A DNA stretch of 64,000 nt from Cirrosporium novae-zelandiae. Its lineage: Eukaryota. The stretch spans positions 1 through 64,000 of the forward strand of contig JAPETS010000006.1 in assembly GCA_026023565.1 (NCBI GenBank), read 5' to 3'. Of this stretch, positions 1 to 64,000 are shown piece by piece. Position 1 is the first letter of the stretch. Every line of letters starts with the position of its first letter. Made by a program: the position numbers and the translations under genes. The notes under the pieces are model-generated. The model worked only from the letters and a program-made list of their open reading frames with translations, made no database searches and had not been told where the DNA came from.

Positions 1-209
1 TTTAAACCCTGAACCACTGCCCCCCCCCCCCCGCAGCTCCGCATGAGACATGTTCATTCGGCCTACCTAACATTACCACACCGCTTCCAGTAACTTGGAA
101 ATTATCCTGCTCGTCTACAATTTCCAATATCGATAGTTGAATTCCTATTTTGATTCTAGAAAGACACTGGTTCATCATAGCAACGACCACCTTGACCACT
201 CTGACGGAC

Positions 210-3200
210 ATGGACCTTGCCGTTAATTCTGTCGCTGATCTAAATGATACCCTTCCACAGTCACCACATGCTCCACCTTCCGATTCACAAGCATCTGAGA
301 ATGTTTCTGTGTCGTCGGCTCGTATAAACGAACCCCCTTCATCCTCTCCACAGCCTTTGACAACAACGAGCCAGCAACCTACATTTCATAACATTCACTC
401 ATCAGATGGACAAAACCATGATAGAATGGATCAAAGAGAAGAGACGGGTTCAAATGCAATGGATACAACAAACGTTGCCAGAGATATAGATGCAAATCCA
501 TGGACAAGTCCGTCCGATCAAGACAATGAGGCTATGGACACCACACCCGACCATGCGCCAATCTCAGACGCTTTAGAACTTAATACTGGGGAGGAACAAA
601 ACAATTCACAAGCAACATCTCCACCTGCTGCAGTAATACCTGCATGGAATAACATTGGAGACCTTGATACGAGCAATGCACCAGCCTGGGAGACGAATGC
701 ACCTCCCCCCGAACCTCAACCTGATGCAGTGCCACAGATTCCTCCACAGCCTGTCCCAGCGCCCCTTCAGCAACTTCCAACCATTGTACCCCCACCAAGC
801 TTGCCGGTGAATCCTCGTATCGATCCCGTTTTTAGTGGTGGTTGGGGTGATGGGGATGAGTGGTTCGAAGAAGAAGATAAATCTGTACCTACTGAAGAAG
901 AATTAAAAGAGCTTGAGCGTAAAGGCGGAGAGGTTAGCGCTCTTGATCGTGAGTATTCCTGCTTCCTTTGAAGGTGTTCATGCCTAACCTTAACCAGATG
1001 GACATTGGACAAAGCTCTGCCTTCCAGAAGTTGAAGATCCAGAATATATTCCAGTTGAATCTGGCCGTATCGACTGGACACTTAAAGGCGTTCGTGGAAC
1101 CAAAGCAAACCCTAACCGGGAGCCAGTGATGAAATCCCCATCTGTCTACATAGGAGGCTATCACTGGAACATCAAATACTACCTGAAAGGCAATGCGTCG
1201 CCTTGTCTTTGTGCATATGTCGAGTGTTCGGTTGATCCCCCTAATGATGGCGACCAACTCAAAACTTCTCATGACAAGGAAGCTGGTGAGGCCATGGATA
1301 CCGAAAATGACGACTTGTCAGACGACATGGAAGACAGCGACGAGAGTACACCCCCTCCAGATGAGAAATCTACTAGAGTAGAATCTAAGAAGTGGGAAGT
1401 CCCCGCACAATTCGGTCTCATTATATACAATCCGGCGGAGCCTCGCGTGCTATGTCATGAACGAGCCACACATCAATTTCGTAACAACAGCTCAGATTGG
1501 GGATGGAAATCTTTTAATAACAATTGGAGCACTATCCATAAACGAAAACCATTACAACGTCGAGCTTTGCTGCAAAATGATACCCTTGCCTTCACTGCCT
1601 ATATTCGCGTCTTCAAAGATCACACTAAAAGACTTTGGTGGCATGCAAATCAGAATGAGCAATGGGACAGTCTTAATAGAGCAGGACTTCGGGGCCTTGG
1701 ACATGACCAAGACAATACTGGTTTTGCCGCTGCTCTGTCATCTTGGTTGCTGTTAGCTCCTTTCAGGAAAATACTCCGAAGCATTCCCACAGAAGGTCCT
1801 CAGTCAAAACCACGACCAACTCTCACAGCTATGCAAATAATCCTCTCACATATACAATATCAGCCAAAATCGACTGTTTCTGTGTCTCTGACGTTCTTGA
1901 GGAGTATCATGGGAATATATGGTTACCAGCGATTTTATTCGATGGATGTTGTAGAGCTCTGGGAAACCTTAAGAAATTTCATGGCATTTGAATGCAGAGA
2001 TTTGAAAATTTCGAAAGACTTGCATGAATTGTTTGGTGACCATTACCCAAACATAAAGGGGGGCATGGAAATCGATGCATCTTCTCATACCATTGTCGGG
2101 GGCAAATTCCCAACTCTCAAGGTTCCAGTCCTACTGCAGTCATGTGATCCACATCTCCAAGAACTCATCGAGCATGATTCAATAGCCGCCTCATATCCTC
2201 TTGTTGCGCCAAAATTCCTCACCGTAGAATTAGAGCGACAGATATTTAAGGAGTCTACTCGAAAATGGAAAAAGATTGATAGAAAGGTCATATTAGACGA
2301 GGAAATCAAATTTTCTGTTCCAGGCAATGCTTCTGCAACCAAATACACACTCTATGGTTTCATTGCCCATACAGGAAGTTTGAGATCATCCAACTATCAC
2401 TCTATACTTCGGCCAGGTGGTCCAGGAACTAAATGGCTCCACTTCCTCTGTGACAGTGGAGAAAATGTTGTTCATTGCATCACAAACAAGGAAGCGTTTG
2501 AACTTCAAGGAAGTCCATATGATGCGCCTGAAATTGATTCGAGGATCGGTTTAACCGACAACCGCACAGCTGCCTACGTTGCTATGTATGTACGGAATGA
2601 TGCACTACCTGATTTCCTCCAAGGCTTGCCAGAACCACCCCAGAAATCGACGCCCTCCAAATCCGGTGTAGAGACCAACCCATCAACCCAGCAATCTGTA
2701 TCTGAAGTTCAACCCAAGCCAGAGGATAAGATGTTCGATGTTCGAATATACCGATCTGGTGCATTTACTGGCCATCATGGCCCATGGAGCCTAGATTTTG
2801 CCTCTGTAGCCCAGGATGCGGAAAACAGCGAGCATGTCTATGATTTAACCTTGCCGTCATCTATATCCTTGGAAGACTTCCGCATGAAGGTTTTCAACAT
2901 GGTTGGAGGCTTAGAAAGACCTGAACAGTGCAAGCTTTGGAGATATGTGCAGCATACTCAGTTCGATATTGCCTCGTACGGACGTACCGCTCTGTATACG
3001 CCAGGTCCTGATTCGCCACTTAGAGATCTCTCTTCATCTATTCCTTGCCGGTTTTGGCTTCACATAATCCCGATGGGTAAGTTTATCTGGTCCTAATTTC
3101 TAGAAACGCTTCTAATTACCTTTGCAGAGTTGTTGACCAAAGTGGTTGTACCTATTCAAAACAACCATCCTCAAGTAGATGTGACCTCAGGCGAAGGCGA

Positions 3201-4260
3201 GATGCAAGAGAATGACGACAATATATCACAGACTCCCGATCCAGCTGAAGAAGAGGACACGGATATGCCCGATTCCCCTCATGATGATAATGCCTCGTCT
3301 CCTTCGTCCCACGAATCATCCGAATCCTCCGAATCCGATGATGCTGCTAATTCCGCGTCCAATGGTGATACTTCAATTGAAGACAAATCTCATCCGCAAT
3401 CAGTAACTTTTGAAGAACCAGATCACTGCTACGTCTTTGTCAAACGTCTAGATTTCCAGCTTCAGACTCTCACAGGCACCGGCTTTTTCATGTTCAAGTT
3501 CGGGGACAACGTCAAGGGGGCTATCAAGAAAGCGTTGAAGATACCCGAAGATAAGAGCTTCGCAGTTACAGTTGAGGATTTGCAGGCCGATACCCAGCCC
3601 ATCCGATCTAGCCGCTCCTTCGCCGATGAGGGCATTGACGACGGCACTACATTGATTGTCCATGATGTTCTCAAGGAAAAAGATAGCGAGTCTCTCTTGC
3701 AGAGCGCCTCTTTCACAACCGTTTCCTCCCTTCTTTCCTACCTCCGTCGCAAACCTTTTGATCCTACTGCCAATGCTACTGTGCCTGCGCAGACCACCCG
3801 CTCCTACTATACGCAGGAGCGCTATAAGGGAACAATGCTCCATGGCCTCTACCACGGCCGCGGCCACCTGATCAAACTAAATGGAGACATTTACGACGGC
3901 TCCTTTTCGCATTCCGAATTCTCTGGGCTTGGCACCCTTCACTATGCTAACCGTGATACCTACACTGGCTCATTTTCCCACAATCTATCACATGGCCATG
4001 GCACATTCGAGCAGCACTCAACTGGTAACAAATACGTCGGCAATTTCCAGGAAGGGAAGAAGTATGGAAAAGGCGTTACATACTGGGAGAAGAGTGAAGA
4101 AGAAATGAGGATTTGTCAGATTTGTTATGAGAAGGAAATGGACGCGTTATTTTATAAGTGCGGTCACGTATGTGCATGCGTGGACTGTGCTCGGTGTGTC
4201 GAGGTGTGTCCTGTTTGCAGAAGTGGGGTGGTAGATGTGGTGAGGATCTGGAAGGCCTAA
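210..4260 (+). CDS. MATH + UCH/USP-like (probably catalytically dead) + MORN repeats + C-terminal C3HC4 RING protein; 3 exons (introns 949-997, 3077-3127)
   Basis: Splicing joins ORFs 150-971, 1126-3096 and 3130-4260 in frame. MATH motifs (IGGYHWNIKYY, HQFRNNSSDWGW), USP-like body (PKFLTVELERQIF, YTLYGFIAHTG), 4 MORN repeats (e.g. YDGSFSHSEFSGLGTLHY) and RING CQICYEKEMDALFYKCGHVCACVDCARCVEVCPVCR. Confidence 0.88.
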
Positions 4261-4890
4261 CCTTCTAGGAGTGGAGGGAACAGCCATGGCATGAAATGGT
4301 AATTGGCAAATGGTGAATGGACTATCATATTCTTCCGAGGCATACACTAAATCGGTTGACATACGACGGACAGACAAATGAGGCAATGATAATGGTATAG
4401 GACGGATAATATGGTGTCGATTATAATGTCTGGACAGGGGGGAGGCGTACCAAAGTACGGATTAGTCACCAGGTTGGCGTCGGATTTCTCTCGTTTTTGG
4501 GACTTTGCTTTAGCATTCATACCCTCCTTCGGTTTGTCTCTGGATTTCCTTCATTTCGTGGTGGATAATCTTTCGGGCATGGATATATAGTATAGTAAAA
4601 CACCTGAGAAAAAGAGAAGCTAGAACTACATGTCTAGGTAGAAATTCAGATTCATGGGCTTTTCAATGTATCTAAGGCCTATCATGATAAAATAAAGGAT
4701 TTCCCAACTTGATAAATGTTGGATGTTGAAGGGTAAAATGTGGTGAATGGCCATGATGGATGTAAATTTTTACGTAAGCTACACCTTGGTGGCCAACCTT
4801 TTCCTATTCTCTTTTCCATTTCCATCGTCATCATACTTGTACACAACATCCTCAATTACCATACTATGGTATTTTTCTTCTTAATCGGCC

Positions 4891-5853
4891 ATGTCTTTAC
4901 AGGGTAGAGAAGCCCATATCCCTCCCCCTCTCCATTTAGGCCCGATGGAGGGGGATGAAGCCGACTTCGAGTCACATTACTCACTAGACAAACATTCTTC
5001 CGACTCTGACTTTTCCGACGGCGATGCTGATGACGATAACACTGATCCAAACAAACGCTCTCCATTTCACCATGCTAATTCTTCCTTCTCGGGCCCCAAT
5101 GCTTTTGCCCCGCCATTCTACAATCGCCCACCAACACCACTTCCCCCCTCCCCATCTCTGACTTCCTTACTTCGGCCTTCATTTTCAGCTACAGCGTCCA
5201 GGCCGACAACTCCAACCCCAGATACCTCAGAGAACGAGACACCCAATGATACCGAAGCTGCCGTCGCCAAGTCTGCCCGGACTGCTACAACTGTACCACG
5301 GGCAAGTCCCAAGGTCCCCACATATGAGTATTATGGATTTGTATTATATCTAGTGTCATCTGCTGCATTTTGTAAGCGCTTTCGAATCCTTGGGTATCCT
5401 ATATCTTCTAACCATTTAGTAATTTATCTGCTCTGGTCCTATCTTCCATCGCCGTTTTTACACCAGCTCGGAATATACTATTATCCTAATCGTTGGTGGT
5501 CTCTTGCCATTCCTGCATATCTTGTCATGTCTGTCGTATACATTTACGTCGCTTTGGCTTCTTACAATACGGGTTATTTGACGCTACCAATGAATAGCAT
5601 TGAGAACCTGGTAGATGAGGCTGCCAACATTGCCATCATAGATGGTAAAGGAAGAATAAAAAAGGGCGGCTCATCGAAGCTCAAAAACCAGGCGACCACA
5701 ACATATTATCCCGGCTCGCTCACCTCGCATAAGAAGTTCGACTGGGAAGAAGTGTGGAGCAAGGGAACCGATGCCGTCATGGATGTTCCTATCGGAGGTG
5801 TCTGCGAGATATTATATGGTGAAGGTAGGAGTAGAGATGAAGATGACCTGTAA
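4891..5853 (+). CDS. GPI19: GPI-GlcNAc transferase subunit PIG-P/Gpi19 with long Ser/Pro-rich N-terminus; probable 48-nt intron 5372-5419
   Basis: EYYGFVLYL...YLLWSYLPSPFLHQLGIYYYPNRWWSLAIP and GTDAVMDVPIGGVCEILY are PIG-P family motifs. Intron GTAAGC...CTAAC...TAG. Confidence 0.88.
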   Translation: MSLQGREAHIPPPLHLGPMEGDEADFESHYSLDKHSSDSDFSDGDADDDNTDPNKRSPFHHANSSFSGPNAFAPPFYNRPPTPLPPSPSLTSLLRPSFSATASRPTTPTPDTSENETPNDTEAAVAKSARTATTVPRASPKVPTYEYYGFVLYLVSSAAFCKRFRILGYPISSNHLVIYLLWSYLPSPFLHQLGIYYYPNRWWSLAIPAYLVMSVVYIYVALASYNTGYLTLPMNSIENLVDEAANIAIIDGKGRIKKGGSSKLKNQATTTYYPGSLTSHKKFDWEEVWSKGTDAVMDVPIGGVCEILYGEGRSRDEDDL

Positions 5854-6331
5854 TCTCAGCCTACGTACAGATACAAAAATAGATTCAGCTCACGATTTAA
5901 CTATGTGCCATGCGATATGACCTTGGTAGTTTTACCGGAATAGCTAATGTCTAATGTATAATTTCATTTTTTAGACTGATACAGTTCTACTTGATATGTT
6001 TTCCTACGTGTTTTACTCGAGTACTCGAATATAGTCCTTGCATGATTTGTAGCTAGAAAAGGTTTAGTTTCAATCCCCTGAATGTGGACAAAGTATGAAC
6101 AGCATAAGATGTTAGGAAATGTAATTCCGCCAGTCTATCGCATCTTGGGTTGAGAACGTGCATCATAACCCCAGATTATCCACTAAGCACGCCTTCTCCG
6201 CAATAGTTTGATGAGCGCTACCCTGATCTTTCAAGAACCTCATCCTATAACTAATTACTTCATATCAAATTCATAGATTCTATTTCTTATTCCCTTCTTC
6301 GACTACAATTCAGAAAGTACAATTTGTTACC

Positions 6332-7545
6332 ATGGATAAAACAAGATCATCAACACCACCCCGCCAGGCTGCCAAGCCTAATGCAATACTGCCTAACCCA
6401 CCTCTTACGCCAGAGCAAGTGCGCAAAATTGTACGTATTCCTATCACCCCAGTAATCGCCGCGCCTAATACTTACTAGCCAGGAACTCAACCGTTTAAAA
6501 GCAAAAGCAATCAGGGAGCAGCGCGAAGCTGAAGAGAGAAAACAGAACGACTCAACTACACTCAATAGATCGGAGAGCTCTGTGGCAGGGCAGAAACGAG
6601 CCTTCTCTTCAATATCCAAATACGACGTTCCTAGCAATTCCAGAGATGCACGCAATGAAAAGGACTCTCTGCGGCCACTGGATCAAATACGGCCAGCCAA
6701 AAACTTTGCCAAATATGTGGAATACGAGTTCAGTAAGATGACAGACACAAAGGGCGGGTTTATGACTGCAGAGGACGATCCCCATAACAAGGCTCTACAT
6801 ACCCCTGGTTTAGATGAGAAGCCTGCACATATGACCATGAAAGAATGGGAAAGGCATCAGTTGTTAAAAAGTTTAGAGAGGCGCAAAGCCGGGCCCTATG
6901 AACCCGGATTGAGTGTTCTCAAAAAGGATGAACTTAAAAAATGTCGCGAGTGTGGTAGCTTTGAGATCGACTATAAGTGGGAAGAGATTTTCCACTGCGC
7001 TGTTTGCAATGCGTGCAAGGAGAAGGTTCCGGAGAAGTACAGCTTACTTACAAAAACTGAAGCTAGGGAAGACTATCTTCTTACGGAACGTAAGTCAGAC
7101 CTCTACGAAGGCACTCTAGCTGAGAGACATACTGATTCTAGTAGCGGAGCTCAAGGATGAAGAGCTTTTACCTCACCTAGAGCGGCCAAATCCACACAAA
7201 GCTACCTGGAACAATATGATGCTGTTCCTTAGATATCAAGTCGAGGAGTATGCTTTCAGTAAGAAGTGGGGTTCAGCAGATAAACTCGACGAAGAATATA
7301 CCCGACGGGAAAATGAAAAGAAGCGACGAAAAGAAGCAAAATTCAAGTCAAAGCTAGAGGATCTCAAGAAAAAGACCAGGTTCGAAGCATACCGAAGAAG
7401 CCGAAAGGGAGAGGCCACAAATGAAGTAGGGAAAAGCACCAGACACAATCATCAGTGGGGTCGAGCAGTGGAAGATGCTGAGACGGGAATGAGCGTAAAG
7501 ACATGTATCGAATGTGGAATGGAGGTTGAGGAACTAGAATTCTAA
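6332..7545 (+). CDS. RAD14: Nucleotide excision repair protein Rad14/XPA (introns 6431-6482, 7090-7144)
   Basis: ELNRLKAKAIRE, DTKGGF, zinc finger CRECG..CNACK, YSLLTKTEAREDYLLTEPEL, PNPHKATWNNMMLFLRYQVE, C-terminal CIECGMEVEELEF. Confidence 0.95.
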
Positions 7546-8018
7546 TATACACATGTACCTAGTTTTTAGGATAGAAATGATACCCAACATTTAAAAATAT
7601 ATATAGATGAAACTACAAAGTATGCAGTTGAGGAATATCCATGCCACACCATGGGACTTTTGGTAGGAAACCGTTGCCGAGACTGGGACATGGTTTCTCC
7701 GACAGCCCAATTCTCTCAACTTGGCCTTAGCGCGAAGACCTCATCATTCGGGAGAAGTTAAGCTGTGGACGCGAAAGACAACATCGATTTTAAATCTAAT
7801 CGTCCTGTTACTCGCTCACCTGTTGAGAGTTTCAATTGACATTTACCTATACTTCAGTGGACGCTTAATTCCCTATACCCCCTTACCACTGAACTTCACT
7901 GTGGCCGAACCTTGACGACGCCTTGATCACCAGGACCCTTTCCAGCTTTTATTTCATCAATTCCAATATTGCACAAGATTGCGCGGCGGGGCCTTTAAAT
8001 CAAAGGCGAAAGCCTTGA

Positions 8019-10780
8019 ATGGCTTGGCAATCATCTTCTGCCATGGCGGGTGGTGGTATGTCACCCGCGGGGAGCGATGTTGGGAATAATGTGGGTAGTC
8101 ATCCTCAGGGGACCGAATATACCCTCCAAGGCAAGTACTCGCCCCCATACCTGACCCCTCAGCTGATGTTGTGGCCTTGGTTCATCGTTGATTCTAACTG
8201 CTACGAATCTAGGCGTCATGCGATTTCTCCAGACCGAATGGCACCGCCACGAACGAGACCGAAATGCTTGGGAGATTGAACGGGCAGAGATGAAGTCTAG
8301 AATAGGCCGGCTAGAGGGGGAGGCTCGTATGGGTAAAAGATTACAGGAATCTCAGGGAAAGCTCGTCAAAATCCTAGAGCAGGCCCTGAAAAGGGAGCGG
8401 GAGAAGGTAAAGAGTCTATCCTCACCGAATGGAAAGTTGGAAGGCGAGAAGGCAAACGTGACTGCCGAGAAGGATTTCGACAAAGTGCATATAAAGCGTG
8501 AGCGCCTCAGATCGCTGAAGAATCGATTTAAAATTATTTACTCATCCAAATCAGCCCCTCCTCCCAAACCGCAGAATTCTTTCTTGGATACCACAACCGA
8601 CCCCGAAGAAAATGAGCAAAACCAACAAGAAGAAAACGACCGAGATAAATCCAAGTCTTATTTAGGGAAGTTTAATCAGGAATTCTTTTACCACATGATC
8701 CCACCCGCACAACCGTTTATACCACCCGACGAACAGCAGGAGGAGCCTCCTAATCATCTATACCCTAACGAACACCCCCAGCCAACTTTGGAAGATGTAT
8801 ATCTACATCAACGGCAACAGAAGCCTTATTTGAATAATGTCAGTATGACTCGGGAACCCTCCTTACAGAATCACTTAGCACCGATACCCCCATCTGGCTC
8901 TAATCATATAGACATGTCCCGCCAAAATGAACAACTACAACCGCCTACCTCTATGATGATGACTCGAGATTTTCCAGACCAACAGCTACAAAACCAAGTT
9001 GAACCCATAACGGCGATTGATCATCGAAAGCAGACACCTTTAGATATGCCGCCATCGCATGAAGACCAGGTTGAACACGTTACCCATGCATTTGATGCTT
9101 ATGGTAGGGAAATACCAAGTAGAGAAAATGCCGAGAATATGCGGATGTCTGAGGCAGTGGATGGGACAGATGGATGGGACTTTTCTGAACCAATAATTAC
9201 AAACGAACAACCACCAGAATACGCTGCTCCGCAACGACCAGATACCGACGCATTCCCACCAGCATCTACAATTCCGCCGAAATCACCTCCCAGACCTAGT
9301 CCCGGGTCGCATCGAAGAAAGAGCTCGGGTGCAAGGCGGCGGAGTGAGGTTCCACAAAGCGTCCGTGAAGGGTCTACCAATGCTGTGAAATCAGATAGTT
9401 CCAGTTTCAAAGTTCGATTTGCCCTCCGAGGTCATCTTGATGTTGTGCGATCTGTTATTTTCACTGGGGGCGGAAGTCCCTCGGAACCTGAAATCTGTAC
9501 AGCAGGTGATGATGGAGTAATTAAAAGATGGGTCATTCCAGCCAACTACGGGAACTTCGGAGCACATGGTGGGAGTGTTAATGATCTGGACGTTACCAGT
9601 TATTTCACTCATAGGGGTCACACCGGTTCTGTCACCTCTCTTGCAGCATGTCCGGCGTCTCAGAACTTTTCCAATGGAGGGAGAGCATTGGGTGATGGGT
9701 GGGTATTCTCTGGTGGGCAGGATGCAACCGTAAAGGTTTGGGAGAGAGGAAGGGTAGACCCGAAAGCTACCCTTGATGGGCACACCGATGCGGTTTGGGC
9801 TCTATGCGTCCTACCAGGTACATCTGCTTCAGTATTTGGAGATGACTGTAGCCACTATGGTGGTGCAGAAAGAATACTACTTGCATCAGGCGCAGCGGAT
9901 GGAACCATCCTAATATGGGCGGTCAGTCCTCCTCCACAGCTCACCTCACCACAAACAAGTGGAAGGAGAGGGGCTGGTGGAGGTCGGAGATCAAATTCAG
10001 TCTCGTCTGGATCCAATTTCCCATCGTCACCCCAACCAAGTACAGCTTCATCTACACCATTCAATTACGCCTTGGTACATCGAATACAACGAACGGGCGA
10101 ATCTTCTCCAACCTGTATATCTCCGTTATCCTTGCGCGGCGATACTTTTGTCGCTTCCTTTACCGATGCGTCGGTTCTCATATTCGATACCCGAACAGGT
10201 GAGGAGGTTGTGGGCATGGCAAGTTTAGAAACCTACGACGGTACCCCTACCACAGGCGTCAACTGTGTCGTTGCCACCACCGTCGGTCTAGAGAGCTCTA
10301 TGGCCCTAGATTCAGGTAGAGGATTATCCGAGGACGATAGCATGGTACACGGTGCAACCGGATCAAGCGGCGGTGTCGAAGGAGTCGTAATCAGCGGTCA
10401 TGAAGATCGCTTCATAAGGTTCTTCGATGCCAACAGTGGTAAGACCCTATTTCCCCAATCCTTTTTTTCTTTCTCAGACCAGACTTAAAATGCTGACTTT
10501 TCTTTTTCTTCGTTTTACAGGCCAATGCACATACACCATGCTAGCCCATCCAGCCGCCATAGCCTCCCTCTCGCTGTCTCCGGATGGTAGGGAACTTGTT
10601 TCTGCTGGACATGACGCGAGTCTCCGATTCTGGTCTCTAGAAAAACGAAGCTGTACTCAGGAAATCACTAGTCATCGGCTCATGCGTGGTGAGGGCGTGT
10701 GCGCGGTTGTTTGGAGTCAGGATGGACGGTGGGTTGTTAGTGGGGGTGGGGATGGTGTCGTTAAGGTCTTTTCTAGATGA
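8019..10780 (+). CDS. PRO11: Striatin (STRIPAK scaffold, Pro11/StrA/HAM-3/Far8 family), N-terminal coiled coil + WD40; introns 8131-8212 (GC-AG), probably 8498-8554, and 10439-10520
   Basis: The spliced N-terminus [35 protein letters not shown] is the striatin signature. WD40 repeats include [30 protein letters not shown]. Confidence 0.95.
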
Positions 10781-11729
10781 CGATGACGGCGACTGTGACA
10801 ATGACAATGGAAATGACGGTGAATGACGCATGGTATGTATGTACGTATACATGCATGCTTCTTCCATTTTCATGTCGTGTCGTGTGATATAATGTTCATG
10901 GTCATGGTCATGAAGGTCATGGCTCAAGGAGAATGGTTTTGCACGTCTTACTTAATTCATGACCGCTTCTACTATGAGGCAAAGAGAGGAAGAGAGAGAG
11001 AGCTAGAAATTCTTGTGTTTTTTTTTTCTTCACCTTCTGTTCTTCAAAAACTTCAAACTTCTTTTCTAGCTATGGATTATATTACCATTAACCATTACGC
11101 ACGCACGCACATACATACATGCAGCTGATAGTGCCATATCCTTCTCGAGCTCTCAAAACTTCTCCCTCTTCAAAACCTTCTTCTTCGAATCTCAATTCAG
11201 AAATGAAAGCAAAGGGGGGTTATTTGCATGGGATTGTGGATATGGATGTGGATGACGTGTTCCTGCCTGCCAATTTTAACTCATTTTGTATTATGTTTAC
11301 TTTCTTCATCCCTGGGGATTCTTTGTTCTGGGACTGGGTGAGATGTTTTGGGTGTAGAGTATGATGATGGTATATGGTCCTTGATGATGGTGATGATGAT
11401 GGTGTATTGGTTGGGTTGGGGTTTGGGGATGGATTATGAATGGGATGGACCAGGGATGGGATGGGGATGGAATGGGTTAGGGATAAGGATAAGGACCGGA
11501 GTGAACAGGGAGAACGAAACAGGACAGGACAGGACATGGATGACAGAAGAAGAAAATAATAAGACAAGGGACCAGGACAACAGGACAAACAGGACAGGAA
11601 AAAGAGACATTTTTTTTCATATTTTCACGTTAAATAGGATTCCTCCCCTTCCCTTTGATTCTTTGATACAATATACAATTACGACAGGCGATGGGTGATT
11701 AGGAGATGGATCGGTCCAAAGAGCCACCC

Positions 11730-11760
<31 letters not shown>

Positions 11761-13000
11761 GGCGTGAAATGAACTGAACCGATGGATTGAATGGGATTGA
11801 TGGCATGCATGTATAAGGTGTTGTACAAAATATTGTATTTAAAAAAGGTGGTTTTTTTTTCTTTTTCTTTTCTTTTCTTGTTTTAGATCGAGGTAGATTA
11901 ATTATTAGGGACTAGGGTTGAATCGAAATAATTTGGATAATTAGGTTTTTTTATATTTTTTAGGGAGAGAGAGAGAGAGAGAGAGGGAGAGAGAGGTATT
12001 TGTTTGTACTAGTGCAAAAATGAACAGGTGGACGGGTAGGTAAAAAAAATCCTCATTGAAAGAGAGGGGAAGGGGAAAGGGGGAAAAAAAGGAGAGAGAA
12101 ATCTGGACCAAATCAGTAAGTAATCTTATAATCAAGTAGGTAGGTAGGTAGGTAGGTAGATATATCCTCATTGAGGTGGAGGTGGAAGTGGGAAGTAGTA
12201 GGGCAAGGTCAAGCAAAAGAAGGCCTGGGTAAGTAATAATATCTAGACTAGATGAAAGAAAGCATAGATGAGATGAGCCTGAGACTGTCTCTGTCATGCC
12301 ATGCCCAATATCATGTTCTACCAGTCCTGTCCTCTACATCCTCTACACCTACAATAAATTCATTTCAACAAAAACCCATTTGAATTTGGAAAATTTCTGG
12401 AATCTGAAGATTTCTTGTCATCATAAAAAAGAAGACGAAGAAAAAAAACGCCCTGCGTTTTTCCTTTCCCCTTTCTGACATTTGTAGTAGCAGTCATTCG
12501 TTATCATAATCCCTAAGCAACCAACGGAGTCCTTTAAAAAGGACCCATGTTTCCTTATGCTTTTGTTGTGCATGCTTGTCGTTGTTGTTCTTTTGCCCCT
12601 TGGAGTTGGCATATTGGTTGGGGGGGGGGGGGGGGGATGGATATCCGTGGAAGAGGAGGAAGCTGGTTGGCTGGCTACTTAAGAGCGAGCGGGCAGACAG
12701 GCAGGTAAAACAAGATCGCATCCATCCATCCAGTTTGAAAGCATTCATCCGTGCGTGCAGCCAGCCGTCAATACATACATAAAGAAACGAAAGGTATCTA
12801 TTCTCGTCCATCCCGTCCCCTAAACCCAGGCCTTAATATCATCATTCAATCCGTCAAGTCAAGCCATCCAAGCCATAGAAAAAGAAGAAGCCATAAGAAG
12901 AAGAAAAGGTGTTCCCGCTATCTACACACACACACTGTATAGATAGATATAGATTCCTAAGGCATGGTTTTATTCCACACCTTGGACCTAATATGAAAAA
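10780..13000. repeat. Microsatellite/low-complexity intergenic tract between convergent genes
   Basis: (GGACA)n near 11520, (CA)n(TA)n 11730-11760, (GA)n near 11965-11995, (TAGG)n 12136-12158, poly-G near 12620-12636. The ORFs here are repeat-derived. Confidence 0.75.
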
Positions 13001-13009
13001 AAAAAACAC

Positions 13010-13780
13010 CTAAGCTTGTTGCATCGAAGGCCATTTCTCACTGTAGGCTTTGACGATGCGGTGAGCGCGGAGGGTTTCGATACTTTTTAGAACAAGGGTG
13101 ATCACGAGTGTAGCCCTGGTGAAGTATGTGTTAGCGGAAAGTGATTAAATAGTTAAGGGAAAGAGAGGGGTTGAGTGTCTTTCGCATAAGAAAAAAAAGA
13201 AAGGAATGGAAGCCCAGCTGGTATAAAACCGACCTGAGATATCTAGATAGATAGATCCAAGATCTTCTTCTTTCAGAGAAAGAAAACAAGAAAGGCAGTA
13301 AGAGAGCCAAAACTCACCACTGAAAACTCCCCAAAACGGTCGTTGCCTGAGCCGCATGGCACACCTTTCCACGACAAAACATCAAATCTGCCAAGAAGAT
13401 TGACAGTGCAATCCAGCCCGCAAGCCACATGAACATGGTAATTGCTTCGAGCGCAAGGAGAGCCCATCTGTTCGCAAAGCGCGGATAGTAACGTGGGATG
13501 ATGTATAGGTAGACGAGCGCCAAAGGTGTCCAGGCTGAGATGAAGACCATCGCATTGATTTGGTTAGGAGAAGGGGAGGCCGTATCTGTGTTGTACCAGT
13601 CTGCGACTGTGGTAGGGGTTAGTATCGCTAGGTTCAGGGAGATAGATGAATCGTAGCGAGGGAAGAGGGTAAGCTAAGTTACTACTGACCATATGCACCG
13701 GTTCCCAAGCAGAGAAGAGCAAAGAGAAGTTCAACGACTCGGAGAGAGGTGAGGACAAGAGAGATGGACCAGGTTGCCAT
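13010..13780 (-). CDS. MARVEL-domain four-TM membrane protein; 3 exons
   Basis: Spliced translation MATWSISLVLTSLRVVELLFALLCLGTGAY|VADWYNTDTASPSPNQINAMVFISAWT...LEAITMFMWLAGWIALS...CRGKVCHAAQATTVLGSFQ|WATLVITLV...QA* is a typical fungal MARVEL pattern. Donors GTCAGT and GTGAGT. Confidence 0.85.
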
Positions 13781-14618
13781 TTTGAATGATGTAATCGTCG
13801 TCGCGGTCGAGGTTATAGTCGAGGTCGTAGTCGAGGTCGTAGTGGTAGTCGTCAGGGAAGATATGATGATGATGACGGAGGATGATGTTGATAGAGAAGG
13901 TCAGAATGATATTTTCGAGGGAAGATATCTCTTGTTTCTATTGAAGGTGGGGGAGGGGGGGTGTTGGTTGGAAGATCTGGGCCTGCAGAAGAAATGTGGG
14001 AACCAAAAGGTTGGAGGTTGGGTAAGGTATGGTACGAAAGATCCAACAATATCAAACTGTGAATGCGAAGGAGAAATGAATGAAGTGAAGTGAAGTGAAT
14101 TGTGTGACTTTGGATAACTGCATCAAGCAGAATCAATCAATCGAATCAATCGTATTGTCAGTCAGAAAGGAGCGATACAAAAAAAGTTGTAGTTGGCGTT
14201 GGCAAAAAGAAAAAGAGGATTGAATGGTCTAGTAAAGACATGCTCATTTCCCCAAATAGTCAGCAATAGTTCAAAGGCTATGTGGAGGGAAGATCTGATA
14301 CTAAATCTCAAACATGTTACAGACTTTCGCATTCCGATAAAAGGTTGGATGGATAGCAATGACGGCGGCCCCCTTCATCCTTGTAAAGAAAACCCCCTGT
14401 CACTCAATGTCGGGGTTATCCACTCAAATGTCAAACTAACTCTACTGATGAAACTCAATTTACGCGTTAACTCACCTCCAGTTCAATTTCATCGTCTCTT
14501 GGCTACCCTTGGCTACCATTTTCTTATATAATGTTAATTGATTCCAACGTCTTGGCTATAGATCTTTCTGCTCTAAACTATACAAGTACAAAGTACACAA
14601 GTACACAAGTACGCACTG

Positions 14619-17028
14619 TTATAGTTTTGCTTTCATGTTATCTTCCATGCTTGTCGTCTGTCCACCAGCATTCTTCTTCTTTTCTATGTCTTGTGCTGCA
14701 TGAAATTCATCGTATAGCTGGTCTAGCCTTTCCCGGTATTGCTTCGCCGTTTGTGGACGCTTGAGCTTGAGCCTGCACGGTGGTTCATCAGTAACACTAA
14801 TCAAATCTTCATAACAAGAACAACTTACGTCGGTGTCAAGAGCTCATTCTCAATTGAGAATGGTTCTATTTCTAACCAGCAGTTTCTAACTCTCTCAAAG
14901 CCCTGGAATTTATTCCGTTTCGCCACCCCCTCAAGATCTCTGACCACAGCCTTCCTTACCTTTTCATCCTTGACTAATTCATCCACTTCCTCCGTCCTGA
15001 CTGTTCGTCCCAAAATGTGATGGTGTGTGAGCCAGCCAGCAAAAGCATCCGCCTGGACGCCCAGAATCCCGACTAGGCAATCTCGATGCGAATCACCATG
15101 AACATATGCCTGCGAAAGGTAGTTGCAATTCGAGAGAATTACATTCTCAATGCGTTCAGGGGATATATACTCTCCATGAGATAGCTTCAGCACATTCTTT
15201 CGACGATCAATAATAGCAAAACGTCCCAGACCGTCGATGGTGCAAATATCACCTGTACGGAACCATCCATCTTCCGTCCAAGCCTTGGCAGTTTCCTCCG
15301 GGTCGCGATAGTATTCTGTAAAGCAGTTTGGACCACGGATAAGGAGCTCTCCACGTGGGAATGGCTTGTCGGTAGAATGATACTCCATGTCCGGGACATC
15401 CATGAGACAGCACTCAGAAACCGGGGCTACGGAACCGCAGTTCCCAGAGCTGAGGTCATCTTCCTGCTGGCAAAGGCCCACAGCATATGATTCGGTGAGA
15501 CCGTAGCCTTGAACGAACGTGTTACAAAAAACAATGCGCAGGAATTGTTGAAGGGAGGGATCTAGAGGAGCAGATCCAGATACCATGTATTTACATCGAT
15601 CTAACCCTAGTGTCCTGCTGACCTTGTTCGCCCATATGCGGTCATACGCCCAATGTGTGTGGGTGGGTGCTTTCCCTTTCGGTGGTTTTGTGAGAGCAGC
15701 GAGTTTGGTGGAGATAACGTGGCGGGAGAGAGCCCCACGGAAACCCGTGGCTTCCAGAGTATTACCTTTGATTGCACCGCCAAACCGGTTATATAGACGC
15801 GGTACAGAGGGAAGAAGCGTTGGACGCAACGCCGTTAGATCATCAACTAGCTCAAGCATGTTACCATGGAAATAACCGATACAGCCACCAGCCCAGAGCA
15901 TTCCATGTTCAGTCATCCGAGCGTAAATATGCGCCAATGGAAGATATGAACATAGAATATCGTTCGCCCCTGTACCAATACTTGTCACGGAGCATGTTGC
16001 TGCTGCAACGGCTGCCGATTGTGTGAGAATAACGCCCTTTGGAGGTCCAGTGGTTCCAGAGGTATAGTTGATGGTAATAAAATCGGTTGGCTTTGGGGGG
16101 TTATAAGGTCGATCTAGCGATTTTCCGAGTTCTTCAACTTGCGTAATCGTGTATATCTCTACTCCGCAATTTTTAGATATTTTCGACAGCAAATCAAACT
16201 TGGAATAGCCCGGTTGATCTCTACCATCATCGAGAGCATCCAAAGACACGATGAACTTCAGGTTTGGCAAATGAGGCTTTAGTTTGAGAAGCATTGGGAT
16301 ATGGGGCAGAGATGCAACGACGCAATGCAGCGACGCATGGTTAATAATGTATTCGGCAGCATCTGGTCCCAAGGTATCATATATAGACACCGTGTAAAGA
16401 GATTGGGACTGGCACGCAAGATCTAAGGAAGCATTTGTTAGCTTTCAATTTATTAACCTTACCAATATCGCTAGGAGTCGTACCAGTGATTTGCCACTCT
16501 GGACGATTTTGACACCACAATCCAATTCCAAAGCTCTCGTCTACAACACCAGCCCCGCGATGCAGCTCAACCAAACCCACGCCAAAATTAGCTCGTCTGC
16601 GTTGCACGGTTTGATAATCCATCCATTGATACGGTCCGTAGCTTTTCTTGTCTGCGTTGTACGATCGGTACCCGAGGCATGGACGGTGCGGCTGCCGCTG
16701 AGCTATTTCCCCCATTAGGACGTACATATATATTGAGAAGCACATCCAACATACCTGTCTGCTCAAACATTTCATGGGCAGTCCGTATCTAACCATATTT
16801 TCTTAGTACACTCCTCCCATATTTATTTATTCCATAGGGCCTCACATTTGGATCTAGCGTATCAAGGGGGCCATCTTTAACGAATCTCCAATGTCTATAA
16901 ACCTTGCTTCGTCCTTCTTTTTCCGAACCAGGAACAGGAAGTGAGTATGGTTGACCTGGAGGAGGAGGTGGTACGATCTCTGCTGCCCGTTGCAAATGCG
17001 GAGGCAGAGTGCCGAATAATCCAGCCAT
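14619..17028 (-). CDS. faaB: Long-chain fatty acyl-CoA synthetase, peroxisomal type (FaaB/Faa2-like); 5 exons
   Basis: AMP-binding motifs INYTSGTTGPPKGV, QGYGLTES, GWFRTGD, IIDRRKNVLKLSHGEYISPE and LTPT|LKLKR. The protein ends in the PTS1 tripeptide -AKL. Confidence 0.92.
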
Positions 17029-17723
17029 GTTGCTAGTTTCAATAATCAAAACAAAATTTCCAAAGCGAGACCAGATATTCCTGTCTAGTCTTACGCCAGC
17101 ACGAAAGATGTAAAATCTATCGAACGAGCAGATCTATATATGATTTAGATGAATCTGTTGAAATGTAACTCTGACAGTACTGTTTAGAGCTCAGATCTGT
17201 ATGAGCTCCAAATAAAGGATTTTTTGGTGCCACAAATGATTACACGGACATAACCAAAACACTAAGAGAGAAAAAAAGAAGTTTAAATACAAGAGTAGAG
17301 AGTTTAACACTTGCACCAAGTCAGTAAGTTAATAATCTAAATAGAGTGGAGTGGTTGAAAGGGGGGGGGGGAGGAAGTAATTAGAAAATGAAGAGAGCAG
17401 AAAGGTTAGAAAAAGATGTTTGGAGGGAGGAAGGCTTATGTGAAGGTTGGATGGTGATAGATATTAAGGTAAGGTAAGGAGCTGTGTACAGGAAATCCAA
17501 TGCTTGGACATGACCAAGGTTTTGACCTTTTGGCCTTTTGACCATTAAAAGCTTGAGAAGGTGGTAATTCCAGTAAAATCCAGACTTGTTCATTCGCTTT
17601 AAGCCCCATGCAAGCCTCTTGTGCCTCTGGGGGGCTTCTTTATCATCCATGCATTTCCACTGTCCTTTCAACTCATGTGGAGGTTCGATTTTGGGATCAT
17701 CAGAGAAACTTGTCAAACATGAA

Positions 17724-18715
17724 CCTCGGCAACTTTACAACTGATGTGCAACCCCGATGTTGGCACCTGCTTAGCATCCATCCTGGTTGGGTTGTTTTGT
17801 ATTAGAATATCCACAGTCCTACTAACCGAGGGAGTCCCAAAACAATAGTTACAGGGGCTCTAGCAATTATACAATACAATACACAATAATAGTTATATTA
17901 GGGGAGCTAGTAGTTGGAGCTTACAAAAAAAATATCCACAAAAGGGGGGCCTCAAAAAAAAAAACGAGAATTTAATACATGTAAATAACTGTGTGTGCGT
18001 ACATAGTAATTATGCATCCAAGAAAATTCCCAAACTCCTGGGTCGGCACACCCCCACGGCTGGGTCCTTTTTTTACACACATACATACATACACACATAC
18101 ATACATACAGTACGAGTACGAGGCTTACGTCCCCCCTCAAGAACCGTTACTAAAAACGCACATCCCATCATCTTCTCCATGGATCATTGCCCACTAAGCT
18201 CCTAAAACCTCTTCTTCTTTTTTTTCTTTCCCCCAGACTTTCGCTTCCCCCGCGTTTTCAGCTGTCAATGGCACTCGAACCAAACATCATCTTTCATCGC
18301 TTGGCTGAACCCGCCTATCATACAAGTACCTAAGTTTTTCTTTCTCTTAGCCTGGCTAAGGCTTCCCGGCAAGCCCGGTCGGTTATTCGTATTTCCCATA
18401 CATATGCAATTATCTAATCATATCTTACATACAAAGCAGCATCCATGATGTCTATCACGTTTTTTTTTTTTTCAGCTTTTCATCTAACCAGGCTGGCGGG
18501 TTGTCCAATTAATCACAAAATGGAAATAATCATTTGCCTTTTTCTGGCTGCGGTGTGTATGTATGCGTATGTATTTTGTGTATTCTTTCACATGCGTGCC
18601 TTCCCTCCTTTCCCGCTTGCCTTTCCTTCCGAAAAGTTATTGCTGTTGGCCCGAACCCCTCACTTCATCAAAGAGAATGAAGAAGTCCCAAGACTCGATC
18701 GACTGTGGACCGAGG
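17724..18715. promoter_or_regulatory. Three CCTCGG/CCGAGG (FarA/CTF1-type fatty-acid response) motifs upstream of the acyl-CoA synthetase
   Basis: CCTCGG at 17724-17729, CCGAGG at 17826-17831 and 18710-18715. This motif is established for Aspergillus FarA/FarB targets. Confidence 0.45.
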
Positions 18716-19113
18716 TATAATTTATAATGCTTATATCCTTTAGCTCACGTGCCAAGTAAGCCGCGGTACTTCTAGGTAATTTAATCCAATACATCCAATA
18801 CTTTATACTTTACTCGAGTACTCCTTTACTCTAAAAAATGACTAGTTATGAATCATCCGCCTTCACACAGAATGACATCGAAAATCTGTCTTTAATAGCA
18901 TCCTGGAGTCGCCCCTTGACCTCCCTGGAACCTGATGTTTTCTACACAAAAAAAGCCATTTCCACAGTATTATGAATATCCAGTGAATTTATTGAACATT
19001 TTACAAAATCATCAGTCATCTAGCGTCTAGGTACGCATTGCAAGAACACCGCCCTCCCAAATTCGCAGAGGAAAGGAGTAGTATCATCATAACAAGGATG
19101 ATGATCAAATTTC

Positions 19114-20765
<1,652 letters not shown>

Positions 20766-21667
20766 TATTGTGAATAGCTCGAGCTCAAGAATGCTCAGTA
20801 ACGCAAGGTAAGTGTACTTAGGAGAGAGGTACAACAGCAAACTTTTGGGAGAGTGGACTGAAGAAGTAAAAAAGGTACAGGGAGGAAGTATGTGGGAAGA
20901 AATGAGAGGGTGATAAAAATGTATTCCTAGTAAATCTGTGTCGAGAATGGAATGAATAATGGAAGAAAAGGCAGCTCTTACTCCACAGTAACCTTTTTAG
21001 ATCTACCTATGCCATTTCCCTGGCCTATTGCGTGATACCAACTCTGTCCTACCAGAGCTCTTTCACGGTCCGAGAATCGGGGCTGGATGGTAAAGAGGCT
21101 TGAAAATTTTAAGGATCCAGTGACTTCATCATTGGGGAAGGGGTTTTTTTTGGTACTATCTCACTTTGTATATGCCTCTAAATATCTCTTAGACGATACT
21201 ACATAATTATAATCAATATCATTAAACCATTGTCTGCTGATTTTTGCGATAATTGTGACAATTGCGACGATTGCGACAATTGATCCGCCGTCATCTTACG
21301 GTGGTTATCGGAATGAGGGGCATTTGACATTTGCAAATTTGCTGCGGGGTAACGATGACGAGACAAATTCCCAGAGGAACACCAAAGTCAGGGTTCGGTT
21401 GAGATTTACAAGGGCTTAAATTCAAACTTATCCACTTATTCCTCCACACACTTCACTCTATACCTAAAATGGCAAGATTAATTAACTACCGCTTCTGTGC
21501 TTGCTATATGCTTCAATATCCTATGTAATGTACCTTATGTTAAGAGTTAGCATCTCATAAATCTCTTTCCCTATCCTCTACCACTCCTCCGCCTAACCAT
21601 CTAAACCCGGTGTACGGGGTATCAGTACTCAAAATACTAATAAAAGAGACGAAGTACACTGGCCCTC

Positions 21668-24550
21668 TCATTTCCTTGAGACCTTTATCTTTGGGATAAT
21701 CCACGCTCCCAACCAACCACCTTCGCCGTCACTCTCTGGAACTTCAACGCTAATCTCCCGTTTATTCTTTAGACTCTCCTTCACAAGCCCAACTCCAACT
21801 CCAACCATAATCGCCACCCTTTTTGCCTCCTTCTTGACGCGCTCAGTCCACTCGGCCTCTACGCCGATATATCTCATCTCCGTAGGTTTAAGCTCCACTA
21901 GTCGGTCAACTCCTTTTTTTGCTCTGCCGACTGCCTCTTCCGCACGAGACAGGAGAGAAGCGGTTGAGACTTGAGGCATATTCACAGACTCGGTGAAGGC
22001 TTTGTAAGACGGGAATGGGGGAGACATAATAACGTCAAACGGATGAAAGCGGTGCGGATACTGGAGTTCTGGATCTGCATAGGATCCCTCCGTAGTTTTA
22101 TCTGGTGATGTTGAAAACATATTTGACTTTGACGGTGGAACCCGTCCCAAAAGAGTATATAATAGATGCAGCGAAGTAGCAAGTTCCCCTATTGCAGTTG
22201 CATGGGCTCTCGCAAACTCTATGAATCCGACATGCTTTTGCTGAAGGAACTGGTTGTGTTGTGATTCATGTAGGGCAGAAAATTCTCGAATCCGGAATAA
22301 ATGATCAAGGAGAATTCGGGAAATAGCGGAGAGATACCAGTATACAGCCGGAAGCTCTCGAGATTGGTATATACAGAGTTCGCATCCTAAAAGAATAATT
22401 TGTTGCATCATCCGAAGCTTGTGATAAAATGCCCAGGAACAAAGTGGGAGTGCTAATTCTGGCATGCTCCCAACATATGGATGGAGGTTATGATGGGTGT
22501 CTTCGGCCTAGCAATAAGATGAGTGAGATAATTACGAAGGGGAGGAGTTGAAAGATAAATATAAGATTTCACAGTTAAAACATACAAATATCTGAAGATT
22601 ATCCCAATCTGGAAGCATATTGCAAAGCATGCGGCGCATGCGGGAACGGTTCATGCAACAAGCACGAAAATAATCTAAAAGGTACTATAAGGAAGAATAT
22701 TAATGCCCTAAACAAAATAAAATGTCAAAATGGAGGACTAACAGGGTATGCCTTAATCACAAATTCATCCATCACCTTGGCAATTTTATGCCTAGGATCA
22801 GTCGGCACTTCTACACCTGCGTTCTCCGGGGACAGGAGGATATCCGCCGGTAGAACCACTTCAGCAAGGTCATCAAGGAAGAAATCACCGACAGGTATGG
22901 CTCCTAACGCAGTGGAAGGCTGGGTTGGGTCACTTTCTTGAAATAGGAAGCTTTGAATTATGGACCGAGCATAGACCAAAGGTTGTGGTTTACGGGACTG
23001 CAAAACGTCTACGATTGTCTGCAGCGAAACTCTTAATAAGTCCTATTCGTATAATGAGAAGTTGTATACTTACAGATAGATTAACTGTACCGTTGTAGTC
23101 TAACACTTTCTCCGCGTCAATCGCGTCCTGACATAGCTGTTTTAGACATGAAAAGGCCTCATCAAACTTGACCGTCACCATCGGTCTGGGTGGCACTGTG
23201 CTGGCAAGCTTTCGCTGGATCTTGACGCTGAAGGCTTCAGGGACAGGTTTTCCGCATTTTGTGCCCTCGATTCCAGACAGTCCAAAAGAGCACTGCCGCC
23301 ATGCATTGCTTCCTTCTCCAGTGCTAGGATCGACTGCCGAGAGGAACGACATACGAAACGCTAAACGGAATGATAAGGCACGGAATACATCTTGGTCAAT
23401 AGATTCGTAGTCTTTTGCCAGACATGCCCTTGCTTCACGAAGGAGGTTCATAATGCTGCCTGTCTCGAAATCGACCAGAAGCTTTCTATTGTAGGTATTG
23501 GTTACAAAATCTTCCTCCTAATTTGGGGTTATTGCTTCAAATTACTTATAAAGAAGAGTGGGAAAGACCATAAATGGTCTGAATGGAGATACTCACCTCA
23601 TAATAGCTCTCGCTGCCAACAGTCCGGAGGACGAAATCACAGCATTTAATTGTAGCTAAACAATATGCCCTGAGAATACTGTGCAGCATCATGTTTTCAT
23701 TGCCATCAGGTTGTCCTCGGTCAAATCGAGCTTCTGCCAGCGTTTCAGGGTCAGGCCATAGAAGCTTATCAATATAAAGTGAAGTAAACAAAGTCTGAGA
23801 TAGCGGATGACCCATGTGCCATGCTACCTGTGGCTTCAGTCAGTTCTATTCTTCTTTCTATTCTCTTTTCATGTCATCTATCGCTTATCAACAAGCCATA
23901 ATAGCCATTTAAAGAATTAGTTGAACTGAAGGAAATGCTGAGGATTCCTAGAAAGCCGGTTCCCCTACTGGATTTAGTTGTATGGGATACGCACTTCAAG
24001 ACAGAGCATTTGATCCATAATTCCTACAACCTCTTCCGGCAGCAATTGTCGTAATATATCGTAATCATCCTCAAGCAATTCCCCGGGTTCAAGGAAACCA
24101 CTATCCATTTTCGGATCCATAATCTGGAAAACCGTTAGAACCCGAAACCACCAAAAAAAAAGTTGACATTCAAACTGACCTCCAGTGCGCTGACAGATTC
24201 GAATAAAGTAAAGGACTCATCTTTGATAAGCTGACCAGTCTTCAAGGCTGATATTCCAGTTAATTAGACACCCTACGGCACTTGGGATAATCATGAAAAC
24301 CAACTGGACGCTGCCTCAAGGAATTCCTTTGTGATGTCTCTCGTATTGCGTAGCCTTGGTTGCGGCTTTGGGGGTTCGCTCATTTCAAAAGATTTTTGCC
24401 CTTCCAATGCTTGACTTTCCCCTCCCACCTCGAGGTGCAAGTTTGATAGGTCTAGGGCGGAACATACATCAGATTGACTGATTCTACGGCTCCGAACGGG
24501 GAAAGCCAAATACCTTTTTCGAGACCATTTGGCACTCCATCTAAATCCAT
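21668..24550 (-). CDS. MAK10: NatC N-acetyltransferase auxiliary subunit Mak10/Naa35; multi-exon
   Basis: RDITKEFLEAAS|ALKTGQLIKDESFTLFESVSALE|IMDPKMDSG, AWHMGHPLSQTLFTSLY, YYE|EEDFVTNTY, MNRSRMRRMLC, LGCELCIYQSRELPAVYWYL. The start at 24550 (MDLDGVPNGLEK|D) is inferred from intron phase. Confidence 0.9.
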
Positions 24551-24804
24551 AGCCTCGGGCGCATTCCGGTTGTTGTTACATGTATTGGTTTTGGCTGTAC
24601 AAGGTAGAGATGAGATGGGTAGAAATTAATTATTTGGGGAATCTGCAAAAATCTAAAATAGGCAAGCGAGAAAGAGCTTGAGCGGCATGGCATTGATTCG
24701 AGAGAGCATCAGAACCTGCAATACAGTATTTACAACCCCTTCAACTCGACCAACCCAACCTCAATTGCCACAACTCCCTGCATTCCTGTTCTATTGAAGT
24801 CCAC

Positions 24805-25154
24805 CTAATTGTGTCCTTGACCAGCCGACCCTGACATTGCACTTGCGTTTGCTTGGGCTAGATTTTGATTCTCGCCTTGTTTGCCGCCCTATATACCAAA
24901 ACGAAATGGTAAGCCTTGAAAAGTATCTCAATATCCTCAGCGATTGTTTCTCACCTCCCACTTGGCGAATCGCAAATCCATCTCCCCTCGTCTTTCGGCT
25001 ACGAGTCGTGGTTGCTCTTTGAGAGATCGCCGGACTGCGCGGGCTGCGACGGCTAGGTACCGATTGTATCTTCAGCACTTATTAGTTTTGGAAGTATAGA
25101 GTCTCCAATTTAGGAGACTTACGTGAGGCCAGCGGCCTTCCAAGCAAATGCCAT
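24805..25154 (-). CDS. ATP15: Mitochondrial F1 ATP synthase epsilon subunit (introns 25070-25122, 24889-24954); not captured by the ORF track
   Basis: Spliced: MAFAWKAAGLT|YNRYLAVAARAVRRSLKEQPRLVAERRGEMDLRFAKWE|GGKQGENQNLAQANASAMSGSAGQGHN*. Confidence 0.95.
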
Positions 25155-25599
25155 GTTTAATGTGATTGAATTGGTAACTGAGAGCTGAGTGGAGAGTGAT
25201 GAATACTGGGGGAGCGGAAGCTTGGTTGATTGTTAGAGGATCTGGAGTTGTTGGAGCCAAGATGACCCAAATCGTTCTAGTTCCTCTCGTCCCGAACATT
25301 CTTGCATGTCTTGCTAGCCCGTAAACTCTACACTCACCACCAAGCCAGATATCCCAACTTGGGAAAAGAAAATCAATAAATGAAGATCGAACTATAGGTT
25401 TGTTGGGAATGGCTAGATGATCTGAGAATTAAACTACGGGCAACTTGGCCCTTGTTTTTTTAAAAAAACAATTGGTATATATACTCTACGGGAAATGTGA
25501 TAAGACTTCTTTCATCAGCTATATCGCAGAGAAAGAGTTGCTCCATCCTCCTTACCCGCTATGATACAAGCACATCTCCTTTTTAAATCAGCGGTGGCT

Positions 25600-27194
25600 T
25601 TATACTTGAAGGCCTATTTCCTCAGCAAATGGAAGGAGGTATAGATCTCCAACGGTAGATACACTGGCTTTGCTCTCGAGGAGTGATTTCGCAGCCTTCA
25701 AAGGCAGAAACGTTAGCTTTTGTATAAAATAGAATGGGCATTCATATAAAAGATTTTGAGACATACCTGCTTCAATTTATCCTCGGTGACAGAGGCAATG
25801 CCTTGAGCTATTTCATCAATCTGGAGGGGCTTGCCTGCCTGGACAAGGCCGGTTCCGGTGGCCTCCATCCCAGCATCAATGTCTTGACCAGCTTCCAAGG
25901 CCTTAAATCTGGCCGTCGCAACTGCCTTCTGGAAATCTTCCTTGCTTACTTGGCCAGCTGCAACGCTCTTAATAGTCTTTACGACCTCCTCGCTCATACT
26001 CCGGACCTGACTAGCTTTTCCAGTAATAGAAACATAAAAAAGGCCAGCATCAGAGTAACCTGCGTTCTGAGTTGCGACATGAGCCTGAGGGAACGATGAT
26101 ACCGCTTTCGAGAGCAGCGAGAAACCAGGGGACCACTTGATATTAGATTCACCACCAAGCAATGCTGCAAGAACTGGCAATTCAGGTTTGTAAGAGCTAC
26201 CAGTGAAGGAGCTCGATCCAGAGAAACCAAGAACCATTGCATTTCCGGAGTCGTGAGCAATTCTTTCTTCACCACCAAAATATTTAGAGGCTTGGCTTTC
26301 CAACTTCAAACCCTCCGGATAAGCATCAGAGCTATCCTTAAAGAACTCTCCTATCCACTTAGAAACCTCCTCCTGATTAGCTCCATTTGCTACTATAGCA
26401 AAGTTTGGCTTGGAATAAGCTGCAACGCTAAAAGCAGACAGGTGTTTTGCGTCCAAGTATTTGGTCAAAGGCGAGGATGAAGTAGGATGAAGAGGGACAC
26501 CAAGACCCCGATGGAACGCAACGCCGTGTGCGGAGTTGAGAGCCAACTCTAAAGGTGAACCAAGAATGCTCTTTCGTGCTAACTCGATGGTAGGAATAAC
26601 TTCTTCTGCAAGTTCGTGGTCTAAAGTGAAATTAGTACAAGTACCTTCTTCACATCCTACAACATACTCGTATATTTTGTTTTTGAGATGACTTCCCCCA
26701 ACAATTCGGCGAAATATGGCAAGTCATCTCGCAAGAATTTGGCTCCAATAACCAAGTTCTCCCTGGTGTGATAGGTATACAAATCACCTCCTAATAACTC
26801 TACTTCGCGGGTTACGCGCAGAGCAGACCGTTTTTCGGTTGACTGTAAACGTAATTAGAACCTGACTATCATGCAAGTGAATAATAAAATAGTGGGGTGA
26901 ATCCAAAGGTCCCGGATAGGACTCTTAAAAGCGTACCTTGAACGCAAACTGCTGCAGACCTTCGGAATAGCCTGGAAGTGGTTGATACCGTGTACCGGCT
27001 TTGGCCACAACAGCCAGAGTGGTTGTTGGACCTGGGAGATCTCTACTGGCGAATTTCACACCATTAGAATCACCGGTTGCGTATTGGAAGGATCCTGAAG
27101 CGGCAGCGGCCATGCCGCGGCGGTTGATTGGTTTAGAACATTGCCGGAAGGCGACACGGCGGGCGTTCTGAGAAAGAGAGGAGCGGGCCAGCAT
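25600..27194 (-). CDS. QCR2: Cytochrome bc1 complex core protein 2; 4 exons
   Basis: Mitochondrial presequence MLARSSLSQNARR, VVAKAGTRYQP, FK|STEKRSALRVTREVELLGG, AHGVAFHRGLG, YSDAGLF, ends VGDLYLLPFAEEIGLQV*. Confidence 0.95.
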
Positions 27195-27413
27195 GATGAA
27201 AAGAATGAGGAGAGAGGTCTGGCCTAGGTCAATTGCCAATTGAAGATGAGGTTGTTGGAGCTTTCGCACCTACGGAAGGGTTGGATTGTTAACTTCTCGT
27301 AGCAGGGCTGATTCGGATTACATTATGTATCTAACCGTATATAGACTAGTACACGGCCTACGAGCGAGCGCATATTGCAAACCCAAACCCCGCGACAATA
27401 TTTATCTGTGTGG

Positions 27414-27439
27414 GAGAGAGAGAGAGAGAGAGAGAGAGA
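27414..27439. repeat. (GA)n microsatellite in the QCR2/RPC82 divergent promoter
   Basis: About 13 GA units, seen directly. Confidence 0.9.
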
Positions 27440-27616
27440 GGTCTGAATCATCTTAATTGTTTTCATCTTGACCAAACTTTAAAAATTCATTTTTGAGTCA
27501 TTCTTTTCACTCAACCTGAGAATGACACACATTTCTCTACTTATCATCATCAACTTCCGGTGACCTTGGTGGAGCTTCTAGAGCTCTCAGCCATATATCT
27601 CTAGAAGTTGGACAGA

Positions 27617-29715
27617 ATGTCTCAGGTGGGTCGTACTTAAGATATATTTTTGCGCAAAGCCCTGAAAAACTTCCCTGCTAATTTTTAATAGTATGTTTCG
27701 GAGCTCACAACTTTTCTGGTAGATGATGTCTGGGGAGAATTACCATCTGTGAGTTGATGATTTTTTTTTGATTTTTTTTCCTTTTTTTTTTCTAACCAGG
27801 CTTTCTCAACATTTCAAGTCCTTAGCTTGCAACGTAGCTAATTTGTACAGCGCGTGTTTAGAACCCTTCTTCATGAAGGTCGCCTTATGCTTCCAGGCAT
27901 CATTCGCAAATCTCACCTATCCCCCAACCAAGTTAAACATGGACTGGCTCTTCTGGTCCAGCAGGGACTCATCAAGCATTTCTCTGCCCAGTCCGATATT
28001 CCTACTCAATATGAGGTTGACCACCTCCGAGCTTATTCTTTGGTCCGGGCCGGAAAATTCATTGCTATTGCCGAAGCGCAATTTGGAAATATTGCTTCAA
28101 TCATCTTATCTGAGCTACTCTCTCTTGGGCATGCAAAGATTCGTGACCTGAAAGTACCTGTGATGAAGGATATGCACCCAGTGGATTCAGATGTCGATGT
28201 ACGAAATGGAGGAAGTGTTAAAATGCCAAACGGGCAAGCCAAGACGGTGACGTCTCCACGACAGATAAATAAAGTTATGAATCAGCTTCTAGACGCCGGA
28301 TTTATATGCGCAATCCACAAAGCCTGGTTTCGCTCTGACGCCGATAATAGGTTTGAAGCAGAGGCTATAGTCAAAGCAGGTGGCAGTTACAGCGATCCCC
28401 CAAAACCAAAGGAACTGCCAAGCTTCAACATCGAGGTCAAGAGGAAAATCGAGGAATGGTCTAATGGTATGCAGCTGAATACGGCTTATGTCAAACACCA
28501 AAAGCGATCCTCGGATTACTTGGGTACGGATGAGAGTCGGTATAATAAACGAGTCAAAATGAGTAATGGCTATGCCAATGGCACAACGAATGGGTACTCG
28601 CATACCTATGAAGACGAGGATGACGAGGACGACACCCTTCTTGATGTATGTTTAGCGCTTTGTTACCGCCTGCCAAATGGTGCGCACCACTAATAACTCA
28701 CTAGGAAGAGCTTGTGGTTCGTGTAAACCCTGAACGCTTTCTTGTTATACTCCGCAATGAGTTTCTCACAGGCTTATCAGCCACCGAGATCACTCATACC
28801 ACAGCAAAAGTCTACGCCGCCTTCCTTCAGAAAGTAGAACCAAGCCTATGGACCTGTCGCTGCGATATTGAAGAAGCTGCTGAGGTTGAAGAGGTGGAAA
28901 TTCTTAGAGAATCTTTCTCAGCCGTTCAAGTTGCCTCTTCTCTCGACCCAATGATAGAGTTGGAGGAGGATGCCATCGGCACAATGACAAATGGTTTCCA
29001 TAATGATGACGATAATGAAGGAATAGGGGTTAAGGTCGAGGACGGCGACGATCCTCCGTCCCACCGCAGCAATAAGGCCTCTCGCATTGATACTGTCAGC
29101 CAACATCTTCAACTTCTTGCTCAAGACTCTCATCACTTTGTGCAAGCCCTTGATAAAGAGACTGGTGGTACGGCATATATAGTCGACTACCAGGGCCTCA
29201 CGAAACGACTACGACAAATCGAGCTCGAAAAGATCATCAACAAACGATTTGGCAAGACAGCTCTTCGCATTATACGCATACTCCTTGTAAAAGGCAAATT
29301 GGATGAACGGAGAATAGGCGAGTTGGGTATGATCCCTCCGAAGGATATGCGTATGGCCTTGATGCATATGCAAGAGGCAGGGTTCGTTAGTCTACAAGAG
29401 ATTCCTCGAGATATATATCGACAACCGTCGAAAACCTTATACTACTACTACTTCGATTCTGAGCGCGTTCGCTTTCTCGTCCTCGAAGAGACCTACGATG
29501 CTATGCTAAAATGCCTACAGCGAGCACGAATCGAGAGGGAGAAGGTCCATACTGTCATCGAGAAATCAGAACGAACAGACGTTGTCGGTAGGGAGGACCA
29601 ATTCCTCACAAAAGTCGAGAGGGAGGCGCTTTCAAAGTATAGGGAGAAGGAGGAAATGCTGCTGACGGAAGTAAGCCGTCTAGATGATTTGGTCATGATC
29701 CTCAGGGACTTCTAA
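27617..29715 (+). CDS. RPC82: RNA polymerase III subunit C82/RPC3; 4 exons
   Basis: MSQ|YVSELTTFLVDDVWGELPS|RVFRTLLHEGRL, VKHGLALLVQQGL, RFGKTALRIIRILLVKGKLDE, LQEIPRD..RQPSKTLY, ends RLDDLVMILRDF. Confidence 0.92.
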
Positions 29716-30049
29716 GGTTCTTCTTACTATAATACCCATTCCCCCCCTACTATTACTTATCTACCATCTTCCTAAGCGTACTTGGGGATTGGAGACAATC
29801 GGAATCTTTCAAATAGCATAGAGCCCCCGGTATTTGCATTGCTTGGCGTTCTTTCGAACTAGGTATTAAAAAAAGCCATGCTTTTAGGAATTTTAGGACG
29901 GCGAGAGTGATAGATATACTTAAGATGAGGAATATAATACGAGTTAAAGTTGTCTCCGAAGTTTGGTCTTGTGTTGGTGACTTATAAACTTTGTGCATGA
30001 TAGATGGAATTATTGAATGGAACATGGAACATGGAACACCTACAATTCT

Positions 30050-31700
30050 TATGTCCTTTTCTCTATCTCTATCCCTATCACCCGTCTACATCTACACCCA
30101 TCCTAATACTTACGTAGCTATAATTTCCCATCCACAAATCCAAACCCAAACTCACAATCTTAATATCTTACCTTACCTAACTAACTACAACCTTCCTTCC
30201 TCTCTTACTAAGTTACTTAGCTTTTCTATACTATACATGTTTTGATCAGTAATGGTAAGGAGGAGGGACCCATTGATAGGATATGGGAATAGAATAATTG
30301 AATTTAAGTTAGGTAGGTAGTCGGTAGTGGTGGTTTAGGGAGGGGATTTTTGGTTGCTTGTGCTGGGTTATGTACGGTACATGTGCGGTTGGTTGCGCTT
30401 TAAAGGGTATTTGGGGGTAGTGGATTAATTATCTTTCGATATAGATAGATGTCCATCTGAAATGAAGTCCAACAGATATCTAAATAAAAAGGTTGGGGTA
30501 TATAAATAACTACCTACCTAGATACTAACCAAATATTTTACATCAACAGACAGATAGTTCGTGAATATAAATGCATATTAAATTAATTAATTGATTAGAT
30601 TTCTTTTTAAATATTTGAATAAACTGAGATTGCTCCTATTTTAGCGAACAAAAAAACACAAAAAAACAGTCTCACATCAATTCTATTATATACCAGATCT
30701 AGTCCTAGTCCTACTCCTCCTTCTTCATCCTTAGATAAATAAGTCCTTCAGTTCTCCCTCTCCTTCAAGTCCCCTCCTTCCCTTCCCTTCCGATGATCTC
30801 ATCTCGTAACCACCTAACTACCTAAAAACCCCCCCCCCCCCCAAGACTTATGAGAAAAAAAGAAGAAAACAGACGAGAAAGGGCCGAGCTCAGTGATTGT
30901 ATGTTTTACTAAATATGCATGTTATCCTAGGGGCCAGTACAGTATAAGATATAAGATAGTATGAGATAGCTGGTATACAGGGGGTTTGTTAATATGGATT
31001 TATAAGAAATGCTTTTAAAGGAAAGGGCTTTATTTGGTATAAGGATGGATGGATGGATGTTAATACTCCTCTTGGATATAATATAACTAGCTGGGAGGGA
31101 AGGGAGGGAGGGGCTATTACGGTTGAAGGATGGTGTTATACTAATGTACTGTACAAAAAAAAAGGAAAAAGTGAGGGGGTGGGTATAAGGGGTAGGTAAG
31201 TTGAGATTATGTTATATATATACACACCGGGGATAAATATAAGCATAATAAAATGTAAATGTAGACATCATTAGCTGGGCCAGCCTCAGGTGTAATTAAG
31301 TAATTAAGTACTGTACTAATCAGTATCGTTTTTACATAGTCAAAGGAAAGAAACAATTAGAGATTTTAGACTAGGATATTGGTGTGATTGAGTTGACTGA
31401 CATGGTATTATAATATCGAAATGGGGGGGTAGGTACTTGTGAATAAATGTATGGAGGACCCCCGCCCCACCCCACCCCACTAATCAGCGGTTAGTGGCCC
31501 GAAACCGCAATTGTAATCGCGATAAGGTTTCGAGGAACGAATGATAACAACCTCTCTACCTCTCCAACATACAAAACCATGATATATGTAATATATCCTT
31601 TATAACAATAGCTTGATACATAAGCCAAGAGACATCTTTTATTCATTTTAAAATTTCTTCTGAATAGCCAAAAATCCTTTAATTATGAATCATGAAAATA
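30050..31700. repeat. AT-rich low-complexity intergenic tract
   Basis: Homopolymer runs, (TAGG)/(GGAT) repeats, no credible ORF. Confidence 0.55.
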
Positions 31701-31793
31701 TTATTCCTGAACCCGTGGTCCACACAATCCTCGAAACTCCCCCCCTCCCCCGCTCCTTGCCATTTCATTCAATTTCGTGTGAATGCCTATTCT

Positions 31794-32010
31794 TCATCCA
31801 GCGTTTTGAGTTTGTTGGTCATACTGCCCTTCGGTAACACCAAAAGTAGAAGATCTTGGGGATTGTTGTTCTGATGGCTCGGCAAGAACTATATCGCTTG
31901 ACAACCTCTTGGTAGGAGGAATAGTAGATGTTTGACGCATTCGGATTGAGCCTTTTTGTGGATCTGGTGATTCTATCCTACGTCCTACTGCTCCTAACTG
32001 CTTTGGTGAT

Positions 32011-32084
<74 letters not shown>

Positions 32085-32474
32085 GATGGGGCCATAATAA
32101 CCGTTTGGAAATGAGGTTTCGTTCATCCGAAATGGGTTGCTGAAAGCGGCATTGAAGCCATTGTTGTTTTGGGTGGTGGTGGGGTGTTGATGGCTGATAT
32201 TAAGCTGGACATAAACCGGTAGAGGTGATGACATGAAGCCGTTTGTGGTTTGAGGATCGGCGGTTAACACATCTTGATGATGCCGTGGAGATGAAGGACA
32301 GTCAGGTTGAATACGACGAGCCTTTCGTATCATGAGTAAATTAAAAAAGAGTCCAATTATAGCAAGAATTGTTGCAAATATGCCAAAGATGATTTCGATA
32401 TCACGGTCACTTTCATTATCAGACTTGGTATTCCTAGTCACATGACTATGAGATACGAGGATGATTGAAGGCAT
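31794..32474 (-). CDS. Orphan single-pass membrane protein with poly-Asn tract (226 aa, intronless)
   Basis: ATG-started ORF with one hydrophobic helix IEIIFGIFATILAIIGLFFNLLMI followed by basic RKARR, then a disordered tail. No family recognised. Confidence 0.55.
32011..32085. repeat. Perfect (TTG)25 trinucleotide repeat, encoding about 24 Asn on the minus strand
   Basis: Seen directly. Confidence 0.97.
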
Positions 32475-33720
32475 ATTGAATGTAAAATTAGGCAGATGCG
32501 GATTCCTAAAGAGATATAACTGAGAAAAAAAGATAATGTTGAAACTGGTGAAGCATTGAAGTAAAGATAAGTTTCCTTTTCATTAGAGAGCAATACAAAT
32601 AATTGAAAGAAGACATAGCAGAGCCTTTAAATATAAAATAAATATACGACCAGAGGGCCAAAGTGGAAACTCGGGGCTTTGCCTCAGCGTCCTACGCCTC
32701 CTTATAGTAGCTTAACTCCACCGACTTTGCTCCGACTTCACAGCCTTCAACTTGAGATATCCTCTAACGATATGAGGCAACTACTATACTAAATATCCCC
32801 TAGCAGCTGCTTTGGATTGCAATAGAATAGTACTATTGGATCGAGTCTTTATCCCAAATACAATGGGGTGTAGGAAGTCATCATCACTACACCCCAGTGT
32901 ACAAAGGTACCTAAAGGTTGAATTCCCATTTTGACTTGGTCAATGGCATTTCTGCATTCACACAACTTACTGTGGATTACGTATTAATGTAGGACAAGAG
33001 GAGGAACGTGCGGGTTTGCTGTACTTGTGTAGTACACCCAAATCCACTTAACCTAGTTACATTCAATCTGCTTGCCGTCTGTATAGCAAAATGACAGCTG
33101 AAAACATTGGGTTGTGAGAAACTCGATGATCTTATGCTCAATATCAGAGTGAATATTTAGAACATATACACCCTTGTAAAGGGTATCCTTTCTGACTATC
33201 AGATCGGCTTTCGGGTCTTTCTGATCCCCCCTGGGTCGTCGTATGCTACTTCACTTTTTCATTACTGTTTTGTGAGCTTGGGGGCCAGTTTAACACAGGA
33301 ACATGCTATTTGGTTTAACGGAAAGCAGAAGGGAAAAGGAGAGCTATCGAGTAGTCATAATCATATAATGCAAATTGCCTGCGACCTTGATGTATTGGAT
33401 GTACTGTACGCAGACTTTTCAGCAGAGTATACCAAGCTGACTTTGGCATACGACTTATTGCTCCAGGCTCGTATGCCAACATTTAAATCTATTCGTTGAA
33501 AATGTACAGTACAAGAAGAACTCAAGAATTACCTACTAATCTTGTCTCAATGAATAAACTTCCTTAGATTGTCTGGAAGGCAACTAGTATATTGCATAGT
33601 CATGTGCGTAATTGCTAAACAATTGACCGATATACTAACTTGGAGATCTGTTGACGCGACATGTCAATGATGAAGCAAAACACAGAATGTAATCACTGCG
33701 AGGGCTAATAGCTTTGCTCC

Positions 33721-34604
33721 TTAGTCATCATCGTCGGAATCATATGCGCCTAGTCCTAACCCTGGCAAGATCTTTGGCACTGGGCTGGATGAATTTGCAT
33801 TTTCCAGAGGCTTTGGCATCTCGTCAGCAACTTGGGGGGTCGTCTTTCCTCCACCACCTGGGTCTGTTCCAGTTTGAGATTTGCTAAGAACCTTGGTCTC
33901 TAGGACTGTTGTATGCTTTGGCTCAGGCTCCTGTAATTTCAGGTCCGGCTTGTTGGCTTTGCCATGCTTCTCTGAAGAGCTAGCCTCTGCAGCCGGTCCA
34001 GTAGTAGAAGACGTTTTCCTCAATTTTATTCCTCGCAACCCCTCAGACTCTTTCTTCTTTCTCCTCTTCCGTCCATGGACAGTCCAACTCTCTTGATCTT
34101 GTTCCCCGGTAGCCGTCACGGCAGTCTCATCCCCTTTCTCTGTTTCCAGTAATGCGGCTCTATCAGCCTCTTCTCTGTGTTTACGAAACAGGTCTAGTTG
34201 CTCAATCGTCTCCTTCTTGATTGCCTCTTCTTTTGCCCTGGTGGACTCCAAGACGGAGTCTAAAAATTCAACCTCATCTTCATCAAGGTTCCGAAATTGG
34301 TTTTTAAGTCGAATAGATTCCTCAAACGCTTCCTGCTTGGCGGCTATGTTATAAGACGAAAACCTGATATGTCAACCTTCATTCAGGGTCGATTATAGGG
34401 CTCTCAGTCCCGTCAAGGACCTGTTTGGAATGGCTCACTTTTGTTGGCTTGCAGGATTTCATATAGACTCTTGCCACCTTCCTGTTTGCCTTCCTCCTCC
34501 TTACGTCGCCGGTTGACTTCCAGTTCTTGCTGTGCTTGGAGCCATTCGTCGGAGCGTTGGATGGGTTCCTGGTCCGTTCCGCCGGATACGAAGCCTGAAG
34601 ACAT
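33721..34604 (-). CDS. FYV6: FAM192A/Fyv6 (NIP30/PSME3IP1 N-terminal domain) protein; 2 exons
   Basis: MSSGFVSGGT...GGKSLYEILQANK|AAKQEAFEESIRLKNQFRNLDEDEVEFLDSV; C-terminal LGLGAYDSDDDD. Confidence 0.85.
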
Positions 34605-35512
34605 GTTGACTCCTAAAACAGTTGATGGAATTTAAATCATGGGACGAAGTGGTGGCATTGGTTCGACGATGACACGATTTAATTATTTGGTGAACAAGTA
34701 GTACGGGTGGGTAACTGTATCACAAAGGGTTCCACTGATTGAATCGACTTTTTAGTAAGGTAAGGTGCAAGCGACGAGATCGGAGGGTTTTGAAGGCCGC
34801 AGTGGAGCCGGTGGGTTGATACGATATTTTACCGCTAAACCATTTTGGAATTTACTGAGGTTTCATAGAAATAGTGCAAACGGCCTTATGACGGTATACA
34901 TCATACTGAAATCAGTAAAGTCATCCCGAAACCCAGTGAACCCCTCATGAACATGCAGATAGACATAAGGATAAGATAGGCTCAGCAAATGACTGATTCG
35001 AGGTATCCTCAAAAATCAGTTTTCCCGAGAGGTTTAGGCAAACGGCTTTGATCTAAGAAAGTCTTGGTGTTGAGTAGTGGTCTTGGACGGATAAATCGAG
35101 CAACTTTACAGTATTTAGGTTAGTGACATATTGGCTAAATAGGAAAGTTTATATGACTAGGAGATTTATTGATAGCTTCAGATTGGTCAAAAATATATTT
35201 TTGATGGAGCCCTAGATAGAAAATGCAATGAGCTTCCAGACTAGAATTGTACATACCCTCACTTCTCATACAGAAGTAATCTAAATACCCAACAAGGGTC
35301 ATTGTACCAACGTATGGAAATAGCCCGATGACGTTGAGTGGGGGGGAATCGCTATCTCCCCCTAAGATTGCTCGCCGCCTTGAAGAGGCTGTCGATCTTT
35401 AAAGAGGCCCCTCCATCATCTCCATTTTTGCCATTTTTCAATTCTCACATCTCTATCCATTTCTATGCAGAACCGCTTGATCTCTTCATTGACCAGCAAA
35501 ATCTCACGCAAA

Positions 35513-36732
35513 ATGGCAGGACCTCAGTGGACAAAGTACGTTATTTCGTCATAGCATTTCAATATCCCCAGGAAGCCTCAGCCATATTGAAGCGCAAACA
35601 AGTAATACATCCATCGATAACTGCTGACAAGCTCTACCACAAAGAAAAACATTTAAGCTCAACACTGGAGCTGATATCCCCGTCATCGGTCTTGGAACAT
35701 GGCAATCCAAGCCAAATCAAGTTCGAGATGCTGTCAAAGTTGCATTGCAGAAAGGTTATCGCCATATTGACACGTAAGGTTTATTCCATATCGCCTTGTT
35801 GGTCAGTAGGCTGATTGCTTTAAAGCGCACTGGCTTATGGTAATGAGGCCGAGGTTGGTCAAGGTATCAAGGACTCTGGAGTTCCCCGAGACCAGATTTG
35901 GGTTACCACCAAGCTTGACAATACATGGCACCACCGTGTAGAGGATGGCATCAACTCATCCTTGAAGGATTTGGATATGGATTATGTTGACCTATACCTC
36001 GTCCATTGGCCTTCTTCAACAGACCCCAGTGATTTGAAAAAGCACCTGCCAGATTGGGACTTCATTAAGACTTGGTTAGTACTCCCAATCTATTCAGGAT
36101 TCACCACTCATAACTTGATAGGCAAGAGATGCAGAAGCTGCCCGCAACTGGCAAAGTTAGGAACATTGGCATCTCGAACTTTGACATTACGAACCTCCAG
36201 AAGCTCCTGAATGACCCATCCTGCAAGATTGTCCCTGCCGTGAACCAAATTGTGAGCCGTTATTGGATCTGATATTAGCCACCCCACTAAACAAGCAAAC
36301 TAGGAATTACATCCCAACAACCCATCGTTCAAGTTGGTGGAATACTGCAAGTCAAAAGGCATTCACTGCACAGGATACTCCTGCTTAGGTTCCACTGATA
36401 GCCCACTGTACAAGGATAAGACATTGTTGGCGCTGGCAGAACAAAAACAAAAGACTCCCCAACAACTCCTTCTTTTATGGGGTCTTCAGCATGGTAGGTT
36501 CCATCTGATGACATATAGGATTAGGGGAATCAATGACTAATATTAATTTCAACCAGGCTGGAGCGTCATTCCAAAGTCTGTCACAAAGGAGCGGATTGAA
36601 AAGAACTTCGAAATTGACGGACTAGAACTCACGTCTGAGGAAGTAGAGAAACTCGATGGCTTGCCAGATAGATTCAAGGTTTGTGGGGATGCCTGGCTTC
36701 CAATCAGAGTCTTCCATGGCGGTGATGAGTAA
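35513..36732 (+). CDS. GCY1: Aldo-keto reductase, Gcy1/Ypr1-like NADP-glycerol dehydrogenase; 6 exons
   Basis: Spliced [47 protein letters not shown] (D/Y/K/H catalytic tetrad), [24 protein letters not shown]. Confidence 0.9.
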
Positions 36733-37099
36733 AGGAAAAATCTCCTATGAATTTTTGCTTGTGGCTAGGGAAAATGATGAAGTTTTTCATGATAATGAAG
36801 ATGCATGTTCGGATATTAGAATGCTAGATAGACACGTGATAGAGAAATCTACTCGTTATATTGTGTATTTATCTACGGCAGATTTCTTCCAATGAAATAA
36901 AAATAAGCATCACGGTATCCCGGAATATCCCGTTTTTGGCTCGCTCGGCTTTCGGTCAGTGACGCTTTATCATCGCCACCCGACACCGCATTTAAATAAG
37001 CTAGCTGCTGCCTACGTGTACATGGATACATATTTGGACTGATCATTATCCTCCTCCCCTCAGTCAAGCCCGTTGGGCTTTGAAGTTCTCTACTCAATC

Positions 37100-38574
37100 A
37101 TGGCGTCTGCAGCCGGTCGCCTCTTCAATATGGAGGCTAGGCGACTGGTAATGTGAGTATCTTCTAGAAACGATGCTGCTTTCATTCTGAAGGCTAAATT
37201 TCAGGAATATAGAGCAGCTAACAACAGGACAGGCTTGGTTTAAGAAAATATTCTGACATTGCAACAAAAAATTTACCAAAAATCACTCGAACAATAAACG
37301 ATAAACTTGTATCTTTCGTTGGACGACATACTGCTCGTCATCCTATCCATCCTAGAGCCGTGCTCAAACAGAGCAAACGCCGCTGGTTCTCAAACCTTGG
37401 TTCATCAGGTGCCTCTCGATCATACCAAACATCGACGCGAGCAAGTTATGCAGAAAGGGCTAGGTTTGCAAAAACAAAGGTAGGTAGTGCGGTGAATCGT
37501 TTTACTCACCAAGCTCCCTTTGCAACAACCTTGAGACCTAATCTCACTGGAGGAGCTTTACCGAGAACTGCCGGAGGTTATGGATTTGGTAGTGGCCAAA
37601 TTGGCGGGGCTAGATACTTCTCCCACATGCCTGCTTCCCCTGTCCAGGTTGTGAGCAATGTTTCTTCGGCTGTTCGCGCGTTCTGGCTCTCTGGACAAAG
37701 AGCCCATTTCGATGGTGTAAATCCACAAAATGGAGAAAAGAAATTTACGGCTGTGTCGTCATTACAGCAAGAAACAACACGGAAGCTCAGTTCATTTGGC
37801 AGTATTGTTCCAGGATCTTATATTAACTTCCACTTTTCCCCAACGATTACCGCTTTGGGCTCATTCAGTGGATTACGCAACTTCGATTCCTCGGACAATG
37901 TAACCCTCAACCAAGACAGTTTTTTGGATCTTCTATCTGGTGACTTCGCTAGAGCTATCAAGGATTTCGCCGCCATTATCAATGACCTCAAGAAACTGGC
38001 AGTCTTAGGAGACCTTCCAATTGAACTTTCCAGGCAGTCAACAGTAACAGTTAGATTCCCTGGTTGTGATGCGGACACGGTTGAACGGCTTTGCATCGAA
38101 CTTGGCATCAAGCGAGGAATCGTGTACCAAGACGAAAACTTCGATGAAGCTGTTGGAACTGAAATGGCACTCCTGTTCCCCTTTGCACCTAGTGAGATCG
38201 CTTCCCAAAGATCGGGCATTCCAAGTGCCGTCAGCCCAGAAGCACTTTACTGGGCCGATATGTTATCCCCAGAATCTAGGTCGCCGGGCTTTTCGCATCG
38301 TTCACAGATCAGCATGGAACAGGGGTTTGAGCAGGAAGTAAGCTCTGGATTTGAAGAAATTGCATCTATGCAGGAAAACCCATGGATCATATCACCATCG
38401 GACTATTCTAGCGGTGAGGACGCTCACGAAGCTAGCAATACGAACGATGCTTTGTATGAGACACCATTTTTAGAAGACACGAGAGAAACAACAAGTATGA
38501 AAAGCCTGGCGGATTGTGAAGGTGTAGAAGCGATTCATAAGTTTCTTGAAGAATGTGACAGAGCCAGGAGGTGA
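37100..38574 (+). CDS. Conserved fungal hypothetical protein (possibly Spg5-like); probable intron 37153-37232
   Basis: The frame is open from about 37233 into the 404-aa ORF. Conserved-looking blocks RPNLTGGALPRTAGGY, GGARYFSH, VRAFWLSG, LGDLPI, VRFPGCDADTVERLC, LLFPFAPS. The family assignment is from memory only. Confidence 0.8.
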
Positions 38575-39172
38575 AACCGAACAATCTTTGAAATGTTTCC
38601 TTTGTTAAAGGCATATTGTTGCATACGACATACTATCATTATTTCAGGGCAAGAAACCCTTTGATTTGGAACACGGGATGAGGAATGTTTTTGATGGAAA
38701 CAGAACACGTTTGATATAACTCGCAAATTCCTTATGTCATTTTTCTCTTTCTAGTATTGGGAAACCATGCTGTTGCGTAAATTCGAATAGCTACAAAAAA
38801 AATTAAAAAACTGAGCTCTACATTTTTACAAACCTCCTTTGGATTGGACAGGATGCCTAGTTTGGAGATACGAATGTATAAAAATGGGTTTTTTTCTAGT
38901 TGTAGTAATAATGTATATGTACTTTATACAATTAATGCAAGGTATATTTCTCAGTGAAAAATGAATACATAAAAATACAGAATAGCATATGATTGGCCCT
39001 AGGCACCCATCTGATAATCCAAGACCAGACCAATACCTTAATTCTTTCCCCAAGCCACCCCTCATTCTTCGCGTCAGTTCGAAGGCTCGACCAAATGCGA
39101 AATGAACATTGAAGACGTTACCTACAAAGATCTTTCATCATAAAATTTTCCTACCAGATATCTTTATCCATA

Positions 39173-40278
39173 ATGATGGAGGATTTTAATAGTGAGACCG
39201 ACAGCGATTATGCTAGCTATTGGCGAGATTGGGTGAGTAATATTTTTCTTCTCATCAGAGTAGCACTTTACTCGGTGTCTCGTCTTACTACTCGAATCAC
39301 CGTGAGCGAGAGACATGCAACCTCCGGTTATATATACTGCATTTTAGTCTTGGGCAAGGCCCATCTTGGCCTGATTCTCCGCAAGACCTCACATTATCGC
39401 GTTTCTATTCTTTAAGAGCAGCTGCAAGGCTTCTTAGGCACACTTTCGCTCACCTCTCCTTTCCATGTCTTCATCTGCTGCATATTTAAGACAACCGGCT
39501 TGCTGATATGGAACAGTTTATCTCGTCTAGAGGCAACGAATATTTTTGCGAAATAGACGAAGACTACCTTACCGACCGCTTTAACTTGACGGGGTTGAAT
39601 ACAGAGGTACAATACTATCAATATGCGCTGGACTTGGTCACAGATGTTTTCGACCTAGATTGCGAGGATGAGATGCGAGAACAAATTGAAAAGTCGGCGA
39701 GGCACCTTTATGGCCTTGTACATGCCCGGTATATTGTGACCACAAGGGGATTAGCGAAAATGGTATGCATACTGTACCATATACGTACTTACTCTTCTAA
39801 CTCTATTTAGCTCGAGAAATATAAAAAAGGGGACTTTGGCAAGTGTCCACGAGTTATGTGCGATCATCATCCACTCTTGCCAATGGGGCTGTCTGATATC
39901 CCGAGAGAAAAGTCTGTAAAGCTTTACTGTGCAAAGTGCGAGGATCTCTACAACCCAAAATCCTCGAGGCATGCTGGTATCGACGGTGCCTATTTTGGTA
40001 CCTCATTTCACAACATTCTATTCCAGGTTTACCCGGCGCTTATACCGGAGAAGTCGTCGAGACGATATGAACCAAAAATTTTTGGGTTCAAGGTCCATGC
40101 CGCAGCAGCCTTGCAGAGATGGCAAGATACTTATAAGGATGATATGAAATCAAGGTTGAGAAGGTTGAAAATTGATACTGGGTATGAATCGGATCGATTG
40201 AGAGAGGATGAGGAAAGCAGTGATTTAGATGATGCTGAGGAGGGAACAGGCATGGAAGTTATTGAACAAGGAAAATAA
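39173..40278 (+). CDS. CKB2: Casein kinase II regulatory subunit beta (Ckb2 type); introns about 39233-39516 and 39763-39810
   Basis: DSDYASYWRDW|FISSRGNEYFCEIDEDYLTDRFNLTGL, HLYGLVHARYIVT, zinc finger CPRVMC...CAKC, IDGAYFGTSF. Confidence 0.96.
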
Positions 40279-40597
40279 TGTTCCTGGTAATAGCACTAGA
40301 CTCGGAGTTTAGGATGGAACGGTATGGATAAATTTTGTATGAGCACGGAATACGCTTTCAGATACCCAAGGATGATAGAGTTAAGAATAACATCCTTCCG
40401 AAATACGAAAAGACTATGGCTGTCTTAAGTATATTGAAATACACAAGGTAAGGGTACATAATGTAAAAGCAAAGAGCTGATAATAGCGGAAGTGCTTGTG
40501 GTTCACATCCCCGAAGCGTGACAGCTCTGTCAATCTTCAAACTGCCCCGCCCCCACATCAAATTGTCCAAACATTCTCGAGTGTCATCACCATAAAA

Positions 40598-41256
40598 ATG
40601 TTTAAGAAAGAGTAGGTACAAATGCGTCGATTTAATTTCACATCTACTAATCTTCCTTACAGTATTACTGCTGGTGCAAAATCCAAAGTTAAATCATCTG
40701 TTGCAAGGGGTATTCGATCTAAAGTACTTGATACATATCCTCAGTTGGCGGAACACATTGAAGAGATTATACCAAAGAAGTCGCAGTTGGATTTGGTCAA
40801 GCTGTAAGAGCGATTTCTAGTTTTATTGATGATTCGATCTTGATTTACTAATATATCACGTATAGGCCAGATCGTGTTTCTCTCTATGTCTTGGATAACG
40901 AACCGCTGTTTTGGCAGCATATGGATGATCCTTTGATACCTCACCTTCGAGTTGTACATAGATTTCCTAATTGCTTCCCAAGGATACGTATTGATCGAGG
41001 CGCAATAAGATTCGTGCTTTCCGGGGCAACCCTTATGGTCCCAGGCTTGACATCTCCTGGTGGAAGATTACCCGAAAAGGATGACGAGCTCAAGGAAGGA
41101 GATGTTGTTGCAGTCGAGGCGGAAGGTAAAGAGGAAATATGCTTGGTTGGGAGGCTGAAGATGGGGACAGAGGAAATGAAGGAAAAAAAGAAAGGTGTGG
41201 CTATGGAAGGCGGACATTATCTAGGTGATGGGTTATGGAAGATGCCACTTGACTAA
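40598..41256 (+). CDS. TMA20: Translation machinery-associated protein Tma20/MCT-1 (PUA domain); 3 exons
   Basis: MFKK, KSKVKSSVARGIRSK, LIPHLRVVH, IDRGAIRFVLSGATLMVPGLTSPGG, HYLGDGLW. Confidence 0.95.
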
Positions 41257-41789
41257 GTCTGGCGGCTTCGGACAGATCATATCATGATTTGGTTGATATT
41301 ACTGCCATTTAGGTTGAACATACCAGCAGGGCCAAGTTTCGTCATGAGATTACAAGGTACGATCATATATAGAATCCGTCTACATGGAAGAAGCTCTTTG
41401 GTTTGACGACTGTCAACAGAAATCTCATCGAAAGTTCTGCATTGCAGCTATTAAGAGCAGCACGACAGGTTGCCATCAAAATCCTAGACAAATCAAAAAA
41501 CTAGATCATGATGGTTAATTGGAAGTTGTGCCTACAATTCTATTTATCGCACTTGAAGCATAGATTGAATGCAGCGTATATATACCAAATATATTACAAA
41601 AGTCATGTCAGAGCTCTAATGTCTTCTTCACCTGCCTTTGAAATTTATTTTATGTAATTATGGTATTTTGTAGTTGATGGGAGCTCTGGCTTACAACCTA
41701 CACCCGAAAACGGTAGGGGTCGTGCTAGACGGGATTGCCTGTGCTGCTACCACTTTGCTTCTCCTCTACTCTGTAGAGATGTAAACGTC

Positions 41790-44700
41790 ATGTACTGGCC
41801 ATATGGTGTGCCGCGCATCTACGCTCCTTCGAATATCCCCAAACAAGGCTTGGAATTGGAATCTGTTATTGAAGGTGCCGCAACAGAAGTCAATAGCAAT
41901 GTTTCTCCACCTGTTCATGACGACGGAACCATCGTCGGCCTTCGAGCTTCTAGGAGCGGACATGTGTTCGCAACAATTACAAAAACTAGTTTGACCGTTT
42001 GGCAGAGTAGAGTAAGTTTCAGTTCCTTTTCGATTACCTTCTTCTGACTGATGACTAGCCAACAGCTGTCCTAGCATCTTACTCACGGTCACCCGAATCC
42101 CTGGAAAAGTATGGAACCAATATCTCCCTCCTTCTAAAACCAGATTGCTCTATCATTGCCGTCCAAACCTCCGAAAGCTACCTTATTACCTTCAATGTTT
42201 CCGCGGATGTCGATTCGCGGGTATACCGCCAGGAGTTTGAGGAGGGCCGGCCGCACCGCCACGGCCGCCATGGTTCTACCGCTGAGGAGGATGGCATGGT
42301 CGAAGTCATAATTCGATTTCGTGTAATAATCAAAATTGATGCTGGAATCCGAAAGGTCGTTGCATTGGATGATGAACTCGTCGTCGCTACGACAAATCCA
42401 CCGGCAATACAATGCATTCGATGGAATCCAAATCATCAAGGGACACAAGCCAGCGCTGAAGTATCTCTCAAGCTCAGCCGGATACCGTGGATCTCAAAAG
42501 ATACAGTGGTAGTGGATATGGTGCATGACAAAGCTATGAATCTTGCGATATGGATTACTAATGATGGCAAAGCATATGCTGTCCAACGCGTGCTCCCTTC
42601 TATGGAAGATCAAAAGGGACCGAAGAGGCTATTTCGCGGATACTGTTTCCACAATCCCAAAGATGATACAGAATATGCTACCAAGGCCGCAGTTAATGCA
42701 AGGTTCTCGTTGCTAGCAATAGGCTGTGCCAATGGATCCATACAAGTCTATACAGCAAAAGATTATGTTGGTAGCATTCCCCTTTCTCATTCACTCCAGA
42801 CCTCAGGCTCTACATGGAAAACGGGAGGAATTACCCTCTTGACTTATTCTCCTGATGGATACTGCTTGTTTGCGGGTTTCAACGAGGGCTGGATGACTTG
42901 GTCCACATATGGTAAAATCGGCGGAAGTAGTTTCACCCAAGACGCTTCACCTTCGGATGAGAACGAAGAGCTCTGGCTCAGAGGCATTCGAGACGGTATA
43001 TGGATGACCAATGGCTCACAACTTCTACTTCTTGGAAAAAATGACGAGAGACTATGGCTCCTCGAATTTTTGCACAGTGCTATGACAGGATGCCTTTCCT
43101 CGGGAAACCTTTCCCGTACTATGCTCCAGAGTAGCTCTGGGCTGATGATCTACCGTGGATACGATCTTCCAGACCTGACAACTATTTCAGGGGAGTCCTC
43201 CTTATGGCATCATGCCCAATATCCAACTTCATATCTAAATCGTCAATGGCCGATTAGGACCACTGTTATATCCCCCGATGGTAGATATGTCGCAATCGCT
43301 GGCCGACGAGGCCTAGCGCATTATAGCATTCACAGCGGACGATGGAAGACTTTCGATGACCCCTTCGTCGAGAATTCCTTCGCCGTCCGTGGAGGCATGT
43401 GCTGGTATCAACATGTTCTTATCGCCGCGACAGAGTCTGATCAATGCTATGAAGTTAGGCCCCTACTAATAATTATAATTTAACGGATCGCTTATTTTAA
43501 CAGGTACGCCTCTATTCTCGGGAACTCCACTTGGATGATTCTTCAATCACATATTCTGAAATTCTTCCAGCGCCTGCTGTCACAATCGCATCCTCCGGCG
43601 AAGATTCTTTACTGGTGTACACTTACGAGAATATTCTATACCACTATGTTATCGCCCCTACTGCAGGCGGCATATGCCTCGTTCAGGTTGGTCAGATTGC
43701 ATTTCACGGCATTATTAGGTCACCAACCCGAGTCAGATCTGTAAGTTGGATATTGCCTGACAATCAACTACGTAAGTTTTAGGAAACAAATAATGGAATC
43801 ATGACTTACGACAAATTAGGAGACGGCGATCCCTCCCAAGATGTTTCAGTAGCATCAAGTCTTTTTCTCGTAGATGCAAAGCTTGTATTACTTCGTCCTT
43901 CTCGAACAGATAGTGGCGCTCTCAAGTACGATATGCGGGTAGTTGCTCAAAACGTGGAGTATTTTGTCTTAATGCGGGACCAACTATCTTTCAATTTTCT
44001 AGCTGCTAATGGGGAGAATCCAGATAGTCCAGCTACTGAACTTGGATTAAACAATTACCGCTACAACCATCCGATCAGAGACTCTCTTTGGGTGTTTGAT
44101 GGACAAGATCTCCGGATGTGGACTGATATACAAGATGTACTTCGGTTAAATCCAGAACAGGCCCCGGTGGATGCATCGTCTCCTATTCAAGTTCCTGTGG
44201 ATTTCTACCCTCTTTCGATTATGTTGAACAAAGGCATAGTTTTGGGCATTGAGCCTGAGTTGGTTCGGAGGCGAGATTTCAAATTTCCTTACTTTCGCAT
44301 CTCGATTAGAGTAAGCGCCAATTGGCATTTTGACCAACTTCAATGGCTAACCTAGTACAGTCGCACCTTTTTCTTCCAAACGTACTTCGACATCACCTTT
44401 CCCAAGGCGACGCATCTGCTGCTCTGCATCTTTCGCACTATTATGAGCAACTTTCATACTTTCCCCATGCCCTAGAGATCCTCCTACATGATGTACTTGA
44501 TGAGGAGGTGGATCGTTCGCCTTCTTCCGAAGGCAGCACACTTCCGTCCATAATATCCTTTCTTTCCACGTTCCCTCAGTACCTTGACGTTGTGGTCCAA
44601 TGCACTCGTAAAACGGAGGTACGGTCTTGGCGTACGTTGTTTGCCTATCTTCCTCCACCACAGGAGCTCTTTGAGCAATCCTTGCAACGAGGGTCTCTGA

Positions 44701-45080
44701 AGACGGCGGGTGGGTATCTTATTGTTTTACATACATTTGAAGAGCTGGGCTCGAGTTCGCAACAACTCATCAAGCTTCTACGAAGAGCTAAGAAGGCAGG
44801 CGACTGGGATCTATGCAAAGAGCTTGCGCGCTTCCTTATTGCTCTAGACGAGACGGGATCTACCCTTAGGGAAGCTCTCGATGCAGTGGATTTCAGTGAC
44901 TCGTCGAGCGAGGATGGATTGGGAATTTCAGGGGTCAGTAGGAATGGTAGATTGGGATCTGACTTGACTATTACTGGTCCTATGAGTGGATTGAGTGGGA
45001 GTAGCGGAAGTCCTCAAAGTTTTGGAAGCTCTGAGAATGCTGGAACGAGTGCAGAGGACTATTTTTCGTCGATGGATTAA
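41790..45080 (+). CDS. RIC1: RIC1, subunit of the Ric1-Rgp1 GEF for Rab6/Ypt6; 5 exons
   Basis: MYWPYGVPRIY start, beta-propeller region, ISPDGRYVAIAGRRGLAHYS, VDFYPLSIML, LSYFPHALEILLH, VVQCTRKTEVRSW, DWDLCKELARFL. Confidence 0.93.
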
Positions 45081-46614
45081 TTGATTGATACGCAGCAGCA
45101 GTAGGTCTTATCGATAATGACACACAGTAGACTATTGCTTAGATACGGAATGAATCGGCAATTAGAATAATTATTTCGGCCCAACCCATGGTACATGTAT
45201 AGCCTAAAGAATTTAGTACATGGCCATTACTTGTTATGACTAGAATTAACAGTGCGAGGTATAGGCGATATATTACCTTACGTCGACTTGGAGTGAAATT
45301 GGGGGGTTTGGGAAGAGGAGGGCACATGGAGGGGTTTGCGCATACCTATTTAAGAAAGAAAGTGCATTACGATTAAAGTAAAGTGGTTATGTAGTTAAGA
45401 GGTACCTAACAAGGTATCTAGTGTTTGTTGGTATTCAGCCGCAAACCCGAAAGTGACGTTCGTTTGTTTTTAAATTACAATTACAGAGAGAAAAAAAACA
45501 TGGGTGAATGACCAATACACTCTCTATCTAGCAGTACGCTAGGGCTAAAAAAAAGAACCCCGCAATTGTGATGCGGTTCAATGAGAAGACTGAGGAGTAA
45601 TCTTTTATGTTTTTATTTTTTTTCAAATTTTTTTGATTGTTTTTATTTTTTCGCAAGGGATTATTTAAAATTACACGAAATACAAGGAATGGTAATTTTT
45701 GAAGCTCGGTAGGAAGAAAAAGGTCCCGTCTAGTCACTGAACCCTCCTTTCTCACTCATTCACACAAGGAGGTCAGATGGAAGGGGAAAAAAGGAAGAAA
45801 GTAATATTTAAGTAAACTTGGGGGGAAGGGAAGGAAGGGGAACACCCACCAACCCACCACCGGAACAAGCCGCTACAGTGCGAGTTTGCGATTTGCTTCT
45901 CCAAAAATACAAATTTTGTTACCTGTGTGCCAGTCTAGGTCTTTTTTATTTTACCATTTACCACCACCCTCCAAGAACCACATCCGCTTCATCCCAATTT
46001 TCTTCACGTCGCACCTTAGTTCCTCAGTTTTCCTTGTTTCGTCTATTCTCCCTCTTCCTCGTCTGATATTTTCCCATCCCCCACTTTCTATCACGGCCTT
46101 CATCCCACCGCTTTACCTTAACGCCTTTACGAGCTTTATTGGGAAAGCGGCCTGACTTGCCTCAGGTTTCCGCACTCTTCACCCTCATTCTTTCCAAATC
46201 CCACATCTTTTACCTAGGCGCCTGAACAACAACTTGAATTCCGACATCCAATTTCACACTCAGTTGTTGACACCACAAGTCCATTGAGTTTTGGCCGCGA
46301 TACTCAACCCTTCTGCTCTTCGCCTGAAGGTAGTGGTTGAACCTTTTGCCCCCACCTTGTCGCTTTCATTCCCCGAACCTTCCTCCAAATCCTTGTGATA
46401 ACCTAGTGAATATCCTAGATTATATCTAGTTATACCCCTAGCAGTCTTATACAAAAGACACCTGGAGACCGTTTGGAAAAAGAACTCTCGCAGTCATTTC
46501 ACGTGCCAACCGACGGTAGTCAAGTTCTCATCCTTTTTAGAGGGCAATCAGAGATTGCCAAGGAAAAGTACCGTTTATCTACTCTTTATCCCATCATAGC
46601 CAGTCTTCTTTCTC

Positions 46615-46638
46615 ATGGAAGTACATCTGGCACAATAA
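46615..46638 (+). promoter_or_regulatory. Candidate short uORF (MEVHLAQ*) upstream of the LARP1-like gene
   Basis: The only ATG between 45780 and the main start at 46762. The transcription start is unknown. Confidence 0.4.
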
Positions 46639-46761
46639 ATATCTTGTTGTCGCCAAGTGGGGTTGCTGTTCCCCATCTTTGAGTTCACCTCAAATATTTG
46701 AGCTCTCTTGTTGAGCTTCTCTCACAACCTTCCCACCGAATTCCGATAAACAGAATACAAA

Positions 46762-49700
46762 ATGTCGACCGCAACACCAAGGCCATTCACAGAGCCTACC
46801 ACTGCTCCGCCCGTATTCTCGTACGCTCAAGCTGCAAAAGGTCAAGCCCTTGCAACTACTTCCCCTCTCCCCTCGAAGCAAGGGTCGCGAAAGCCTTCAG
46901 TACAGCTGGAGGCAGCTGAAGTGGGGGTGAACACAAATGAGTCCAAGGTTGGGTCGTTAAAAGAAGATACAACCAACAAGATGGAGTCAACACTTGATAA
47001 GGTGCCGATCATACGGGCCGATCTAACCAAAGGTCCAGGACCAGGGCTTACTGCGAAAGAGCTTGATAAAGTCCCCAAGGCCAACCAGACTGTGTCTAGT
47101 GTGTCTAGTGATGGGCATCCTTCCCCAAGTTTTGCCTCCACATCCACATCTATGCTACCCAAAGAGGATGATATTCCTAGCATTACAAATGGCTGCTGTG
47201 GATCCACATCTGATAGACAATCGGAACGCTCAATCACTGGGAGTGCCGATAAAGATAACGATCAAGCACAAGACAACAACTGGGAGGCAGTCAAGGAACT
47301 TAAGGCTGCGCCGATACCTGCTGTGAACATTTGGGAAAAGCGAAAAGAAGCACAGGCTGCAAAGCAAGCCAGTCTTCAATCCAACTCGGGGGCTGGAGGT
47401 CGAGGTACATCCGAAAGACAAAATAGTGGGGTGCTTGTCAACGGGTCTGCAAACCAAAGAAAGGAGGGCCCAAAGAGAAATAGTGGTCCTTTGGAAAGTA
47501 TAGCTTATAATGGGCCAACGCAGACTAAGGAAAAGAAAAGGACGGTGGAGATTGGCGTAAAAAGCCGCGATGGAAACGTGAGAAAGGTTGGTCCTCGGCC
47601 AGATAGATTGCCTGAAAATGAGAGGGCTACCCCTCAAACTGTTGCTCCACCGCCAGTAAATGACTCTGCTTCTTGGCCAACACCCGAAACTGCAAATGAT
47701 GTTGAGAAGAAAAAGGCCATTGAGAAGAGCGAGAAAAACGAACCGGAAGAGACTAAACAAGAGACCAAACCGCATAGCAAGGAGAAATGGAAGAAAATGG
47801 CATATGTTCCTACTGCCGTTTTCACTACTCCTCTTCCCACGTCTGCGAGGAGAGGTGGAAGGGCTGCGCGAGGAGGTAGGGAAGGCACCGGACGTGGTGC
47901 TAGCCATCCATTGAATGGAAATGCTGGGGATAGGACTGCCGTTATGTCAGCCAATCCGGAAACCACAACGGTTAAATCAACGGAATCAAAAGACATACCA
48001 AAGGCTGGGTCTACTCCACGAGACACTTCCATACCGACAAGGTCTCGCAGAGCTAATAGCGCAAGTATGCTTCCCACTGCTGAACAACCTGAACATCCCT
48101 CTGCTTTTGGGAGGCGTAGACAGGATTACAATGCGAGACAGGGCAACAGGAGCGAAACAATATCAAATTCTCGTCGCCCGCCTGTGGCATATCGGGGTGA
48201 TGCTTCAAAATCACGACAGGATTCTCGATCCTTTGGTCGTGGAGCGGAAGAAAGCACACAAACTCTGAACCACAGAGCCTCAGAACCAGAGATGTCCAGT
48301 GAAAGTCATGCGCACCCCAGAAGCGGTTATGAGCGAAAGAGCGAGACATCTATTCGCTCCCCCGAGCAATTCCGAGAAAACACATATCCGTCTTTCCGAG
48401 GTGGTATGGATGGAAGGCCCGAGCGTGGCAGAGGTGGGTACCGCTCCAGAAATGGGGGATACGCAGGTTCACAGTCAGTTTCAAACCATATCACCAATGG
48501 TCAGTCTGGCGGTAACCCCGGATATCAAACTACAAAACCATATTCCTCCAGTGATCGTCAGAACAACCAACATGGTGGTCCGTCTTCACAGTCGTGGAGA
48601 AGTTCGCGTGTACCAGGTCGGGCTCAATCTATCCCTAATGGCAGTGCCTATGGTCGCTACGCAGGAGATATGCCTGTGGGATCGCAGCATGCGCCCCCAC
48701 AGATGGATGTCCATCCCTCTTATGAATATCCAATGTACCCTGGCATTATGAACTCAATGCCGTATCAGCCTTTTCTAGATCGTTTCGCGTCAATGGGGTT
48801 GGTGGAAATGCAACTGTGAGATTCTCCTTCATTGAACCTCAAAATATACTAATATATACTGTTTAGAAACTACTACTTCTCCATAGAGAATCTTTGTAAA
48901 GATACGTTCTTGCGTAAGCACATGGATTCACAAGGCTTTGTGTTTATGAGTGTCATTGCAAACTTCAACCGTATGATATTGCTTACTCGTGATGAAGAGG
49001 TTATCAAACGGGCAGCATTGCAATCAAAGGAAGCCGAGATTGTTGTTGGATCTGAGGATGGGATCTTTAGACTGAGGAGAAGACATGATTGGAAAATTTG
49101 GGTTCTCGATATGAAGGAACGCCACCCATCAGCGCAGAATGCTGGACCTGCAAAGATTCATCGAGTTTTTTTATCACAGCCTGCGAAAATAATAACCGAC
49201 CAACATCTCATGACTACGGCTACATCGCCACTTGAGAACGCAATGTCGCCGAAGACGGCACCGGTGGATTCTTCATTTCACTTACCCCACTCAACCATAG
49301 CAGCCATACCACCTTTCATTCCTCCAACAGGAATAAATGGCGCGGTAGCTGATCCACAAATGATGCAAGCTCCATATTCTGCTACTGCTGCTGAATATCC
49401 TATTGGAAGCTTTGCTGTCAACGGAGATCACAAGCACATATCTCCTATTCGGCCTTTGGAAGAGAAAAATTTCACAGATCAACAAGTTGACAGCTTAATG
49501 TTGATTGTGAAGGATCAGCAGAACAGCACAGTGCCTGGTCATCAAAGCAACGCGCAAGGTCTTTCCAATGGCAATGATGCTCCTCCAAAGATGCCTGAGG
49601 TGACTGAGAGCTTGAACGGTACAACCCATCTACCTTCGGCTAGCGTCAATGCTGAGTATGATCAGTAAGTATGTCCAGGTGCACGCCAACAAGCTCTTCG

Positions 49701-50277
49701 GAACTTACTGATGTCGTTCGAAAGTACATCAAAAGCCCTGAATCCTGTGACTCTTGACCCGGCTTTCGGACCAATCAATGCATCTTCTACTCTTTTCTGG
49801 GTTAAAGACAGAGATAGTCCAATCACTTGTCTTCCTCTCAATTCTCAACAAGTATCATACAGTTTTTTTCGAAACAAGGCTATTGAGCAGCGCGAGCACT
49901 GTGCGCCTGGCGAATATCCAAATAACATGAATCTTCTTTATCAATTCTGGTCTCATTTTCTAGTCCAAAACTTCAACTCACGTATGTATCATGAATTTCG
50001 GCGTCTAGCACTAGAAGATTTCTATCAACATGAATCTAAGCAAGGAATGACGAGCCTCAAGCAGTTTTACAACGCTACTCTTGCAAATTGCCGTCTCATT
50101 CCTGATGAAATTGCAAGTGATCTGGTGGAACTTGTTAGGGAAGAAAGCACTGAGGCTGAGAGACCTATGTTTCACAATTTGCGGCTGGCCTGGAGGAATG
50201 GTGCATTTAATATGAAGAACCGGAAAAAGATCGCTAATTTGCTCGACCACGATCTAAAAGCAGAGCTTGAACGTTAG
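46762..50277 (+). CDS. La-related protein LARP1/Sro9/Slf1-like (La motif + DM15-like C-terminus); 3 exons
   Basis: QL|NYYFSIENLCKDTFLRKHMDSQGFV..IANFNRM is the La motif. RGG-rich disordered N-half. MNLLYQFWSHFLVQNFNSRMYHEFRRLALED is DM15-like. Confidence 0.92.
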
Positions 50278-51793
50278 CGATTATTCGCTCAATCATTTCT
50301 TATAGAGCTGCTCCTCCTCCTCGTTAATTTACGCATCTAATTATCTGCCGCCTGCACCCCGTGAATATCCAACACACGGCTACTTCTTTCACTAAATGGT
50401 CTTCGCCCTGTTATTGCATTGCCCAACAATCGTAAAAGGGTCGCACCTATGTTTAGGATGAGAATATTCGCAGAGGGGCACGTCTCCAAACGACTGTTGG
50501 TTTCTATGAAGCCGTCTCGGCATGGCAATTCTCTTTCTGGTGACTCTGCTGGCATGCATGAAAAGGATCCTACACTTTCTTCCTATACCTTGATAGACCT
50601 CGATTCCCCTGATATTTTACGGCGCTCTGAGAAAGAAACTAGGCTTGGAGAGTTTGAAAATGGGTTTCAATTTTTCTTTTTCACGGCATCAGTTTTTCAA
50701 TCAAAAATCCGGACTCTTGTTATCATTGTTGGGGAGCATCGAATTAAAATTCTACGAAAATTGTGCAATGAATTATTATTTTTTTCTTATTACGGTCAGT
50801 TCTTGATGTTAGTATGATAGTTTCAATCGCTTTTCTCTTCATCATTCTAGCATAGCGGGTCTATATCGCTTGCTTAACGCATATTTGGAGGCGTTTGTGG
50901 ACCGCCCCCCCCCCCCGTCCAACGAAGAATTCAAAAATCCGAGAAAAAGGAACAAGAGGAAGAAAAGGAAAGGAAGGCCCTATCTATCAACTCTAGTAAC
51001 ACTCTACAAGCAGGGTCGGAAATGCAAATGCCCTCATGCTTGGCCGGATGTTGACTGTTGGCTTTCCTCACCAATTTTCTCTAGGTAGCTTTGTTTAATT
51101 CCTCCCTCTGTTGATCAGTACTTGAGACAAAACTAAAGAAACCACACAAAAGCAAATTGCGTACATAATAAAAGCAAAGAAAGATAAAAATACAAAATAG
51201 TCGAGGCATTCGTGGCCTCCACTGTCTGGTAAATGAAGAATTATTATTTTCCTGGTTGAAGAATCCGATTAATAACCTTGGAGCTATAGAGGGTTAGATG
51301 GGGTGGATGAAACATTGGTGACTATCGTAGGCTGATCAACAAGGAATACGACGGTTCAAGGGACCTCGGGTAGTCGGGTATGTGTACCTCAACCAAGAGG
51401 ATTTTTTCCTAATTGCATATTAATAAGAGGGTGGTGCCACTGCAATCTCTTAATACTCATTAGCGACAGACTCACTTTTTGGCGACGATGAGTTCTTTGG
51501 ACGTTATTGAAGTAGCCAAGGCAGCCTGGTCAGAAGGATCAGAAGGATGCCAAAATTATGACCCGCCTAAGGGTATTTTGACTATTAAAATGAACCTTTG
51601 TCCAACAAAAAGAGTCTTGCTGTCGTTGCTAGAAAGATTGTTTGAACACTTTCTACTTTATCTCCCTTTTCAATTCTATCGTTTTGTTGTTGTTGTTGTC
51701 GTTCTACTTCACACGCTCCTTTAAATCGAGTCTTCTAGCAGTGCAGAAGATCGTCAACTAGACCGCATTTTATTTTGCCCACTTCAATTCGAG

Positions 51794-54061
51794 ATGATAT
51801 ATTTTTCGAATATACTTACTTTCATAGGAACGCTAGCCGTCCTGTGTAGGGGTGTGAAATCTGCCACCCCAGCTGAATGGCGCGACCGGTCCATTTATCA
51901 GGTCCTCACAGACAGATTTGCACGGACCGACAACTCTACCACGGCGTCGTGCCCGTTGGGATATGAGGGCTTTTGTGGTGGGACATGGACAGGTTTGACA
52001 GCAAATCTTGATTATATCCAGGTAAACTTTTACCGGGCTTTGAATGGAGCATGTCATGAATAGAAAGAACTAAAACTCACTTAGGGGATGGGCTTTGATG
52101 CCATTTGGATATCCCCAGTTGTTGAACAAATTGATGTCCCGTCGAGGGCATACCATGGTTATTCCGCAAAGGATATCTACTCGTTGAATAACAATTTCGG
52201 GACTGCAGATGATTTCAAGGCATTATCATCAACACTACACTCTCGTGGGATGGTAAGGGCACTATTTAAAACTGTTGAATTAGATTCGTTCTTAAGACTA
52301 CCATTTTAATGTCCTTGTTCTCGTTAATAATTTGGGTGTCTATAGTATCTCATGGTTGATGTCGCACCAAACCATTTTGCTTGGGATGGTACTGCAGAAA
52401 CCACCAACTATAGCACACTGAATCCGTTTTCCAACGAGAGTTATTTCCATCCAATCTGTTGGATCACAGACGAAAGTAATCAAACAGAGGTAGAAGATGT
52501 GAGAACCCAATTCTCCCGAAGAAGTTTTATTCACTGATAGGGCTTTCAAGTGCTGGTTGGGCACCGACGCCTATCCACTACCAGACGTCAACACCACAGA
52601 GTCAACTGTGCGAGATATGTATAACACTTGGATAGAATATATGATCTCCACTTATTCAAGTAAGCGCAAATTCATCAGCCATAACCCTGAGTCGCTATCA
52701 CCCCCTGATTTGATCTGCTAATGAAAGAGTGTACCTTGCACAGTTGACGGGATACGCATCGACTCAGTTAAGAATGTCGAAAAGGACTTCTGGCCCGGCT
52801 TCAACTCCGCAGCAGATGTATATGTCGTTGGAGAGGCCTCCGACGGCGACGTAGAGCTTGCATGCGACTACCAAAATTACATGGACGGCATCTTGGGATA
52901 CCCAATGTATTACCCCCTCCCCTCCCTATTTCTTTTCTTTCTCTTTTTCAACGAACCTAGCCACCAACAGAGAAAAAAAATTCAAAGCTGACAAAAGGAC
53001 CCCTTGTTTCTGTTTGTTTTTGCGTAGATATTACATGGCAACAGAATTTTTCACGAATTCCTCCAAAAGCGCAGACAATCTTGTAAATGAGCTGAACTAC
53101 CTCGACTACAAATGCAAAGACACGACGCTGATGGCACCGTTCTCCGAAAATCATGACCAGCCCCGCTTTGCCTCTTATACCGATGACATGGTCGTATGTT
53201 ACGTCCTTATCCAAAAAACCCCGCCCTAGTAGATAAATCATAAATGTTTGATAGTTGGATGGATATATATATATATACTCACATTATCGTTTACCCAACA
53301 GCTTGCCAAGAACATCATTGCCTTCACCATGCTCTCCGACGGTATTCCCATAAGTACGTATCACCAAAAAACCTACCCACCGACTAGCCAGCTAGTCTCT
53401 ACCCTCTCTGCACTCCTCTTTTTCCTATATAAAGATCCACCATCTAACACTTCCCGCCCCTCCCCTCCCACCTCAGTCTACCAAGGCCAAGAACAACACT
53501 ACAACGGCACCGACGACCCTTACGACCGCGAAGCACTCTGGCTCTCCTCCTACAACACCACCGCCCCCCTCTATCAATTCATAAAATCCCTCAACGCCAT
53601 CCGCCAACTCGCAATCGCAAAATCTTCCTCCTCCTCTTATCTCACCTCCCATAGCAAAATCATCCACAACGACACCAACACCATTGCTATCCGAAAGGGC
53701 AGCGAGCCGGGTGGGTCTATGGTTTTGATGGTTGTGAATAATCGGGGGCAGGAAGCGGAGCGTTATAATATTGAGGTGGCGGATGTTGGGTTTGAAGTCG
53801 GGGTGAGGGTTTTGGATGTTTTGGCGTGTGGGGAGGGGGTTGTTGTGGGGAGTGGAGGGGGGTTGAACGTTACGGTTTTGGGGGGAATGCCCGCGGTAAG
53901 TAACTACCCTTTGGAACTCGTTTGGTTTGTGTTGTTTTTTTTCTGCCGCGTGCTTCGTTCACTACTTGAGAACTAACTCTTTTTTTCCCCTCCTTCTCTC
54001 CTGTATATAGGTCTACTACCCATACTCCCTTCTAAGCAATACCGGCTGGTGCGGTCTCTGA
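51794..54061 (+). CDS. Secreted alpha-amylase, GH13_1 (Taka-amylase-like); 9 exons; no CBM20 or GPI tail
   Basis: Signal peptide, then [49 protein letters not shown] (nucleophile D), VVGEASD (acid/base E), [21 protein letters not shown]. Confidence 0.95.
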
Positions 54062-54299
54062 GGAAGTCGACCCCAACAAATCTAAACTCGGATACACAGA
54101 TTCTATGGGTATAGTTAACTCAGGTATGTTTCAGAAGAATAAATCATATTTTTTGTTTTTTGTTTTTAGTAAAAAATTTTTAAAAACTTAATAGTCCAAT
54201 AAAACCTGAAATCGATTACTGGTTAATTGATTGATTCGTAAAGTGGCCTTCACTAGCTTTGTTTGTTTATTTTTGGTTTTTTGTTCTTTTCGTTATGTA

Positions 54300-55420
54300 T
54301 ATTGTCACGAGTGTATGTATAAAATAACCCCCCCCTCCCCCAAACCCCCTCTGGGATTCTTAATATTAGATTAGTAATATGGAGATATTGGTGGTTCTGG
54401 TTCTACTTTTAAGGCTTTTTTGTTATTTTATGTTTCAAGTAGTGAGGTGCTCACCACTCAGTGCTCAGGGGGGGGGAGGAGGAGCACAATATCCAAAATA
54501 TCCAAAAGGTCTTCTTCCTTCCTCCTCCCTATCTATACCCTCTATCCTCTATTACATAACCATTCATTCACGTCTTAAGTTAAGTTAGGTAATAACATTT
54601 CCCAAGGAAGTGTGGTGTCTAGTAAGTATCTAGGTATCCTGTATCCTGTATGATTTCTCTCACTCCATACTCCACACTCCATCCATATGGATATGGATAT
54701 GGATATGGGGGTTCTCCTCTACTCTTGGAATGTAGATTGCAGAACGGGCTTTATGATGATGATGATGATGATGATGATGCTTTAATCACTTTTAACGTTA
54801 TTATTATTATTATTATCATTTTATTTAGATTTGGAATCCGAGATTTGGGATTATTGTACAACTATACAAGATCTCTCTCACCCCTTACCCTCACCCCCTC
54901 AGGCTAGGTCAGGTCAGATCAGGTCAAATCCATGTAAGAAAAATATTAAGCGTATAAATACAAATCAAAAAAGGGAAAGGAATACTCTCTCGAAAATAAT
55001 GCATATACAACCCCCAACTCCCGAAACTTCTTCTCCTTCCTTCTTCTTCTTACCATCCAACAGCCCCATATCAAATATCCAAATACCCCTAGATCATACA
55101 TACATACATATATGCATACATACATTACTTAGTAAAACCCCACGATCCCAGCCCAGCTCATCTATCTTGGTGATTGAATACCTAATACTTGATACCTGAT
55201 GCCTGATGCCTGATGCCTGATGCCTGATGCCTGATGCCTTCGATCCTCGTAGTAGACACGGGTATGGAGATCTGGAGGTGGAGCTGGAGATCCGAGTTGA
55301 GGTTTTAGGTTTTAGGGGATCTGGTCTTGAGGTTTTGAGGTTTTGAGGAGCGGATGTGGGTGGGGGATGGAGGATTAAGGGGTAGAAACTGCGAGTGTAC
55401 TTGGTTGGGGGGTTTTGGTG

Positions 55421-55452
<32 letters not shown>

Positions 55453-55700
55453 GGTGGTGATAGGGAGATGGTTGGCAGTCTTCATATTTATTTATTTGAT
55501 AGATAGAATAAGATGAGAGGACAAGTAGTTTGAGGGATCCTCTTCATCTAATTACTTCCTAAGAGTTGTTGTTGTTTGTTAGTGGAATTTTCTTCTAGTA
55601 TTTCAACTATCTAACCATCTCCTCTCGGCAATCCATTCATTATTTTGAAATCTTTTGGTAATGTATGTTGTTTGTTGTTGTTTTGAGAATATTTTTTAAT
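54300..55700. repeat. Microsatellite-rich intergenic tract: (GAT)n near 54753-54779, (TTA)n, (CCTGATG)6 at 55195-55239, (TTG)n(GGT)n near 55418-55458
   Basis: Seen directly. Confidence 0.85.
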
Positions 55701-56900
55701 ATATATGGCTGGGACGGGCGGGCTGCCTTTTATGGTATTGTATACTAGCAGCAATATTTACCATCGTGAGAAGGAGAGGATGGGATTTTGAGATAACTAC
55801 AGTACTTTGAAGTTATGCAAAAATGGTGATGATGCAACACAGTAAATGGAAAACAATAAACACAACTAAAGGGGTATTGAGCTTTATGGAACTAATTAGA
55901 GGGAAACTTTCGTTTGGAAACAAATATAAATTAATCTAGAAAGGAGTGAAATATCAACACACCGCAAAAGAGATTTGATTTGGCTTTTGTCCGAAAAAAA
56001 ACTAAATATGAAAGAAAGGAAGTAGGCTGGTACAAGCAAGTCGGGGTTTTGTAGTAAATACTGTTTTTTGTAAGAGTGTGTTTGACTCAAATGGTTGAGC
56101 ATGTGGACATAGGCTCTCTTTGTTGAATGTGTTCCCGTGAAGATATTTTTCTTTTATCACTCACTAGATGCGATTCACGAACGGCTCGGCTGTATCAACG
56201 CACACATTCTATATCATATATCAATTACACAGCAAAGTAGTCGGGTTTTCTTGGGCCACCAGAGGAACATATTTATCTGGGAGTATTATTTTATATTTGC
56301 TCTGGTCCCTGGCACAGTGTGCTGCTTGTATTTGGTCATACAAAGTTTCCTATCTCCATCGGACTTCTCCACGGGGTACCAGTGAGCCAACTGCTATCTA
56401 GTCTATGGAGAACATGCCTGATAGGTAGGATTTATTGCTTAATCCATACTAACTAAATCTCTGGACTCTCCGTCATGGGGGCGTCCGAAACAGGAAAATA
56501 GGAATTCTGACTCCGTCCAAAAGAACAAATCCAACCCTTATCTGTTATCAACCTAGAAGACCCAAAAGAAATTTTATAAGTGTACGTTCAAACTACCAGG
56601 CTAAAATCCTATAAGCATGGCAGTGACCATCCGATTACCACCATTAACTCAGGTGGCCCGTGAGACCCATAAAAAAGATGCTGACGAAGCCTTGGATATC
56701 GAGATTTTTTTTAGGTGATTTCATTTGACTAGCACATATTGGGTGGCAATGGCAAGTATCAGAGACACTGGGGTAGCGGGCCACTATATTTATGCTTTGG
56801 AGAAGGGGTCGGATTGAAGGGATAGAAATCGTAAGGGATAATGGTCAACGTTTGGAAGACAATGATTGATTTGGAGGATGGTCCAGTCATCATTCGTAAT

Positions 56901-58180
56901 TCATACATCATTCTTCTTTTCTTCCTCAGGCTTCTGAGCCCAGTAAACGATTCTGATTCCAGGCATCCCATTAGTATCTGAGAATTCCAATTAATCAAGA
57001 ATAGCAAGAGGGGGACGTACATCGGTACATATATATGTCTTTTTTTGTTCGCCACCTCCTTCTTACAGTCCACTATAAATTCATCCAATTGCTCCTTTGT
57101 CCATCCTAAATATCTCGTAAATACTGCCAAACTCGCACCAGCTAAAAGTTCCTGAAAATCCTCCCGCATGATAACGCCCATCTTCTTCGCTCGGTCGCCT
57201 TTTCCCCACGAGTTAGATGGCCATTGAAATTGCTGTACGTGGATATTCTCGAAGCCAGCAGAGGTAAGCATGGGGAAGAAGCGTCTTGCAACGCCCATAA
57301 ATAATCCATTGTAGGCGGCACCTTCCAGCAGATATTCTGACCATTGAATTAGAGCGGAATTAGCAGATGTGGCAGAATCATCGTTGCAGCGAAAAGGCAG
57401 GATAGGTTCTTGTACTTCAAACCAGCCACCGGGCTTCAAGTTCGCATAAGCCTGACGAAAATACCTTGGCCAGTCTTTGAATCCAATAGTCAAAATCCTC
57501 GAGTGTATAAAATCAAACTGATGATCATATTCCCAATCTGCCTCGCCGTCGGTAACCTTAAACGTGCAATTCGGAGGTACGGACGGTGGTTCCGTAGGAC
57601 ATAGGTCAATGCCCAAGACATTTGCTTGTGGATGTTCCCGTGCGAAGTCCATAGCCCATGTTCCGGTACCGCAGCCAACGTCCAATACTTCCTTGACATC
57701 GTCAGGGATGGGAGCTAGCCATTGCCTGTCAATGAGAGTCAGATACCAGAGGGTGTGTTCGAGATCGAGGCGTTCGGATTCGATCTGAAGAAGAGAGTAA
57801 TAAAGATTAGCTTGGATGGAGTAGCGGTCGAAGGGGGGAATGGACATTATCGCTAGGGATCACGTAGCCACTATCTTTGGTGTCAAGATATCTACGTCCG
57901 TTCTCATATCGATAGCTCGCGGCTTCACTCAACGAGCCTGTTAATCTGATGGTTGTTATATATGAGACACTTTCTAAACAGTAATCCATCTAAAGGTATC
58001 ATACGATCTAGCATCATCACCAGTTGCAGATTCTGTATCGCGTTCACTAGAAGATTGCTCGGACTATTCAAAATATAAATGGATTAGCAGTCTGTAAAAG
58101 TAGGCAAGATAACGAGACAGCGAATTAAATTATACTTCAGCTATCAGAATATTAGGGTTATGTTCAACAAGGTCTGCCAT
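56901..58180 (-). CDS. SAM-dependent methyltransferase, LaeA/TAM-like family; about 5 exons
   Basis: YRYENGRRY, PSDN|IESERLDLEH, motif I VLDVGCGTGTWAMDFA, VLGIDL, FDFIHSR, NLKPGGWFEVQE, AGFENI; spliced end VYWAQKPEEEKKNDV*. Confidence 0.88.
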
Positions 58181-59340
58181 GATGTACTAGTAAAAGAGAA
58201 AGAAAGCAAGCACAACAACAATAGGTTGTCTTCAAATATCAAGATAGTAGATTGCAGATTGTAGATTATATCGATAAAGAAGAAGGGGAATGAAATGGAA
58301 TGTACATTGGATGCAGGAACAGCGGAGATGGATAATTAATCTAGTGTGCGCTGGCCCTACAGCTATCAACTGATTTCCTATTGCGTAATTATTCAACCAC
58401 AGTGTTATTGCAATTGCTTCAACAGTTAGAAAGTAATAGCTGCCTTAAGTCGTATCTAGTCGTAGCTAGTCGTATCTGGTCGTATTCAATTGAAGATTCG
58501 GAGGGTAACATTTGAAGATGAATAAATCCAGTAAGAATCTTACACCGGACCGGTCCGTTAAAGGTAGTTCCTAAATCTCTTTCCTCATAAAAGTGCCGAG
58601 GTGCCCCCCCTGAGCCCCGCAACCAAAGGGAGGCCGGCCCACTAAATCAGAAATAATGCAAGGGATACCTGGTATGTCAATATGTCAACATGCCAACATG
58701 ACTCGAGGATTCTCTTCATCTATCTCAGTGGGAAAAAAAAGTATCAAGCTTCATCAATTAATTGATGAATCAAGTTTAATAGAATAATTTTCGAGTAGAG
58801 TATTCTATTGGAGAAGCATAACATGTATTTGTTTATGTAGGAGAATTTACTTAGCTACACAATATGCACAGTACAGTATATGTTCAGTAGCCACCAAGTG
58901 GGCACCTGTTGGGGACCGTCCAAGAGCTGAAAAAATATCGCTGCTATAAGTTCATAGCTCGGGCACGTGTTAGATAGTTGAGTGATACACATTACTTTCG
59001 CTTAACTCGTGAGATCTTTGGCCGATCCCATAAGTCTAGTCAAAGTATATGTTTGAATGCCTTATGTGCCTTGATACCTGAAAATTATGGCGTTCCACAA
59101 TCCAACAACTACAGTATCTCCGAAACCCCGACACACCCGACTTTTCTGTGCAAAAAGTGGGAAACTTTAAGACAAATAAGCTTAAATCCTTGACAGCAGT
59201 TATCTGGATTGTCTGTCCTTTAGCTAATTCTTGTCTTCGAATGACGGTCTTTGATCTTCAATCTTCAATCTCTTCAGAAATTTCAATACTAATTTCACGG
59301 AGCTTCTTCCGTCCTTTCTTCTTCCCTTCCGTTTCTGAAA

Positions 59341-60752
59341 ATGGAGGTCGTAAGAGCAACCCAGGTACTCAAGCCAGCCTCTGGAAATGGCCGCCTTCTA
59401 CCTGTTCCCTTGAAGCGTGCTGCCATCCAGCTTTCCTACACCCAGCAACGAAACCTCACCAACCGCCAACCTTATGCTCAATCTCGAGTTAGTGGTAACT
59501 CTTCCGCCCCACAGTCCTATTTCCAGCGTCCTGGAACTGTACCTGGAAGATTCCCACCTTCCGCACCCACTTCCTACTTCTCGCAACGAGCATCACTTCC
59601 CGCAAACACCATTATTCGGTTCGTTCCTCAACAAACGGCATGGATTGTCGAGCGTATGGGAAAGTTCAACAGAATATTGGAACCAGGGTTGGCGATTCTA
59701 ATACCAATTATCGATCGAATTGCCTACGTTAAGAGCTTAAAGGAAAATGCCATCGAAATACCAAGTCAGAGCGCTATTACCCTTGATAACGTTACGCTGG
59801 AATTGGATGGAGTGCTTTATACCAGGGTATTTGATGCTTACAAGGCCAGGTATGTGGGCATTGATAATTAAAACCCTCTTATCTCTACAACTACCAGTAC
59901 ACATTACTCACAATCGTTCCCTACAGCTACGGTGTCGAAGATGCTGAATACGCCATTTCCCAACTAGCCCAAACGACTATGCGATCGGAAATTGGTCAAC
60001 TGACCCTCGACCATGTACTGAAAGAACGTGCCGCTCTCAACACCAACATCACACAAGCCATTAATGAAGCTGCTAAGGAATGGGGTGTTATCTGCCTACG
60101 TTACGAGATCCGTGACATCCACGCCCCAGAAGGCGTTGTCGCGGCCATGCACCGACAAGTCACGGCTGAACGATCCAAGCGTGCAGAGATCCTTGAATCC
60201 GAAGGTCAAAGACAATCGGCGATTAACATTGCCGAAGGACGAAAGCAAAGTGTGATCTTAGCATCTGAAGCATTGCAGAGTGAACAAGTCAATATCGCAA
60301 GCGGTGAGGCGGAAGCAATCCTCCTCAAAGCCAAAGCAACGGCCCGAGGAATCGAAGCTGTCGCAGGTGCCATCCAGGAAGGCAAAGAGTCCGCCCAAGG
60401 CGCCGTATCTCTCTCCGTCGCCGAGAAATATGTTGACGCTTTTAGCAAGCTCGCTAAGGAAGGCACCGCAGTCGTTGTGCCTGGTGATGTCGGGAATATT
60501 GGTGGCATGATTGCTACTGCGCTATCTGTTTATGGGAAAGTTAGCGACAGCCAGGCCAAGACGATGGCTGCGAGAGCGCTAGACGCGCCGAGGGAAGGAG
60601 GGAGTATAAGTGAGAGCGAAGAGAAAGTTCTGGAGAAAGCTAGGGATATTGAAGAAAAGGCTGCTGCGTTGAAATCAGATGCACAGAACAGGACGGACGC
60701 TGTCCAGCAGAGCGTGTTAGAAGGTTTCGAAGAGACAAGGAGAAAGCGGTAG
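59341..60752 (+). CDS. Stomatin-like (SLP-2, SPFH/band 7) mitochondrial protein; 2 exons
   Basis: FVPQQTAWIVERMGKFNRILEPGL, IPSQSAITLDNV, YGVEDAEYAISQLAQTTMRSEIG, RQVTAERSKRAEILESEG, VAEKYVDAFSKLAK. Confidence 0.93.
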
Positions 60753-61804
60753 ATTATTATTGACCCAGGACGCAGATGTTATATCAGGCCCTGCAGGTGT
60801 GGGTAGAAAGAGTGGTCGTGTACTAATATCAACAGAAAACATTCCGGTAAAACAAATGTATAGTATACAAAACGGAAGAGTTGAGAAACCGTCGGACTCT
60901 TTAAATAAATAGCAGGTGGCTCATTATGATTACGATTAAAAGAAGACGATCTAAACTGTCTCCACCCTTGTTTTATAATTTCAAGCTTGACATTTAATTT
61001 CTTCATTTATTATTTCTTTCAGGGGTGTTTTTCTAAACACATGAATAAGTACTTAAAATAAACTAATCTATATAAAAAGTAGGTCAGAGGGTCAATAAAT
61101 CATCACCAGCGATCCCACAATCAATCAATCATGAACGCTAAACCACCCAAAGCCATTCCCATCCTCCCTAGTTTTCCTGGGCATCCAAGCTCGCAAGCAT
61201 GCATGTGGGATATCGAACAATCCAATCCAATCCGATCCCAGTATGAAAAAAGCCCACCTAAGCCACAGTAAAAAAAGAAAGAAAAATAAACTTGGTCCTT
61301 TTCGACACCATAGTATATGTGTGTATCGAGGCTAGTTTAATAATAGTATACAACTAGCCCAAGTAGAAAAGGAAAGGAGGACGGAGTTGTTTTTCGCCGT
61401 TCGGGGGCCCCACGATACCGATACCGCGACCGCGGGGCCATCCGTGCTAACCGAGTTCTCGGACCGGAGTATAAACAATTCATATCGGCGAGAACGGGGG
61501 TGCGAAAGGAAGGAATATGGAAATGAAAAATAACGCATAGAAGATGGCTCTCTCTCTTCTTGCACCTGGAAAGGCACGTGGAAGGATAGTTGGGAAAGTT
61601 AACTCGAACGATACGGTTATGGTCAGAAGGTGGTCGGGTGGGTCGGGTTAGTATCCGACTGTGAGATTAATGATGTGCTGATCCGTATCGGGCGAGAGAA
61701 GGCGGAGGTTGCAAGTTCAACGTCATTCGCATTTAGTGAGAGTTCACATTTGACTTCCGGTAAAGGCGGATTTGTGGGGGGGGGGGAGGGAAGGAGACAA
61801 CTAA

Positions 61805-62923
61805 TTAGCATCCATTTGCCATTGCAGCCTCGTACTCCCCATCTCGCTTCCGAGATGCGGTTCTGTGCCGCGATTCCTCTGCCGTCGGCTGCCGCGAACT
61901 TGCAATGCTCTCCTCAGAAGCGGCAAGAGAACTATCTCTCTCCATTTTCAGTCTTCTTACTTCCCCGACCAACCTCTCCCGATCTGCTCTTAGACCTTCG
62001 GTTTCACTTCTTAGCCCTCTGTACTTATCCTCTATATCCTTTAGCTTATTCTCCAGGTGCTTTATCCTCTGCTCCTTTCTCGTCCGAAATGCCTTCTGCG
62101 CAGCTCTATTTTGTGCCCGTCGACGTTCCTTGGCCGTTTCTCCATGCATGGGAGGCGGACTGAGAGTGTATGGAGGAGAGGGAAGGTTTGATGGCGCAAG
62201 GTCGGCGGAAGTGAAAGTGGGGGAAAATGGTATGCTAGAAGACGAGAAGGGATTATAAGATCCATGGAGATGCGAATTGGACCCGGGAGAAGGGAAGGAG
62301 GGCGGGAAAGGATCTGTTTGGGAGAGCCACTGTTGGTCGATTATCTGTAAGCAGGTGATATAGGTTAGCCAGGGTCATGGTATTGAGACAATTAACGATG
62401 TGATATGCAAATAAGCATGGTTGTTTTATCCTTTGGGAAAATGGTGCATGATCTGGTAAAATTGCATCGGATAACGAATCTACTTCAATTGACGATATTG
62501 GTAGATAAAGCTCACGAGCTGCATCTGATAGCGAGCCTTTTCCATGGAAATTCTAAATAGTGCTGACGTGTTGGCTTCCTTTTGATTGGGAAGGCGGGGA
62601 TATGCCAAGTCAAGCCTCCTTAGTGGATGCCGAATATGGTACCAAGATACATCAAAGACGTTATTAAGTACCTCGTGTAATTGCTTGACGCTTCTTTCAC
62701 GTGTAATTAAAGCAGTAACAAGGAGACGAAACCGACAGTGCATATGAAGTCGATAGCAATCCTGGATTCAAGAGAGAATGAGACTAACATCAAGTACTTC
62801 AGGGCTCATTGCTTGATCTTGTGTGCTAGGAGCATCGAAATCCATGTCCTGTGGACTGGTACTTGGCATTGGAACGTCTGAGTAGTTTGACCCTTCAAAT
62901 GATGGTAGGTAAGATTTGGACAT
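61805..62923 (-). CDS. bZIP transcription factor (YAP/AP-1-like basic region); 5' exon structure uncertain
   Basis: RRRAQNRAAQKAFRTRK plus leucine zipper (LENKLKDIEDKYRGLRSETEGLRADRERL). The frame is open upstream to an acceptor near 62345. A plausible first exon begins at ATG 62923. Confidence 0.75.
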
Positions 62924-63651
62924 GATAATATAACGTGACGGTTATGTCAATTGAATATATGATTGTAATATCAATTATGTCAGTCGGGTGGAATGTAGTG
63001 AAGTGGAAGATTGTCACAGTATAATAATGAGATAAAACTTCCAGATTGATTGCTGGGTGTTTGGACTGCAAGGTTAGTTGGGACCTTTATATTATTGCTC
63101 CTTTGCTTTGGCATTCCCAGCTCGTTAGCTAGTTGCAGGATGACCGAATCATCCATCGCTACAGTAGCCGTATCTGCCGTTGAAAAGACAACATAACATG
63201 GTGACTGCCGTATGGTAGCAGGGAAAAATGGTCGTCAGCAAAATACAGAAAGATCGACGCTAATTTAACTCTCTGAATTAAGAAAAATGAAAAAAAAAAT
63301 AAGGACTACTATGGAAGTGGGTAACATTTTTCCTACCTGGTTCCGTTAGGTTTCTTACTCCATAAGAGCATCTTTCCATCCTACGACATGAAAAGGAACT
63401 CGGCCTGCTCTGTACATCCGAGATGTCCAACAACAGTCGGGGTTTCGTACCGACTCTCACTGGCGGCTGGACGGCTCGGATGGCGCGCTATTTCCGCCAA
63501 AAAATCAAATCAAGCTCCACTGAAAAATTAAAAAAAAAAACCATGAAGGATTTTCCAGGTCATTCAGATTGACTATCGACTGGGATTGGACAATTATCGA
63601 AAAGCCTTTCGACAGGCATATATGTCGGAAGCCGTTACCCCGACTTCAGCT

Positions 63652-63999
63652 CTAGATGCTGCATTGAGAATAAAACTTTCCATGGCTCAACCCCAATGCC
63701 CACCTAGATTCGGATTTGTGAACAAATACAAATATATGAGGCTTCCAGTCTTTTTTGTCTCTTAGTTCTTCTGTATCTATCATGTATGAGAACGAACCAG
63801 GGGGGGGGTAGATTGCTCGATTAGCCAAATCCTTCACCCTTAGCCATTTTTGGCTATTGATCCCTATCGGCTTCCATATATCTATGTACATGGATTTATT
63901 AGATACAACAGACGGCAAGAAATAAACCAGAAAGTCATTGCGGGGAAGTTTCAGGCTGATAGTCCAATATGCGATGAAGATGTATCGTGTTGCATCCAT
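63652..63999 (-). CDS. Possible 3' part of an unknown gene running off the window edge
   Basis: 115-codon non-repetitive ORF at the window end; no recognised motif. Confidence 0.25.
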   Translation of the reverse strand: MDATRYIFIAYWTISLKLPRNDFLVYFLPSVVSNKSMYIDIWKPIGINSQKWLRVKDLANRAIYPPPGSFSYMIDTEELRDKKDWKPHIFVFVHKSESRWALGLSHGKFYSQCSI

Positions 64000-64000
64000 C

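Follow-up and report, generated by a model that had tools for sequence, protein, structure and literature searches.

Does a protein that keeps the fold of a deubiquitinase (DUB) and ends in a RING domain remove ubiquitin or add it? This question is raised by one gene in the 64,000-nucleotide stretch of Cirrosporium novae-zelandiae DNA analysed here (contig JAPETS010000006.1, positions 1 to 64,000; hereafter the window). A preliminary description of the locus had read it as a MATH domain, a USP-like fold, four MORN repeats and a RING in one spliced gene, and had proposed a DUB paralogue repurposed as a scaffold of a ubiquitin ligase. In excerpts of one account of USP7, the TRAF domain identifies targets, UBL4–5 and the C-terminal residues activate catalysis, and a large proportion of the partners are E3 ligases (PMC8720671). 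We consider it probable that the gene belongs, as the Cirrosporium orthologue, to an old family of Pezizomycotina in which a USP7/Ubp15 paralogue has turned into a predicted single-chain RING E3 ligase. The putative activity of the protein would thus be reversed, and it probably adds ubiquitin instead of removing it.

The gene occupies positions 210–4260 of the forward strand and consists of three exons. Its spliced translation is letter-identical to the public 1316-residue entry 'hypothetical protein M1834_008060 [Cirrosporium novae-zelandiae]'. From the N- to the C-terminus the protein comprises a disordered N-terminus, a MATH domain, a USP fold, UBL1, an acidic linker, UBL2, four MORN repeats and an IAP-type RING (Table 1). 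Pfam matches and the identity with the public protein bear out the composition given in the preliminary description, from which the two USP7-type UBL domains and the disordered stretches were absent. Disorder is predicted for the N-terminal 246 residues and for exon 3 residues 1–90. The translation of exon 1 matched no Pfam family, and the exon 1/2 junction (SALD-H-GHW) matches the family consensus SALDxxHW without a gap. The neighbouring genes, among them PIG-P, XPA/Rad14, striatin, an AMP-binding enzyme, RPC82, RIC1 and LARP1, have ordinary housekeeping functions and offer no clue to what this gene does; no ubiquitin gene was found in the window and 80 loci (775,182 bases).

Table 1. Features of the gene, with positions in the window.
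Feature	Positions	Strand	Remarks
Exon 1	210–948	+	Start codon; disordered acidic/Pro-rich N-terminus; protein residues 1–246 and first base of codon 247
MDT copy	459–467	+	
Short motif EAMDTTPD	528–551	+	Family consensus MDTxPD; inside disordered N-terminus
Intron 1	949–997	+	49 nt, GTGAGT..CAG
Exon 2	998–3076	+	MATH, pseudo-USP, UBL1
MATH/TRAF domain	1039–1620	+	Pfam MATH_2, 1.3e-11; disordered acidic insert 1261–1374
MDT copy	1294–1302	+	
Catalytically dead USP fold	1663–2601	+	Protein residues 469–781; Pfam UCH, 1.5e-9
Cys box	1684–1746	+	No Cys anywhere in box
Thr487-Gly488	1717–1722	+	Position of USP7 catalytic Cys223
His box FIAHTGSLRSSNYHSILRP	2359–2415	+	
Asn712	2392–2394	+	Position of USP7 catalytic His464 (phmmer and family profile)
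WLHFLCD	2434–2454	+	
Leu730	2446–2448	+	Position of USP7 Asp481
UBL1 (beta-grasp)	2731–3066	+	Equivalent of USP7 UBL1; profile alignment through USP7 560–668
Intron 2	3077–3127	+	51 nt, GTAAGT..GCAG; canonical splice signals
Exon 3	3128–4260	+	Acidic disordered linker (about 3130–3414), UBL2, MORN repeats, RING, stop codon
UBL2	3424–3666	+	Equivalent of USP7 UBL2; profile versus USP7 680–796
Four MORN repeats	3787–4083	+	Eight beta-strands in hairpins; Pfam MORN, 1.8e-9
C3HC4 RING, IAP/MYLIP/MDM2 kind	4096–4257	+	Extreme C-terminus; first ligand Cys 4114–4116

That the MORN–RING portion might be a separate gene, wrongly joined to the rest across intron 2, had been raised at the outset. In the database, 49 of 120 long homologues lack a RING at their end, which speaks for this explanation, as does the intron itself, which is in frame yet contains a stop codon (TAA, 3094–3096), so that its retention would truncate the protein ahead of UBL2–MORN–RING. 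We find an artefact of this kind hardly credible. Splicing at the canonical signals preserves the frame, the two parts lie just 51 nt apart, and the space between them holds neither a start-codon context nor a promoter gap. Of 47 related metagenome loci in which the His-box loop motif and a RING both occur, 27 have that motif (or MATH) and the RING within one uninterrupted ORF of 911–1440 codons, so the fusion is real. UCH and zf-C3HC4_3 also occur together in 90–99% of the members of three Atlas clusters (80, 71 and 189 members).

The MATH domain lies immediately N-terminal of the USP domain, as in the USP7/Ubp15 subfamily. On the exon translation it scores 45.4 bits with Pfam MATH_2 (cut-off 32), and it aligns to USP7 residues 87–174 by phmmer and, for the MATH region overall, to residues 87–205. 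The model of this domain has a pLDDT mostly above 85, and structure 2f1z, comprising MATH and the catalytic domain, is matched by Foldseek at 9.3e-23. The DWGF motif of USP7 reads DWGW here, and its four residues (exon 2 D166, W167, G168 and W169) are invariant or nearly so. Upstream of MATH, the motif MD[TS] is present in 60 of 82 family members with at least 150 residues in this region, compared with 148 of 1640 shuffled upstream regions.

The next domain has the USP fold. Pfam UCH scores 38.2 bits on the exon translation (cut-off 23.9), with a match that begins at profile position 20 and has the Cys box outside it. Against full-length USP7 the family profile gives 6.5e-50, over MATH, the catalytic domain, UBL1 and UBL2; USP47 follows as the next USP, at 5.7e-14. 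In the structure model (pLDDT 81, pTM 0.80) USP7 is the top Foldseek match (9a9w_O, 2.6e-29), and TM scores to USP7 catalytic-domain chains range from 0.65 to 0.73, the latter for 5nge_B. Kinship to USP7 is based on these PDB profile and fold matches; a length-based homologue search for a canonical fungal USP7 as an outgroup returned only fragments and members of the family itself.

The peptides quoted in the preliminary description for the Cys box, the His box and the segment WLHFLCD were all found in place, and alignment and modelling agree with its view of a USP7-like domain with replaced triad residues. At the position of the catalytic Cys223, phmmer against human USP7 places Gly488 and the family profile Thr487, a shift of one residue; the claimed loss of the cysteine therefore stands in a box that is free of Cys, and the claimed replacement by glycine depends on the alignment. 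The proposed change of the catalytic His to Asn holds under both methods. The downstream W..FDD is altered too, with Leu730 at Asp481, a pairing made partly by counting from the aligned Trp (KW..F). The oxyanion Asn218 of USP7 aligns to His482. Neither the catalytic Cys nor the catalytic His with its Asp/Asn partner, which define C19/USP enzymes, is present, and the DUB fold is kept: the domain is a USP7-like pseudo-DUB without a catalytic triad.

This loss, which the preliminary description had thought worth checking in orthologues, is common to all the relatives examined. Among the 238 family sequences that cover both boxes, 236 have no Cys within two columns of the Cys position, 219 have no His within two columns of the His position and none has both. 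Some lineages may nevertheless differ, since a His is retained near the catalytic column in 19 of the 238 and a Cys stands in the Asn218 column in 71 of 240. Could the protein still be a deubiquitinase, a true DUB–E3 hybrid using a non-canonical nucleophile and a base elsewhere in the fold? According to excerpts of two reports, activity has been claimed for USP52 and USP39 (PMC10919355), and USP53/54, annotated as pseudoenzymes, were later found active (PMC12037411). The window domain contains four Cys residues (579, 629, 731 and 740), and 97% of members conserve its His704, which is the structural His within the His box. Against this, no column of the USP domain holds Cys in at least 50% of 240 family sequences (maximum 43%), the four Cys positions of the window domain being occupied by Cys in 0–43% of members; moreover, the Cys box is unmatched by Pfam UCH, and the activating UBL4–5 and C-terminal peptide of USP7 are missing. 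Such an enzyme thus seems very improbable.

The domain has not decayed. In all six pairs of loci compared, its dN/dS is 0.06–0.14, by which sequence measure it is under strong purifying selection and still functional; invariant residues include R718, P719, G721 and W726. The palm and thumb are kept and strongly constrained. The Fingers are represented by a 17-column gap in the family profile relative to USP7 and, in the model, by just one five-residue strand and a low-confidence loop (pLDDT below 50; exon 2 residues 350–368). This region holds ubiquitin in USPs, and ubiquitin binding by the dead domain appears doubtful because the modelled Fingers look reduced. The reading in which the dead fold recognizes ubiquitin, binding ubiquitinated clients or the product of the protein itself and extending chains in an E4-like manner, is accordingly an unlikely one in our estimate: the constrained palm and thumb speak for it, as does the fact that USPs mutated at the active-site Cys commonly retain ubiquitin binding, and the reduced Fingers and the replaced oxyanion and cleft residues speak against it. 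Of the substrate- or ubiquitin-binding scaffold originally suggested, the substrate half is better supported, through the conserved DWG motif, which belongs to MATH and not to the USP fold, and the ubiquitin half is weakened by the state of the Fingers.

Beyond the USP fold the likeness to USP7 continues for two further domains and then ends. UBL1 is modelled with strands and helices at exon 2 residues 578–689. UBL2 scores 21.8 bits with Pfam USP7_ICP0_bdg (1.4e-4), under the cut-off of 27; its model (pLDDT above 90) gives Foldseek matches of about 1e-5 to USP7 UBL structures. Instead of the five UBLs and activating C-terminal peptide of USP7/Ubp15, the protein has two UBLs followed by MORN repeats and a RING. 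The MORN region scores 37.4 bits on the exon translation (cut-off 22.5) and shows the tandem YxGxW..G.G beta-hairpins of MORN proteins, with four repeats read in the sequence and eight strands modelled at exon 3 residues 220–318 (pLDDT above 90). Foldseek matches it to MORN1 at 4.6e-10, with an r.m.s.d. of 1.3–1.9 Å over about 100 columns.

The RING matches Pfam zf-C3HC4_3 with 39.6 bits (4.5e-10; cut-off 27). It aligns with cIAP2 (3eb5) over 50 residues without a gap (5.2e-12) and also gaplessly with cIAP1, BIRC7, XIAP and MYLIP; MUL1, MDM2 and MDM4 are further matches. It stops three residues short of the C-terminus, as in cIAP2. The eight zinc ligands, reported intact in the preliminary description, have C3HC4 spacing and are invariant in 39 sequences, together with R364, the Arg after the last ligand, and F341; in the same set, conservation of Ile331, which follows the first Cys, reaches at least 90%. 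A RING of this kind, with an aromatic residue (W, Y or F) three from the end, terminates 71 of 120 long homologues. In IAP-type RINGs, E2~ubiquitin is contacted by the hydrophobic residue that follows the first Cys, by the Arg behind the last ligand and by the aromatic residue of the tail, and these are conserved in the family. Judged by sequence, the RING is competent. Intact RING ligands need not mean an active ligase.

A different role for this module would be that of a structural zinc knot or partner-binding element in a non-enzymatic adaptor, for example a decoy competing with Ubp15/USP7 for MATH-binding clients. Inactive RINGs of the same kind do exist, and one of them, MDM4, which lacks ligase activity on its own, is among the matches. 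We hold an adaptor of this sort to be quite unlikely, because conservation of the Arg behind the last ligand, of the Ile next to the first Cys and of the aromatic C-terminal tail goes further than the binding of zinc would require.

The family extends across Eurotiomycetes, Dothideomycetes, Lecanoromycetes and smaller classes, and its well-studied genera include Aspergillus, Talaromyces, Histoplasma, Blastomyces, Paracoccidioides, Zymoseptoria and Alternaria; the tractable model Aspergillus nidulans has an orthologue. The tree, which is unrooted within the family, roughly tracks the fungal classes and so suggests vertical descent. The branch leading to the window protein is long (1.11, compared with a median of 0.52), and no relative is more than 36% identical to the protein. 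In line with the preliminary description, public annotation is generic, or else wrong, with names such as 'MATH and UCH domain protein', 'Alsin' and 'ubiquitin thiolesterase'.

What the analysis shows directly is the architecture, the family-wide triad loss, the purifying selection on the dead domain, the single-gene status and the integrity of the RING; that the protein acts as a ligase, that MATH docks clients and whatever part the dead domain plays are inferred. Most likely, the family arose as a paralogue of the deubiquitinase USP7/Ubp15. It kept the front half of USP7, namely MATH for substrate docking, the USP fold and the first two UBLs, and lost the catalytic Cys, His and Asp along with the activating rear half (UBL3–5 and the C-terminal peptide); four MORN repeats and the C-terminal IAP-type RING now stand in their place. 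In the predicted ligase, the RING would bring in a charged E2, clients would be selected by the MATH groove and perhaps by UBL2, the dead USP fold may serve as a constrained non-catalytic scaffold or docking surface, and the MORN repeats may act in localization or assembly.

A tentative extension, which we think unlikely, is that of an antagonistic paralogue pair in which the ligase puts ubiquitin on the very clients from which the canonical Ubp15/USP7 of that fungus removes it. Writer and eraser would share one reader through the retained MATH groove and UBL2, since keeping these client-docking modules of USP7 would imply shared clients. The constrained dead USP fold would then be a new docking surface and not a ubiquitin binder, and the N-terminal MDTxPD motif a regulatory or self-docking site.

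An old family that joins a USP7 copy without catalysis to a RING in the same chain is undescribed in the literature searched. No publication on it was found there, subscription journals lying outside the coverage, and the exact phrase 'MATH and UCH domain' occurred in none of the papers. In the available text of a review of fungal DUBs, canonical UBP15 is the only enzyme listed with a MATH domain and the word 'MORN' is absent. Because members are named as active hydrolases or as unrelated proteins, the DUB inventories of these fungi are inflated and their ligase inventories are one short. The family also offers a natural test of how reader modules are reused between an eraser and a writer.

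Among known systems, USP7/HAUSP (yeast Ubp15, peptidase family C19) is the closest in layout, having the same order of MATH with DWG, USP fold, UBL1 and UBL2. Unlike USP7, the window protein has its Cys, His, Asp and oxyanion Asn replaced and the Fingers shortened, and carries MORN repeats and a RING in place of UBL3–5 and the activating C-terminal peptide. Pseudo-DUBs have known roles in scaffolding and allosteric activation. USP39/Sad1 and PAN2/USP52 likewise have a USP fold without canonical catalytic residues and play non-catalytic roles, as far as the excerpted report goes (PMC10919355), but they are scaffolds in the spliceosome and a deadenylase, belong to other USP branches and have no ligase domain, whereas the window protein derives from USP7 and has a RING as part of its own chain. 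TRIM37 reportedly also couples client recognition by MATH to RING-dependent ubiquitination. The same coupling is seen in TRAF proteins (RING and MATH) and with SPOP, a MATH adaptor. TRAF proteins and TRIM37 have an N-terminal RING, a coiled coil and a C-terminal MATH, the reverse of the order here, where MATH and RING are separated by a dead USP fold, two UBLs and MORN repeats; the comparison covers these two domains. The RINGs of IAPs, MYLIP (IDOL), MUL1 and MDM2 (zf-C3HC4_3) share the gapless alignment, all eight ligands and the Arg that follows the last of them, and that of cIAP2 also the extreme C-terminal place and the tail length, with upstream domains unrelated to those of the window protein; IAP and MDM2 RINGs typically dimerise through this tail. 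DUB–E3 pairs are a common regulatory motif. Eraser and writer are coupled in one chain in A20/TNFAIP3, an OTU enzyme and not a USP, and, as stable complexes, in the partnerships of USP7 with E3 ligases (MDM2, ICP0, TRIM27, RNF220 and others). Compared with these, the window protein has a dead eraser half, so that the coupling would be structural and not an editing cycle.

The gene under study consists of three open frames separated by two short introns with canonical splice signals, and its 1316 codons after splicing give a product identical in every letter to the public protein P0001, deposited as 'MAG: hypothetical protein M1834_008060 [Cirrosporium novae-zelandiae]'. Cirrosporium novae-zelandiae belongs to the class Xylobotryomycetes (Pezizomycotina). 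The neighbouring genes are ordinary fungal housekeeping genes.

Features of the window around the gene under study
Feature	Position	Strand	Remark
12-C run	21-32		just 5' of the gene, close to the start of the window
Gene under study	210-4260	+	encodes P0001
Extra MDT copy	459-467
Conserved N-terminal motif	528-551
Intron 1	949-997	+	GTGAGT..CAG
Extra MDT copy	1294-1302
Intron 2	3077-3127	+	GTAAGT..GCAG; 51 nt, multiple of three
In-frame TAA	3094-3096		inside intron 2
Neighbouring genes, whole range	4885-62160
PIG-P	4885-5853
XPA/Rad14-like	6456-7160
Striatin with WD40	8167-10488
AMP-binding enzyme	14825-16444	minus
Further neighbours: Cys/Met PLP enzyme, NAA35-like, M16 peptidase, RPC82, RIC1, LARP1-like La protein, alpha-amylase, methyltransferase, stomatin/Band 7

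Exon 2 matches the Pfam families MATH_2 and UCH, and exon 3 matches MORN and zf-C3HC4_3, each above its curated cut-off; a USP7_ICP0_bdg match is also present below threshold. A family profile built from an alignment of 55 sequences (A1) matched full-length human USP7 (6.5e-50) over MATH, the catalytic domain and UBL1 (USP7 residues 120-668) and then UBL2 (680-796), as well as MORN1 (7e-39) and the RINGs of cIAP, MYLIP and XIAP (~1e-12); USP47 was the second USP after USP7 (5.7e-14). For the exon 2 AlphaFold model (pLDDT 81, pTM 0.80), USP7 is the top Foldseek match (9a9w_O, 2.6e-29; 2f1z, 9.3e-23), with TM scores of 0.65-0.73 to isolated USP7 catalytic domains. In the exon 3 model (pLDDT 82.9), a disordered acidic stretch of ~90 residues precedes a UBL of the beta-grasp type, the eight strands of the MORN repeats and the RING, and Foldseek relates this model to MORN1 (rmsd 1.3-1.9 A) and to USP7 UBL structures (~1e-5). 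The Pfam, profile and model results therefore establish the full order from N- to C-terminus: disordered N-terminus, MATH, USP fold, UBL1, acidic linker, UBL2, four MORN repeats and RING. The preliminary description gave the order MATH, USP-like fold, four MORN repeats and RING, which is borne out, and overlooked the two UBLs.

The otherwise disordered N-terminus carries a conserved motif, [DE]xMDT[ST/A]PD, present in 60 of the 82 family members with at least 150 amino acids upstream of MATH (shuffled upstream regions, 9%). Because it encloses a Ser/Thr-Pro site, its role may lie in phosphorylation or docking. Two extra MDT copies occur in the window protein, one of them inside an acidic insert of the MATH domain.

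The active site of the USP fold has been lost. In the phmmer alignment to USP7, NTGF falls on ATCY and SSNY on GGHY, so that the catalytic Cys223 corresponds to Gly488 and His464 to Asn712, the replacements originally proposed; in the family profile Cys223 pairs with the neighbouring Thr487 instead, and the box GLRGLGHDQDNTGFAAALSSW contains no Cys whichever alignment is used. Counted from the aligned KW, Leu730 takes the place of Asp481, and His482 that of the oxyanion residue Asn218. The loss is shared by the relatives: no canonical Cys box or His box occurs among the first 120 long homologues. An HMM alignment took in 240 family sequences, of which 238 cover both boxes: allowing a margin of two columns on either side, 236 of the 238 lack a Cys at the Cys position and 219 lack a His at the His position, and none has both a Cys and a His there. 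The share of members with Cys stays below one half in every column of the dead domain (highest, 43%), and thus there is no family-wide substitute nucleophile. In 19 of 238 members a His is found no more than two columns from where the catalytic His once stood; the Blastomyces group and Pyrenula are among them, and in the homologues P0040, P0048 and P0094 it occupies the catalytic column itself. A Cys stands at the Asn218 column in 71 of 240 members, mostly unnamed or lichen-fungus sequences. P0050, P0055, P0103 and others were likewise noted for one or other variant. These residues seem to be relics or lineage-specific quirks, yet they call for caution.

The dead domain retains many invariant or nearly invariant residues, notably in the loop R718-P719-x-G721-P722-x3-W726, which follows the former His box. 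Its dN/dS is 0.06-0.14 in six pairs of related metagenome loci, similar to that of MATH (0-0.14); MORN and RING give 0-0.03 in the pairs covering them. Judged from these sequences, the dead domain is not decaying. That it binds ubiquitin, an alternative raised in the preliminary description, is the weaker reading: the Fingers region shows a 17-column gap in the family versus USP7, and in the exon 2 model it is reduced to one five-residue strand plus a loop whose pLDDT falls short of 50.

The RING is intact, as first reported. Its eight zinc ligands, together with F341, G345, P361 and R364, the Arg after the last ligand (exon 3 numbering), are invariant in 39 aligned sequences, and the residue that follows the first Cys, Ile331, reaches at least 90% conservation. 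The last 59 residues match cIAP2 without gaps (5.2e-12), the alignment ending three residues short of the chain end in both proteins; they match cIAP1, BIRC7, XIAP, MYLIP, MUL1 and MDM2/MDM4 in the same way, without gaps. Tails of RING-bearing homologues, such as VVKIYRT and VVRIWKA, carry an aromatic residue three from the end. The conserved RING and tail residues are those that hold E2~ubiquitin in IAP and MDM2-type RING dimers, and by this analogy a contact role here is a lead.

Relatives' loci place the MORN-RING part in the same gene as the USP part, as had been proposed. A metagenome contig scan gave 80 loci, 47 with both the His-box loop motif and the RING; in 27 of these one uninterrupted ORF of 911-1440 codons holds both, and in the remaining 20 the RING ORF follows a short way downstream, probably beyond an intron. 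Among 120 long database homologues, 49 end without a RING; they come mostly from unnamed sources, their ends coincide with the break in the metagenome loci, and we read them as unspliced ORF calls. UCH and zf-C3HC4_3 occur together in 90-99% of members of three ESM Atlas clusters (80, 71 and 189 members). Owing to the in-frame TAA in intron 2, an unspliced message would terminate after UBL1, and retention of this intron would yield a predicted MATH-USP-UBL1 protein without the RING.

Named members belong to Eurotiomycetes, Dothideomycetes, Lecanoromycetes, Candelariomycetes, Coniocybomycetes, Geoglossomycetes and Sareomycetes, with one Xylobotryomycete (Cirrosporium); among the named matches listed, none is from Sordariomycetes, yeasts or Basidiomycota, which hints at their absence. 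In a quick maximum-likelihood tree, the 44 named members included group roughly by fungal class. The window protein sits next to Eurotiomycetes (SH-aLRT 87), and its branch is long (1.11; median 0.52); its best identity to a relative is 36%. A short form of about 860-990 residues, with MATH, dead USP fold, MORN and RING and both UBLs absent (loci L061 and L067-L079; proteins P0242-P0300), constitutes one well-supported Dothideomycetes clade including Zymoseptoria, Cladosporium, Hortaea, Pseudocercospora and Friedmanniomyces, with Aureobasidium as its sister. Within Oleoguttula both forms occur, the long one in an 'Oleoguttula sp.' record and the short one in Oleoguttula mirabilis. The labels under which members are deposited are either generic or mistaken: 'MATH and UCH domain protein', 'ubiquitin thiolesterase', 'Ubiquitin carboxyl-terminal hydrolase 21', 'Peptidase C19 ubiquitin carboxyl-terminal hydrolase 2', 'Alsin' and 'Translation initiation factor IF-2, N-terminal region'. 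Those labels that call the protein a hydrolase credit it with an activity for which the family sequences give no support.

The family architecture is solid and old. In USP7, the TRAF/MATH domain selects targets, UBL4-5 and the C-terminal residues turn catalysis on, and a large share of partners are E3 ligases (PMC8720671). The family retained the target-picking front half, including the MATH DWG motif, which is conserved and aligns to USP7 DWGF; catalysis was dropped along with the activating rear half, and a putative ligase module was installed in its place. On this reading the protein is most likely a RING E3 ligase whose single chain also supplies a USP7 scaffold, a predicted function testable in model fungi. 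Our literature search found no published description of one chain joining a RING to a dead copy of USP7, and in a fungal DUB review canonical UBP15 is the only MATH-bearing entry. Pseudoenzymes are known among USPs, for example USP39/Sad1 and PAN2/USP52, though their inactivity is disputed (PMC10919355), and USP53/54 are reported to have proved active (PMC12037411). Ligases combining RING and MATH are already known in the TRAFs and TRIM37.
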